Translations under genes and position numbers: made by a program | Part shown: positions 1-64,000 of the stretch, piece after piece | Position numbering within the stretch: position 1 is the first letter of the stretch | How the letters are laid out: each line of letters starts with the position of its first letter | The notes under the pieces: model-generated | Database searches by the model: none | Seen by the model: the letters and a program-made list of their open reading frames with translations, nothing else | Told to the model about the DNA's origin: nothing | NCBI RefSeq assembly: GCF_004010195.1 | Contig: NC_057729.1 | Span: 31,404,544-31,468,543 of the forward strand | Source: Chiloscyllium plagiosum | Lineage: Eukaryota | DNA: 64,000 nucleotides | Reading direction: 5' to 3'

Positions 1-3000
1 ACACCTTTTAAAAGGAAGCCAGTCCGACCTCTAATTTACCTGAGGATCTGCTAAGACTAATCAGCATGTAATCAGTTTCAAGAATAAAGATCAATTGCAC
101 CTTGTAGCCTTAAAGAGACATGTTATGCATCAGTAACAAAATAATGCCTGGCCATAGTTTGAGGGATAATACTCCTGTGTAATAAATTACTAATTACTTT
201 GAGCAACACCATGGGAGATTTGTTAATGATTATTAAGAAGCTAAATATTGTCAAGAGTTTTGCGCATGAAAGGTTTGTAATGGTTCTTTATGTACTTATA
301 CAGAACTACGTAATGAACATAGATGGGAAAAGAACTCAAAGTACCCAATTGCCTATTAAGTTTAATAATAGATAGGTCATCACATACTCAAACTTACTTC
401 ACCACTGTGTTTGTCAAATTCATGCAGGAGATTTCTTATGTCGTTTTCTCATTATCCTGTCTCTCTTTTCCTAAAAATGCCAACTTCTCACTGTAGCATG
501 ATTCCACACCACCTATAGGACAACCTTTGCAAAGAGTATTATCAAACTGTTCAAATTCAGAGACAAAATGATTGTGTATCCTTAAGCAATATATACATAC
601 ATACAAGATGGTGAATTAATAGCAATCAAAAATGTGGTCCCTGACCAAATTTCATTTTCCAATCTGGGAGATTGAGATCTTTCCCTCGTTGACTGAGATT
701 AGCTAACACAGCATGGGATGGATCCTGAGATGTCCTTAATTGGAATAGGTCAGCTACTCACTTGATAAACTCACTGACCTGTCAAAGAAGCATTTCTATT
801 TGACTTAACAATGTCTTCACTAAATATTTTTGCATCTTTTTGCAATATGGAAGACTGGGGTTTCCTTATGATGAACACCAATAAAATCAACAGTACCACA
901 TCCAATTATGCTTCCTGTAATAATCAGTATGTTTCTCAGCAGCTTATTTGAGCTCTCAGCAGGAAAAATTTGAAATCAAACAAGACGTCACAAAAGACAT
1001 CAAAGCATCTGCTTATGGACAAATATAAAATCCACCAAAAAACTGGGTTGTTATTACATTACTCCAAGAAATCAGCATTTTTCAGTAATTTTCCATTACA
1101 AATGGTCATTTCTGTAAGAACATTGGATATTAAAAAAGTTAAAAAAGATTTATTCATATGCGATTTGAATTGTAGTTTTTAATGTCACTAAAATTGCGTG
1201 ATATGCTATGTTAAAATGCATGCTTATTAAGAGATTCTGAACAAATAAATACAGCAATAAATATTTTGTAATCAATTTGTAAATTTGAGGCGTTATGTCT
1301 TGACAGGACTGTTAGCAATGAAAGCAGCTTCGTATTGACTGAAACCATGAGTCCACAAGAGTGCACAGCATCAACAATAGCAATGGATGGTCATGTCCCC
1401 ATTGGTTGCACATACAGTTGCTTAGCAACATGCATTATTCCCTTATTCTGTTTTTCTGGGTGGGGATCATTTTGCACTTTAATCTATTGAGCAAAGGAGT
1501 TTTTGAAAAACAATATCTGTGTTATATTTCTGACATAGTAACTATTCTAGTCCTTCAGATGCTGTAAAAAAAAGTAATAAGAGAGCTCCATTGTAATTAC
1601 AAGTTAACAATTAGGTATTTGATTCGATAAATATGAATATTTTCCAAACAGACACTGACCAGTCTAAATATAGTCAATACTTTACATTTTGAATCACAGA
1701 TCCAATTGACTTTTTAGCATTATAAAAAGTCATTTGGATTTCCATGAACTTGATATACACATCACTGTATGCAGCCATAATACAACTGGTCACTTTGTAC
1801 TGGTGTAAGATCATTGATTTTAAGGAAGAGTTAAAATGTCAAGCTGAAAATGCAGAGGATGGTCAATAAAGTGTGATATAACTGCCAAGTGTAATGATTG
1901 AAATGGTCAGAATATGTAACTACACAATGGTATTTTGTATTTTCAAAAGATGAGAGAATGAGCATTATTCTTGTTTTAATTTTAAGATAGCATTTTAAAA
2001 AATAGTCATGTCACTCAAAATGAAATGTGTTCCATTATATATTTTATGTATTCATTAGACACTGAACCATGTTAAGGCTGCCAGCATAATGTTTTGGTAT
2101 TTGAATTCTGATTCAGCAACTCTGCCAATCTTAATGCAGTAATCTGTATCACATGTACATTTCAGTTAAGAATTCCTGCTCCACTATTTAATACTTGTTT
2201 CCTTGTCTACTAATGCTAATTCACACTTGGTAAAATCAATTTTATTACAGTCCTTAATGAAATAAAAATCTGCTGAATATGACAGCATAATAAGGTAGCA
2301 TTCACAAGCTTCCATATCAATTTCTAAGTATAATAGTTTTATCTGCTGAATCTGCACTTCCCACTGGTTTTTCATCTTCTCTGCGGGCTTTTCAGTCATA
2401 TTGACTGACCAGACTATAACTATGTAATTATTTATAGACATCTGTAACCAAAACGGGGGAATTTCACTCCTGCACTCAAGTGAGCCTGTAGAGTATTGGG
2501 CCTGCCCCTAAAAAGAACACTGTTACTAAGCAACCACCCAGGTTGCCATGGTGAATCTAAGTGAGCAGCTGGTCCAATCAGCATTAACTCCAGGCTAGCA
2601 AGAAAAAGTCTATGAATTTCATGCCAATACACGCAGGAGGAAAAACTGGTCAGGCATGCATGATGCTGAGTGTATTGAGTACAGCCTGCCAGAACTTAGC
2701 AAACCCAATGCTTCAAACAGCAATTACAGTGTGTGAACTTCAATGTCATTTCTTTCAAAACTATTATTCAAATATTATACTAAAAAGACAAATCCAGGAG
2801 AACCTTCGACAATGGGACATGTCATCTAAAGTACTAGCAACATTATAATAATTTTGACATTTATTTATCGGATGCAGAAGCACCAAAACCATGCACGTCT
2901 TCAATCACCTCCTCCAATTCATTCCATCACCCTCTATTTAGTGTCCAAATTCACCTTGTCTTTGGCTATAAACATGTGTACACTATCATCTATTTCATCT

Positions 3001-4774
3001 ATTAACTCAATAACAGATCATATGTGTTAAATAATTCTGTTCATACTGTTAAATCATTTACACTAAGCCCATTTTAATTAGCAAATCACAATGATAGCAC
3101 ATCCTCAAAGCATGGACAAATGTAGGATATATATCAATAAACAGCCCTATATTTAGAATTCATTTAATCGGACTCAGTTACTTTGGAAATAATTTTTCAC
3201 TCCATATTTAAACAAATAAATATTTGCATTCAACATTTATTTACATTTAGAGATAATATTTATCTTACATCGACACATGAATAAATATGTTTGAAACGTC
3301 AATATCTACTTTTAGGATTATCTTCTTTGAGTTCACGGATGAGTAACTAATCATTTTAATAATTTTTGCATGGAAATATTATGAAGTGTCAATATATTTG
3401 GTGCCCGCTGCTCAACTTTGAAAACTTTGTTTTAAATTAGGATGACTAAACAATAAAAAATATATGTAGCTGAATGGCAGCCTGCAATAATTAGTTCAGC
3501 TTTAAAATTTCACTGGTAGCAAGATCCCTCAGATACTGTCTTAATTTGCTGAACATTAGTACTCCTTATTTGCACCATAAAGCTTGCAATGGAGTAGCCG
3601 GAGATGATTGAATTCTTTTATTTTAGTATTTAATAGACTTAAAGTTAGATTTATTTTGATGCACGGTGATTCTGAACAAAACAGTTGGGATTTATCTCAA
3701 TCATGTTGAATCTTTTATTTCGTCATCGAATCCACTATTCAGAGAACCAACATGTTGCGTATTGTGTTGTTAATATAAGTTTATACTGTCAAACAGGCTG
3801 TGAAATGCTTCTTTTTTTGAAGTCCATTACATCCATTATGCAAGAGAAAGAAAGGGTAAAATGTTTAACACAAGCTCTGAGCAGCTAGGGAGGCATAATG
3901 CCCTGCTCCAAATTCAGATTTAGCTTCAAATGCAAATTAGGGCATGTCTTCCCCTCCCCCTCCCCTGACACACACTTTAATCTGCTGAAGCTGTAATTAG
4001 GAGTGAAGGAAGCCACACACTGGGTTTTTGAACCAAAGACTACAGAAAAATACAGCAAAGAATAGAAATGGAGAGCTTTGCCCAGCACAGAATGGAATGT
4101 CATTAAGAGAGACCATGAGCTCTATTCTATCCACGGTGAGTGCAGGATCAGGACAGATTAATGCAAGTATAGACTGCAGTTAAAGTGAGGATCTTTGCAC
4201 TTTAATCATTTCTAATGTTCTGGTTTGCACATCTATCTGGGTTATTCTCAAATAAAAGTGCAGCAAGCAGAGCACACTTTACAACAGGCAATCTATTCTA
4301 ATGTCCTGAACCAAAGCCAGCAACTGCAGAAGCCCACATTATAGTGTTCTGTGCTTGCTCACTGAACCAGAACAATACCAGTTTATAGAACAATAATAAA
4401 CTAAAGGGATGTGTTAATTGGCTATAAATGCCCATTGTCATCAAACAATAGTATAAAATAAAAAACTGCATCAAATATGCTGGAAGTGTCATATCAATTT
4501 TCCCATCATCCTTTTGCATCTAGTCAAGCAACTGAAAAGGGATTGTCATCCCAATAGAACGACTTGCATAACACTTTATTGCACTTGTAAACAGAACTAA
4601 ACAATAGCATGATTAGTGACTTTAATGAAAATTTTAATTTCAATGCTTCACACTAAAGCTGCATCACTATAGTTCACACTGCAGTAGTTATGCATAGGCA
4701 CATTTTCCCCAGAATGAAGATAATTGTTCTCAAGTGGAGACCCTATATCAGGTTGCTCAAACTGTTGACCATAT

Positions 4775-4960
4775 CTCTTGGGTGCAATTCTTGCTTCTGA
4801 GTCAGGCAAACTGTGTGTTCCAGAACCTCAGCATAAAATTTAGCCCAATCATCAACACAATACTGTGCTGTGGCAATGGTGCCTGATCAAAAGTGCCATC
4901 ATTTAGATAAGATATTAAACCAGCTGAGGTGCATGACACAATTCCATGACACTATTAAAA
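4775..4960 (+). mobile_element. Degraded SINE fragment (Deu-domain/SacSINE1-like)
   Basis: tctgagtcag...agtgccatcatttagataagatattaaacc resembles the head/core of the shark Deu-type SINE, also seen at 27.0 kb and 58.3 kb. Confidence 0.4.
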
Positions 4961-5399
4961 TGTTCCTTTTACACTGTGTGAGATTCATAGCACCATATAA
5001 ATTGACAATACACAGGTGGGTCAGTTATTGACAAAAAGCTTTTAAAAAGGGCAAAGAAATCCATGGAGATTTCTCTGACCTTGTTTTCACTATAATGCCC
5101 ATAGATGATCAGCTAGATGTTATGGAGAAATTACATACACAACAAGTCTTTGGCTTTCCAATGATCTTCATGATCAAAGTCATGATAGACTATCTGGAGA
5201 ATCCTTCCAAAAGTGAATATTCAATATCTTTCTAGCTGGGGCAGTCTTAGCAAAATGGGAATGGATTCATCTTCAGCTTTTGTCAATTGTGGAAGGGCTA
5301 TGCATTGTAGTTGCTACTACAAAATCAGCTCAAGGTAAATAGTGCATCCTGTTGGTGTTCTGACTAATATTTCTCAACAAAAGCACTCAGAAACGTGAT

Positions 5400-5795
5400 C
5401 ATTCCTACAGTTGTAAGATATTGTGTATGCTTGAGCCACATCAAGAGTTAAATACAAAAGAAAATTGGGCTGATATATTATTGCAGAGTGAGGGGTCAGA
5501 TACGATTTTGTAAGCAACACCCCAAATGCTGTCTAAGCTAGATGTAAAAGATCACATGACATCATTTGTACTGAAGCAACTAATTTCCACTGTCCTAATC
5601 TATTAACAGCATGCAAAAAAAAATCTGTTCGTTACCACAGCTCTGTTTGTGGGAACTAGCGAAGTGGCTAACTGAAATGGCTCCTGATCTTTCTACAACA
5701 CAATAATGACTACCTGTCACAAATCATTCCATTGGCTATAAAGTATTTCAAGATGTTCATAAGTTATGAAAGAGATTATATTAATGCATTTTTTT
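5400..5795 (+). mobile_element. Degraded SINE (Deu-domain/SacSINE1-like) with L2-type 3' tail
   Basis: gatgtaaaagatcacatgac core and 3' tail cattggctataaagtatttc...atgaaagagattatattaatgca. Confidence 0.45.
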
Positions 5796-5809
5796 ATAAT
5801 GGACAATTT

Positions 5810-7910
5810 TAGTTTGTGGAGGCATAAATAGACTAGAAAATGTCAATGTCCATAATGAATAGTGACTCAGTATCATGGTTGGCATACAAACTGACCGGGT
5901 TCTAAAGGTCACATCCAACAGTTTGAGCATCAGGCAGGCAGTGTGCGGACCAACAAGAGGGAAAAACATACATGACCTTGTCCTCACTAAGTTACATACC
6001 ACAACTGTATCATCCATGACAGAATTGGCAAGAGTGACTTCTGCATAGTCATCGTTCAAATGAACTCCCAAATTCACACCAAAAGCACACTTCATTGCCA
6101 GCTGTGGCATGGCTGCAATGTAAAATGGAAAGTTTCAGAACAGACCTAACAGCTGAACAGTGGCCATCCATATGGCATAGTGGGCTTTTTTTCCCTCTTC
6201 ATTCATTCACAGGATGAGGGTGTTGCCAGCATTTACTGCCCAGCCCTAATTGCCCAAAGAGTCAACTACATTACTGTGAGTCTGGAGTCACATGTAGGCC
6301 AGACCTGGTAAGGATAGCCATTTCCTTCCCTAATGGACATTAATGAACCAGATGAGTTTGACCATGAGTCTATGGTTATCATTAGTTTCTTAATTCCAGA
6401 TATTTATTGAATTCAAGTTCTACTGTCTGCAGTGGCAGGATTCGAACCCAGGTCCCCTGAACATTATTTGGGTCTCTGGATTAACAGTCCAGCAATAATA
6501 CCATTAGGCCATCGCCTTCCTACCGTTATCAATACTATTCCACTAAAATCTAGTGGAGCCTTGCACATTCCCTAACTATCATTACATTCAAGTGAAGGGA
6601 CCAACCTTGCTTTGCTGAGAAGTGTAGGAATACATGTACGTGCTAGGTGCAGCAACAGAGGTACTTAAAAATGAGATGCCAATCAAATGAATCTACAATG
6701 TAAGACTGATACAAGTTGAGCAGGGAAGACAATGCTATCATGGATGAATTACTCATTATAACCTGCTTATTATTGTTTCATTGGAGTTTCACAAGGATCA
6801 TTCTTCTCCAGTTTCATTCCAGCTTTGATCCCAAAGCTGAGAGTAATTGCTCTTGAGATCAAGGCAGCATTTGATGATATGTTGTATTAAGAAGACCTAG
6901 CAAAACTGAAGTCATTGCAAATCAGGGGAAGCATTGCCCACTGGTTTGAATTATATCAAAGAAACAAGATGATAGCTATGGTTGTTGGAGGCTGATCATC
7001 TCATCTCCAGGGCATCGATGCAAGTTTCCTTATGTCAGTGTCAAAAATTTAACTATCTTCAGCTGTTTCATCCACAAGTTGTCCTCCAACATAAGGTCAG
7101 AAACTGCATGCACTGTGTTTTATAAGACTCATAACTGCTCAGCTATGGAAGCAGCCCACACACAATACTTAAGTAACATGCAGACTGCAAGCTGACATGT
7201 GGCAAGCAACATTTTTGTCACACAAATGCCGTGCAATGACCATCGCCAACAACAATCTAACTATATCTTCTTCACATTAATTATCATTGCTGAATCCACC
7301 ACAATCAATATTCTGCTGTTCATCAATAACCAGAAACTTGGACCAGTCAAGGAAAAACTATGACTATAAGAAAATCGGAAGCTGGGGAAAGGAATTTTGT
7401 GGTGGTAACTCTCCCAAATCATGTCCATCCTCTACAAAATATAAATCAGGAGGATAGTCCCCATGTCGCTGAGCAAACAACTCCAACAGCACTCAAAAAG
7501 CTTGATTGTATCCAAAACTAAACAAACCACCCTGTCCAGCATTTTAAACATTCACTCTCTCCATCATTATAGTAGTGTTACCATCAAAAAGAAATACTGA
7601 AGCAATTTGCTAAAACTTCTTCAACTATACCTTCCAAAAACATGACCTTTTCCTCCTCAAAGAACCGTGACATAGGATGCATGGAAATACCATCACATTA
7701 CACACCACCATCCTAAGTCAGAATTCTATCAAGCTTCCTGTTACTGGGTCAAAACATTGGAATGTCCTATGTAACAGCATTGTGGGTGTATTGACACCAT
7801 CTGAACTGCCCCAGTTCAAAAGTGTACCTCGCCATAACCACCTTAAGGACAATCAGAGATAAGCAATAAATGCTGACCTTGCTAGAGATCCTCACATCTA
7901 TGAATGAATA
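5810..7910 (+). mobile_element. Degraded CR1-clade LINE (APE endonuclease and RT remnants), interrupted by a SINE
   Basis: PTRGKNI-x-DLVLT-like motif at ~5950, RVIALEIKAAFD at ~6840, VVGG at ~6980. The 3' tail is gcaataaatgctgaccttgc...catctatgaatgaat. Many stops and frameshifts. Confidence 0.7.
6195..6517 (-). mobile_element. tRNA-derived SINE
   Basis: The minus strand has an A box (TGGCCTAATGG) and B box (GGTTCGAATCC). The 3' tail (gggcagtaaatgctggcaacaccctcatcctgtgaatgaat) resembles the tail of the surrounding LINE. Confidence 0.85.
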
Positions 7911-8668
7911 CATTACACAGGTGAGACGGTAACCCATAGATTGTATATTACCCTTCAAAGAATTCAAGCCTATTTACAGTATCTTCGATTAACACCAGTG
8001 ATACGCCAAGACATTGAAAACTGATATTTTGAAAAAGTTGCATTTTGCTTCATCTGCAATTTTGAAATTAATTATTTAACCAGTGCTAGTCATATGAACA
8101 ATCTGCTGGTGGCAATAAATAAAGAAAGTGGACTGAAAAGCTTTTCTTAACTTCATAGAAAAGTTCCTGAAGAACCGATATAAAATTTATCCTGGCCAAC
8201 TAACTTTTCAAGGTTGTGATTTTCTTCTGTCATGAAGGAAGAATATAGAAAGTTAGGCAGGAATTTAGAAAGGAGGTCCTTGAGGGTAGTAATATTTGGA
8301 TTACTGCTGGTGCTATGAGCTAGTGAGGGTAGGGATAGGAGGATAGAGCAGATGAATGCATGGCTGAGGAGCTGGTGCAAGGAAGAAGGGTTCACATTTC
8401 TGGATCATTGGAATCTCTTCTAGGGTAGAAGTGATCTGTACAAGAAGGATGGATTGCACCTGAATTGGAAGGGGACTATTATACTGGCAGGAAGATTTGC
8501 TAGAGCTGCTCAGGAGGATTTAAACTAGTAAAATGGGGGGGATCCCAGGGAGATAGTGAGGAAAGGGATCAATCTGAGACTGGTACAGTTGAGTAAAGGA
8601 GCAACTCAAACAGTCAGGGCAGGAAAGAACAAAGCGGAGAACAAAGTAGGACTGATAAATTAAACTGC

Positions 8669-8860
8669 TAAAAATCACACAAGATCAGATTATAGTCCAA
8701 CAGGTTTATTTGGAAGCACTAGCTTTCGGAGCACTACCATCTGATGAAGGAGCAGTGCTCCGAAAGCTAGTGCTTCCAAATAAACCTATTGGACTATAGC
8801 CTGGTCTTGTGTGATTTTTAACTTTGTACACTCCAATCCAACACCAGCATCTCCAAATCA
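8669..8860 (+). mobile_element. Penelope-type short terminal repeat, family B, with 5' fold-back and hammerhead core
   Basis: 12-bp TSD aaattaaactgc (8657-8668 / 8861-8872). 8669-8735 is an inverted copy of ~8754-8820. Confidence 0.85.
8738..8772 (+). ncRNA. Minimal type I hammerhead ribozyme motif
   Basis: CUGAUGA-A-GGAGC(AGU)GCUCC-GAAA-GC-UA. Helix III is the palindrome AGCU; short helix I CAU/GUG. Confidence 0.75.
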
Positions 8861-9982
8861 AAATTAAACTGCATTTACTTCAATACAAGAGGCCTAACAG
8901 AGAAGGCAGATGAATTTAGGGCATGGTTAGGAACATGGGACTGTGATATTAAAGCAACTACAGAGACATGGCTCAGGGATGGACAAGACTGGCAGCTTAA
9001 TGCTCCAGGATACAGGAAGGATAGAAAGGGGGACAAGAGAGGAGGTGAAGTGGAGTTTTTGATAAGGAATAGCATCACTGTTGTACCTAGGGTTCATATT
9101 CCAGGGAATATATCCAAGGACATTGTTTGGGTGGAACTGAGAAATAAGAAAGGGATGATCACCTTATTGGGATTGTATTACAGATCCCTAATAGTCAGCA
9201 ACAGATTGAGAAACAAATTTGCAAGAAGCTCTCAGTTATCTGTAAGAATAATAGGGTGGTTATGGTAGGGGATTTTAAATTTCCAAACATAGACTGGGAT
9301 TGCCATAGTTTAAGGATTTAAATGGAGAGCAATTTGTTAAGTGCTGTACAAGAAACATTTCTGATTCAGTATGTGGATGTACCTACTAGAGAAGGTGCAA
9401 AACCGGACCTACTCCTGGGAAATAAGGCAGGGCAGGTGGAGTGATTAGATGTCAGTGGGAGAGCACTTTGGGGCCAGCAACTATAATTTTAAAATAGTGA
9501 TGAAAACGTATAAATCAGATCTAAAAATTGAAGTTCTAAATTGGAGAAAGGCCAATTTTGATGGTATTAGGCAAGAACATTGAAAAGCTGATTGGAGGCA
9601 GATGTTCACAGGTAAAGGGACAGCTGGAAAATGGGAAGCCTTCATAAATGAGATAATAAGAATCCAGAGAAAGTATATTCCTGTTAGGGTGAAAGGAAAG
9701 GCTGTTAGGTGTTGGGAATGCTGGATGACTAGAGAAATTGAAGTTTTGGTTAAGAAAAAGAAGGAATCATATGTCAGGTATAGATAGCAGAGATTGAGTG
9801 AATCCTTGGAGAGTATAAAGGCAGTAGGAGTATACTTAAGAGGGAAATCAAGAGGGCAAAAAGGGGACATGAGATAGCTTTGGAAAATAGGGTTAAGGAG
9901 AATCTGAAGAGATTCTGTTAATACATGAAGGACAAAAAGGTATCTAGGGAGAGAATAGGACCCTTCAAAGATCAGGAGAATC

Positions 9983-10010
9983 GACGTTTCGGGCATGAGC
10001 CCTTCCTCAG
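9983..10010 (-). ncRNA. Minimal hammerhead ribozyme motif
   Basis: Minus strand reads CUGAGGA-A-GGGC(UCAU)GCCC-GAAA-CG-UC. Confidence 0.75.
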
Positions 10011-10013
10011 GAA

Positions 10014-10456
10014 GCTGCTCTAGCAAATCTCCCTGCCAGTAAAATAGTCCCCTTCCACATCAGGTGCAATCCGTCCTTCTTGTACAGATCATTTCTACCC
10101 TAGAAGAGATTCCAATGATCCAGAAATGTGAACCCTTCTTCCTCGCACCAGCTCCTCAGCCATGCATTCATCTGCTCTATCCTCCTATCCCTACCCTCAC
10201 TAGCTCATAGCACCGGCAGTAATCCAAATATTACTACCCTCAAGGACCTCCTTTCTAAATTCCTGCCTAACTTTCTATATTCTCCCTTCATGACAGAAGA
10301 AAATCACAACAGTGAAAAGTTAGTTGGCCAGGATAAATTTTATATCGGTTCTTCAGGAACTTTTCTATGAAGTTAAGAAAAGCTTTTCAGTCCACTTTCT
10401 TTATTTATTGCCATCAGCAGATTATTCATATGACTAGCACTGGTTAAATAATTAAT
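10014..10456 (-). repeat. Inverted duplicate of 8067-8510
   Basis: The reverse complement matches 8067-8510 with about 14 substitutions in ~443 bp. The ORF track shows near-identical 80-aa translations at 8153-8395(-) and 10128-10370(+). Confidence 0.97.
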
Positions 10457-10466
10457 AGTCCCCTTC

Positions 10467-10494
10467 CTGAAGAAGGGCTCATGCCCGAAACGTC
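10467..10494 (+). ncRNA. Minimal hammerhead ribozyme motif
   Basis: CUGAAGA-A-GGGC(UCAU)GCCC-GAAA-CG-UC. GUC cleavage triplet; palindromic helix III ACGU. Confidence 0.8.
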
Positions 10495-11237
10495 GATTCT
10501 CCTGCTTCTTGGATGCTGCCTGACCTGCTGCGCTTTTCCAGCAACACATTTTCAGCTCTGATCTCCAGCATCTGCAGTCCTCACTTTCTCCCTTCAAAGA
10601 TCAGCAAGGCAGCCTATGTGTGGAGCTGCAGGAGATGGGGAAGATACTAAATGAGCATTTTGCATCAGTGTTTACTGTGAAAAAGGACATGGAAGATATA
10701 GAATGTGGGGAAATAGATGGTGACATCTTGAAAAAAATCCATATTATAAAGGAGGAAGTGCTGGATGTCTTAACATGTATAAAGGAGGATAAATCCCCTG
10801 GACCTGATCAGGCGTACCCTAGAACTCTGTGGGAAGCTAGCCTATGCCTGATTAGGAATGCTGGGCCCCTTGCTGAGATATCTGTGTCATCAATAGTCAC
10901 AATTGAGGTGCCGTAAGATTGGAGGTTGGCCAACGTGGTGCCACTATTTAAGAGGTGGTAAGCCAGAGAACTATCGACTGATGAGCCAGACAAGTTGTTA
11001 GAGGGAATCCTGAGGGATAGGATTTACATGTATTTGGAAAGGCAAGGAGTGATTAGGGATAGTAAACACAGTTTTGTGCATGGAAAATCATGTCTCACAA
11101 ACTTGATTTATGAGGAAGTAACAAAGAGGATTGATGAGGGCAGAGTGGTGGGCATGATGTATATGGACTTCAGTAAGGCTTGCAACAAGGTTCCTCATGT
11201 TAGACTGGTTAACAAGGTTAGATCTCATGGAATACAA

Positions 11238-11597
11238 GGAGCACATTGGCTCAGTGGCTATCACTGCTGCCTCCCAGTGCCAGGGACCCAAGTTTGATTC
11301 CAGCCTCGGGCAACTGTCTGTTTGGATTTTGCACATCCCTGCCATGCCTGCATGCGTTTCCTCTGGGTGCTCCGGTTTCCTTCCACAGTTCAAAGATGTA
11401 CAGGGTTGGTGAATTGGACATGCTAAATTTTCCATAGTGTTCAGGGATGTGTAGGCTTAGATGTATTAGTCAGGGGGTAAGATAGAGTATTAGGGGTAGG
11501 GGAATGGGTCTGGGTGCAATACTCTTTGGAGTGTCAGTGTGGACTTGTTGGGCCAAATGGCCTGTTTCTATACTGTAGGGATTTGATGATTCTGTGA
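11238..11597 (+). mobile_element. HE1-like V-SINE (elasmobranch tRNA-derived SINE) nested in CR1
   Basis: A box TGGCTCAGTGG, B-box-like GTTTGATTCC, V-domain gtttcctctgggtgctccggtttccttccacagttcaaaga, CR1-type tail gggccaaatggcctgtttc. Confidence 0.9.
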
Positions 11598-13099
11598 ACC
11601 AGCTACTTGGATACAGAAATGGCACCAAGGTAGAAGAGAGAGAGTTTGGTGGCAAAAGGTTGCCTTTCAGACTGATGGCCTGTGACCAGTGGTGTGCCAC
11701 AAGTATCGGTGCTGTGTCCACTGCTTATACAAATGATGTGAATGTGTACATAGGAGATATAGTTAGTAAGTTTGCAAATGACACCATAATTGGAGGTGCA
11801 GTGGATAGTGAAGAAGGTTACCTCAGAGTACAACAGGATCTTAATCAGATGGGCTGAAGAATGGCAGGTGGAGTTTAATTTAGATAAATGTGAGCTGCTA
11901 CATTTTGGAAAGGCAAATCAAAGCAGGACTTAAAATCTTAATGGTAAGGTCTTGAGGAGTATTGCTGAACAAAGAGACCTTGGAGTGCAGGTTCATAGTA
12001 CCTTGAAAATGGAGTCGCATCTCCATTTAGAAGAGTGAAGGATGTGTTTGGCATGCTTTTTTTTTATTGATCAATGTATAAGAGTTAGGAGGTCATGTTG
12101 TGGCTGCACAGGACATTGGCTAGGCCATGTTTGGAATATTGTGTGCAGTTCTGGTCTGACTCCTATCGGAAGAATGTTGTGAAACTTGAAAGGGTTCAGA
12201 AAAGATTTATAAGGATTTTGCCAGGGTTGGAGGATTTAAGCTGTAGAAAGAGACTGAATAGGCTGGGGCTGTTTTCGCTGGAGCGTTGAAGGCTGAGGGG
12301 TGACCTTAAAATCATGAGGGTCTTGGATAGGTAAATAGACAAGGTCATTTCCCTGGGGTGGAGGAGTCCAGAACTAGAGGGCATAGGTTTAGGGTGAGAC
12401 GGGAAAAATTGAAAAGGGATCTAAGAGGCAACAATTTCTCACAGTGGGTGATGCATGTATGGATTGAACTGCCAGAGGAAGTGGTGGAGGCTGGTACAAT
12501 TACATCATTTAAAAGACATCTGGATGGGTATATGAATAGGAAAGATTTGGAGGGATATGGGCCAAGTGCTGGCAAATAGGACAGATTAGTTTAGTATATC
12601 TGGTCGGCATGGATGAGTTGGACTGAAGCGTCTGTTTCCGTGCTGTACATCTCTATGACTCTATGACTCAATAACTCAGATAATGACATGAGAAAGTTTA
12701 GACTTTACAAGTTGCTTAGCAATAAGGCAACTTTGCATTTGTCGCAAGATCTTGCATCAGTCACTCTCTGTGGTTGATTGTACCTGCAGAGGGCCTTCCT
12801 ACTGATGTATCTATTCAGTGAAGAAAGCAGATATTAGCTCTTTGCCATCTTCACATGAAAGGATTTGGAAGGTTGAAATGATGTTGCTTAAAATTATTAT
12901 TAAAAATAATTAGTTCAATGGGTGATCTGACCTAGTTAATCCTGGAGTTGGTGCTATTGGGTTGATTTTTCTAATCAATTTTCTCCTTGTTCTTGTGAGA
13001 AATCATCCATTTCTTTCAATGTTGGCACAAAATGTCCCCTTTCAGAGCTCCTTCAAGCTATTTAAAAGACTATCCATATAATTTAATGTTTGGAGTCTG

Positions 13100-13240
13100 G
13101 TTTTGAGGAAGAGGAGTCATACTAGACTTGAAATATTAACTCTGGTTCTCCACAGACCTCCAGGTTTTCTCCAGCGTTTTCTCCAGCGTTTTCTTTGTTT
13201 ATATCAGGTGTCCAGCACATGCAATATTTTCCTTTTATTC
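13100..13240 (+). mobile_element. Old Penelope-type terminal repeat with decayed hammerhead
   Basis: gaggaagagGAGTCatactaGACTTgaaatatta (stem II + GAAA), followed by a ttctccagc...ccagcacatgcaata tail similar to family A. Contains an internal 12-bp tandem duplication. Confidence 0.55.
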
Positions 13241-13267
13241 ATAGAAATTTATTGGTGGCAATTGATT

Positions 13268-13608
13268 ATTCTTCCATGGGTTGTCGGCATCACTGATAAG
13301 GCCAACATTTGTTGCCCACCTCTAATTGCCCTAAGTGGTTTGCTCAACCATTTTAGAGGACAATTGAAAGTCCATTTCTGTGGATCTAGAGTTACATGTA
13401 GGCCAGACCAGATAGATACAGAAAATACCCTTCCCAAACAGCTATGAACAAATCAGATGGGTTTATAAAGTAATCTGTTATAGTTTTATAAACACCATTA
13501 CTGATAATAGCATTAATTCTAAATTTTATGAATCACATTTAAATTCTGCCATTAAACCTATGCTTTTGAATGATTAGTCCAATGACATTACCACTACACC
13601 AACATCTC
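13268..13608 (-). mobile_element. Degraded tRNA-SINE, same family as 6195-6517
   Basis: Shared blocks ctaattgccc, acatgtaggccagacc, cagatg, ttaattc. Confidence 0.75.
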
Positions 13609-16254
13609 CTCAGGATCTGGTCCTTCTAACAAAATCTTCAGTTTTCATGGAATAGGGACATGGTTTAATTATATATCTGGCCTATCTGCTGTGACCGTGT
13701 TCAGGTCCTGTGAACTTTCAATGTACATGTATGGACAGGTTCATTTATGGCAGTTGTATCAAAGATATTAATTATTTTCTCAACCTATTACTTTTCCATT
13801 GTGATCATTGGAAATAATGTTTATTATGAAAAGATCCTTCATCAATAAAGAAAATCGTCACTATTTTGCAATTCCTCTGGATTCTTTACACTGAGCATTC
13901 TCATTTTCAACCATAAACTTTGTCAAATATTTAAAAAGTCACTTTTAATTAGTTTGTTCTGTTACTAAGATCTTATCTTTTGGCTTCTTGTCAACTTAAT
14001 TATTCAGAACATGTAGTATATGGTAACTTAAATTGGTTCAATGTTTGGTTGAAGTAATTGGATCAATTGGCATTTCAACCACAATTCTTAAAAAACCCCA
14101 CCACAATGGATTTCAAGCAAGCTGCAATATTAACTAAAGTAACCTGTATTGCATGGACTACATATCTACATGGAAGTAATTGGACATTAAAATTCTCAAA
14201 AGGAAAAAGCAGCAAAAGTGGCAAATGACACATACTGATCTGACTTGTCTTGTACACTTCAAAATAGAGCTCCAGTAGAAATAGTATTTTGATTGTATTC
14301 CTGACATTTTACTGTTTTAACCTTCTGTGTTACCAACAATTCATTTATAACCAACCATTCTTGAATGTGCAAGTTAGCTCCAAACACTATACTATCTTCT
14401 ATGTTATGTTTAGATGTAATATAGGCCACAGCCATGCCTGTTTCTTCCTGTGTGTGATCAATCTGCAGGCTTGTAGAGCTCCGTCCCTTCTTTCTAGCTG
14501 GATCAGTCTCTGTTGCCCACTATTATTCTGACAATGCAAACTGCTAGGGGTCATTCATTTGTGGTGTGCAACCCACATCAACGTGTTAAGGCATTTGAAA
14601 CAACTATCCATCCTAGAGAATGGAAGTCATGCCCACTCATCCCATTAGTTGTTAGTTTGCTAGTTTAAACCTCCCCTGGTCGATGCTTTCCTTTTGGATA
14701 ACTCTAACAGTAATCCTTTGTACAAAAGTACACAAATGGTATTTAAAAGAACAGCTGTTTAAAAGAAGAGTGTTTAGGTTAACAGTTGCTAATTTTAATA
14801 ATGTTTTAGAGAACAATGTACACACATCTTACTTCAAGATTTACTGGATTAATGAAACCGACCTTAAAATCTCTGCAACAGCAAAAATAGCAGTTACTCA
14901 GCAATCAGATTCAATCTGAACAAAACCCTGCCAATAGAAGTTTAATTTCCTTCCCAGAATCTACTCCATTAGCTTCATTTGCCCAGTCCAATCTGATCAT
15001 AGAAGCCTAACAATAGAATTAAACAAGTCGAAAGGTTGATTAATGTGCAAAATTGCAGCAACAGCATTGGTAATAATATACCACAAAATTTGCTAGAAAT
15101 GTTTCAATAGATGATAGTAACCTGGAAAGATTGTAAAAATTTTCAACATAAACATATAACACACAGAGAGAAGCCCCCCTTTATATCCAAATGTTCAATG
15201 AGCTCTGTAACACACCACAAGTCTGATTGTGGGTTTGTGAAACTACCTTACACAAAGGGAGTGATGGATCATTCCACAGTTCTATTTTGTCCATGTAGCA
15301 GCTGATTGAATAAATAATAACACTGAGGCGATGAAATTAGCTACAATAAAAACAAGACTTCAAGTGGTAGAAGTAATCTAAATGTTTTAGGAGCTCAGAA
15401 AGAATCAAATAAGTTTTTTTTATAAATTTAACCAGAATTAGCGCAGCTGCATTGTACAGTTAAATTATGTATTTTATTCATGTCTCCATGTGATGTCATT
15501 GAAACATATCTGTGTCTCTGGATATAAGACTTAATTAAATGTAAAGTAGAGTGGCAATAAGTGCATTGCAGTATGTGAAATGGGAAGGTTTTATCCTAAA
15601 TTAATTTCATACCAGAGAACATTAAAATTACACATCCATGATTATAGCAAAGATCATTTTCCAGTAAATATGTCTTAATGTTGAATGCATTAGGGCATCT
15701 GCAAAGGATGATGGTAAATTATTGTGATTAGTTATAAGAATTGAGAGCTATGCGTGTCAATGATGATGAAATTTTGACTTATACTGTGTACACACTGTAT
15801 CCATAAGTTGACCAATACAGATCAAAAATTCCCTTCTCTTTTTGGAGGTTTTGCCAATGTAGTGCTGGGAGATCAGGAGAACTCCCTAGGAAATCACATA
15901 ATTTGCTTTTGATGAAATCCCCATTATTTAATCTGCTTTTGGCTTGGCCTATGTTAATTATTTGAAAGACCTGTATAATACTTAAACACAGTAATTTTCA
16001 AAAGTTTATACAAAATTATAAATTTTATTTACCATTTTTAGTCTGTATCAATATTAATTCATTTAGAACATACCAAATACAAATTCCACTCATTTCCACT
16101 GATGTCCTGCTAATCTTCCATTAAGAGAATTTGGATCCTCCATTGGTTAGAAAATAGGTGGGTGCCTCATATTACTGCTGTTGAGGAGGTCTGAGGCAAT
16201 TTATTTGTACTCACATAATTAGCTTACGAGTGATGGGCCTCCCATAAGGTCAAG

Positions 16255-17596
16255 GACCCCACTGCTGAATTCCTGCTTGAAAGCCCTAACATATATGTTA
16301 GGCCATTTAAGGGACTAGATCTATTTTTTACAACTTGTCGGCAATGAGAGAGGTATGCATCAAACTTACTTAGTCATGAGTCTCGGCAGCTTGACAGTTG
16401 CAAATAACAGTTAAATGCAAAAATGTCAATTGAAAAAATATAAAATTCTGCCTATGGATTAAGATTCATCCAACTCCAAAATAGTCAGAAGTGGTTCCCT
16501 CTCTACGGGTTTAATTCATATTCTCCTTGCATTTGAGAACTGCCCACTAACAATCAGAGAATGGCAGCACTCCATTGGCAGTGGCTTGTTATTGAATCTA
16601 ATTGGCATCTGAAATACCCTCACTATCATGACACCTCTGGCAGGCTGTATTTAATTCTGCCCTATCATCGTGCTCAGAGCATAGCAGAAGTGGCGTAGGA
16701 GGCCATTTATCCCAATTATTTGGCAATCCTGTACACTCATGATGGGAGATTTGAGAAACATCTCACACTTGACCACTTCCTCCACCAATACCCCCTGCAC
16801 AATTGCAGAGCCTGTCAACTCTCTTTCCAATTTGATGCCACAGATATTGAATCACAATTAATAAGATGTAAAACAGGACACAGGTGATCATTTCAAATGT
16901 AAAAATGACCCCAGTCTGTTTGAGGAGCTATGATCATAAAGGCCAAGGTTTTAACCTACAAGTTAAAGAGCAGTTACATTGTGATCTTAACCAGTGTTTA
17001 CATAACAAAAAATTTAATTAAAAGATTTGAAGAGACAGCTCCACTTTATTAGCAGAATAGTACATTATGTATCACATACAATAGTTCTCTAAAGTACCAT
17101 ATTATCAACTAACCCTTATTCAAACTGTAAGAAATCCAGTAATTGTATTGCAGCATAGCCAACGTCATACTCTCAACATCATAGCTTAGTACAAATATAA
17201 ACCAATCTTAAAATACCACATACTTCTGGCTGGCAATCTGAACATGATTAGCATATATTCAGGCATATGGCCAGCTCAAAATACTGCACACCTATTTCAC
17301 AGTGACAGAACCTGTGTCCAGACTGTGCAGGTATTGACCCCACTGCTGAATTCCTGCTTGAAAACCCTAACACATATGTTGGGCCATTTAGTGGATTAGA
17401 TCTTTTTATAACTTGTCAACAATGAGGGAGGTATGAATCAAACTTATTTACTCATGAATCTTGAGGCGTGACGGTTGCGAATAACAGTTAAATGCAAACA
17501 TTTCAACTAAAGAAAATAAAATTCTGCCTATGGATTAAGATTCATCCAACTGCAAAGTAGTCAGAAGTGGTTTCCTCTCCATGGGTTTAATTCATA
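16255..17596 (+). repeat. Dispersed direct duplication of ~265 bp (16255-16520 and 17336-17596)
   Basis: gaccccactgctgaattcctgcttgaaa...gggtttaattcata occurs twice, roughly 85% identical by eye. Confidence 0.92.
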
Positions 17597-17899
17597 ACCT
17601 TCTCATTCATAGGGTGCTACTCCACAGTTTGCTTTAGCAGTGTGTAATATATTGCATATTACATATTACATGTTATTACACTTACATTCTTCTAAAATGC
17701 TGTTCCTTCTGACATAACATCAACAGTGCCTCATGATACTCTATTTCTATATAATTCTCATACAGTAGTTACATGTTTTAAAATGACTATATTTGCATAT
17801 AGTTTGAAAATTGCTATTGCTGATAATATACTTAATGTAGTTGTACAATATTCCCCTAATTAGATAAGTGAAATTAATTAAGAGAAGTGGGTAACATTT

Positions 17900-17975
17900 G
17901 TGATGCAGTAGATAGTGCTGCTGCCTCTGAACCAGAAGACTTTGGGTTCAAGTCCCACTCCAGACTTGATGGACA
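17900..17975 (+). mobile_element. tRNA-SINE head fragment
   Basis: gcctctgaaccagaagactttgggttcaagtcccactccagacttga, with a B box. Confidence 0.55.
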
Positions 17976-18101
17976 AGGAAAGCACTTTTGTAGTGCAACC
18001 AAACAAGTTGAGACCAATTTGTAAACCATTTTAACACATGCCAATAGCAGGCAATAAGAGCAGGACAGTCTATGCGATGGAAAGAAATTAGAGCCTTTAT
18101 C

Positions 18102-18287
18102 ATCACTGTCCATAGGTCTGGAATGCAATATACAATTGCCACAGGTACTTGGAAGCCATGTGCCAAGACTTTGCCAGCTTCAAAATAAAGTTGATTCTTT
18201 CATTTCATAGAACCATAGTATGCGAAAGATCACTGTCCATAGGTCTGGAATGCAATATACAATTGCCACAGGTACTTGGAAGCCATG
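18102..18287 (+). repeat. 59-bp perfect direct repeat flanking a 75-bp templated copy of 18834-18908
   Basis: 18102-18160 = 18229-18287 and 18158-18232 = 18834-18908. Junction microhomologies are atg and atca. Confidence 0.97.
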
Positions 18288-19014
18288 GGGACAACTAATC
18301 AGTTGCTCAGTCGATCTGGATCTGATCATTGCCAGCAGCCTGGGGTTCAATTCCCATTCCATCTGCAGTCAATTTGAAACCTACCTCCTTGTCATATACT
18401 ATGTGTCAGACCTAGCTTCATGCAGAAAACTCAAGAAGAAGAAATTAGTGGATGGAGAAATGACATCTAAACATGTTAACTATTTATCCATTGACACAAA
18501 CAGTAGTTTCCAGACTCACATAATCAAGTGTGAATACAGATTTTTAACGAGTAGTTATTCACAAAAGAGAAAATAAGTTGTTCTATAATTCCAAAAGGTC
18601 ATTTGTTATGGCTCAATGAACAAAGTCTGGTGATCTATTTTTCACACTCATAGGGGTACATTTACTGCAGTGAAACCAATGTGAGTTAATTTTCCCAGGA
18701 TGATTAAAGTGTGACTGAAAAACGTGGAGTACAAAGTGTATTTCTAGGCATTTCTTGTTAGGGTCTCTCTCTTAATGTGCAAAGGTACGAATTTAGAAGG
18801 AAAAGCCAATTTAGCAGACTTCAAATAGTCTTAATGTGCCAAGACTTTGCCAGCTTCAAAATAAAGTTGATTCTTTCATTTCATAGAACCATAGTATGCG
18901 AAAGATCAGCTACAAATGATCTAGTATGTCATACAATTCTTAATAGGGAAAACAAATTTCTTTGCACTCTATTGATAATACTATGGCCTGTATTGATTTT
19001 ATGTATCAATACAG

Positions 19015-19145
19015 GCCATAGTAGGCTATGGACCAAGTGCAGGTAAACGGGATTACTTTAGTTTGGTGTTTGTTGGTCAGCATAGACATGGTGGGGTGAA
19101 GGGCCTGTTTCTGTGTTGTATGTCTCTAAGATCACCTATGATTCT
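19015..19145 (+). mobile_element. CR1 3'-end fragment
   Basis: ggctatggaccaagtgcaggtaaa...gaagggcctgtttctgtgttgtatgtctct matches the CR1 tail at 12555-12660. Confidence 0.75.
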
Positions 19146-19181
19146 AAAACATATTGTCTTACCATTTGCCTATAATATCTA

Positions 19182-19308
19182 GGAGCAAATTACTGCAGAT
19201 GCTAGGATCCGTACTGAAAACAACAAAAGCTGGAGATCACAATAGGTCAGACAACATCCACGGATGCTTCCTGACCCGCAGTGATCTCCAACATTTGTTA
19301 TTTTCAGT
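19182..19308 (-). mobile_element. Fold-back Penelope-type terminal repeat remnant, related to family A; hammerhead absent
   Basis: tactgcagatgct end, plus inverted arms ctgaaaacaacaaaagctggagatcac..ggtcag / ctgacc..gtgatctccaacatttgttattttcag. Confidence 0.65.
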
Positions 19309-19754
19309 GATTATGATATTTAATGTGTACCTTTTGAAATATTTCAAATCATTATGCAGTAATTATGACATTGGTCCTGACTGAAACTAATAGTTCATTT
19401 GAAAATGCTAACTTCTGACGAAACTTAATATAATATTTTCTGGATGACTAAAGCAAAGTATTATTGAACCATCCAGATTCAGGAGTCAGCATCATACGGA
19501 ATCAAGTCTACACTGTATTTCATTTAACATAACACTGCTAAATAAAAAAATGATGGAATCATATACTGCTAACTGCTAACCCAGCGGCATGTGAGACATT
19601 TGAAAGACAGGCTGTAAATGTACTTTCAGTTTAAATGTACATGTCAGTGTTCTTTAAATAATGTGCCAACTTTAGCAAAAAAATTATTGGTTTCCTTATC
19701 CATGCTCATAAGCAATTTTATGGGCATTTGTGTGTTTAATAAAACAAGGTGACT

Positions 19755-19775
19755 TAATTAATTAATTAATTAATT
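19755..19775. repeat. (TTAA)n microsatellite
   Basis: ttaattaattaattaattaat. Confidence 0.9.
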
Positions 19776-20409
19776 GACTATCTTACTATATTGCCCCTGA
19801 TTGTTGTGCCAATGTATGCTTGCTGCTGCTCCCAAGTGCAGAAAGGTTGATGGGAGCAAGAACCTAACTCTACTGGAGGCTAAAGTAGCTCTCCATTGGC
19901 TCTCCTATTACATGCTTGTTAAAAGTCAATCCCACCAGAGCAAGGTACACCTTTCAAATTAAGTTTTACCTCAATGAAAAATCAATGCCTTCAGCTTCAT
20001 GACTACGTACAAGCGGTATGCAGCAGGTGAAGTAATGTATTTACCGTCTTGCTCCTCCTTAGGGCCATTTGTCCTTGAAAGATTACGATTGCAATTCAGA
20101 AGCAGCAGGTAAAGGGCATCATGGCAGAGCTGTCTGATGCAGGAAGAGAAGGAGCTTGCATTCTAAGGGCATAGGATTGGCTAGCCAAGGAAAAGATTGA
20201 AGGAGAAGCAGAGATTGTTTGAAAGGGTTAATGTTGGAGGCAACATCAAGCTTCACCCAATCTGATGATGGCGTACTAGCTTGTTTTGAGATAAGGTAGA
20301 ACATCTTGAGATCGCGAGAAGTACAGATCTATATACACAGGTCTTCTCACTCTTAGTAACAATGTCAAATAACCAATGTTAATTTTGAAGTACACATATC
20401 AACTCCAGC

Positions 20410-21645
20410 CTCCCAGATTGCTTTGATCCACTACAATTCGCCTACTGTCACAATAGGTCCACCATTTATATGCCCTTCATCTCTGGAACATCTGTATATG
20501 AAGGACACCTACGTCAGAATCCTATTTTGTAACTTCAGCTCCACCTTCAATAATTCCATAATTCCAACCAAACTCATCTCCAAACTCCAAGACTTAGGAC
20601 TCTGCTCCCCCCTCTGCAACCGAATCTTCGACTTCCTGACCCGCAGACCACAATCAGTAAGGATAGGCCACAATAAACCTCAACACCAGTGCCCTGCAAG
20701 GCTGTGTACTCAGCCCCTTAATATATTCCTATTAATTCATGACTGTGTGGCCATATTTACTCTAACTCCATTTATGAATTTGCCAATGGCACCACTGTAG
20801 TGGGTCAGACCTCAAACAACATTGCGACAGAGTACAGGAAGGAGATAGACAGCTTAGTGGCACAGTGTAAAGACAACAATCTCTCTGTCAATGTCAGTAA
20901 AATGAAGGAGATGGTCATCAACTTCAGGAAGCAAAGTGGAGGACATACCCTTGTCTGCATCAATGGTGCTGAGGTGGAGGTAGCTGAAAGCTTCAAATCC
21001 TATGAATAAATATCATCAAAGATCCATTTTGATACATCCACGCCAGCAATACTGTCATGAAAGCACACCAATGCCTCTAATTCCTCAGAAGTCGAAGGAA
21101 ATTCAGCATGTCCACAATTACATACCAATTTTTGTAGATGCACCATAGAAAGCATCCCATCCAGATGCATTACAGCTTGGTATTGCAACTGCTGAGCCAA
21201 AGACCACAAAGACATTACAGAGAGTTGTGAATGCAGCCCAGTTCACCATGAATATCATTGCCTTCCTGCCATCGACCCTGTCTACACTTCTTATTGCCTC
21301 GAGAAAGCAGACAACATAATCAAAAGATCCTCTCCCCAACCAACCCACACCACACCCCCCACACTGCTCCAAGTCCTCCAACCCCCATCCCGGTTATACT
21401 CTGTTCCACCTGGCAGAAGTTACAGAAGTTTGAAAACATATACTAACAGATTTAAGAACAGCTTCTTCCCCACTGTTATCAAACTTATGAATGGACATCT
21501 CATATGTTAGAGTTGATTTTTCTTCAGCATTTCCTCTATAGCTGTTCTCTTACCCTGATGTATTCATCTCAGGTATGATTTGTCTGGTTAGCATGCAAAA
21601 TGATACATTTCATTGTATCTCAGTACATGTAATAATAATAAAGCA
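20410..21645 (+). mobile_element. Rex1/Babar-type LINE, 5'-truncated RT remnant
   Basis: [34 protein letters not shown]...LCN.IFDFLT.RPQSVR; KDNNLSVNVSKMKEMVINFRK; aataataataaa tail. Confidence 0.9.
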
Positions 21646-21779
21646 AATATAAGTAATTAACCAAATATAACATGCATATCATTGGTATTATGCAATTAAC
21701 TACATCTTGTTAAGCCGCAAGTTTCTTTTTGTTTAGACTCAAAACTATTTAGTGGGGGTTGATCCTCTACCACTGTAAA

Positions 21780-24700
21780 CAAGTCGGTCCTTAGACTCAG
21801 GCAAAAAGAAGAGAATTGGTGATAGAAAACTATAACGTCTAAAACCAATATGTCACATGCTATTCCTGCTGTTGGACTGTTGATAGCCTGGGATACTCAT
21901 TTTATTCCTTCACTTATACCGTTCCCCCAAGACCTGATCAGACACAAGTGCATATTCAGTTCCCCAGGCTGCAAATCACAGTCATCCTATACTCTCTTTG
22001 TCAAAACGTGCGGTACTGGAAAAGCACAGCAGGTCAGGCAGCATCTAAGGAGCAGAAGAATCGATGTTTTGGGCATAAGTCCTTCATCAGTTTGGCCAAC
22101 CAGAAAGCATCAACACTCATTCTGGATATTTGTAGCGAATACAGGAACGAATTAGCATTTCTGAACAAACTAGCAAACCTCCTCAGAACCTCTGTTATCT
22201 CCCATCCTTCTGGGTGTCCTGGACCCCGAGGGCTATGCGAGTCCGATAATCCTAGAGGATGTGCTGTAACTTTTGTTTTGCCCAACTGACAGACACAACA
22301 CGATTGGCGAAGTCAGCTGATAAGGCTGAGGTAAGTTTGGTCAAATTGTAGGTGATCTCTAAAATAACCACTGTAACATCATGTAATATCACTTTGCGAT
22401 TCCCAAATCTAACTGTCCCATCTGCAGGGAGTGACATGGGGTCGCTGAGAACTTTGTGATTTTCTAGTACCTACAAGCTGACAAATTAAAACATTAAATC
22501 ATCATCACCTAGCTGATTAACAATGCCTAATTATCGGTCTTAACAATGTTGTCCCTCTAGTCCAGAATCCTAGACCAATGGAGACAGATTAGTCCATCGT
22601 CTGTGATGTTCACTCATGTTAGACCACACCAATGTGTCCCCACTGTGAATATCCACTGATAACATAATTGTCCAACACTTACAGGTGCCATAAACTCTCT
22701 TCTTGTCCACATTTCTATTTGTGTCATCAGCATAAACTATGTTGGCCTGGTGCAGAGCAATGGCACTTGACTTCATTTGCAACAGTGTCTCATCGGGTTG
22801 GGTGGTGCCCCAGGAAAGGTACAGTTCAGTCCAGGATTAGGTAAGCAGAATGTCACAAGCAATTGTTTGTATCATTTCCTCTATTCCTTTCTGATAGGAT
22901 AACCTGAATTATACCAGTGTTGGTTCTGTCAGCGATCCATATGTGCAGTTTTCCTATCTATTTTCCACTTCATCCTTTCAGTACTTGCAAGTTCGCTCCA
23001 GAATACAGAAAGGTGCTTTTGCTGATGTGCACAATGGGTGCCTCCAGGTTATTAGGAAAACGATTGCTGCTGCTGCAGTCCTCCAGGCTGCAATTGCTCT
23101 AAGGATTTATTTGAAACAAAATAATTAAGTGAACGGCTGTTTGCTTTCCTGCAGACAGAAAGAGACTGAGTAATAAAGGATCACCTATGACCAAAGCTGC
23201 CACCTTTCTCTTTCTGCCGTATCTAGGAACATGCAGGTGTCACTTCTCATTATCACTTCATGTGGCCCCTGCCATCTCAGAATGGAGTCCAAGAACTTCT
23301 TAATCATAACCTTCTCACTCACATTTTGAAAATCCCTAACTCTTTGCTCCTGTTGTTCCTTTCCTTTGTCTGTGGTCACCTACTGCTCCCTTACCTCAGA
23401 TCTCAACTCCTTTAACTGTTCACACAACACTACCACGTATTTCCTAATTCAACCTCTCAATGGTTCCACTTTCTGCTGCTGTTCCTTCCAAAAGCTGCAC
23501 AGCCCTTCCAGTCACTAGTTCAAATGATATTAGTCCACTTTGGGGTTGCTCTTAGCTGCATTCAAATTATAGAGAATATCTACCCGTTCTCTCCCCCCAG
23601 TACATTCTATGACCTTTTCTAAGGTTTGGTTCAGTTGTTGTACTCTGCCTAAATGTTAGGATTGGTGCTAGACATGAAATCTAAGCTTTATTCAAGTAAT
23701 TGATATACTTTCTTCATTGATGTCCATATGAAATTAATTTCTTGACCTGAATCTATTTGGTAGGTCATTCACCACCTTGATATTACTTCTATTAGAATTC
23801 CTGCTACAGTCAGGGCTGAGCAGTCCTGCATTGGGAAAACATTCATTTTTCACATGAAATGATCCATTATTACTAGACAATAAGTTTTCCCTCTGTTGTT
23901 AGGAAGGAGACCTGTGATGTTCACCTATAGGTTCTCTTGATCTTGATTTTATTGTTCTTTGATCTTGCCTTTAATGGGCTTTCCAACATTATGTTCTGTG
24001 CAAATCAAACATTTTTGATAATATATATCCCAATCTATGCCAGGCCCCAAGCAATGACTCTCAATACCTTACAAAGTTGCATTTCTTTCCTAGTGTGCAG
24101 TGTGTCTTATATTTATGATGTCTGCCTGACAAATTGTAGCTGCTATTCTACCCTCTTTTTATTGTGTATTTTAACAGGATCTTTTCATTTTCCTTATTTT
24201 CTATTCCTCAGACAGAATTTTAACACTGACCTCCTCTGGGCCAATGGCGTTAGCATACACATGATGATGCTGAATTTTAAAACAGGTGCCTGGTGCCACT
24301 GTTTCACCAGCTGATCTGCCCACTGATTCATTTTCTGGGTGTGGGTCACCCATTCTTATGTGGACGTTGACCTTGATGGCTGCCACTTCATCTGGCTGTC
24401 CTGCCACCTCCACCAGTGATCAAACAATCTCTTTATGTTTAATGTGACTTCCTCCTGATGTTAAATATCCCCTTGACAATGCTGCCATTTAGTCATACAC
24501 AATCCTGAGGTATCCTGAGTCCTTCTTTTCAAGATATACCAGATCATTTAGGGTCTGGTTCTCTGGAGAATTTCTTATATGTCATGTACATTCTTTTGGC
24601 AGATTCATTGGACAATTCCCGCAGATTTTGGATGATTTCTGTTATTAGTCCCAGTCGGAGTGTCCATTATCCAATGCCCTCATGCTTTGTTCCTAAACCC

Positions 24701-26040
24701 ATCATTCCTCTGTTGGACTATAGTATTTGTTGCTATTGCCCAAGATCCCCAAATTGGAGCATTAGCTGGACACATAGTCAATTCATTATAAAAGGATGCA
24801 TACATCCTTCATGTACATGCTCTGACTCTTTCATTTCCTCTATTTGCCTCCAAACCTCAGTATTGCCAAAGGTGGGCCAATGAGCGACCAAATTCTTCTA
24901 TGTAAATTGTTTTTGCCTGATCTGAAAGACAGCTGTATGGTCATAGGTCAAGATCAGCATTTGTCCAGGACTATTAGGTATGAGCATCTTTCTCTGCCTT
25001 TATGTATTCCGAATCCGCTTTGACAGATTCGCCTGTTCCTTACCCACCCAAAGGCTGGAACATCAATGGGGCTTCCAGTTTGGGGGGTCTTATACCAGGC
25101 TGGAGCCCCCAAGCTGGATCCCAGACTGTAACAGTCCAAAGTTACAGGCTTTGTCTGCTATACCACCCACCCTCCATCTCCTAGGTTGCACAAATCTTGA
25201 ATCACCTTGAGAGAACAGTCATCCCATCAGAGTCACTTTTTGGTGAAAATGGACAAAGCTAGTTCAAAGTACGTCTTGCTCCTTTCCTGATTTTCCTTTC
25301 CCCCGTGTTGGCCTGTCTACCACAGATTTTTCTGATTGGTACATTATTAAGTTAATACTGGTTCATATAGGTATTCCAATCTCATCGTTCCTTCTCATCT
25401 GATTTTCCCACTGCTCTTCAGATGTCCATGAAGGAACTGAGACTTCCATGGTTATTTTATCCAAGCCTTTTTCATTCTTATCTATCAAAAACTCAGTGGG
25501 TGACCCCTTAGGGTCCCATTTATGACCTGCATAACTCAAGTTCAGTTTCATCTCAAGTCTCTTTTCTGGGAAACAGACTTTTGCTATTTTACCCAATGAT
25601 TATTCTTGTTTCTTCTGGGAAATGGACCACTCCAATTATGAACATGCTTATTCCCCATTACAAACAGACCACTCCTATTTTAGCCTATGTCTGTTCACAA
25701 ATTCACCTGGTTTATCCTAAGGAAAAAAAATTATGTCCTTATTTACCTAAGGAGCCATGATCTTAACCCCAAGACATCTTTACTTACTTCACCTGCAATT
25801 TTGTTCTTTAGTTCAAATCCTTGAAACAACCCACCAGTTTCCATTCCGAATTTGAACTTGTAACCAGCTGAACCACACACCACTGAAGAAGCTAAGCATG
25901 AGGTCTAGGCGGGTAAAAGACTTTTAAAGGAAAATGCTCGCTTTAATATAGTCTTGTTAAACTACCAGTCCGTCCCTTGCCAGTGTGACTTATCATCAAC
26001 TCCCTTTCCTGTCAGGGGTTCAATCTGCAGTTCAGCTCAT
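21780..26040 (-). mobile_element. Degraded endogenous retrovirus-like element (possible gag remnant, RNase H, integrase, env-like region); no PR/RT or LTR pair recognised
   Basis: RNase H: DSGY..IVYD...RGYLTSGGSHIKH..VAAIKV..H (~24300-24525). IN: CLICTEHN, KTYCLVIMDHF, SALTVAGIL, QIDSGQ, LRATP, FELVTGR, RWQGPHEV (~23200-24090). About 1.3 kb of broken coding-like sequence follows IN. Boundaries are uncertain. Confidence 0.72.
22000..22090 (-). mobile_element. Family A Penelope-type repeat fragment with decayed hammerhead, inside the ERV env-like region
   Basis: ctggaaaagcacagcaggtcaggcagcatc...gggcataagtccttcatcag. No clear TSD. Confidence 0.8.
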
Positions 26041-26764
26041 GTAACTATAAGAATGCTTCTACAAAAGAGCAGTCTTATTGGGAGCAATAATAATGCAAGT
26101 AATAAGCAGTTAAAATAGACCCCACTGAGCATGGAAGTTGCCATATTTTGGCCAAGGCAATAGGTATGGATAGGGCACCTAAACCCAAATGATATGGTCA
26201 TTCAAGAGGCACAGAGCCAGCAGTCATCTTGCCTTATCCATATAGCTGAGGGAGTTTGTACAGAGGATTGTGAAACAACCGTATAATGATGATTGATAGG
26301 ATGAACTCATTGAGGAATGATATGGCAACAAGGATCTGAAAACATGCAAGATCAAGATCAGAATCAGAATTCAGGAGATAAATACCTAGACCGAAAGTAT
26401 CCAGTGGCCTCAAGTCAAGTTCAGGAATCCCTAATGTGGTGTTTAGACCAAATTATGAGAGGTATCAGCAGGTTAATCATAAAAAGAACTATAACATAGA
26501 AAGATGGATTGTGTCAAAAATAACTGGACGCAAACGTACCAAGGATATTCCATTCTATCATCCAGAAATTATCCACTATATGTCTAATCCCAACATATAA
26601 CAGCACAAAACTAAGTAAAGGAAACAGTAAGTTAAGAATAGCAATAGAGATAGGAAGGAGGAATTTGCAGTTGTGTCTTCCATATTCTTAAGATATTCTG
26701 AGTAAATTACTAACAATAGTAAAGTGAGGTAAAATTGTAAAGAGTTGAATTTAGAGTGCTACGA

Positions 26765-26860
26765 AGATAGGGCTGGAGAATGGAACTAGCTGAGTAATTC
26801 TTTCAAGAGCCAGTGCAGCAAGCTGGGTCAAATGGCATCTTTCTGTGCTTTAAAATTAAG
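26765..26860 (+). mobile_element. CR1 3'-end fragment
   Basis: ctctttcaagagcc-like block and gggtcaaatggcatctttctgtgct tail. Confidence 0.55.
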
Positions 26861-27004
26861 TAATTAGAATCATAGAATCTTAAAGTGCAGCCAATTTGTG
26901 TATTGAAAACAACTCTGCAAACAGTATGTGAATGAATGCGCAGATAATATGAAATTCGAGGTGCTTGTGAGAAAGCAACATTAACCAAGTTGATGGAAAA
27001 TGCT

Positions 27005-27202
27005 CTACTCCAAATAGTATCATTTTTTACATCTACTTAAATTGGCAGACAGAACAGGGGTTTAATGTCTCATAAAAAAAATGCTCTTCCAACAATTTTA
27101 TTGCTCTGAAGTGCCAGTTTAGATTAACAGTACATGTTAGCTGTGGGACTTAAAAAGCTACAACCTTCTGACTCAGAGGCAAAATGCTATCAACTCAGTC
27201 AA
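27005..27202 (-). mobile_element. Degraded Deu-type SINE
   Basis: Minus strand ctctgagtcagaaggttgt...tgagacattaaacc...agtagatgtaaaaa. Confidence 0.6.
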
Positions 27203-27589
27203 GCATAAGGTAAGACATGACTTGGATTAGTACTTATTTCCTCTTACTATACTTCAACCAGGAGTATGTGAAACTCCAAATATATAAGACAATCACTTAC
27301 AAAAATAGTACAGTTCTTGATTTTAAAGCCTATTTATTCATCTCACTGTTATAATTTTCAGTGACAAGCCTTAATTTTTTACTACACAGTTACCTTCCTT
27401 GTTTAACAATTAATTCATGCCTAGGATACCGCAGAGGAACTTTGAGTAGTGAGGTCATCTCATGATAAAGCAAAAATCTTGCCCACTTCAATTTTGATGG
27501 TTTCTGCTGAATGTAGCTTCGCTTACAAAATCAAATTTGCAAGATATATCATATCACTGTTACAAATGTTGAATCTGTCCTTTTTATTT

Positions 27590-28065
27590 AGGATTGTAAT
27601 GAGGAGGAATTTCATCTCTCAGAGGGCTTTTAGTCTTTAGAATTCTGTTCCTAGAGAGCAACAAAGACTTGGTCATTGAATATACATCCAAACCTGAGTT
27701 AGACAGATTTTTGATCTATAATGCAGGCATGTTATGGAGACAGAGTCGACAGTGTAGTGCTGGAAAAGCTCAGCAGGTCAGGCAGCATCCGAGGAGAAGC
27801 AGAATCAATGTTTCGGGCACAAGACCTTCATCAGGAATTTCTCCTGCTCCTCAGATGCTGCCTAACCTGATGTGCTTTTCCAGCACTACACTCTCAACTC
27901 TGATCTCCAGCATTTGCAGTCCTCACTTTCTCCATGTTATGGAGACAGACAGGAATAAAGAGTTAAGAGTTAAGACTGCCATCAGATCAGTCATGATTTT
28001 ATTGAATGATGGAAAATGTTCAAGGGGCTGGATGACTTGTCCCATTCCTATTTCTTATGACCTTG
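27590..28065 (+). mobile_element. CR1 3' fragment interrupted by a family A insertion
   Basis: MRRNFISQR...ELDRFL on the left and atcagtcatgattttattgaatg...cctatttcttatg tail on the right. Confidence 0.75.
27745..27932 (+). mobile_element. Family A Penelope-type fold-back repeat; hammerhead in the inverted arm (27807-27834, minus)
   Basis: 17-bp TSD catgttatggagacaga (27728-27744 / 27933-27949). Inverted arms; ends in cctcactttctc. Confidence 0.9.
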
Positions 28066-28264
28066 TAATATTACATTATCTCAAATGTAACATCACTACT
28101 CTCACAATCAGGAACTTACAGTTATTCCCAACTATCTAGTGTTGCAATTCTGCAATATAAAGATGTTAGAATTAAAACCGAACATAATATGAGCTTGATA
28201 TTGCAAAACTCACATGAATAGTTACATATCTTTTTCCAATCTACTGAAAGGTAGAACACTTTAT

Positions 28265-29805
28265 TGGAGCTTTGGCAGGCTTAAAAGTGGAAATTTCCTC
28301 AGGTCTGCAGGAGTTGTATCCTAAGTTACTGTGAGATACAAAGGAGGAAATTGGAGGGGCTCTGACTCAAGTTTTGAATTTCCCTTTGGCCAAATGGGAG
28401 GTGCTGCAGGACTGGAAGGCAGTTAACGTAGTTCCACTTTTCAAAAAGGGTTATGGAAATAAAGCAGGGAGTTATGGATCAGTGAGTCACACATCAATGA
28501 TAGGTGAAATCTTGGAGAAAATTCTGAAGGAAAGAATGAATCTCCACTTGGAGAGGCAAGGTTTGATCAGAAGCAGTCAGCATGGCTTTGTCATATGGAG
28601 GTCATGCTTCACAAATTTGAATTTTTAGAGGAGATGCCTATGTGTGTAAATGAGGGTCGTGCAGTTGCTTTGCCTTATATGGATTTTAGCGAGGCCTTTG
28701 AAAGGCAAGACTGATAAAAACATGTGGGAACCAGGGTAATTTGACAAATTGCATCCAAAACTGGCTAAGTGGTAGGAGACAGAGAGTGGTGGTGAAAGGC
28801 TACTTGTGTGGGTGAGGCAGATCCCAGTGATGTACCACTGAGATCCGGGCTGGGTCCATTAATGTTCATGACATGTATAGATGATATAAAAGAACACGTG
28901 GGAAATGTGATAAATAAGCTGGAGGATGAACAAATATTATTCAGGTGATTGACAGTGAGAAGGAAGGTTTTAGATTATAGGAGGATATGAACAGGTTGGT
29001 CAAATGGGCAGATCAGTGCCAAATAATTTTAACTCTGATAAGTGTGAGGTGATGCACTTTGGATGAAGTAACAAGATAAGGGAATGCTCAATGAATGGCA
29101 GGACACTAGGAAGCTCAGAAGAACAGAGGGATCTTGGTATGTTTGTCCACAAACCCTTAAAGTGGCAAGGCACATTAATAGAGTAGTTAAGAATGCATAT
29201 GGGACACTTGCTTTCATCAGATTATAAGAGCATGGAGATTATGTTGGAGCTGTACAGAACATTGGTTAGACCACTGGTGAAGTACTGTGTGTAGTTCTGG
29301 TCAGCACACTACGAAAAAGATATGATTGCACTGAAGACCATGAAAGGAGATTTACCAGGATATTGCCTGGGATGGAGTAAATTAGCTATGAAGAGAGGCT
29401 GGACAAGTTTGATTTGTTTTCCTTAAAGCAGAGAAGGCTGAGAGGAAATATGATTAAGGTGTACAAGATTTTGAGGGGCATGGACAGGTGGATAGGAATC
29501 AGCTGTTCCCTTTAGTTGAAGGATCAATAACAAGGGAGTTACACTTTAAGCTGAAAGACAGGGGATTTAGAGGGAATTTCAGGAAAAGTATTTTCAAGTG
29601 GGAATCTGGACTGTGCTATCTGGGAGGATAGTTGAACGGGGAGCCTCACAACCTTTAAAAATTATTTGGATGAGCCTTTGAGATTTCATTAAGTTCAAGG
29701 CCAATTGCTGGAAAGTAGGCCAAGTGTAGATTTAAAATAGTGTTTTTTAACAGTGCAGACAATGGCCATAGGGCCCCTATGTATTGTATGATTCTATGGT
29801 TCTTT
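28265..29805 (+). mobile_element. Degenerate CR1 LINE ORF2 (RT to 3' end)
   Basis: DWKAVNVVPLFKKG, SQHGFV..RSCFTNL, YMDFSEAF, KCEVMHFG, YCV.FWS; tgattctatggttct tail. Confidence 0.92.
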
Positions 29806-30324
29806 GATTATTTTGTGATGAAAAATGACAAAGTTGGTTGGCCATGGATGTGTGGTCTCCAACAGACAGATAATGTTGTCCTGGTTGATTACAATGTTTC
29901 TGACAGTCGATCTCACCGTCTGCCTATGTCACATTACTGTATGCAAGTCAATCATTATGCTGATGCAGCACTTCTACATCCAGAAGCTGAGTGGCTAGAG
30001 AAAAGTGCATGCTTTTAACAGGCTTTGTCAGCTTGTTGCGTCATGTTTCAGTTTGGTGCAGGTGGACTATCATTGCAGGGTAAAATTTTGGCGGTGACAC
30101 TGCAAACAAATAAATAAAAAATATACAAGGGAAACAGATGTGTGAAGCCAGTATATTACAGTACTAGAAACATGGAGGCTGTCCACATCATTTCGTGTTT
30201 GCTGTCTTCTGACAAATGACACGAAGATGGTAAGGCAATTAAAGAAGCAATGACTGTGACCAATCAGTCACTATTCAAAGACTTTAAGAACAAAAAAGAA
30301 ATAATAACAGCAGTCATGAACATA

Positions 30325-30425
30325 CTGCTACAAGCACAAAAGTGCTGGAGAAACTCAGGTCTGACAGCTTCTGTGGCGAAAGCAATAGAGTTAATATTTC
30401 TAGTACAAATCTTCTCCAGAACTAA
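30325..30425 (-). mobile_element. Old Penelope-type terminal repeat fragment
   Basis: aaagtgctggagaaactcaggtctgacagc..ctgtgg..agagttaatatttc is similar to the reverse complement of 13130-13200. Confidence 0.45.
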
Positions 30426-31354
30426 AAAGGAAACTTTGTTCACCAGTTGATAAATGGGTAAGGAAGTGTATGGGCTGAAGATTATCACTAGCAAAACACT
30501 GAGAAAATCAAAAAAAACATTTTTTTACACAAAGTGTTATTAGGACATCAAAAGCTTTGTAACAAATCAATGCTGAGACCACCACCATAAGGCCCAATGA
30601 GGAAAGAGCTGGAAACTAATGTATACAATTCCAATTGAAAACTGAAACTTGCATAGCAACATTGTTCTCAACGGCTTCCTTTGTCTTGTAATTTCTCTGG
30701 TTCTCAGATGATGTTTTAAATCTTGAATGGATATAATTAACAAATCTTTCTGTTGATTATGAAAAGAGAGGCTTAGATAAAAAAAAATAATTGTGTGTGA
30801 TATGCCTGTTAGTTCCCAGTGATACAAAGTCATATTTTTACTTAAAATCTTGATGATCAGTTTATGCAGGAATTCACATGAGAGTTATATTCCTTAGAAC
30901 ACTAATTCAAACAAAAGGTTCATGTTTCTAAATATCTTTACTCATGACATTTTATTTCAGATTCTATGTGTACACTGTTTCCCCAACTGTATACATTTGT
31001 ACTAACTATCAAAAGAAATCTTTGTTATATTGACTTCTTTGACATGTTTGTAGGTTTCTACGACTATATTCTGTGGGATTTCATCTGGCATTCTCATACC
31101 ACAGTGTCCTATAGTGATCAATTGTTAGCTCCCGCCCTCCCCAGTGGAAAGGAATCAGGTACAAACACAAAAGAGAAAATGTTCTACCACCCTATTATGT
31201 CATTCTTGTGGTCACAGGGATATTCCATTGCGTTACTGCTGAGTAGCTAGAGCACCATTTAAATCAATGGCCATATTTCAAAAACATTTGACACGTTGAC
31301 ACTTTCAGATTCAACAATGTGAAGTACACAACCTACATTTTCTGATCAGTATTA

Positions 31355-31450
31355 TATAGAAATATTGAAACATATGAACAGCAGTGACTCATTCAGCAAC
31401 TCCAGGCTGTTCTGCTATCCAGTTATGTTGTGGCTGATCTGTACCTCAGC
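31355..31450 (-). mobile_element. CR1 3'-end fragment
   Basis: cattcagc...ctgttctgctatcc...tggctgatctg is the reverse complement of a CR1 tail like that at 36480-36550. Confidence 0.5.
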
Positions 31451-32369
31451 TGGTTGCCAAGCTAAAGAGGATGCCAAGTTTCTCTTTACTTTTGTGTTCC
31501 CAAGAGAAGTAAGAATTTTTCTGTAGGCTCCACGAAAACAGCCTAGCCCTCTGCTACTGCTACTTCAGTTTCCACAGCGAACATCCTGAGTTCCCCAGAC
31601 ATCAGGCCGCTTCCTAACATCCAGTCCCCTCATTCCCCACCACCCTCATCAGAGGGCAACCCCTTTCTGGCCTTGAGACTGATTAGCCTTTTGCCAGGGA
31701 TCTCCCTCAGGACATGGGATCTATCTCCAGTCAAAAACCTCGTCTTCGTACTAAGGAAGCTGCAGCCATCAATAGGACCACTACATTTTAGATGTTTTCC
31801 TTGATATTTTTTTAATATTGCATTTATGTGTGAGTGTTGAGATATTTATCCATATATGTTACAGATAGGTAAGTAAGTAACGCTTCCATTTTGTACTGAC
31901 AGAAATGTTTCTAATTGATAAATAAAATGTTTTTTTCCAATGTAGGTGGCTCTGCCCAAGGTGGAGACTCCTAGTCTTATATAAAGGCCTTAATATTCTG
32001 TGTACTGTTTTCCACACATGTATTCTCACACCAGTTTGTCAATGCACACTCTTTTCTTTTTGCATCAAGACATTAGTACTACTTATAGAGAGTCCTGATT
32101 CTAGTATACAGATCTTGTGGAGACACTTGCATTCATAGCCAAATTAGAGAAATCCGTACAAGAAACAGAATGTTCCACTATAGTTATCCAGAAGAAGGCA
32201 GAGTTAAAACTGCTGTGACAAAGAAGGGGAGGGGTTTCCACAATTAGTCCTGGATTATCTTATATATTGGATTGATTTTGAATTATAAATTCATCCATAT
32301 CTTTACTACTTCTGGACTTAACTTTTCTGAACACATTTTTGGCTGACATCTCATATCCTTCCCTCCATA

Positions 32370-32540
32370 TGTTTCAGGTTCTCCAAAACTCTGCTACTAG
32401 CATCCTTCCTCACTCCACGTCACACTCACCAATCACTCCTGTACTCACTACTTTGGCTCACAGTTAAACAATCCTTATTTCTTAAAAATCTCATCCTTAT
32501 TCTCAACTCTACTTAGGCATTGCTCCTCTCCTGCAATAAT
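32370..32540 (+). mobile_element. L2-type LINE RT C-terminal fragment
   Basis: Degenerate ITPVL..LWL.V.....KILIL...GIAP pattern. Confidence 0.45.
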
Positions 32541-33646
32541 TGAATGTTGATTGATTGGTATCCCTTGGAGTAAGGAACAGCAGAATATATCATTTAAAAG
32601 CACCTATAATTTTCTTGATGTTAAGGAACAACATTAGCATGTTGGGCTCGCAGAGTCACCTACATTGTCAATTGAACCGTGCACCATTGGGAATTCTACC
32701 TGGCTGCCAAATCCACTTTGCTATCTTTCTGTTTCTCACTGGTCAGTGAGAAAATGTTTAAGTCTCCTTTCTGGACATACAGGGTCTTTGTGATGTCCCT
32801 GAAGTACCGATGGACAGAGCATGATTTGTTGACGGGGTTCTGACTTCCTGTCAAGATGCAGTGGCAGTATCTTGAAAAGCCAAGAAATCAGACATATACA
32901 GTATATCTGAGAAAACAACATAATATCACAACATATCCACAAACTCTGCACTCACAAAAATATGTCAAAGTATATGCAAGTTTAAGTCATGCCATTTGGG
33001 GTGAAGATGAGGTGGGGGATGTCTTAAGACAAAATTGTCCAATCTTCAATTTAAAAAAGCAGATCACCAGGTCACAAACTCTTCAATGTTGCAAAAATAT
33101 TTCTTGTATTGATGCATTTGAGAACAAACTCAGTCTAGAAATGATTGTTTGAATGTCTAACATACTGGATATTCACACAGCATTTGTTCGTCAATTATTT
33201 TCATACAAATACACTGTATAAAGTTGGTTATCTTCAACAGTTTAAGACCGCCACAGTGGTTTGGCAATTTATCAATATCCATTATGCATTTCCCCATCAA
33301 TACCACCAACATTCTGTTGCAGCTTTAAATGGATTTCAATGTAGAGCATGAGTAATTAACTATGATATGATTTTACCAAGTTTGTTTTGCAGTTCATGCA
33401 AATGTTTGTACATTTATGCTTTTTTCCTTCAGGTGCTTATGGAAGTAAACTTGAAATGTACTACCTATGACAACCAGTAATGAGTCCTATCACTGGAAAT
33501 TAACAAAATGGTCTTCATAACAAGTTTCTAAAATAATCCATTGCACATTCAGAATCTATTTCATTTAAACTGCTCAAACAATTTTAGACATGCCCTGGAC
33601 ATGACTTTTATTGGAAATGATTGGATATATGGCTATACAAGGATAT

Positions 33647-33780
33647 AGGTGAAAGTGAGGACTGCAGATGCTGGAGATCAGAGACAAGATTAGAGTGGTG
33701 CTGGAAAAGCAGGTCAGGCAGCATCCGAGGAGCAGGAAAATCGACATTTCGGGCAGGAGCCCTTCATCAGGAATCTGATT
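33647..33780 (-). mobile_element. Family A Penelope-type repeat with hammerhead (33743-33770)
   Basis: 14-bp TSD ctatacaaggatat (33633-33646 / 33781-33794). Minus strand reads CUGAUGA-A-GGGC(UCCU)GCCC-GAAA-UG-UC. Confidence 0.9.
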
Positions 33781-34199
33781 CTATACAAGGATATTCCATG
33801 TGTAGCTCAGAATTGCTTGGGGCATGGTAATATAATAACTCATTACTTTCTGACCCAAGCACAGTGTTGAATAATATTCCTCTGCCATGGAAACAAATGT
33901 CCTAAAGGAATATTATCACTTAAAAGTACCTAAAATGTTCTTGATCCATGAGATTACTGTATATGTTTAGTATACCTCAATAGACAAACTTAATTAAGAA
34001 TGGTTATGGTGAAAGTTCATGATTAACAATGTTAACAATGTTTTGTCTCCACCCATGCTGCCAGAGAAACCAGCAAACAGAAGACCCCATGAGATGCAGT
34101 CAGCAATATGTAAAGAAGTGGGTGAGTAGAGAATTATGGATCAGTCAGCAGCACCTATAGGAGTGTGCAACCAAACCATCACAAACCCTTTGTCTAATT

Positions 34200-36568
34200 T
34201 GCTTAAGGCTGTAGAGAAGATTTTAAAATTGTTAGAAAGGAGGAGTGTTTGGAAGAAGAGAAGTGTAGGCTAACAAAGCAAGAGCATATAACACCTTGAC
34301 AGTACAGCGATAATGATATCCAAAGTGAGGCAGGAATAGAGATAATATATAAACAAATAGGATCAACGGGATTAAAAAAAAGTGGCAAAAAGGCAAAAAT
34401 AATGGCTCTCTACTTGAATGGTCTTAGTATTTCGGACAAAAAAATGGATTAATGGTACAAGTTCAGATTAATGGATATAATCATAATCATTACCAAGCTC
34501 GAAACTAAATATTCAGGGGATGTGACTTTTCAGAAAGATAGGTAGGAAGGAAAGGGTAGTGGCTACCATACAGATGGAATAAGTAACTGTAAGTATGAAT
34601 AATATGAGAGGCTGGATAAGCTGGGCCTTTTTTTTTTCTGGCGCATAGGATGACATTAGAGGCTTCTAAAATCATGAGGGGCATAGATAAGGTGAACAGC
34701 AAAGGTCTTTTCCATAGAGTGGGAAAGTTCAAAACTAGAAGGCATAATATTAAGATGAGAAGAGAAAGATTTAAAAGAGACCTGAGGAGTAACTTTTTCC
34801 ACACAGCGGGTAGTTCGTATATAGAATGAACTGCCACAAGTAGTAGATGCAGATACAGTTGCAACATTTCAAAGATGTTTGGACAAGAATAGGAAAGGGT
34901 AAGAGGGATATGGGCCGAACTCAGGCCAATGCAAAATTTGGTCAGCATGGAGGAGTTGGACTGAAGGGTCTATATCCATGCTGTATAACTCTACTATTAG
35001 ATAAAAAAGGGAAGAAGACACTGATAAGAGTAATCTATAGTCCCCATAGTAGTCACTACATGGTGGAACAGAGAATATGATGGGAAAATGTTAGAGTTTA
35101 TTAAAAAGGGTGTAATAGCAGAATATATAGAAGCACATAATATGATCAAACAGAATCAGCTTTATGAAGTGGAAATCATGCTTGACAAATTCTTTGAGGA
35201 GGTGACAAGCAGAATAGATAAAGGAAAAGCAGGGAATGAATATATTTGGATTTTCATGAGGCATTTGATAAGGTACCACACATTAGGTACTTAATGAGAT
35301 GTGCCCATGGTATTGGGGTAATATATTAGCATGGATAGAGAGTTGACTAACCAACAAAAGAAAGAGAGTTGGGGTAAATGAGGCATTTTCAAGATGGCAG
35401 CCTGTAACTAGAAAAGTACCACAGGGATCAGTGATGAGGCCACAGTTATTTACAATATCTATTAATGACTTGGATAAGGAAAGTGAATATACTACAGCCA
35501 AGTTTACAGATGACACAAAAGAAGTTGGGAAGATAAGTGGTGAGGATGACACAAACAGTCTTCAGAGGGATGTAGACAAATTAAATGAGCAAGCAAAACT
35601 TGGCAAATGGAAAATAATGTGGCATTATTCACTTTGACAGAAACAACAAAGCAGCTGAATATTATTAAAATGTAAAAAGAATGCAAAAAGCGACAGAACA
35701 GACAAATTAAGGAGTCCTTGTGCATGAATTACAACAAGGTTTAGTGGGTAATAGAGAGGTCAAGTGGAATGATGGTCATTAGTTAAAAAGGAATAGAGTA
35801 TAAAAGGAGTAAGGATTTGCTAAAACTATTCAGGTACTAGTCAGAACTTAGCTGGATTAATTTAGTGAATAATTTAGTTCCCCTTTCTAAAGAAAGATAT
35901 ATTGATATTGGAGGCAATCCAGAGAAGGTTCACGAGAATGATACCATGATGTAGAGGTGCCGATGTTGGACTGGGTGGACAACATTAAAAATCATACAAT
36001 AACAGGTTATAGCCCAGCAGGTTTATTTGGAAGTACTAGCTGTCAGAGCATTTTCCTTCAAATTAACCTGTTGGAGTATAACCTAGTGTTGTATGATTTT
36101 AAACCTAGACTGATACCAGATATAGGGGAATTGTCTTAAGAGGAGAAGTTGAGTAGAGTGGGCCAGTTACTCACTGGAATATCAAAGAATAAGACACTCC
36201 TTTATTGAAACATATAAGATTCTTCAGGGTCTTGACAGGATAGACGCAGAAGGGTTGTATCTGCCTGTGGGTCAGACTCGGACTAGAGGGCATAATCTCA
36301 AAACAAGGTTTAGCACCTTTAAGACAGCGATGAGGATATTGAATTGAGGGGAATTCTCTTACTGCAGCAGTTGTAGAGACTGGGTCATTAAATATATTCA
36401 AGCCTGAGATAGACAGATTTTTATTCAGTAAGGGAATCAAGGGTTACGAGGAAATGCAAGGAAGTGGATTTGAGATGATCAGATCAGCTATGATATCATT
36501 GAATGGCAAAACAGTCTCAATAGGCTGAATGGCCTACTTCTGCTCCTATCTCTTATCACCATATGGTC
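34200..36568 (+). mobile_element. Degenerate, internally deleted CR1 LINE with a nested CR1 3' fragment (~34608-34995) and a family B repeat
   Basis: LYLN APE start at ~34408, VPQGSV, FTISINDLD, AKFTDDTK, SLQRDVDKL; gctgaatggcctacttctgctcct tail. Confidence 0.85.
35947..36104 (-). mobile_element. Family B Penelope-type fold-back repeat with decayed hammerhead
   Basis: Homologous to 8669-8860. Imperfect 14-bp TSD cgagaatgatacca / ctagactgatacca (35933-35946 / 36105-36118). Inverted arms. Confidence 0.8.
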
Positions 36569-36795
36569 AAAGCCCCCTACAACAGGAAGTCAGTAGCACA
36601 TAGAGAAGCAAGGAAGTGGAGGACATGGAGACAGGCATTTTGGAAGAAACAGTGAAATCATAGAAATGTCATGTGATGATCGATTGGTGAGTAACTTTTT
36701 TAGGAATAGTGTGTAAGTAAATGCAAGTTTAAAACATACTAACTTTTTAAGTGGTTTATTTCAAGTGATAAATGTGTTATTATTAAGTTGTAACC

Positions 36796-38172
36796 CGGAT
36801 GTAGGTTTGCTCGCTGAGCTGGAAGGTTCGTTTTTAGATGTTTCGTCCCCATACTAGGTAACAGCGTCAGTAATCCTCTGGATGAAGCTTTGGTGGCCCA
36901 CTTTTTATTTATGTGTTTATATTTCCTTGGGTTGGTGATGTTATTTCCTGATTTCCTGTTATTTTCCTCAGGGGATTGTAAATGGGATCCAAGTTATGTG
37001 TTTGTTGATGGAGTCCTGGTTGGAATGCCATGCTTCTAGGAATTCTCGTGCATGTCTCTGTTTGGCTTGTCCTAGCATGGATGTATGATGTCCTTTCTCA
37101 ACTGTATACAAAAATACTAGTGAGAGCGGACCATGTCTTTTTGTGGCTAGTTGATGTTCATATATCCTGGTGGCTAGTTTTCTTCCTGTTTTTCCAATGT
37201 AATGTTTGTTACAGTTCTTTGTTACAGCAAGGTATTTCGTAAATAACATTAGTTTTGCTTGTTGTCTGTATCGGGTCCTTCAAGTTCATTAGCTGCTGTT
37301 TTAGCGTATTGGTCAGCTTGTGGGCTATCATGATGCCAAGAGATCTGAGTAGTTTGGCAGCCATTTCTGAGATGTCTTTGATGTAGGGGAGAGTGGCTAA
37401 GGTTTCTGGATGTGTTTTGTCTGCTTGTTTGGGTTTATTGCTAAGAAATCGGTGGACTGTGTTCATTGGGTACCCTTTGTTTTTGAATACACTGTTAAGG
37501 TGATTTCCCTCTGCTCTTTGTAGTTCCTCTGCTGCAGTGTGTGTTGGCTTATTGAAATAATGTTCTAATGCAGCTTTATTTGTGGATGTTGGAATGATTG
37601 CTTCTGTAGTTCAGTATTTGGTCCACATGCGTTGTTTTCCTTCAAATGCTGGTTTGAAGTTCCCCAAGGGCTATTCCCTCTACTGTGACATCTAGGAATG
37701 GCAGTTTGTAGTTGTTTTCCTCCTGTTTAGTGAATTTTATGCCAGTAAGGGTATTATTGATGGTCTTGAAGGTTTCCTCTAATTTGTTTTGTTTTGTGAT
37801 GACAAATGTGTCATCCAATTAGTGGACCCAAAGTTTGGGTTGGATGGTTGGCAGAGCTGTTTGTTTGAGCCTCTGCATTACTGCATCAGCTAAGAACCCT
37901 GATATTGGAGATCCTGTGGGTGTTCCGTTGGTTTGTCTGTAGGTTGTGTTGTTGAAGGTGAAGTGGGTGGTAAAGCATAGGTCCACTAGCTTGACGATAT
38001 TGTCCTTGTTGATGAAGTTAGAGGTGTTTGGTGTATGTGTCTTTGGTTCTTCTACTAGTATAGTCAGTGTTTCCTTGGCCAGGTTGATGGATGTGAACAG
38101 GGCTGTAACGTCAAAGGAGACCATTATTTTATCCTCTTCTATCTTGGTGTCTTTGATGGTCTTCAGGAATTC
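36796..38172 (-). mobile_element. 5'-truncated Penelope-like retroelement (RT + GIY-YIG endonuclease, degenerate) with a 3' hammerhead-like motif
   Basis: VSFDVTALFTSI, YRQTNGTPTGSPISG, LWVH*LDD, LPYIKDISE, NVIYEIPC..CNKHYIGKTGRKLATRIYEH, REFLEAWH. 12-bp TSD taagttgtaacc (36784-36795 / 38173-38184). Decayed hammerhead ctgacgc-t-gttacc(tagtat)ggggac-gaaa-catc at 36837-36870. Confidence 0.93.
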
Positions 38173-38456
38173 TAAGTTGTAACCATACAGTAACTGGTGG
38201 TAAGGTGAAGCACCAAATATATATTTTAGAGATACTCATTATGTTTGAGAAAGGAGCAGTCAGAGACAGACCTTCAGGAAATAGACAGAGTGGGAAAAGG
38301 ATAAATACATCTGGAGTCAATAAAAAAAAGTCAATCAGTAATATCAGCAGGCATGTTATGAATTGATTAGCTGGTGACTAACTATTAGGAAATATTAGAT
38401 GGTTTTTGGGAACAAGAATGAAATGCAGAAGTGAGAAAAACATATAAGAAAACTTA

Positions 38457-38584
38457 GGAGAAAGTGAGGACTGCAGATGCTGGAGATCAGAGCTGAAAAA
38501 TGTGTTGCTAGAAAAGCGCAGCAGGTCAGGCAGCATCCAAGGAGCAGGAGAATCGACGTTTCGGGCATAAGCCCTTCTTCAGCT
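38457..38584 (-). mobile_element. Family A Penelope-type repeat with intact hammerhead core (38555-38582)
   Basis: 16-bp TSD catataagaaaactta (38441-38456 / 38585-38600). Minus strand reads CUGAAGA-A-GGGC(UUAU)GCCC-GAAA-CG-UC. Confidence 0.92.
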
Positions 38585-39204
38585 CATATAAGAAAACTTA
38601 AGCAACCTGTAATTACTGAGCTTATAATAATTTAGAGACTCTAGCAGAAGAGAAGGAAGAAAACAACACTTTCAATATTTAAGTTATTATTAAGTGGTAA
38701 AGTTTATTGGATTCTAAGGTTTAAATTAGTATATTAAGTGGTAATGAGAAGAAACAGTAATGTAATTAATAATTAATTCATCATATAGTTAATACATTAT
38801 TCAATTGATATACAATAATAATGGCAGTGTCTGTGATGTGTTACAACTGCAGAACCTGTGAGCCTCTGGACACCAGTTTGATTGAGGTTAAACAGGAATT
38901 CAGGTATGAGCACCTTTGACTTGGTGGAAAGAGCTGGAAGTTGAACTACATGCACTGTAACAGTCTAGGAGGGACAAAGTTACCTGGACAATTTATTGCA
39001 GGACTGATCATGCCCTTTAGAATAAGATATTTTGATTTGACCACCGATCAGGGAAAGGAGAGTGTGACTATGATTGAAGCAGGTAAGAGGAATCAAATAG
39101 TAGGTGTTGCTGTCTCTGCACCTGTCCAACAGTTTTAAGGTACTTTCAGCTTGTTTGGATGAAAGTAAGGACTGCTGGGTAGATATGTAGTCTGGCTCCG
39201 CAAG

Positions 39205-41112
39205 TGAAATAACTGCACAAAAGACAGGTCCCATCACCAAATCACCCTTTATTTAGTAGTGCACAGTACACTGACTGTGACCAGCCAACTTGGTGTCAGT
39301 CCTCAACTGAGGATATTCTCATGTCCTGTTATTTTTTTTTTGCATTGAATTAGTTTTAATGTCTCATTACTCAAATGAGTACATTGAAAAGTTCATAAGT
39401 TGCCACTTATTGCCCCACCTTAGGTACAAAGGTACCTCGATACAATCCTTAGTTACACAGTAGAGAATTGAAGAAAAAGCTTACATTACAGCTATACACA
39501 GCATAACCATGAGTCAGAAAACAAGAAAAGTTAAAATGATAAACATCACAGTCTCTCTCTAAAAGCTTTCTGCGACAGACGCAGCGCAGGGGGCCTCCTT
39601 GTGGTCTGACCACAGGGTACTGGCTCCGCATTGGGCTACTGGCAATCCCACTCTGGCTGCTGTTTGCTGGCATTCCTGTTTCAGGCCACTGCTCATGTCC
39701 TGTTATATTGGTCACCTAAGGCTTTCCTGATTGGCCCAGGTTAACAACCCCAATCAAGAACATCATCGTCAACAAGGTCCACCTGGTCTCAATCACTACA
39801 TTCCTCCCCTACCTATGTCCAAGGATGTACATCTGGTCTTTTGCTTGTAGCTTTTTTTGCGACATTTTCACCCTAGGTCCGGTTCCTCTGATTCTAACTC
39901 TGGCACAGGTAGCATGTACCAGACTGAAGCCCACCTCTTGTGTCCAGAATGTTTCAGGAGAGTTTCCTCCTCTTCTTCCGGCAGCAACAGTATTGAGGCT
40001 GCATCCTTTCAGACTCAGAGGTTTCTTCGACACTAGATGGAGGGAGAGCATGTGTGGTTTCTGGCAAAACTTCTGGCTGTTCTGAGGGGCCAGGGATGTC
40101 TTGCTTTGGCCAGTTTGTGAGGTAACAGTTTTCAGGCAATCCACATTTTTGTTTAGAACTGTATCACCTCCCTGAACCCTATGAGTGACAGAAACTGACC
40201 TTGCATCAACCTCGCCACATACCCATACAGGGCCATTTCCATGGAGCCAAAACCAAACTTCATCCCCTCAATCCTACTTATGGGAGGCATTTGTTTGGCA
40301 TTGTATTCCTGCTGCTGTTTCATGCTCTTTCTGCCAGGTCTGTAACTATCAGGTTTAACCTGGTGCGGTGTCTTCTCCCCATCAGCAACTCTGCAAGAGC
40401 TATCCTGTTGTTGTGTGTGAGGTGGTCCTATAATTGAACAGGAACCGGGATATTTTGGTAATAATTGACACCGTAGGCTGCCTTCAATGTTTGGATGGCT
40501 CTTTCCACCAGTCCATTGGTGTCTTTATGTGCTGGACAAAACCGATAGCATCTTGGGATTAGAGGAGGTTTGCAGTCATAATATTCCTTAACTAACTCTG
40601 TCAACTCTTGGAAGGTTTTAGTGTCTGGTGCTTTTGGGAAAGTTAAGCCCCTTATAATTGAAAATCTTGTGGGTCCACACACATTCAGAAGGATTACTCA
40701 TTGTTTTTCATCTGCGTCAATGTTATTTGCCTGGAAAAAAATCTCATTCTTTCCACATACTGGGCCTAGTCTTCAACAGCAGGGTCAAATAAGCCAAGCT
40801 TCCCAAATAGAGGCATGATGCCAGAAATGCTTACCCCAATTCCAAGATGAGAGTTGTAAGTGAATGTTCTTCAGGCATGTCCTTTTCTTTCCCATCGCCA
40901 CTGAAATAACTACACAAAGGCCAGATCCCATCACCAAGCCACGCATTATTTACTTGTGCACAGTGCACTCGCTGTGGCCAGCTAGCTTGGAGTCAATCCT
41001 CAACTGAGGAGATTCTAATCCCCTGATTATATTGATCAACCAAGGCTTTCCTGATAGGCCCAGGTTAACAACCCCAACCAAGAACCTCATAGTCAATTTG
41101 AACCACCTGGTC
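39205..41112 (-). mobile_element. Internally deleted Gypsy LTR retrotransposon with two ~210-bp LTRs
   Basis: LTRs at 39205-39800 (interrupted; TG..CA ends) and 40902-41112, about 83% identical. PBS-like tggcgatgg lies next to the right LTR; PPT ggggaggaa lies next to the left LTR. Gag KTFQELTELVKEYY.KP...RCYRF is fused to IN TNGLVERAIQTLK. Confidence 0.9.
39333..39691 (-). mobile_element. Poly(A)-tailed retroposon 3' fragment inserted in the Gypsy LTR
   Basis: 15-bp TSD ctcatgtcctgttat (39318-39332 / 39692-39706). T-run at the left end, with ATTAAA on the minus strand just upstream of the tail. Confidence 0.85.
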
Positions 41113-42239
41113 ACTTTAGGAAGCCATTTAAATTGGGAATGAATCAAAAAGGAATGCAATGGTATTAGGGGACAGTACAGTGAGGGGGGGGATTACCACT
41201 GTTTTCTGTTGCAAAGATCAAGAGTTTCTTTTGTGTTGCCTGCCCATCACTAATGTTCCGAACCTCTACTCAAGGTTAGACTGGAACTAACAGTTGGAGC
41301 AGGTAGATTATTTCATCATTGCCCACGTAGGTGCCAATGATGTAGGCAGGACAACAAAAGAGGTTCTGCATAGTCAGTTTTAGGAGGTCAGCACCAAATT
41401 ATGAAACAGAACTTTAAAGATAATCATCTCTGGATTATTACCTGTGTCGCATGCAAATTGGCATAGAGTCAACATTATTAGAGAAATAATTGCATGTTTC
41501 AAAGAATTGAGTCAATGCGCCAGTCGTAGTAGCACTGAAGAATGTGAAGGCCAAATCTGAACTGTGCTGGGACGGGTGTTCTAGTGAACCATATAATTAA
41601 GCAAGTCCAAAGGGTTCTGAAGTAAATAATGGGTAGAAGAGAAGTTATGCTTCAGTTGTACAGGGCATTGTGAGACCATATGTGGAGTACTGTGTAAAGT
41701 AAGGTTCCCTTATTTTAAAGAACGATCTATATTTATTGGAAGCAGTTCAGAGGCTTACTAGGCTAACACATTGAATGAGCATTTGTGTTATGAAGAAATG
41801 TTGAACAAGCTAAGTTTGTATATGCTGGTGTTTAGAAGAAAAAAACGTGACGATTGAAACATATGAAGTTCTGATAGGTCTTGACAGGGTGCACATGAAA
41901 AGGATTATTTCCTTTTGTTTGGGAATGTATAACTAGGGAGTCACTATTTAAAAATAAGAGGTCATCCATTTGGGATAGAGAAATGGTTGCATAGCAAAAA
42001 CAAAATGGAACACTAAGACAGATTAAGTATCCAAATTAGAAAACTAACAACATGAATCAGTTGTTTAATAACTTAAATTAAAAGAATGTTTGTAGGCTTG
42101 AGTGTAGTGTATTATACACTAATTTCTGATGTTGCAAATTATTTTGTTCTCACATCAGGACTGAGGCGAGCTTTGATAATTGTGGCAGATAATTTGCAAA
42201 TTACAAGAAAAACTGGAGACACTTATGAAATAATGTAAA

Positions 42240-42900
42240 CAAGCAAGGTTTGTGAATAAATAAATGGCAGATGCAATTTTTGGTAACAAGAATAAAAATA
42301 TATAGCTGTTTTTCCAATACAATACAGAAGCAAAGGATATTAGGTGTACAAATACTGAAAACTAGTTGGCAGTTTCAAAAAAAGAAGGCAAATGGAACTT
42401 GAAAAGTTATGTCAAAAGATTGAATACAAAGCAAAGAAATTGTGAAGACAGTACCGAATGTGACCGGGCCACATCTGCAACCTTGGCTATAGTTTTAAAT
42501 TATCAACTTGGAGGAAAAGTTGCAATTCAGATGTATCAAATAAGCCAGGTTCAGGAATGGCTACAGCCAATGAGGGTTACATTATTTTGAACTAACAGGA
42601 CAGAGAATGGATTTAATAGAATTGTTCAAAAAGCTAAAAGGAAAACCAAGATAAATATGGATAGGTTATTTCCTCTGGTAGATAAATGAACGATAAGAGC
42701 CATGATCTCAAGTTAAGCACTAGACACATAAAGAGGAGATCAGAAGAAATGTTTTCATTCAGAGTTTTGGAATGTGGAGTGCATTGGCACAAGTGGTGAT
42801 TGATGCTTAATTGATTACAGCATTTAAAAAGAAACTGGATAATGATGTTAAAAAGACTATAAAAGGAGCCAAGAACAAAGAAATAAAATGTGATTAGTTT
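42240..42900 (+). mobile_element. Highly decayed CR1 3' fragment
   Basis: KWQMQF at ~42262, DRLFPLV, RRNVFIQ, AFKKKLD. Confidence 0.6.
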
Positions 42901-45900
42901 GGGAATTAAGAAAATGAAACTGTGAAAACGGCCAAAAGTACAACAGACAAGAAGAATGCAACAGAAACAGAAACATTGTACCAGGTATAATATAATGAAA
43001 ACAGGGACAGTGTAACATTTCAGGAAATAACATTTTCTCAGGATTCAGAATGAATATTTTCTACCTGTGCTAAACCTAATGTTGGATTTCAGTTAAACTG
43101 TGGTTAAATATAGAAATAAAGCTGCATTGCTGTTGTAATGCTGCAAAGAATGTGATATTACAAATGTGTGCCTTAAATCAGAAGCCAGAAGCCAGCCCAA
43201 ACTCAGTGTGCAGGCCCCATTGAAATACTTTGGATGAGCAGCTCAAACTTCAGGAGAATTGAATTTTGAGCTATTATCACACTGGACACTAACAGCAGCC
43301 AATGACAAGTCCTGTAAGTTAAATTGCAGGAATAGGGCTGATCACAGCAGAGAGCAGCCATCAGAAGTGCTGTGGAGCTGGAATGAACCTTCCTGAGCTT
43401 CTTGGCTCCACATTAAAAGCATTAAACATTTCCTTTCTGGTAACAGTTACTTGCCAGGCTATATCCAAAACTTCAAAATCTGAGCCAAAGAGGCTGCATG
43501 CCTACTCCATTCAGTCTGCCCAATTTATTTGAGAGATCTGAAATGAAGGAGTTAGGCCCATTATTTGCATAAGGAAGTAGCCTAATGCCTGTTTTGCATG
43601 GCCACTCCAAACACTTCGAAGTTGTCCACAATTAATGTGAGATTAGCTATTACTTTCCACTCAGAGATCAAGTGCAATAGTAATGATATTTTACACAATA
43701 GGGGCCATATTTTGCAGTTTCCATGTTTGATAGCTGAGGCAGGGGAGGTGGTTGCAGAAGTTTAGGAATTAATTATGATTGCTAATAGTTCCCAGGGTAT
43801 TTCAGAGCATGTGTTGCCCAAGGGCAAGCATAAAGAGTTCCAGTTGCCTTTCAATACCCCTGGTGTTTACCATGTGATTGGTATAACACATTTTAATTAT
43901 CTACCTATACTTCACAGCTATGTCCTTAATATACTGAACAGAACAAAAATCAGTCATTGCAAATGTTTTGCATTGGTTTCAAGTTAATCTTGATCTTGGC
44001 TCATGTGACATAAAAACCTGTTATGACATGAAAATAATACAGAAGTATAGTAAGAAATTATAAATTAATAAATTCACAGAATCTACAATATCACAAAGAA
44101 ACAAAGACATCAAGGACGTCTGTCTTACACTAAAACAGTGACTGCCCATCAAAAGTGTTAAATTAGCTGTACAGCTTTTTGACATGACCTAAGGCTGGGT
44201 AGGGTATTACATAAATGCAAGGGTTTTTTTTATTACTCAACTTGCCCCTGAGACCTGAAGCTGCACAATAGTTACTACAACATTAACACTTAAGTTATAT
44301 TATTGGTTACACTTGATTATGGTTCACATTCGAATGACTAACCATGAGGTTCATGTATCTCCAGTAGTTGGTTTTAGTAACAATACTATCCATTTTAATA
44401 CAATAAAAAGGGCTTAAACTGGATTTATAATATATTTAGAACCTCCAACCAAATGTGTAAGGAGATTGCTGAGAGTACCAATATTGTGAACTGAAGGTCT
44501 CACACCATGAACTAGAGAGGGTCCTCACTGCAGACTAAAGAGGGGTTTACATTGAGAATTGAAGGGACTTTTCATCAGTTGGCATTAGTGCACTGAGGAG
44601 CCAAACCATAATCTGTTCTCTGAATTATAGGATCACTTTCTCATCCGCAGCATTTTGAATCAATTCAGTTCAAAATGGAAGTAAAACTATATCCTGACTA
44701 TTGAAATACGCTAATTCGATATATAAATCTTGTAGTTTTATTGTATCTCAATAACAGAACGTTATATGCATTGAGTAAATTGACAGTGTTGTCTGCAGGT
44801 CGAAAACTGCAGCAGTTTGTGCTTCCAATTGTACCAGGAACCATGCCCGCACAAATGGTCACATCATTATACGGTCAAATCGTGTTGAATAAATCCCTAT
44901 CATCCAACATTACGTATCCGTGAGTAGTGTATATTTATAAATATTTCTATAGAACTTTATGAGTTGACATACCAAACGAACTCATATATAATGCATAAAA
45001 TGCTGCCCAGTTTCACGAAGCGTATTCTGAAAGTCTATTTTCCTTGTGTTTTCCTGGAATGTAATCATGTTCATGTGGCAAAATCCGATCATAGCAAATA
45101 CATTCAACAAAGTTAGCCACAAGAAAATAGTTAGTGAAGCCATGTATTAAATGTTCTGTGTATCGCAATAACTGTTAACTGAATAATGAATCCTCCTCTT
45201 GCCACGGATTCGTGTTTCTTGATTTCCTTCAATTTAACTGCGTCCATTTAGCAACACCACGTCTTAGGTTCTATCTTCAATTAACAAAATTTTGTTTGCT
45301 GTGGAGCTTCTCTTTAATAGACAGCTACTTGAATTAAGATTTTTGTTTTGTCCATTGTTATGAGATAACATCACGTACAGTACAAGTGTCAGCTATATGT
45401 CTTTTGCACACTGAGGGACAATTTGAGATGTCGTCTGAATTATAAGTACCAGAGTTTCCATAAATTCTGAATTTAAAATCACATGAAGATTATTTTTACA
45501 CTGAACATTGTTTTCATTGTTTCTTTCAACCCAATCACCTTATGGAAACTTAGAAAAACGAAGGACCCGGAAAGATCCCGTTTCATTTATCTATATTACG
45601 AATTCTAAGTATGCGTCTAACTACTGAAGTTCATACCTATCTAGTTTCATTTTGAAAGGGAAAATTAACAACAGTGTGCGTGGTTTCTACAGCTGTGGGA
45701 AATACATTCCTAGAAGTTGAATGGACAACAACTCCAGCCTGACGAGGCTGATGAATATTAAGAGATTGCATTAAATATGTACGGGCCAATTAAGTGTCAT
45801 ATTTTCTTCTGTGGATGACATTTTGTTAAATTTCGGACAAAAAAAATCAATCCTTTTTATTGGTGCCAAACGCTCCCTCTCGAGTCTAAATGCCAGCACT

Positions 45901-48900
45901 CATCGCTGATGTATGCACTTCAAGAAAATATAATGTTATTATGTTATATCTCAGCTAGACAAAGAAGTCGCGTGGGCTCAGGGTCCCCCCAGACAAAATA
46001 GCAGGTTTTAAAAGGATAATTTACTTCAAAATTCGGAGAAAATTGATGCTTGCTGCGATGAAAATGTCTCAACCTTCCCTTTACCTTTAAATTAAACGAA
46101 AGGTTTCCTTCAGTGGTCTTTACTATGATTGAATCAGACTCTCCTTATATTTTCAATAAAATTCTGTTCATCTTCACTTTCTAAATCTAATGCGCATTAT
46201 CTTGTCTTCCACCTGATTCTTTGCGCCATGTCTGGACGATTTACTCTCTATCTGACTGCGAATAGCTTACAACGTTGCAACACTTTTTAATTCTCGACTA
46301 ACAGTGCGGACATATATTCTAACTTTTTATTGTGGAAATGATTGTTCAATATATGCATTTGCTTATAACTACATGAATGTAAAGTGTTCCAAAAGGCAAT
46401 AAAATACTTTTATTCAAAAAACATCTCAAAATGCTGCAAAATACATTTTTAGGAATCTGCTGTAAATCGCTGATGTATGCAATATATTTTCTGTGTAAAG
46501 TTTTAACAGGAATTCATTATTCATTTATACTTGCTTATTACCACTTAATGAATTGGATCATTTTAGAATTTATCACGATAAGAGTCGTGCCAAGTAATTT
46601 GAGATGAAATGAATTTCATTTTTAATTAAGCTAACCTCATGGCTAGTTGTAATGTAATCCAGTGCTTGTAAATGTTTTCCTTCTTCACCTTTCTACATTA
46701 GGCCATGGGTTACCTCTGTTCAGATTCAGAGATATAGCATTTTGTCGGCTGGTAATGCAGGATGCGATTGCAGTGAAGAAAAATCCTAAAGCCTTCCTCC
46801 TGCTGACTTCAGTCACGAGTTCAAATGCCCCTGCAAGAACATGCACTGCTGTTGACAGATGTGGGGAAACCATGACAGTTAAATACACAGCAACTATGAA
46901 TATTCGAGATACTCACAATTCTGCAGGAAACCTAGCAGGTTCTTTACTTACCGTATCGGTTCAAAACTAACCTAATATTTGGACATTTTGCTAGACCAAG
47001 AGTCTTTTTTTTCATGTGTTCCAAGTTCATATGTTTATTGTGATAGAGAAACAAGCAAACAGTCGTATTTTACTAGGAATTTGTGTGAGATAGGCACTCC
47101 ACTGAAATATGGGTCATTTAAAAAATAAATTTTCTTATCCCGCATGTAGAAGTGGAAGCAGTTACTATATGTCAATATACCTTTAATCTGAGTAGTGTCC
47201 ATACATGATGTCTGGTACAGTAGCCATTGAAAATGCGGAACAGTTTGCTACTTTTAAAGCAGAAGGTTTTAATTTCGGACTGAGATGACCGTGCCAGTTA
47301 CTTACTAATATTGTAAATAAACCTCAATAATATTGAGTTGTCTACATCAACTCTGCATATCCAGTATTTTATTCAAGCACCGTGTTATGATTTGATCTCT
47401 TTAAATGTTCATCTCTAAACTAGGTTTTAAACTTAATTTTCGAATGCTTCTAACATTGTTTACTCGTTGTTATAGCAAGAACCTAATCTATTTATTCCTG
47501 AAGAGTCTAATTTTATTCCTGTGTTATTTAGCAGCATCAGATCTGTGATTCATTTTACAGAGGTGCCATTATTCCAATATTGTGTGGTCAAAGCACATGG
47601 TCACATCTTCCAGATGTACGTTAGCGTCATTGCTAAAGGTATGATTAGTCAAGACTGTGGCGAATCTAATTAAATTTTCTGTAGTTTTACTGATGTCTAT
47701 AACGACATAAAGACAAAATAAATTTGAAAAACGTGTGAGTCCATTTCAGGCTAAAACTTAAGAATGTATTTCTGGTGTCCAAGCCAACCAAACTGATTAA
47801 TATTTAATGAAAAGGCGTCCCTTGATTGAATGAGAGAAATATAATTAACCCCGAGGTGAAGGGTCTCTGGCCATTTCTCCCGAGTAACAAAAGCTACAGT
47901 TCTTGTTCTAACTCACCAACTGCTTACTTAAGAACTTTCTTTCATTCTGCATCCACTGATGTCAGTGAAAACTTAACAGAGCCATAAAACAAATGACATT
48001 TAAGGGCATCTTAAAACATATTACAGTTACAGTTTGCTCTGTTCGATAGAATGTGTTTCTACCCTTTGTTCTGACAGCCCCTTTCAGTGTGAATAATAGC
48101 TCAAAACTACCCAATCAGAGAAAAAAAAATCAGTTTTCCTTTATATTTTGGAGAGATACTTTCACTTCCGCCGAGTATTCACTGCTGCATGCAGATTTCT
48201 TCCAATTGATCTGTTTCCTTATTTCGTCTGCTGAATGTAAACGCAACATTATTAACTACGTTGGTTGATCAAGTTGATTTGAACAGACGGCAACACTCTG
48301 CTGGGTTGTGACTGTTTAAGCAGGTGCTGTTCAAAATCTTCTCACTTGTCAATGTAGTGTTTACTGTATGGTTTCCTTATAGGTCGTGGACGCCAAATTG
48401 CTGTTGCAAATCAAAGAATCAATGCACGTTCTCTGGTTGGCTAAAGGTAAACTGTTTGCGGAGAGCAGAGCCTTACTTGGTACCAATCATCATATCACTA
48501 GTTCTGCCCAGCTCATTCCTAATACAATTACTTCAGGGATTTGTATCAGCAATATTAAATGAATCGATTTCAAAGTTAGAATGAGTTTTCAATATATATA
48601 TATATTAAATTCGTTAAACTTTTCATATTTGCTTTTCAATTAGTTAAGGCATAACCCGAAATGTCACTGAAAGAAGACTTTGCACCAATATATGTATAAA
48701 TGATAACTGGTACTGCAGTTAATCTGTGCATGGATACTCATGAACAATCCGCAGAAGTTTTAGCCTATTGGTGATTTCAAATCAAAATGTATTAGTTTGC
48801 CTCCAGCAGGTTATAATGGGTCATACAAGGCCAAACATTAAACAAAATCATACTAAGTTTTCACGTCATCTTTTTCAATGTACATTGCTGAAATATGATC

Positions 48901-51900
48901 ATTTCAAGCTTTTGCAGTATTCATTTAGAAATCGTTAGGGAAAGACCTATGCACAATAGGTGCAATGTTTGAGTGTTCTGTCCCGGAATTGTTAACTTGA
49001 TTCACGCAAGCCCAGATGTTACCAGACCCACGCGTACTAAATAAATGTCTAAACGAGATACAATTGTGTGTATTTGCACCCTGCAAAGCCATTTTGATTG
49101 AAAACACACTTCGCACGTTGCATCGGGACATTGAACTTACTCTTCTTGAGACTAAATACCATAGTCGGTCCTCCAAATGCAACTCACATTCTTTAATGCA
49201 GATCATTTCTCATAGAATTAACAACCCACTGTTTACCGCGTGCTTTAAAAAATTCTGGGGAGCCATAAGGGATCCAATGAATACTGTCTAATGGTGTTTG
49301 TTTTTTAAAAAAAAGTACGTAAAAGTGATCTTTGGAGAGAGAGGCCTTTGTGATGAACAGACCAGTAGAATGTAGAGGCGAGAATACGCGCCTTTCTTAC
49401 CTGAAACTGACAAGCTTTCAATATTTCCCGCGGGAACACAAGTCGGGTGATTGTCTCAGAATCAGTACTAAAAGCAACATCCAAACTCCACATTGGTCCA
49501 TATATGTTTCTAAATGATACAAAACTAAAATTAAAAGTATCTGTGATCACACTTGGCCTGTGCCTGTTATGGGGTTGTAGTGGCCGGTGGCCACAAGGAA
49601 TGTGGCCTATTACCATTTTGTTTTGTCCCAAGCTGAAGCTGGCCCCCTTTCACGGCACTCCATTCATTCAAATCACCGCTCGCACTCTTTATTGTAAGAG
49701 ACGGGCTTTCAGGCCTTGAATTGTTCCCTCTTAACAATGAATTCTTTTGTTTACGCCTTTCTTTTATACTCCACTATAATGCTGATGGCACTTCAGGCCC
49801 AGGTCTCTGCAAATGTTTGCAAAATTATACCTTTACATCATACGCTCAGAAACGGCTGCCTACTGCAGACCCCAAAACATTATTTAAAACTAATTTGATG
49901 ATAAAACTGCAAAATATATTAAACGGAACTAGCAAAAGGCCAACTTTTAGGAGGGTGTGACTATTCATTAAAATATGTTGATAATCTGTAACATATATTC
50001 TTGGTTGATAGAACTACATCTTATGAAATCAAAGGTAATTGGGATTAAATGCATTAAGAATAATCTGGTATTTCGGTCGATCGAGATGTTCTGCATGCTC
50101 CTCAGAACATTTTCTCCTGCAAAGGGACGATTAAGACTATCTCAGGAAAATTAAACCGTAACGTTGGAGAAATCATTCTACGGAAATAAGCCACTACAAA
50201 CTCCATTGCATTCTAATAGTAAACAGCCTTGAGAAAAGCTTCATGCATTTTCAGCAAGAAACGGTCTATCGGTGCATTTTCCGGATGTTGAACAATTTTA
50301 TGTCTGATTTGGTTTTAGCTGTAAATCAAATATGCCATTTTGCAAATCCAGAAGAACTTGTATCCATCTTTAGTTGAATTGATGAATGATTTGTCAAGCA
50401 GGGGTTTCCCGCTGTGACCGCGGACCCGTCACTGGGCCAAGAATGTAGGAATGATCACCCTGGACAGCAGTAACAACAACAAAAATCAGTGACCACAGCA
50501 TCTAAGCTATTCCCAGGGACGAAGAGTTAGATGGTTTTGTCCTTAAAGGTAATGACGAGAACAGTGAGAAGAACCCATTAAAATAAGGCCAGATTTGATT
50601 GTCAAAGCACACCACCAAAATATGTTTTGGGGTTATTCAGCGACGAAAGGCCTGACTTTTATGGTTTGTTTGTACAGTTAGATGTGAAAATATTAAGCAC
50701 TGCGAGGTTAACCGCGTAATATTTTGTTTAAAGGATGGTTTTCCTGAGTAACCTATTGACCCAATCAATAGATGTGGTAAATTGCTTAGCAGTTTATTGG
50801 TTTGGGTTTTGCTGGGTATTGTGGATGCTTCGAGAACTGGATTCGCTTAAGCAGCCTGTGTGTAAGCCCAGGAACATATGGCGGGGAGGTTTGTGCTTAC
50901 ATAGACACACTAACATAACACTTTTTAAAGTATTTGTGAGCTGGTGATAACGTTTCATCTGTGTATAGAAATCGTGGTTTCCCATGGATAAATATTGACG
51001 CATTCTGCACAGTTTTCATGAGATTTTTTTTGTAGATGTGCGGAAATGGGCAGGTCGAAGTTCCATTATAACCATGATGGTCATTGTCCACTTCTACACA
51101 ATAAATAGACACAATTGTACCTGCTTTGATATTTATACTTCTAAAACTATCAAAATTTTGATTTCTTTTTCTGGGAGCAAAGGGGGAGTTACCCAATAAA
51201 TTAGGTGTTATTCAATCCCATAAATCTACTTTTTAGAAAATATTATAATGATATATGTTTTAGATATAAATTTATATAGTTCCAGCACTCTACCAGTTCT
51301 ATCTGAGGTGGGGGGAAGAGGGGAATATGCGGGTATTACTCCTGTTCCATTTTAAATATTGACTTGCCCAAATCTTTAAAAAAAGAATCCCGTTGCTTTC
51401 TTTATGATTGCTAACACATTTCAAATACCCTCTTGCATTCATAAGTTTATTTGCGTTGCTTTCATAGAATATAGAACACATATACCAGAAGATGAAACTT
51501 TGATGGAAAAAAGGTCATATTATTAAAACAAATTATGAAAATAATCAGTGACACATTAAAATGGCAGTTGCTTTCCCTGCCACAGCACAGAATTTTTTAT
51601 CCGAACACTTTGGCCTTGTTTTTGCTTAGTTATTTAGGTTTGATTTCACTTCGATTGTACATTTCCTGATGGAAATCCGGTATTGTGTCCTCGCCTCTCA
51701 AAGATAAACCAACAAAACTTGCAGAAATTCGGTTATGTAGAAATTCTCAATGTTAGACCTGGCATTATAACACAGCAAACTGGAGCTTTTGTTGTCAAAG
51801 GAGTATAACGAACAATACTGAGAATCAAGATGATGCATTTATAATTGACAGCCAAATTTTGCAAATATTCGGTGGTATAATTCTACGTATTGTATCATAA

Positions 51901-52405
51901 CTTCTAACGTGAACAACATGAACGGAATTCTATGCGAATTAAAGTTTAAAACCGTGGCATTCGATTTAAAACCGAATTACAGCTATGCAGTTTTGTTTTA
52001 ATCGTTCTCAGGCTGCAGTCGTTTAAGGAAGGATTCTACTGCAAGGTGTGTCCCATCAATTTCGACCCGCAACAATTCCACGGCTTAATTCCATCTTTGA
52101 AACCAAAAACACATTTTCCAACAAGAAGAAACGTAAAGAGTATTATAGTGCGTTTTAGCCATAAAGGTAACGGGGATTTTCTAAGTCAAAATATAAACAC
52201 AATGGTTCTAAAATTTAATTTGTAATAAAGTTCCGTTTATAATTTGTGTCAAAGTTCCCAATGCAGATGCTTACATAACTACCCCAACAATAAGCATTGC
52301 TTGTATGCACGCTATTGAAGAATGTCTATGGAGGCGTGTAAAAAGGTTTTTGACCCCCTGATGGTGTTTATTTGCTGCCTAGGCCAGTGAGAGAGCGAAA
52401 GCAAC

Positions 52406-52422
52406 AGAGAGAGAGAGAGAGA
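52406..52422. repeat. (GA)n microsatellite
   Basis: agagagagagagagaga. Confidence 0.85.
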
Positions 52423-54262
52423 GCGTGTTATTGTAATGCAGAAGGCGCGGCCTCGTTCAGATGGAGATGTGCGGCCCAAGAAACCGGTAATCCGGGACAT
52501 CAGGCTTGTAACGTCCCATTTTGCCCGGCTTCGAACTATTTTCCAGTAAAATCTCAGCTTCTTTTACAGACATGAAGCATGAGGGATGAAGAAGACCATA
52601 GTTTGAAAGATGGGTGACCGTCCTCGGCAAATGAAGCAATTCTAGGCGAGTAATGTGGTTGTTTAATGCAGCGATGCCTTGTATATTCTGCTCTCAAATA
52701 CCAATGCGCGTTGCTGATGTTAAGCAAGATAAAATATGATTTAGGATGATCTGTGTAAGAGTAGCTGCCGGGCCTACCTGAAAAAGATGTAGCAGAAATA
52801 GACAAATTCTAGAAGCGTTGGCCCGTAGAAGTGGGGCACAGGGCCCTCCACCACGATTAAGTATTAATATTTTGAGTTTCGGCCCTGCTTCTCTTTTAAA
52901 ATGTTAGAATAATCACAACATGTGGGCGTGATGTGGTATTAAATGTGGAAAAACAGATTTTCGCAGTTAATATTTTGTGCGTTATCGGGAGGAAAGCGCG
53001 CCTTATTTTGAGATCAATGTCCACCGATCAGTCCGAAATCCAAACAGTACATGTGGCCAGGCTGCGCCCGGTATAGACTTTGCAGTGCAAATGCTCGATG
53101 TTGCTGTGATCTCTGAATCATGTTAGTTTTAAAGCCAAATACAGACATCTCGAAAGATTTTTTTAAAAAAATCAATCGATATACCGATCTCAAATGCTGC
53201 AGATAGCTTGGCTCTTTGTCTCTTCTAACAGTGGGTGGTAGACTAGGGAAAGGAAGAAAATGGCGAGTCGCAATCATTTACATTTTCTTCCGGTATATCG
53301 ATCGATTTTGCCTGCCTTCCACTGCGGTCCGCAGAAATTGAAGTGCAGAGTGGTAGGAAGATTCTCCATAATCACTATTTAAAGTCTTTGCATAAATGAT
53401 TTCGTATATATGCATGTAAAAGCCCGTGTCCTGTTTGCTAATGGAACAGCACAGTAAATCACATATTTCTGCCATTTCATTGAACATTTTGCAGAAAGCT
53501 GTAAACAAAATAAAGTTGAGAGATTTATGCATAAAGCAAGGAATCTTATCTCATAATTTCCAACTTACTGTTCATTAAACTCAAGTAAACAGTTAATTCT
53601 CATTTATTCGAGTACATATTGTCTAATTTTTAGAAGACAAAGTGTGTTGAAGAATACACAATTCAGGGCTGATGATTTAAAATGTGCTATATTTTAAATG
53701 CACACTAAATCTCAAGTGTAGCATTATTTTAAATATTTTGGATAATTTATCGACGATATGTAAATATTAATAAATCTATTCATTTATTCAGTTTTCTGTT
53801 ATAAATCTGTCACCTAGCATTCCGTAATTGTAATTCTGCTAACCTATTTAAGTGACATCACAGATCCGTCTCGAAAAAGTGATTAAAAAGCAAAGAACTC
53901 AACATCACTGTTAAACGGGTAGTGGCTTAAAACATGCAGTAATTCCTTTGAAATGAAGCAATTTACATGTATACAGATATTGCTACAATGGTGTTGTTCC
54001 ACCAGACAAACTGAACACATGCATAAATTGTTGAACTTAAATAAACGTTGTATCCTTTATTTCTGCCTGAGAATGGATCTGTCTTCGATTTGCTCATAAG
54101 CAGCCAATGCAATTTTTAAATATATATTCACCAAGCGTATTCAGAAGTAATTAAGAAGTCCCGCTTGATTTCGTGGCAAGCAAAAATTCAGCACTGTCAG
54201 AGATGTGTCCGGATTAAGTAACAATGAGGTCACCCTCACAGGTATAAAAAGTGCTGATTCGT

Positions 54263-54283
54263 TTCAATACCATGGACAGCGAT
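54263..54283 (+). promoter_or_regulatory. RE1/NRSE (REST)-like site
   Basis: ttcaataccatggacagcgat versus consensus TTCAGCACCnnGGACAGCGCC, with an intact right half and canonical spacing. Vertebrate miR-124 loci are established REST targets. Confidence 0.6.
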
Positions 54284-54779
54284 CAGTCTGCCCTTAAACC
54301 GTTACCAAGGTTTTTGCATACTTCAACACTGATCTAACTTTATCAATATGCAGCTGTAAAACCTTTGTCTGTTTAAGCTTTTTGGCAATGAAATAAATCT
54401 AAAGCCAAATACGAACCGTAAAATATTAATAATACTAAATACAGGCAATATCGGGGTATCGACGAGAAGGTTTTCACATACGTGTGTGTGGATATTAAGA
54501 ACATAAAGCGGAGAGTTAGCACTTTGGCCAGAAGTGACAATGAAAACCGTGTCTTTCTAAAACTTGAATTTTCATTTGTTCTTAAATGTGAGCTGTGCTG
54601 TTATAATATGTGCTCGATTTGGACCCAACACAGAACTGTGTTGGAGGAGAAGGGTTTTGTCATTCAGTAATACGTCAATTAAAAGAAACTGTTTACAAGA
54701 TGGTATTCGTTTAGAATTTCACTCCTTCAGTTTCAAGGACATCCTGCTGATCAGGATTTGGTTAATGGAGGAGAACTTC

Positions 54780-54880
54780 TGGCCCAGCAATGACGTCATG
54801 GGTCCAATGTAATCCTCTTGTGCTGAACCCAATCAGCAGATGTGTCGCTTGTCTGGATGGAGAGCGATTAATCCGTTAGA
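54780..54880 (+). promoter_or_regulatory. Candidate pri-miR-124 proximal promoter
   Basis: Full CRE TGACGTCA (54791-54798), CCAAT boxes (54804, 54829), TAATCC (54810, 54869) and E-box CAGATG (54837), about 0.85 kb upstream of the hairpin. Confidence 0.55.
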
Positions 54881-55682
54881 CTGGATCAGATCAGCAGCAG
54901 CGCCAGGACTGGACCAAACTGCCTCTAGTCCGATAAAGAGACCGGATAAATTGCAGAAGCTTTTTCGCCTCTTTAACAGTCTGGGATGGAGGAGTGGAGG
55001 ACCAACCGTTCTTCAGCTGATTGCAGCTCTAACCATTGCTGGTGCCTGGGAAGAGTTGCTGATCCCTTCTCTTCAGTATTGTAGAACGAGATGGGCATGA
55101 AAACAGTGAATGCAGGGAGATCAATCGCCTTTTTTTCTCCCTTCCCCGCTCTATTCAAGTGAACCAAAAAAAAGCCAGCGCATTGGAGTTCGTTAACAAT
55201 GGATGTGTCAGGGACACTTTCATCCGACGCAGAAGCTACCCGGCAATGGAATCGGTAAATCTGCTAAAAACTAGTGGTGCTATACACTGTAATTATGGGT
55301 TTAGGCGGAATAACAATGCGCAATGTCCTGTCTACACTGTAATTTGGGAAGAAAAACTGGATTTTGCAATCGATATTAATGTGCTGGTCTTGAACGTGGA
55401 GATTAACTGGAAGCAAGAGCAAAAAGCCCCTTAAATTGTAGAGAGTTGTTTTCTTTATCTTTAAACTACAGAAGCACGGAACTTAGCATCCTGATCGATG
55501 AAGATTGTGTTGTTTTCATGTGTTATATGTTTTTTTCTTTTGTTCAACTATTCGGCCAGTACGTATTTTTAAAGAAATAACAATAAGTGGGTGGATTTTC
55601 AATGCAAATAAAGGTTGTTTAATTGGTGATTTAGAGCCAACCGGACAGTTTCTGTTACTTGGCGATGCTGACTCCTGCTCTC

Positions 55683-55742
55683 CGTGTTCACAGCGGACCT
55701 TGATTTAATGTCCATACAATTAAGGCACGCGGTGAATGCCAA
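55683..55742 (+). ncRNA. mir-124: microRNA-124 precursor (5p 55683-55704; 3p mature 55721-55742)
   Basis: Exact vertebrate mature sequence UAAGGCACGCGGUGAAUGCCAA and star sequence CGUGUUCACAGCGGACCUUGAU, with loop UUAAUGUCCAUACAAU. Lower stem ctct/agag. Confidence 0.99.
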
Positions 55743-58339
55743 GAGAGGGGCCGTCAAACTTCAATCCCAATTTAATTGGACGCAGCAGCCTTTAAAGAAA
55801 CACCACAATATCATCCGCCTATGTAATCAAATAGGGCAAGTCTACCCTTTTAATATTTAAGATCCAAATTTTTTTTAAATTCTAGCGTTTAGGTTTCGGT
55901 CGAAAAGTTACAGCGCCTACGCAACGTTATTTTCTTCGACCTTATGTAATAAGTGGGCCAGCCTGTAGTTTAGATTGAATTAATACCAACACCGGACAAA
56001 AGCAGCGAGGTGTAGTTTCAGTCAGCTGTTGTGATTTCTCTTATTCTTTTTGATGATAGATTTCGATTTGTTCCAGTTATTATCACATTGTATTTGTAAA
56101 CTGGCGTGCGGTCTTGTAAATCCGAAGCTTAGTAGATCTTCTACTTTGTACATTCTCGGCTCGATTAGGCGAGTTCTCTCTCGCTGCTGTATTCCTGCAC
56201 AGCCGACTATTAAATAGCAATTTTGCCTAAAAGGACCTGGTTTCAGTAGTTGAAATTATTTGTGTTCGTACCTGTCTCTCTGCCAATCTTCCTCAAGAGC
56301 CAGAAGTAAAACGGAGGCAATTCACTTAATGGAACCCCAAGGTTAATGACAATCATTGCTTCATTGTTATAACACAAGAACCTCATAAAATGTTGTCGGG
56401 CTATAAATAATGGGTTGAGATAGGGCCCTGTCAGCAATGTTCAAAGGGTTTGTTTTTAATATCTCGCGCAAAGTCAGCATTGCATTTGACCTAAAGGGCA
56501 CCTTCTTAAATTGGCTTTTATTTTTTTAAAAATCTTGTACCATTAATTTACTTTTGACTATTAACTCTTGCCTATTACATGAATCATATTCACAAATGTC
56601 AATATTCAGTCGCACATTTATATACCAATTTGCTTTGGACGGATTATTTAAAAGAATTTCGGAAAGGGGCGATGTTCTAAACACTACCAGTGATTGATAA
56701 ACTGTATTGTCAGTTTAAATAAGGGAAATTTAATAGAATGCTACATTGCAATCTAGAATTCAACAAAACAATCCGGGCTTTTCTACCTCAAAAACTCGAC
56801 CCTATATTTGCTCAATGCAGGCAGAATCTTTTTATTCTGCTCGCTCTGACGTGCAGGCGTGACAAAATGTCATTTTAAGGTGTGTCAATGTGTTTCCATT
56901 TGTAGTTCTGCTATTTAAATTGTTCAGAGTATATGCGTAAATACTAGACTCGGAAAAGAGTATAGGAGAGATCAGTTTGAACTGTAGGGAGCAATTTGTG
57001 TGAACTCCTTGCGTTGATACAAAGAAATAAAGCGAGAATGAATCTTAGCAAATCGTTCAAAGGCTATGTAACCATGGCCCACGTCATCATAGTTGAGGTC
57101 GCCCTTGCATTATTCGATTTGTCTTAAAACATGAGATCGCTGCAGATAAATTCAAAATCTTATCGTTAAAATGTTTTTTTTCCTCATGTCAAATATACAA
57201 ACAAGCTTAGATTTTTGTGTTTAGAAGGGTTGTGATGTATTGGTAACGAGAGGTTACTGTACCGAACTCAGTCAGACTGGGAGGTTTAGAGGCGAAGATT
57301 CTAAATTCACTTCACTGGCGCGATCTATTGAGATTCTTTGGGTTTTAAACGATCAATTCTAACAGCAGTTGCGTTATGTACAACATTCCATTGAATAGAA
57401 TACACATTTTGATGTTTTGTTTTATGTGTGCAGATGGAAGACAACAGCGAACAGACGTACTGAATGGTCTTGGATACTGGGCCGATGAAACAGAACCAGG
57501 AAATAGTACTAAAATCCAAAACAGATTAAACATGATAGAGTTGGACAGAACATAATTTTATGCAAACACTCTTTTGTTTGCCCCATAACCCCAAACCTTT
57601 GTCACTCATTGCCCTCCCTTCTAGCTGTTGGTTAATATAAATCAAAGTCCATCACGATTGCCTATTACATCACCTGGTGTTCAATGGAACTGAAGGTCTA
57701 GCCATTTCTCTGTGCTATATCGATGAACAGAATTGATCGCATTTTCACCAATCCGAAACAGCCTATTAATAGTTGAACAATATATTTTCACTGTCGATGC
57801 TGTAACATCGGGGCGTTTCGGTGAACCCTTTAGTTTTCTCTGTTGACCCCGTTGCACCACCTATTATAATTCTGTGGAGTGTTGGCTTTCTCCCATACTG
57901 CAGTATTGCGTGTTATTAAAGCGCCCCCTCCAGGTTCATACTCTTCATTTCCGATCCGAAATCTAAGCGTTCGAATCAAGTCTATCAGTATGAAGTATTT
58001 TTACAATTTTAAACGTACATTCATTTCAGCCACCGAACTACCATTTAACGTGTATCGAAACAAAGCAAGGTTAGCACAAAATTATCCCTAACACAAAATG
58101 GAAATCTCGGATGTGCATTTATGGAACGTCTAAACTGCTTCTCAGAACTTCACAGTTAAGTGATTTCTCTGAGATGTTCTTGTCTTCTAGGAAGACTTAG
58201 CACGTTTCATAACCACATTGAGATGAATGATCGGGTTTTTTTTTTGTTTCACTCGCTATTCGAGGGAGGAATAGTGGGCCCAACCTGTTTTCTACAAGTT
58301 CCAATTGTACTTCCTCCAAAGAACTGCTGCATCTCAATG

Positions 58340-58490
58340 GGGCCTTTGTTCAACGCCTCATCCAAAGGATAGTACTTGCAACAATGCGGCACTCTTATCA
58401 GTCCTGCATTGAAGTGTCCCGTGAGATTAAGTGCTCACGTACTGGATACACGCTTAAATCGGAAGCGTTTTGACTCAGAGAATACGTTGA
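58340..58490 (-). mobile_element. Degraded Deu-type SINE fragment
   Basis: Minus strand ctctgagtcaaaac...tgagcacttaatc...gacacttcaatgcaggactga..gagtgccgcattgt...ttggatgaggcgttgaac. Confidence 0.65.
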
Positions 58491-60112
58491 GCGTAACAAT
58501 TGATGGGATGTTTCTGGAGAAGTAATTTACTAAACGGGAGCGAGTCACACTAAACCTAATATTTCTTGTGAAGGATAAGTGAAAATTTATATGGAGAACT
58601 AGTCTTAAATATTGTAAACCGGCTAAATTGAACTAACAAGGATCTGCATGATACAGCCGCACAGTAATACTGTTCGAAAGTAACCCTGTTCGCAATTTCA
58701 ATTTCCAACAACGTCTTCTGTTGGATCAGATTCACAAATTTAATATCGTTTTATGTTCTTGAAGTAGATTTTGAAATAGATTGTTTAGGATAAAGGATTC
58801 TAAAAATATAAACAGGGAAGATTATATATGTAGTTCCATTTCAGATAGGATTGCTAAATGTGATCGCTCTTTGCGAAGATCAATTAATTGCAATCCGGTG
58901 TATTTTTAGCACGGTAATGCTTTGTGAAGCTATTCTTGCTCTCATTTTACCCATCCTGCCGCCCCACGTGGGTATGTCACCTTCGGTTTTCCATAAGAGT
59001 TCAAATTACATTAGTGACTTTGCTGTTTCCGCCATTAATACATTTGAAATCGAGTTTTTGCCAATGATAGCATATTCTTGGGTTCTTAAAATATTAATGT
59101 ACAAATCGTACAATGGAAAGGCTAATCTGGCGACACAAGTATAGAGCTCAGTCTATTCCGTGTAGAACGGAATGATACGTAGGGATAGTTAATATAGCTC
59201 CAGTGCACACTTTAGTATCCCTATTTCCGCAGTATAAGCATTGCTACAGGTAATGCGAATAAAGGCAACTTCAATTGGTTTCCACTGTTTCTTTTAAAAT
59301 AAATAAACAAACTTTCTTTGTTTTTGAAGTAGAATCGAATGATTAGTGTAATAAGATTGATTTATTTGTAACTCCACATCGTTAACGTCAGGCCACGCAA
59401 GATAGACAGGTCTTTCCACTGCTTTTCCCTCCGCTGACTGTCAGCTAATCACTACTGTATTATAGGAAACGTATCCACATTAGACAAAAGCAGTGTTTGC
59501 ATTGCCTTTAACATTCCAATTGTGTGCAAATATAAACTAAAGAACAAGTAAGTGATTTTGAAACAAGTAACCTGGAAGTAACAGCTGGAAATCTTAATCA
59601 AAGCGGAAAATGGGAAATAGCCAACGAGTTTGTTAGCAACTGAGAAGAAAGCAACTTAAAGTGGCTCTCAAGGTTGGGAATCCATCACCACAACTGGCTC
59701 TCCATTCGGACTGAGTCTTCTTCCCATACATTAAGCTGCCTTTTTACGAACCCTATGATGTGGATACACTAATTCTTGGTTTATTTTATTCCATTTTATC
59801 TTGGTGTGTACAGGTGCATTGTTATTTAATCAGTGAATACAATTCCCGGGCTAAATTAAAGCAGAACTTTCATATTTGTTAAGTATATCTTTTCTATCCC
59901 CACTTTTCTTATTTATTTCCCTTGCTTCATATTTGGAGTTTCGTCGATACAGCCCTGTCTTTTTATTCACTTTAAATATGGCTGAACAAGAACAAAAAAG
60001 TCTGCACTGTGATAGTAATGAGAAAACTGGAATATTTCGGGATTGGTTATCTGTGCGTTTGTAATTTTCCGTGCACGCAATTAAAACGCAGATGTAACTC
60101 AGTTTTGCCATC

Positions 60113-60155
60113 GGGGAGCTGGGGCGGGTGGAGGGGGTGTCGGAAATCGGAAATG
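60113..60155 (+). promoter_or_regulatory. GC box / G-quadruplex motif with tandem ETS-like sites
   Basis: GGGG-AGCT-GGGG-C-GGG-TGGA-GGGGG followed by cggaaatcggaaatg. Confidence 0.4.
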
Positions 60156-61084
60156 CAGTAGCTCTGACTACATCCGGACAGAGAATCAGGATTAACGATG
60201 AACTTTCATCAATTCGGAAAGCTCATCGTCCTTTTGCATTTGCTTCCTCAGATCTCCGTTTTGGCCCTCTGAACATTTCTAGTAGTTCCTGGGTCTTTCA
60301 TTTGGTCAACCAATAAACGTGGCTCGGGAATCGGGTCAAACAAACAACTTTAAATATATATTTTAAAAATCAAACGTGAAAATGAAAACAAAAACGCTTA
60401 AAGTATGTCCCCAGTAGAAATTTTTCAACTGTAGTGAAGACAGGTCTTTTTTTTACAGTTCCTTGAGACGTTTCTGTGTTTAGGTCAGTTCAAGGTGATA
60501 TGGTAAACGCTGATATTGGATAGTTGGAATTTGTATGGACAAATGCTTGCAGTCTATGTGGTGACTATCATTGTGAGTTTTAACCATGAATGGATTGGGT
60601 GATCAAACATATCCTACCTCCCTTCTAATAGCTACGTTACTATTTGTGGGGTGCCAGCATCGACTGGTCTTCCAGGGGGAAAAAAAGCTGCTTTCAAGAA
60701 ATTGAGTTCACGGTTTTTCATAACATGCCGGATTAATATTTTCCTTCATACATTTCGACAATTCTTTAATTCATGAGAAATTTGTAAAGCGGCTACATCA
60801 GGGAAGCTTCGATCTTTCATTGACGCCATATCGAGAATAATAATGAATATAGATTTCTCAGTTGAATGCATGGATGGTATAATCATTATTAAGAGGATTG
60901 ATAATTGCAAAGTCCGTTTCCGATTATGCTGATCCTCCAAGCAATCCTTTGTTCTCCACTTAATCCTTTGTAACAGTGCACACCTTATTTATTAATGTCG
61001 CTTGGTAAATTTCGCTGCCGATTTTCACCAATTCAATATGTCAAATTAGTATTGTGATTTTTTTAAATAGATCAAAGAACCCAA

Positions 61085-61280
61085 TGATTGGTTAAATGTG
61101 TTTGCCAATCAGAATATTGTGGGTTCAACTCCTGCATCGGCTGAGGCTACCATAAAGATTGTTGTCCTTCTTAACATGTTCCCCTTGCCTGAGGCGTGAT
61201 AACCGTCAGTTTACACCACCACCAGTCATCTCTCTACATTGAGAGAGCAGTCTGGTAAGACAATGTCGATTTTAACTTAT
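61085..61280 (+). mobile_element. tRNA-derived SINE remnant
   Basis: B box gggttcaactcc, then ggctgagg...ccccttgcctgaggcgtg...accaccaccagtcatctctct...gagagcag. Confidence 0.55.
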
Positions 61281-64000
61281 TATGTTTCAGTTGTACCTAC
61301 AGATTTATATAAAAACAAAACTTATTCACCCAAGGCAGTACCTCTTGGATATTTTACAGTGATCATGAGACAATCTTCAGTTTATTTCAAGTTTAAATGC
61401 AACTTGGATCACGGTTTACACTAAGCATGATTTGAATTAAACATTTCATTTTGTTTTCTGATTACAATAGTCTCTTTTCTAAGGACTATTAGTGTTAGTT
61501 TGTTAAAAGTCAGGCGCATCATTTTACCAGTCACTGAACACAACAGACTTCCATACATGTTGGATTTCTACATTCTGTATATTGTTTAATGTGGCAGTAG
61601 TTTTATTGCTCTTTCTGCCCTTTTATTTTAGACATACTAGTCTGGATTAACAAATAATCCGATTACCACTTTCCAATCGCTACGCAGTTAAATGTAAAAT
61701 TTTACGCCTCCAACAATTCCAAACGTTTATGGTTTGGACAATCTGAGGTCTCAATTATCCACCCACAGCACGAAATTACTTCATCGGATGATCGGTGTTA
61801 AACTAAAACAAAACTAGCTTCAACGAAGCCTCTTGCATGTTTCCAATATTTCAATTCTACTAAACGGTAAAGAAATGTGTCGTTAATTTTCGGGGAATCA
61901 TTTCTCATGTAGAAGTCTCACTGCTGAAGCGGTTAATCCAGTTGGGTAAACGGATATTTGTCGAATAGAAACCCACCTGGATTTGGTCTCCAGTAAATGG
62001 GGACGTAGTTCCCCTCAATTCTGTGTTAGCTATTTAACAGCCTTCCAGATCCTTCCTATTACATGTAGAGAAAATGCATCTTTGCCACTCTTTAACTGGT
62101 TACAGCATGTAATCGACCTTCTTCATTCATACAGTTCTGCATAAAAGAGGACAAGCAAGTCCAGTTGATTCAAGTAGTCTGTGTCAGTGTTTATCCCGAG
62201 GCATCTTAAGCCTATCCTCACATTCCTTTATTACCTCCCTTTCATCTATTGAAACTAATTGCTCCTGGACGTGTCAATTAAAGACCTTTTGCTGTTGGGG
62301 GAATTCTACTTAAAACAGAGAAAATACTGGAATTTATTGTTCACTCTCATTTAAAAAAAAATAAAAGTGCCTCTTAACGTGTGAAAAGCTCTAAAGTATG
62401 TGCATGTAAAGGTAGCATAAATAAAGTCTAAAACTAAATACAGTTTTTTTTATACTTTAACACTTTCAGATATACATCTTGAAATGAGGATACATTTCCA
62501 ATTTAGGCTGCAATTACCAGGCTGAAGATTATTGTTGGCAATTGCAGATGAATGGGATAAGAATTTGCCTGGAGAAAGGAGAAAATAATTAAACTAAATA
62601 CAGATAATAAATTCATTTTCTAATGTCACCAATAGGAATATCTAAGCTAGACTACAAATATAGTCTTAGACTAATACCTGTGGAGTCTGACTACCAATGA
62701 GGGAATCAAATTCTACATTGATTGCATACATGCAGAGACTGCCCAGTCACTTTTAAAATCTAGTTTTGACTAGTTTGAAGTCATATTGCATTCAGTATGG
62801 ACTCCAACCTAATGAGACTAGCTCTTGGAGAAAGTCTTTATCTTCTCAGTTTTGTATGTTTTGGTCAGATTATTGACTTGACCCACAAGGTATGCTGACC
62901 TTCATGTTGCTACACATCTAATAAAGCCTTCTATTAGAGGTAGATCTGCATCTTTTTACTGCAAACTTGTCATATAGAAACAACATATTATGAATTGTGT
63001 GACATTTTAACATTTAAGTGAATTTGATGACATCATTATTTTAAAAACTCTGAGGCAGAATAATTGATCTCTGACACTTTGGTAAATGTAACTGACATTC
63101 ATTATAATAATTTTATTTATTTATGGATTTAAAGTGAATTATTTATTTTTTAGGATTAATGCAGTTAAAATATGACACTGATTTTTCTTAGCAATTTTCT
63201 TTTTGCCAATTTTCTCCGTGCCATCCCTGAAAGTAATAGTTCATGCTTCGATACAATGGTGCACACAGGAGTACATTTCAACAATAACAAACATACTTCA
63301 GGAACTCATTCAAATTGATATGCTCCTAATGTGAATTTAGATACTGAGTGAGGGTGCATTATTGGCTGATGGAAGGTACCACAACTGTCCTTCATCCAAT
63401 ATTTGTCATAAGAGATCATTAAAGAGCTAGAAGGAGGTGCAATGAATCCAGTCTTCTGTTTTTGATCACAAGGACACTAATGCCAAATACTAACCACCAG
63501 AACCATTGCAATTACTTATTCAGTACAGATGGGGATTAAATGAGAACCTGGTCTGTATAGGTTAGGCAGTAGATTTGAACCACTGAGGGGCAACAAAGCA
63601 TAATTGATGCTAGAACTCCCTCCAGAGGCGCTTATTAAATCACAAAGGAATACAGAGAGCCAGTGAACCCATATTTACCTAATTAACTTTACCTAATTAT
63701 TTACTACATTAACTTTTAATGCATGGTATAAACAGAATATTACATGAAGACCTTAGGGAAATAATTTATTTCACTTGACTGATGCTTATCATCAATCAGA
63801 ATGAATGGAATCAGTCAATTACCAAATCAGCAGGCACTTCAGATAGCTTCTCACTTGTCACTGTCTGTAAAATGCACTCATGGCTTTAGGTCTGACCCAA
63901 TGAATGAGTAACATGATTTAACTCTCTTGATGTCTGATTTTTCCGCAATAGGAGAACATTTTAAGAATTCAGGATTAATTGACAGAATGTGATGTAGACT

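Follow-up and report, generated by a model that had tools for sequence, protein, structure and literature searches.

A stretch of 64,000 nucleotides of the Chiloscyllium plagiosum genome, hereafter the window, contains at positions 9961-10604 an insertion in which two head-to-head arms of a Penelope-like element are separated by DNA that does not belong to the element. This arrangement raises the questions of where the intervening DNA came from, whether the event is peculiar to this locus and how foreign sequence could come to lie between the two arms.

One target-site duplication encloses an inverted copy of neighboring DNA

Analysis of the locus confirmed the multi-part structure proposed in a preliminary description of the window. 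A single 15-bp target-site duplication (TSD) encloses an inverted arm, a captured copy of nearby DNA, a short bridge and a direct arm (Table 1). The two arms align head-to-head (9976-10013 against 10464-10501), and the last three nucleotides of the left TSD (CAG, 9973-9975) are common to target and element. An origin by two separate insertions was considered and rejected for this locus. The bridge is the reverse complement of its donor segment at 15 of 15 positions, a length of match that none of 200 random stretches attained, and shows 4-nt microhomologies at TAAT and TTCC. It had previously been described as a re-copy (10454-10467) of 10043-10056 joined through aat and ttcc; that equality is correct and bridging microhomology is present, but the donor fits better by one base and its alignment yields the 4-nt overlaps given here.

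Table 1. Coordinates of the insertion, its donor and the host LINE within the window
Feature	Position	Strand	Remarks
Donor	8067-8510	+	Unique flank (to ~8233) and 5' part of host LINE
Host LINE copy	8233-11230	+	Decayed; endonuclease-like and RT-like pieces, both below the Pfam cut-off
Left TSD	9961-9975		CCCTTCAAAGATCAG; 15/15 identical to right TSD
Short inverted arm	9976-10013	-	Part of the Penelope-like terminal repeat; contains a minimal hammerhead core (10010 to 9983)
Captured copy of 8067-8510, inverted	10013-10456	-	430/444 identical (96.8%), 14 mismatches, gapless
Second short templated segment (bridge)	10453-10467	-	Matches donor 8467-8481; 7 new nt (10457-10463)
Direct arm	10464-10589	+	Minimal hammerhead core (10467-10494), terminal repeat, one-sided tail of ~33 nt (10557-10589)
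Right TSD	10590-10604		CCCTTCAAAGATCAG; 15/15 identical to left TSD

Searching the 3.56-Gb assembly with the flank (8020-8235) returned exactly two matches, the donor and the copy, which bears out the earlier proposal that the copy was taken from its own locus. Within the copy, CR1-like sequence stops near 10290, equivalent to donor position 8233, with loosely defined ends; the host LINE itself is presumably a CR1, as it was named in the preliminary description. The possibility that the flank belongs to a repeat fused to CR1 elsewhere was rejected on the same two matches. Retrotransposon transduction from a source element was likewise rejected: in transduction, what is carried along comes from beside the source element and not from beside the target. 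Here the donor lies next to the target site and has no further occurrence apart from the copy.

The arms resemble the terminal repeat of a Penelope-like element

Judged by sequence, both arms represent the terminal repeat of a Penelope-like element encoding a reverse transcriptase (RT) and a GIY-YIG endonuclease, possibly of the Neptune clade, which is characterized by a cysteine-rich linker ahead of the endonuclease and by its RT phylogeny. Among the loci surveyed below, a GIY-YIG piece preceded by CxxC motifs lies upstream of the same terminal repeat (L176, E 7.6e-4) and an RT piece lies between two such arms (L181, E 3.5e-6); both are partial matches that fall short of the Pfam cut-off, and a full element ORF was not seen. 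Combined with the head-to-head arms, the one-sided tail and the TSD, these fragments uphold the initial classification as a Penelope-type insertion. Units of this element comprise a tailed arm that reaches ~111 nt from the core and a second arm that stops 69-88 nt from the core, ~35 nt short. This end point is observed in 38 of the 42 TSD-bearing loci, where TSDs stay discrete at 13-20 nt as called; the window's inverted arm, which ends 33 nt from the search core, is among the four exceptions. A young subfamily (L157:4921-5147, L173-L176) carries an extra segment of ~180-230 nt fused in frame to the GIY-YIG region. All 40 scored matches to this segment are 100% identical, and it may have been captured long ago and amplified afterwards.

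Criteria for minimal hammerheads taken from the available text of PMC4209133 were applied to 10467-10494 (+) and 10010-9983 (-). The two cores, on opposite strands, contain the CUGANGA and GAAA boxes, the extra base after position 9, G10.1-C11.1 and the palindromic 15.2-16.2. The minimal hammerheads reported there for metazoan Penelope-like elements have the same core motif, extra base and palindromic stem III. In both arms, however, helix I has only two pairs beside the core, against an expected 4-5 bp; upon folding, stem II forms and helix I does not, and an Rfam search of the window gave no hammerhead match at E up to 1. The earlier reference to ribozyme cores on both strands hence holds for the sequence motifs but not for the Rfam and folding results, and ribozyme activity of the arms is, from sequence, unsupported. 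Opposite-strand hammerhead pairs 100-700 bp apart have been described in Schistosoma, where the available text leaves the spacer between pairs unanalyzed (PMC4209133). Identity as a non-LTR retrozyme was also considered. As defined in the accessible part of bioRxiv 10.64898/2026.07.22.740005, such elements need tandem same-strand units, each with a hammerhead, and this identity was rejected given the head-to-head arms.

Locally derived spacers recur across the genome

We searched the genome for head-to-head hammerhead cores at fixed gap ranges. The search identified 8,329 pairs at 4-34 nt (direct joins), 261 at 65-95 nt, 205 at 100-130 nt, 156 at 150-180 nt, 102 at 200-230 nt, 123 at 300-330 nt and 70 at 470-500 nt. 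The first 50 places per range were inspected, and from the resulting 300 for the six longer ranges, 66 with a non-element-looking end were picked by eye and analyzed with 10 kb around them; the rest looked element-derived. With the window, 67 loci were examined. One enclosing TSD was found in 42, 35 of which contain a non-element run of at least 22 nt.

The spacer matches its own neighborhood (within 5 kb, at least 93% identity) in 26 of these 35 loci, window included, or 25 of 34 without it, against a single match in 2,788 cross-locus comparisons of spacers and neighborhoods. This survey, suggested in the preliminary description as a check of generality, leads us to reject a one-off repair event. 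The nine non-matching spacers comprise two that are element-borne, three of only 31-34 nt, three unplaced and one whose donor is on the same contig at a distance of 1.95 Mb. The latter is a 74-nt capture (L092:5025-5098, with L221) at 98.6% identity to its donor, with next-best copies at 85% or below. The two element-borne spacers, those of L074 and L157, had a foreign appearance but are high-copy sequence of the element. Of the 25 loci for which no TSD was called, six also have local matches, many of the others being, by eye, two neighboring insertions. In six loci extended to 5-15 kb, and in the 20 kb to the left of the window, no donor was found at 93% identity or above.

Interpolation from 27 local cases in the 300 listed places gives a rough estimate of ~160 local captures among ~10,000 pairs that keep both exact cores (~1-2%), a figure that misses captures between long arms and at gaps of 35-64 nt. 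In an unselected survey of 910,741 bases, the only local capture among 15 head-to-head pairs was that of the window. A second Penelope-like family presented 115 pairs at gaps of 100-130 nt; the 19 that were aligned showed no genomic local capture, their sole local match being the element's own longer arm.

Other configurations were also observed. Among the matches listed, near-identical complex centers recur at many unlinked sites (for example L004, L009, L012 and L014; L048, L053 and L056), which suggests that some whole palindromic or rearranged units were themselves re-copied. At L143:4750-5250 the element is centered in mirror-image flanks, indicating either a larger inverted duplication or a misassembly.

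Geometry, junctions and age of the captures

The geometry of the captures was evaluated on 23 non-adjacent cases, leaving out L085, which lies inside another repeat and has two candidate donors, and two loci with adjacent run-through (L080 and L135). In these two, arm, TSD and flank are copied in one run inside one outer TSD; this continuity exists as DNA only and hence points to a DNA template, although both could alternatively be later tandem duplications. Captures measure 33-444 nt (median 120), that of the window being the longest, and their donors lie 132-3,811 bp away (median 585), with 19 of 23 within 1.2 kb (p 2e-8 against the 4.7-kb search range). Donors occur to the left (11) and to the right (12). 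Relative to the tail, 9 lie on the tail side and 14 on the other, so that a consistent placement on the non-tail side was rejected. Orientation is inverted in 13 cases and direct in 10; the expectation that such captures would be characteristically inverted was not borne out.

Microhomology of at least 2 nt is present at 18 of 25 direct junctions, compared with 22.5% in a simulated null (p 2e-7), and is 0-1 nt at the remaining seven. Junction overlaps span 0-8 nt, and 21 of 46 junctions contain extra bases, several of which are re-copies of arm or donor. Most copies differ from their donors by 1-6%. Pooled mismatch is 1.6% between copy and donor and 1.9% between arms, suggesting that the copies are about as old as the insertions; the per-locus correlation of copy age with arm age was not significant (rho 0.27, p 0.22).

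Reads and other samples

None of the reads or contig pieces listed spans a capture junction, and a raw-read run, too shallow in its coverage, had zero depth at 10304-10435. Shares of 0.31-0.57 of words were obtained in 20 runs, which by itself is no evidence. One run (X1) contains a 699-nt contig that equals the copy at 160 of 160 positions (10297-10456) and continues into 539 nt unlike the window; it seems to represent the donor locus of a sample that lacks the insertion. Runs from two other organisms (X4, X8) carry the letters of the window donor at 10312 and 10414. The copy thus resembles the X1 donor allele more closely than the one assembled next to it, which supports an origin from this locus, and the agreement could arise from recombination since insertion, from an assembly phase switch or swap, or from copying of the homologue.

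Two cDNAs probably joined by locally templated repair synthesis

The anatomy of the insertion, the local origin of its spacer, the recurrence of such spacers and their geometry are direct observations. The process behind them was probably one in which two cDNAs were primed, one per cut target strand, and host repair sealed the joint between them by microhomology-primed synthesis that copied nearby DNA. A staggered cut would generate 13-17-nt 3' overhangs, and extension of both on element RNA from two start sites would produce a tailed and an untailed arm, usually stopping just upstream of the hammerhead core. The two resulting 3' ends, being of the same sequence, could not anneal fully and would be joined via 2-4-nt matches. 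In ~1-2% of pairs, one end would first prime on DNA hundreds to thousands of bases off, copy 30-450 nt, be released, occasionally re-prime and only then be joined. In the window, the cDNA on the bottom strand, which ends in GGAA, would prime at donor position 8467 and copy 11 nt, then re-prime at 8067 via ATTA and copy to 8510 before joining to the other arm; the same steps may equally have run in mirror order.

Intact TSDs and the near-fixed outer end of the short arm suggest that both target ends were primed on RNA, and DNA-templated synthesis at an open break is indicated by donors that are local, lie to either side and were copied in either orientation, by re-priming and by arm-TSD-flank run-through. 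The capture from 1.95 Mb away at L092 also speaks for this reading. Donors near the break, short microhomology and re-priming, all expected of break repair, are observed, and direct joints look like short-match joining among the 4-34-nt-gap pairs listed. The template switch during integration that was originally envisaged is supported; as for its proposed template, local DNA or nascent RNA, local DNA is favored, not proven. Assigning the copying to a host repair polymerase is our own choice: RNA templates or the element's own RT are possible, and the initiating end is unreadable from the sequence. In the X1 contig the donor equals the copy and not the window donor, which counts against a template identical to the allele assembled beside the copy.

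Some spacers are pieces of the element's own ORF, RT sequence included. These argue against host repair and are well explained by an RT jumping along RNA, and the lack of genomic capture in the second family (19 aligned of 115) is not predicted by a purely host-driven process. We therefore weighed a scheme, on balance somewhat unlikely, in which the element's RT jumps from the RNA end to a nascent transcript or exposed DNA strand close by and copies this template, after which it either jumps back or its product is joined to the second cDNA. Spacers derived from remote regions of the element transcript, a preferred end point of the arms immediately ahead of the hammerhead core (among the matches listed), the seven direct junctions with 0-1 nt of microhomology and the seemingly different capture rates of the two families would all fit such jumps, and for similar L1 events the available text of PMC11702581 leaves the choice between L1 enzyme and host factors open. 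Conversely, donors crowd within ~1 kb on both sides and are lacking at 5-15 kb in the six extended loci, the run-through copies require DNA, and repeated re-priming on arms resembles break repair. An extension of RT jumping, which we regard as unlikely, is that the telomerase-related Penelope RT leaves its RNA at the hammerhead and samples the physically nearest DNA or nascent RNA, sometimes the other allele or a site megabases off. If so, thousands of spacers across shark genomes would constitute a fossil record of germ-line chromatin contacts, as well as a steady source of small local duplications.

The second RNA priming assumed in the two-cDNA mechanism would be dispensable if a single cDNA folded back to form the inverted arm, with an occasional detour through local DNA. 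Self-priming is proposed in PMC3846280, and among the matches listed direct joints show short self-complementary overlaps and the subfamily variant is nearly always identical in the two arms. Fold-back nevertheless predicts scattered ends, and what we observe are intact TSDs and a short arm whose outer end is nearly fixed and matches the second RT start site described in PMC11167929, the window's own short arm being an exception. We thus find this alternative quite improbable.

Even less probable, in our assessment, is that the spacers arose after insertion through repair of fragile palindromes, or that they are artefacts in which assembly filled hairpin centers with neighboring sequence. The assembly does have N gaps at some hairpin centers, L143 sits between mirror-image flanks, and in the window the junction is without read confirmation and the X1 donor equals the copy. 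Joint overlaps of only 0-8 nt, copies mostly 1-6% off their donors with a divergence similar to that of the arms, and intact arms and TSDs all argue against such an origin; later hairpin repair is possible at single loci.

Relation to known systems

In the available text of two reports on endonuclease-positive Penelope-like elements, the insertion unit is an inverted 5'-truncated copy with a one-sided 30-40-bp tail, a hammerhead in the terminal repeat and a TSD (PMC8557442), and the Penelope protein cuts and extends both strands in vitro, two start sites defining the tail (PMC11167929). The units analyzed here share this inverted truncated copy, tail, terminal-repeat hammerhead and TSD. Locally templated DNA at the head-to-head joint is not described in those portions, which leave the joining step open, and it is at this joint that captures are found here. 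In Adineta vaga, unrelated host sequence also lies between Penelope terminal repeats within one TSD (PMC3846280). There, a whole gene between direct repeats was read as mobilization in trans, and non-coding donors are unmapped in the available text; here, donors adjoin the target, capture takes place at the inverted joint and the arrangement recurs in dozens of loci.

Locally templated sequence at the sealing joint is also known from LINEs, as excerpts of the respective reports indicate: in three L1 insertions, DNA close to the integration site served as template for sequence at the joint (PMC11702581), and zebrafish LINEs have flank-derived extra 5' nucleotides (PMC4245944). Those cases come from cultured cells and concern the cDNA-target joint, in contrast to the inherited captures at a cDNA arm-arm joint reported here, which span 33-444 nt and reach up to 3.8 kb. 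At double-strand breaks, microhomology-primed synthesis produces templated insertions, typically up to ~30 nt for POLQ, according to the accessible part of PMC11724301. Microhomology of 0-8 nt, re-priming and local donors are shared with our captures; the yeast fold-backs covered there are short, adjacent and inverted, whereas the captures are longer, farther and in both orientations.

Within the literature covered, no study traced Penelope spacers back to the neighborhood of the target, and the available portions of PMC2912911 and PMC9977147 hold nothing further on locally templated spacers. The genome-wide count, the geometry and the cross-locus control of Penelope captures are new, the ingredients being known from LINEs and break repair; the finding extends current models and does not overturn them. 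Recurrent, mappable filler implies that the center is an open intermediate with two ends and can copy other templates, and provides hundreds of natural events with which to distinguish twin priming from fold-back and DNA from RNA templates. The captures also give rise to local duplications of 30-450 bp in a vertebrate genome.

Other features of the window

The second hammerhead-bearing Penelope-like family is represented in the same host LINE by a palindromic insertion at 8657-8872, with a 12-bp TSD (AAATTAAACTGC) and a one-sided tail. Further copies of the two families lie at 22016-22090, 27735-27931, 33651-33773, 35947-36104 and 38459-38582; at 27.8 kb the copy forms a direct-join palindrome, with its direct arm beginning near the hammerhead cut site. 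The window also contains a mir-124 precursor at 55676-55747 (+), which scores 85.9 bits, above the Rfam cut-off.
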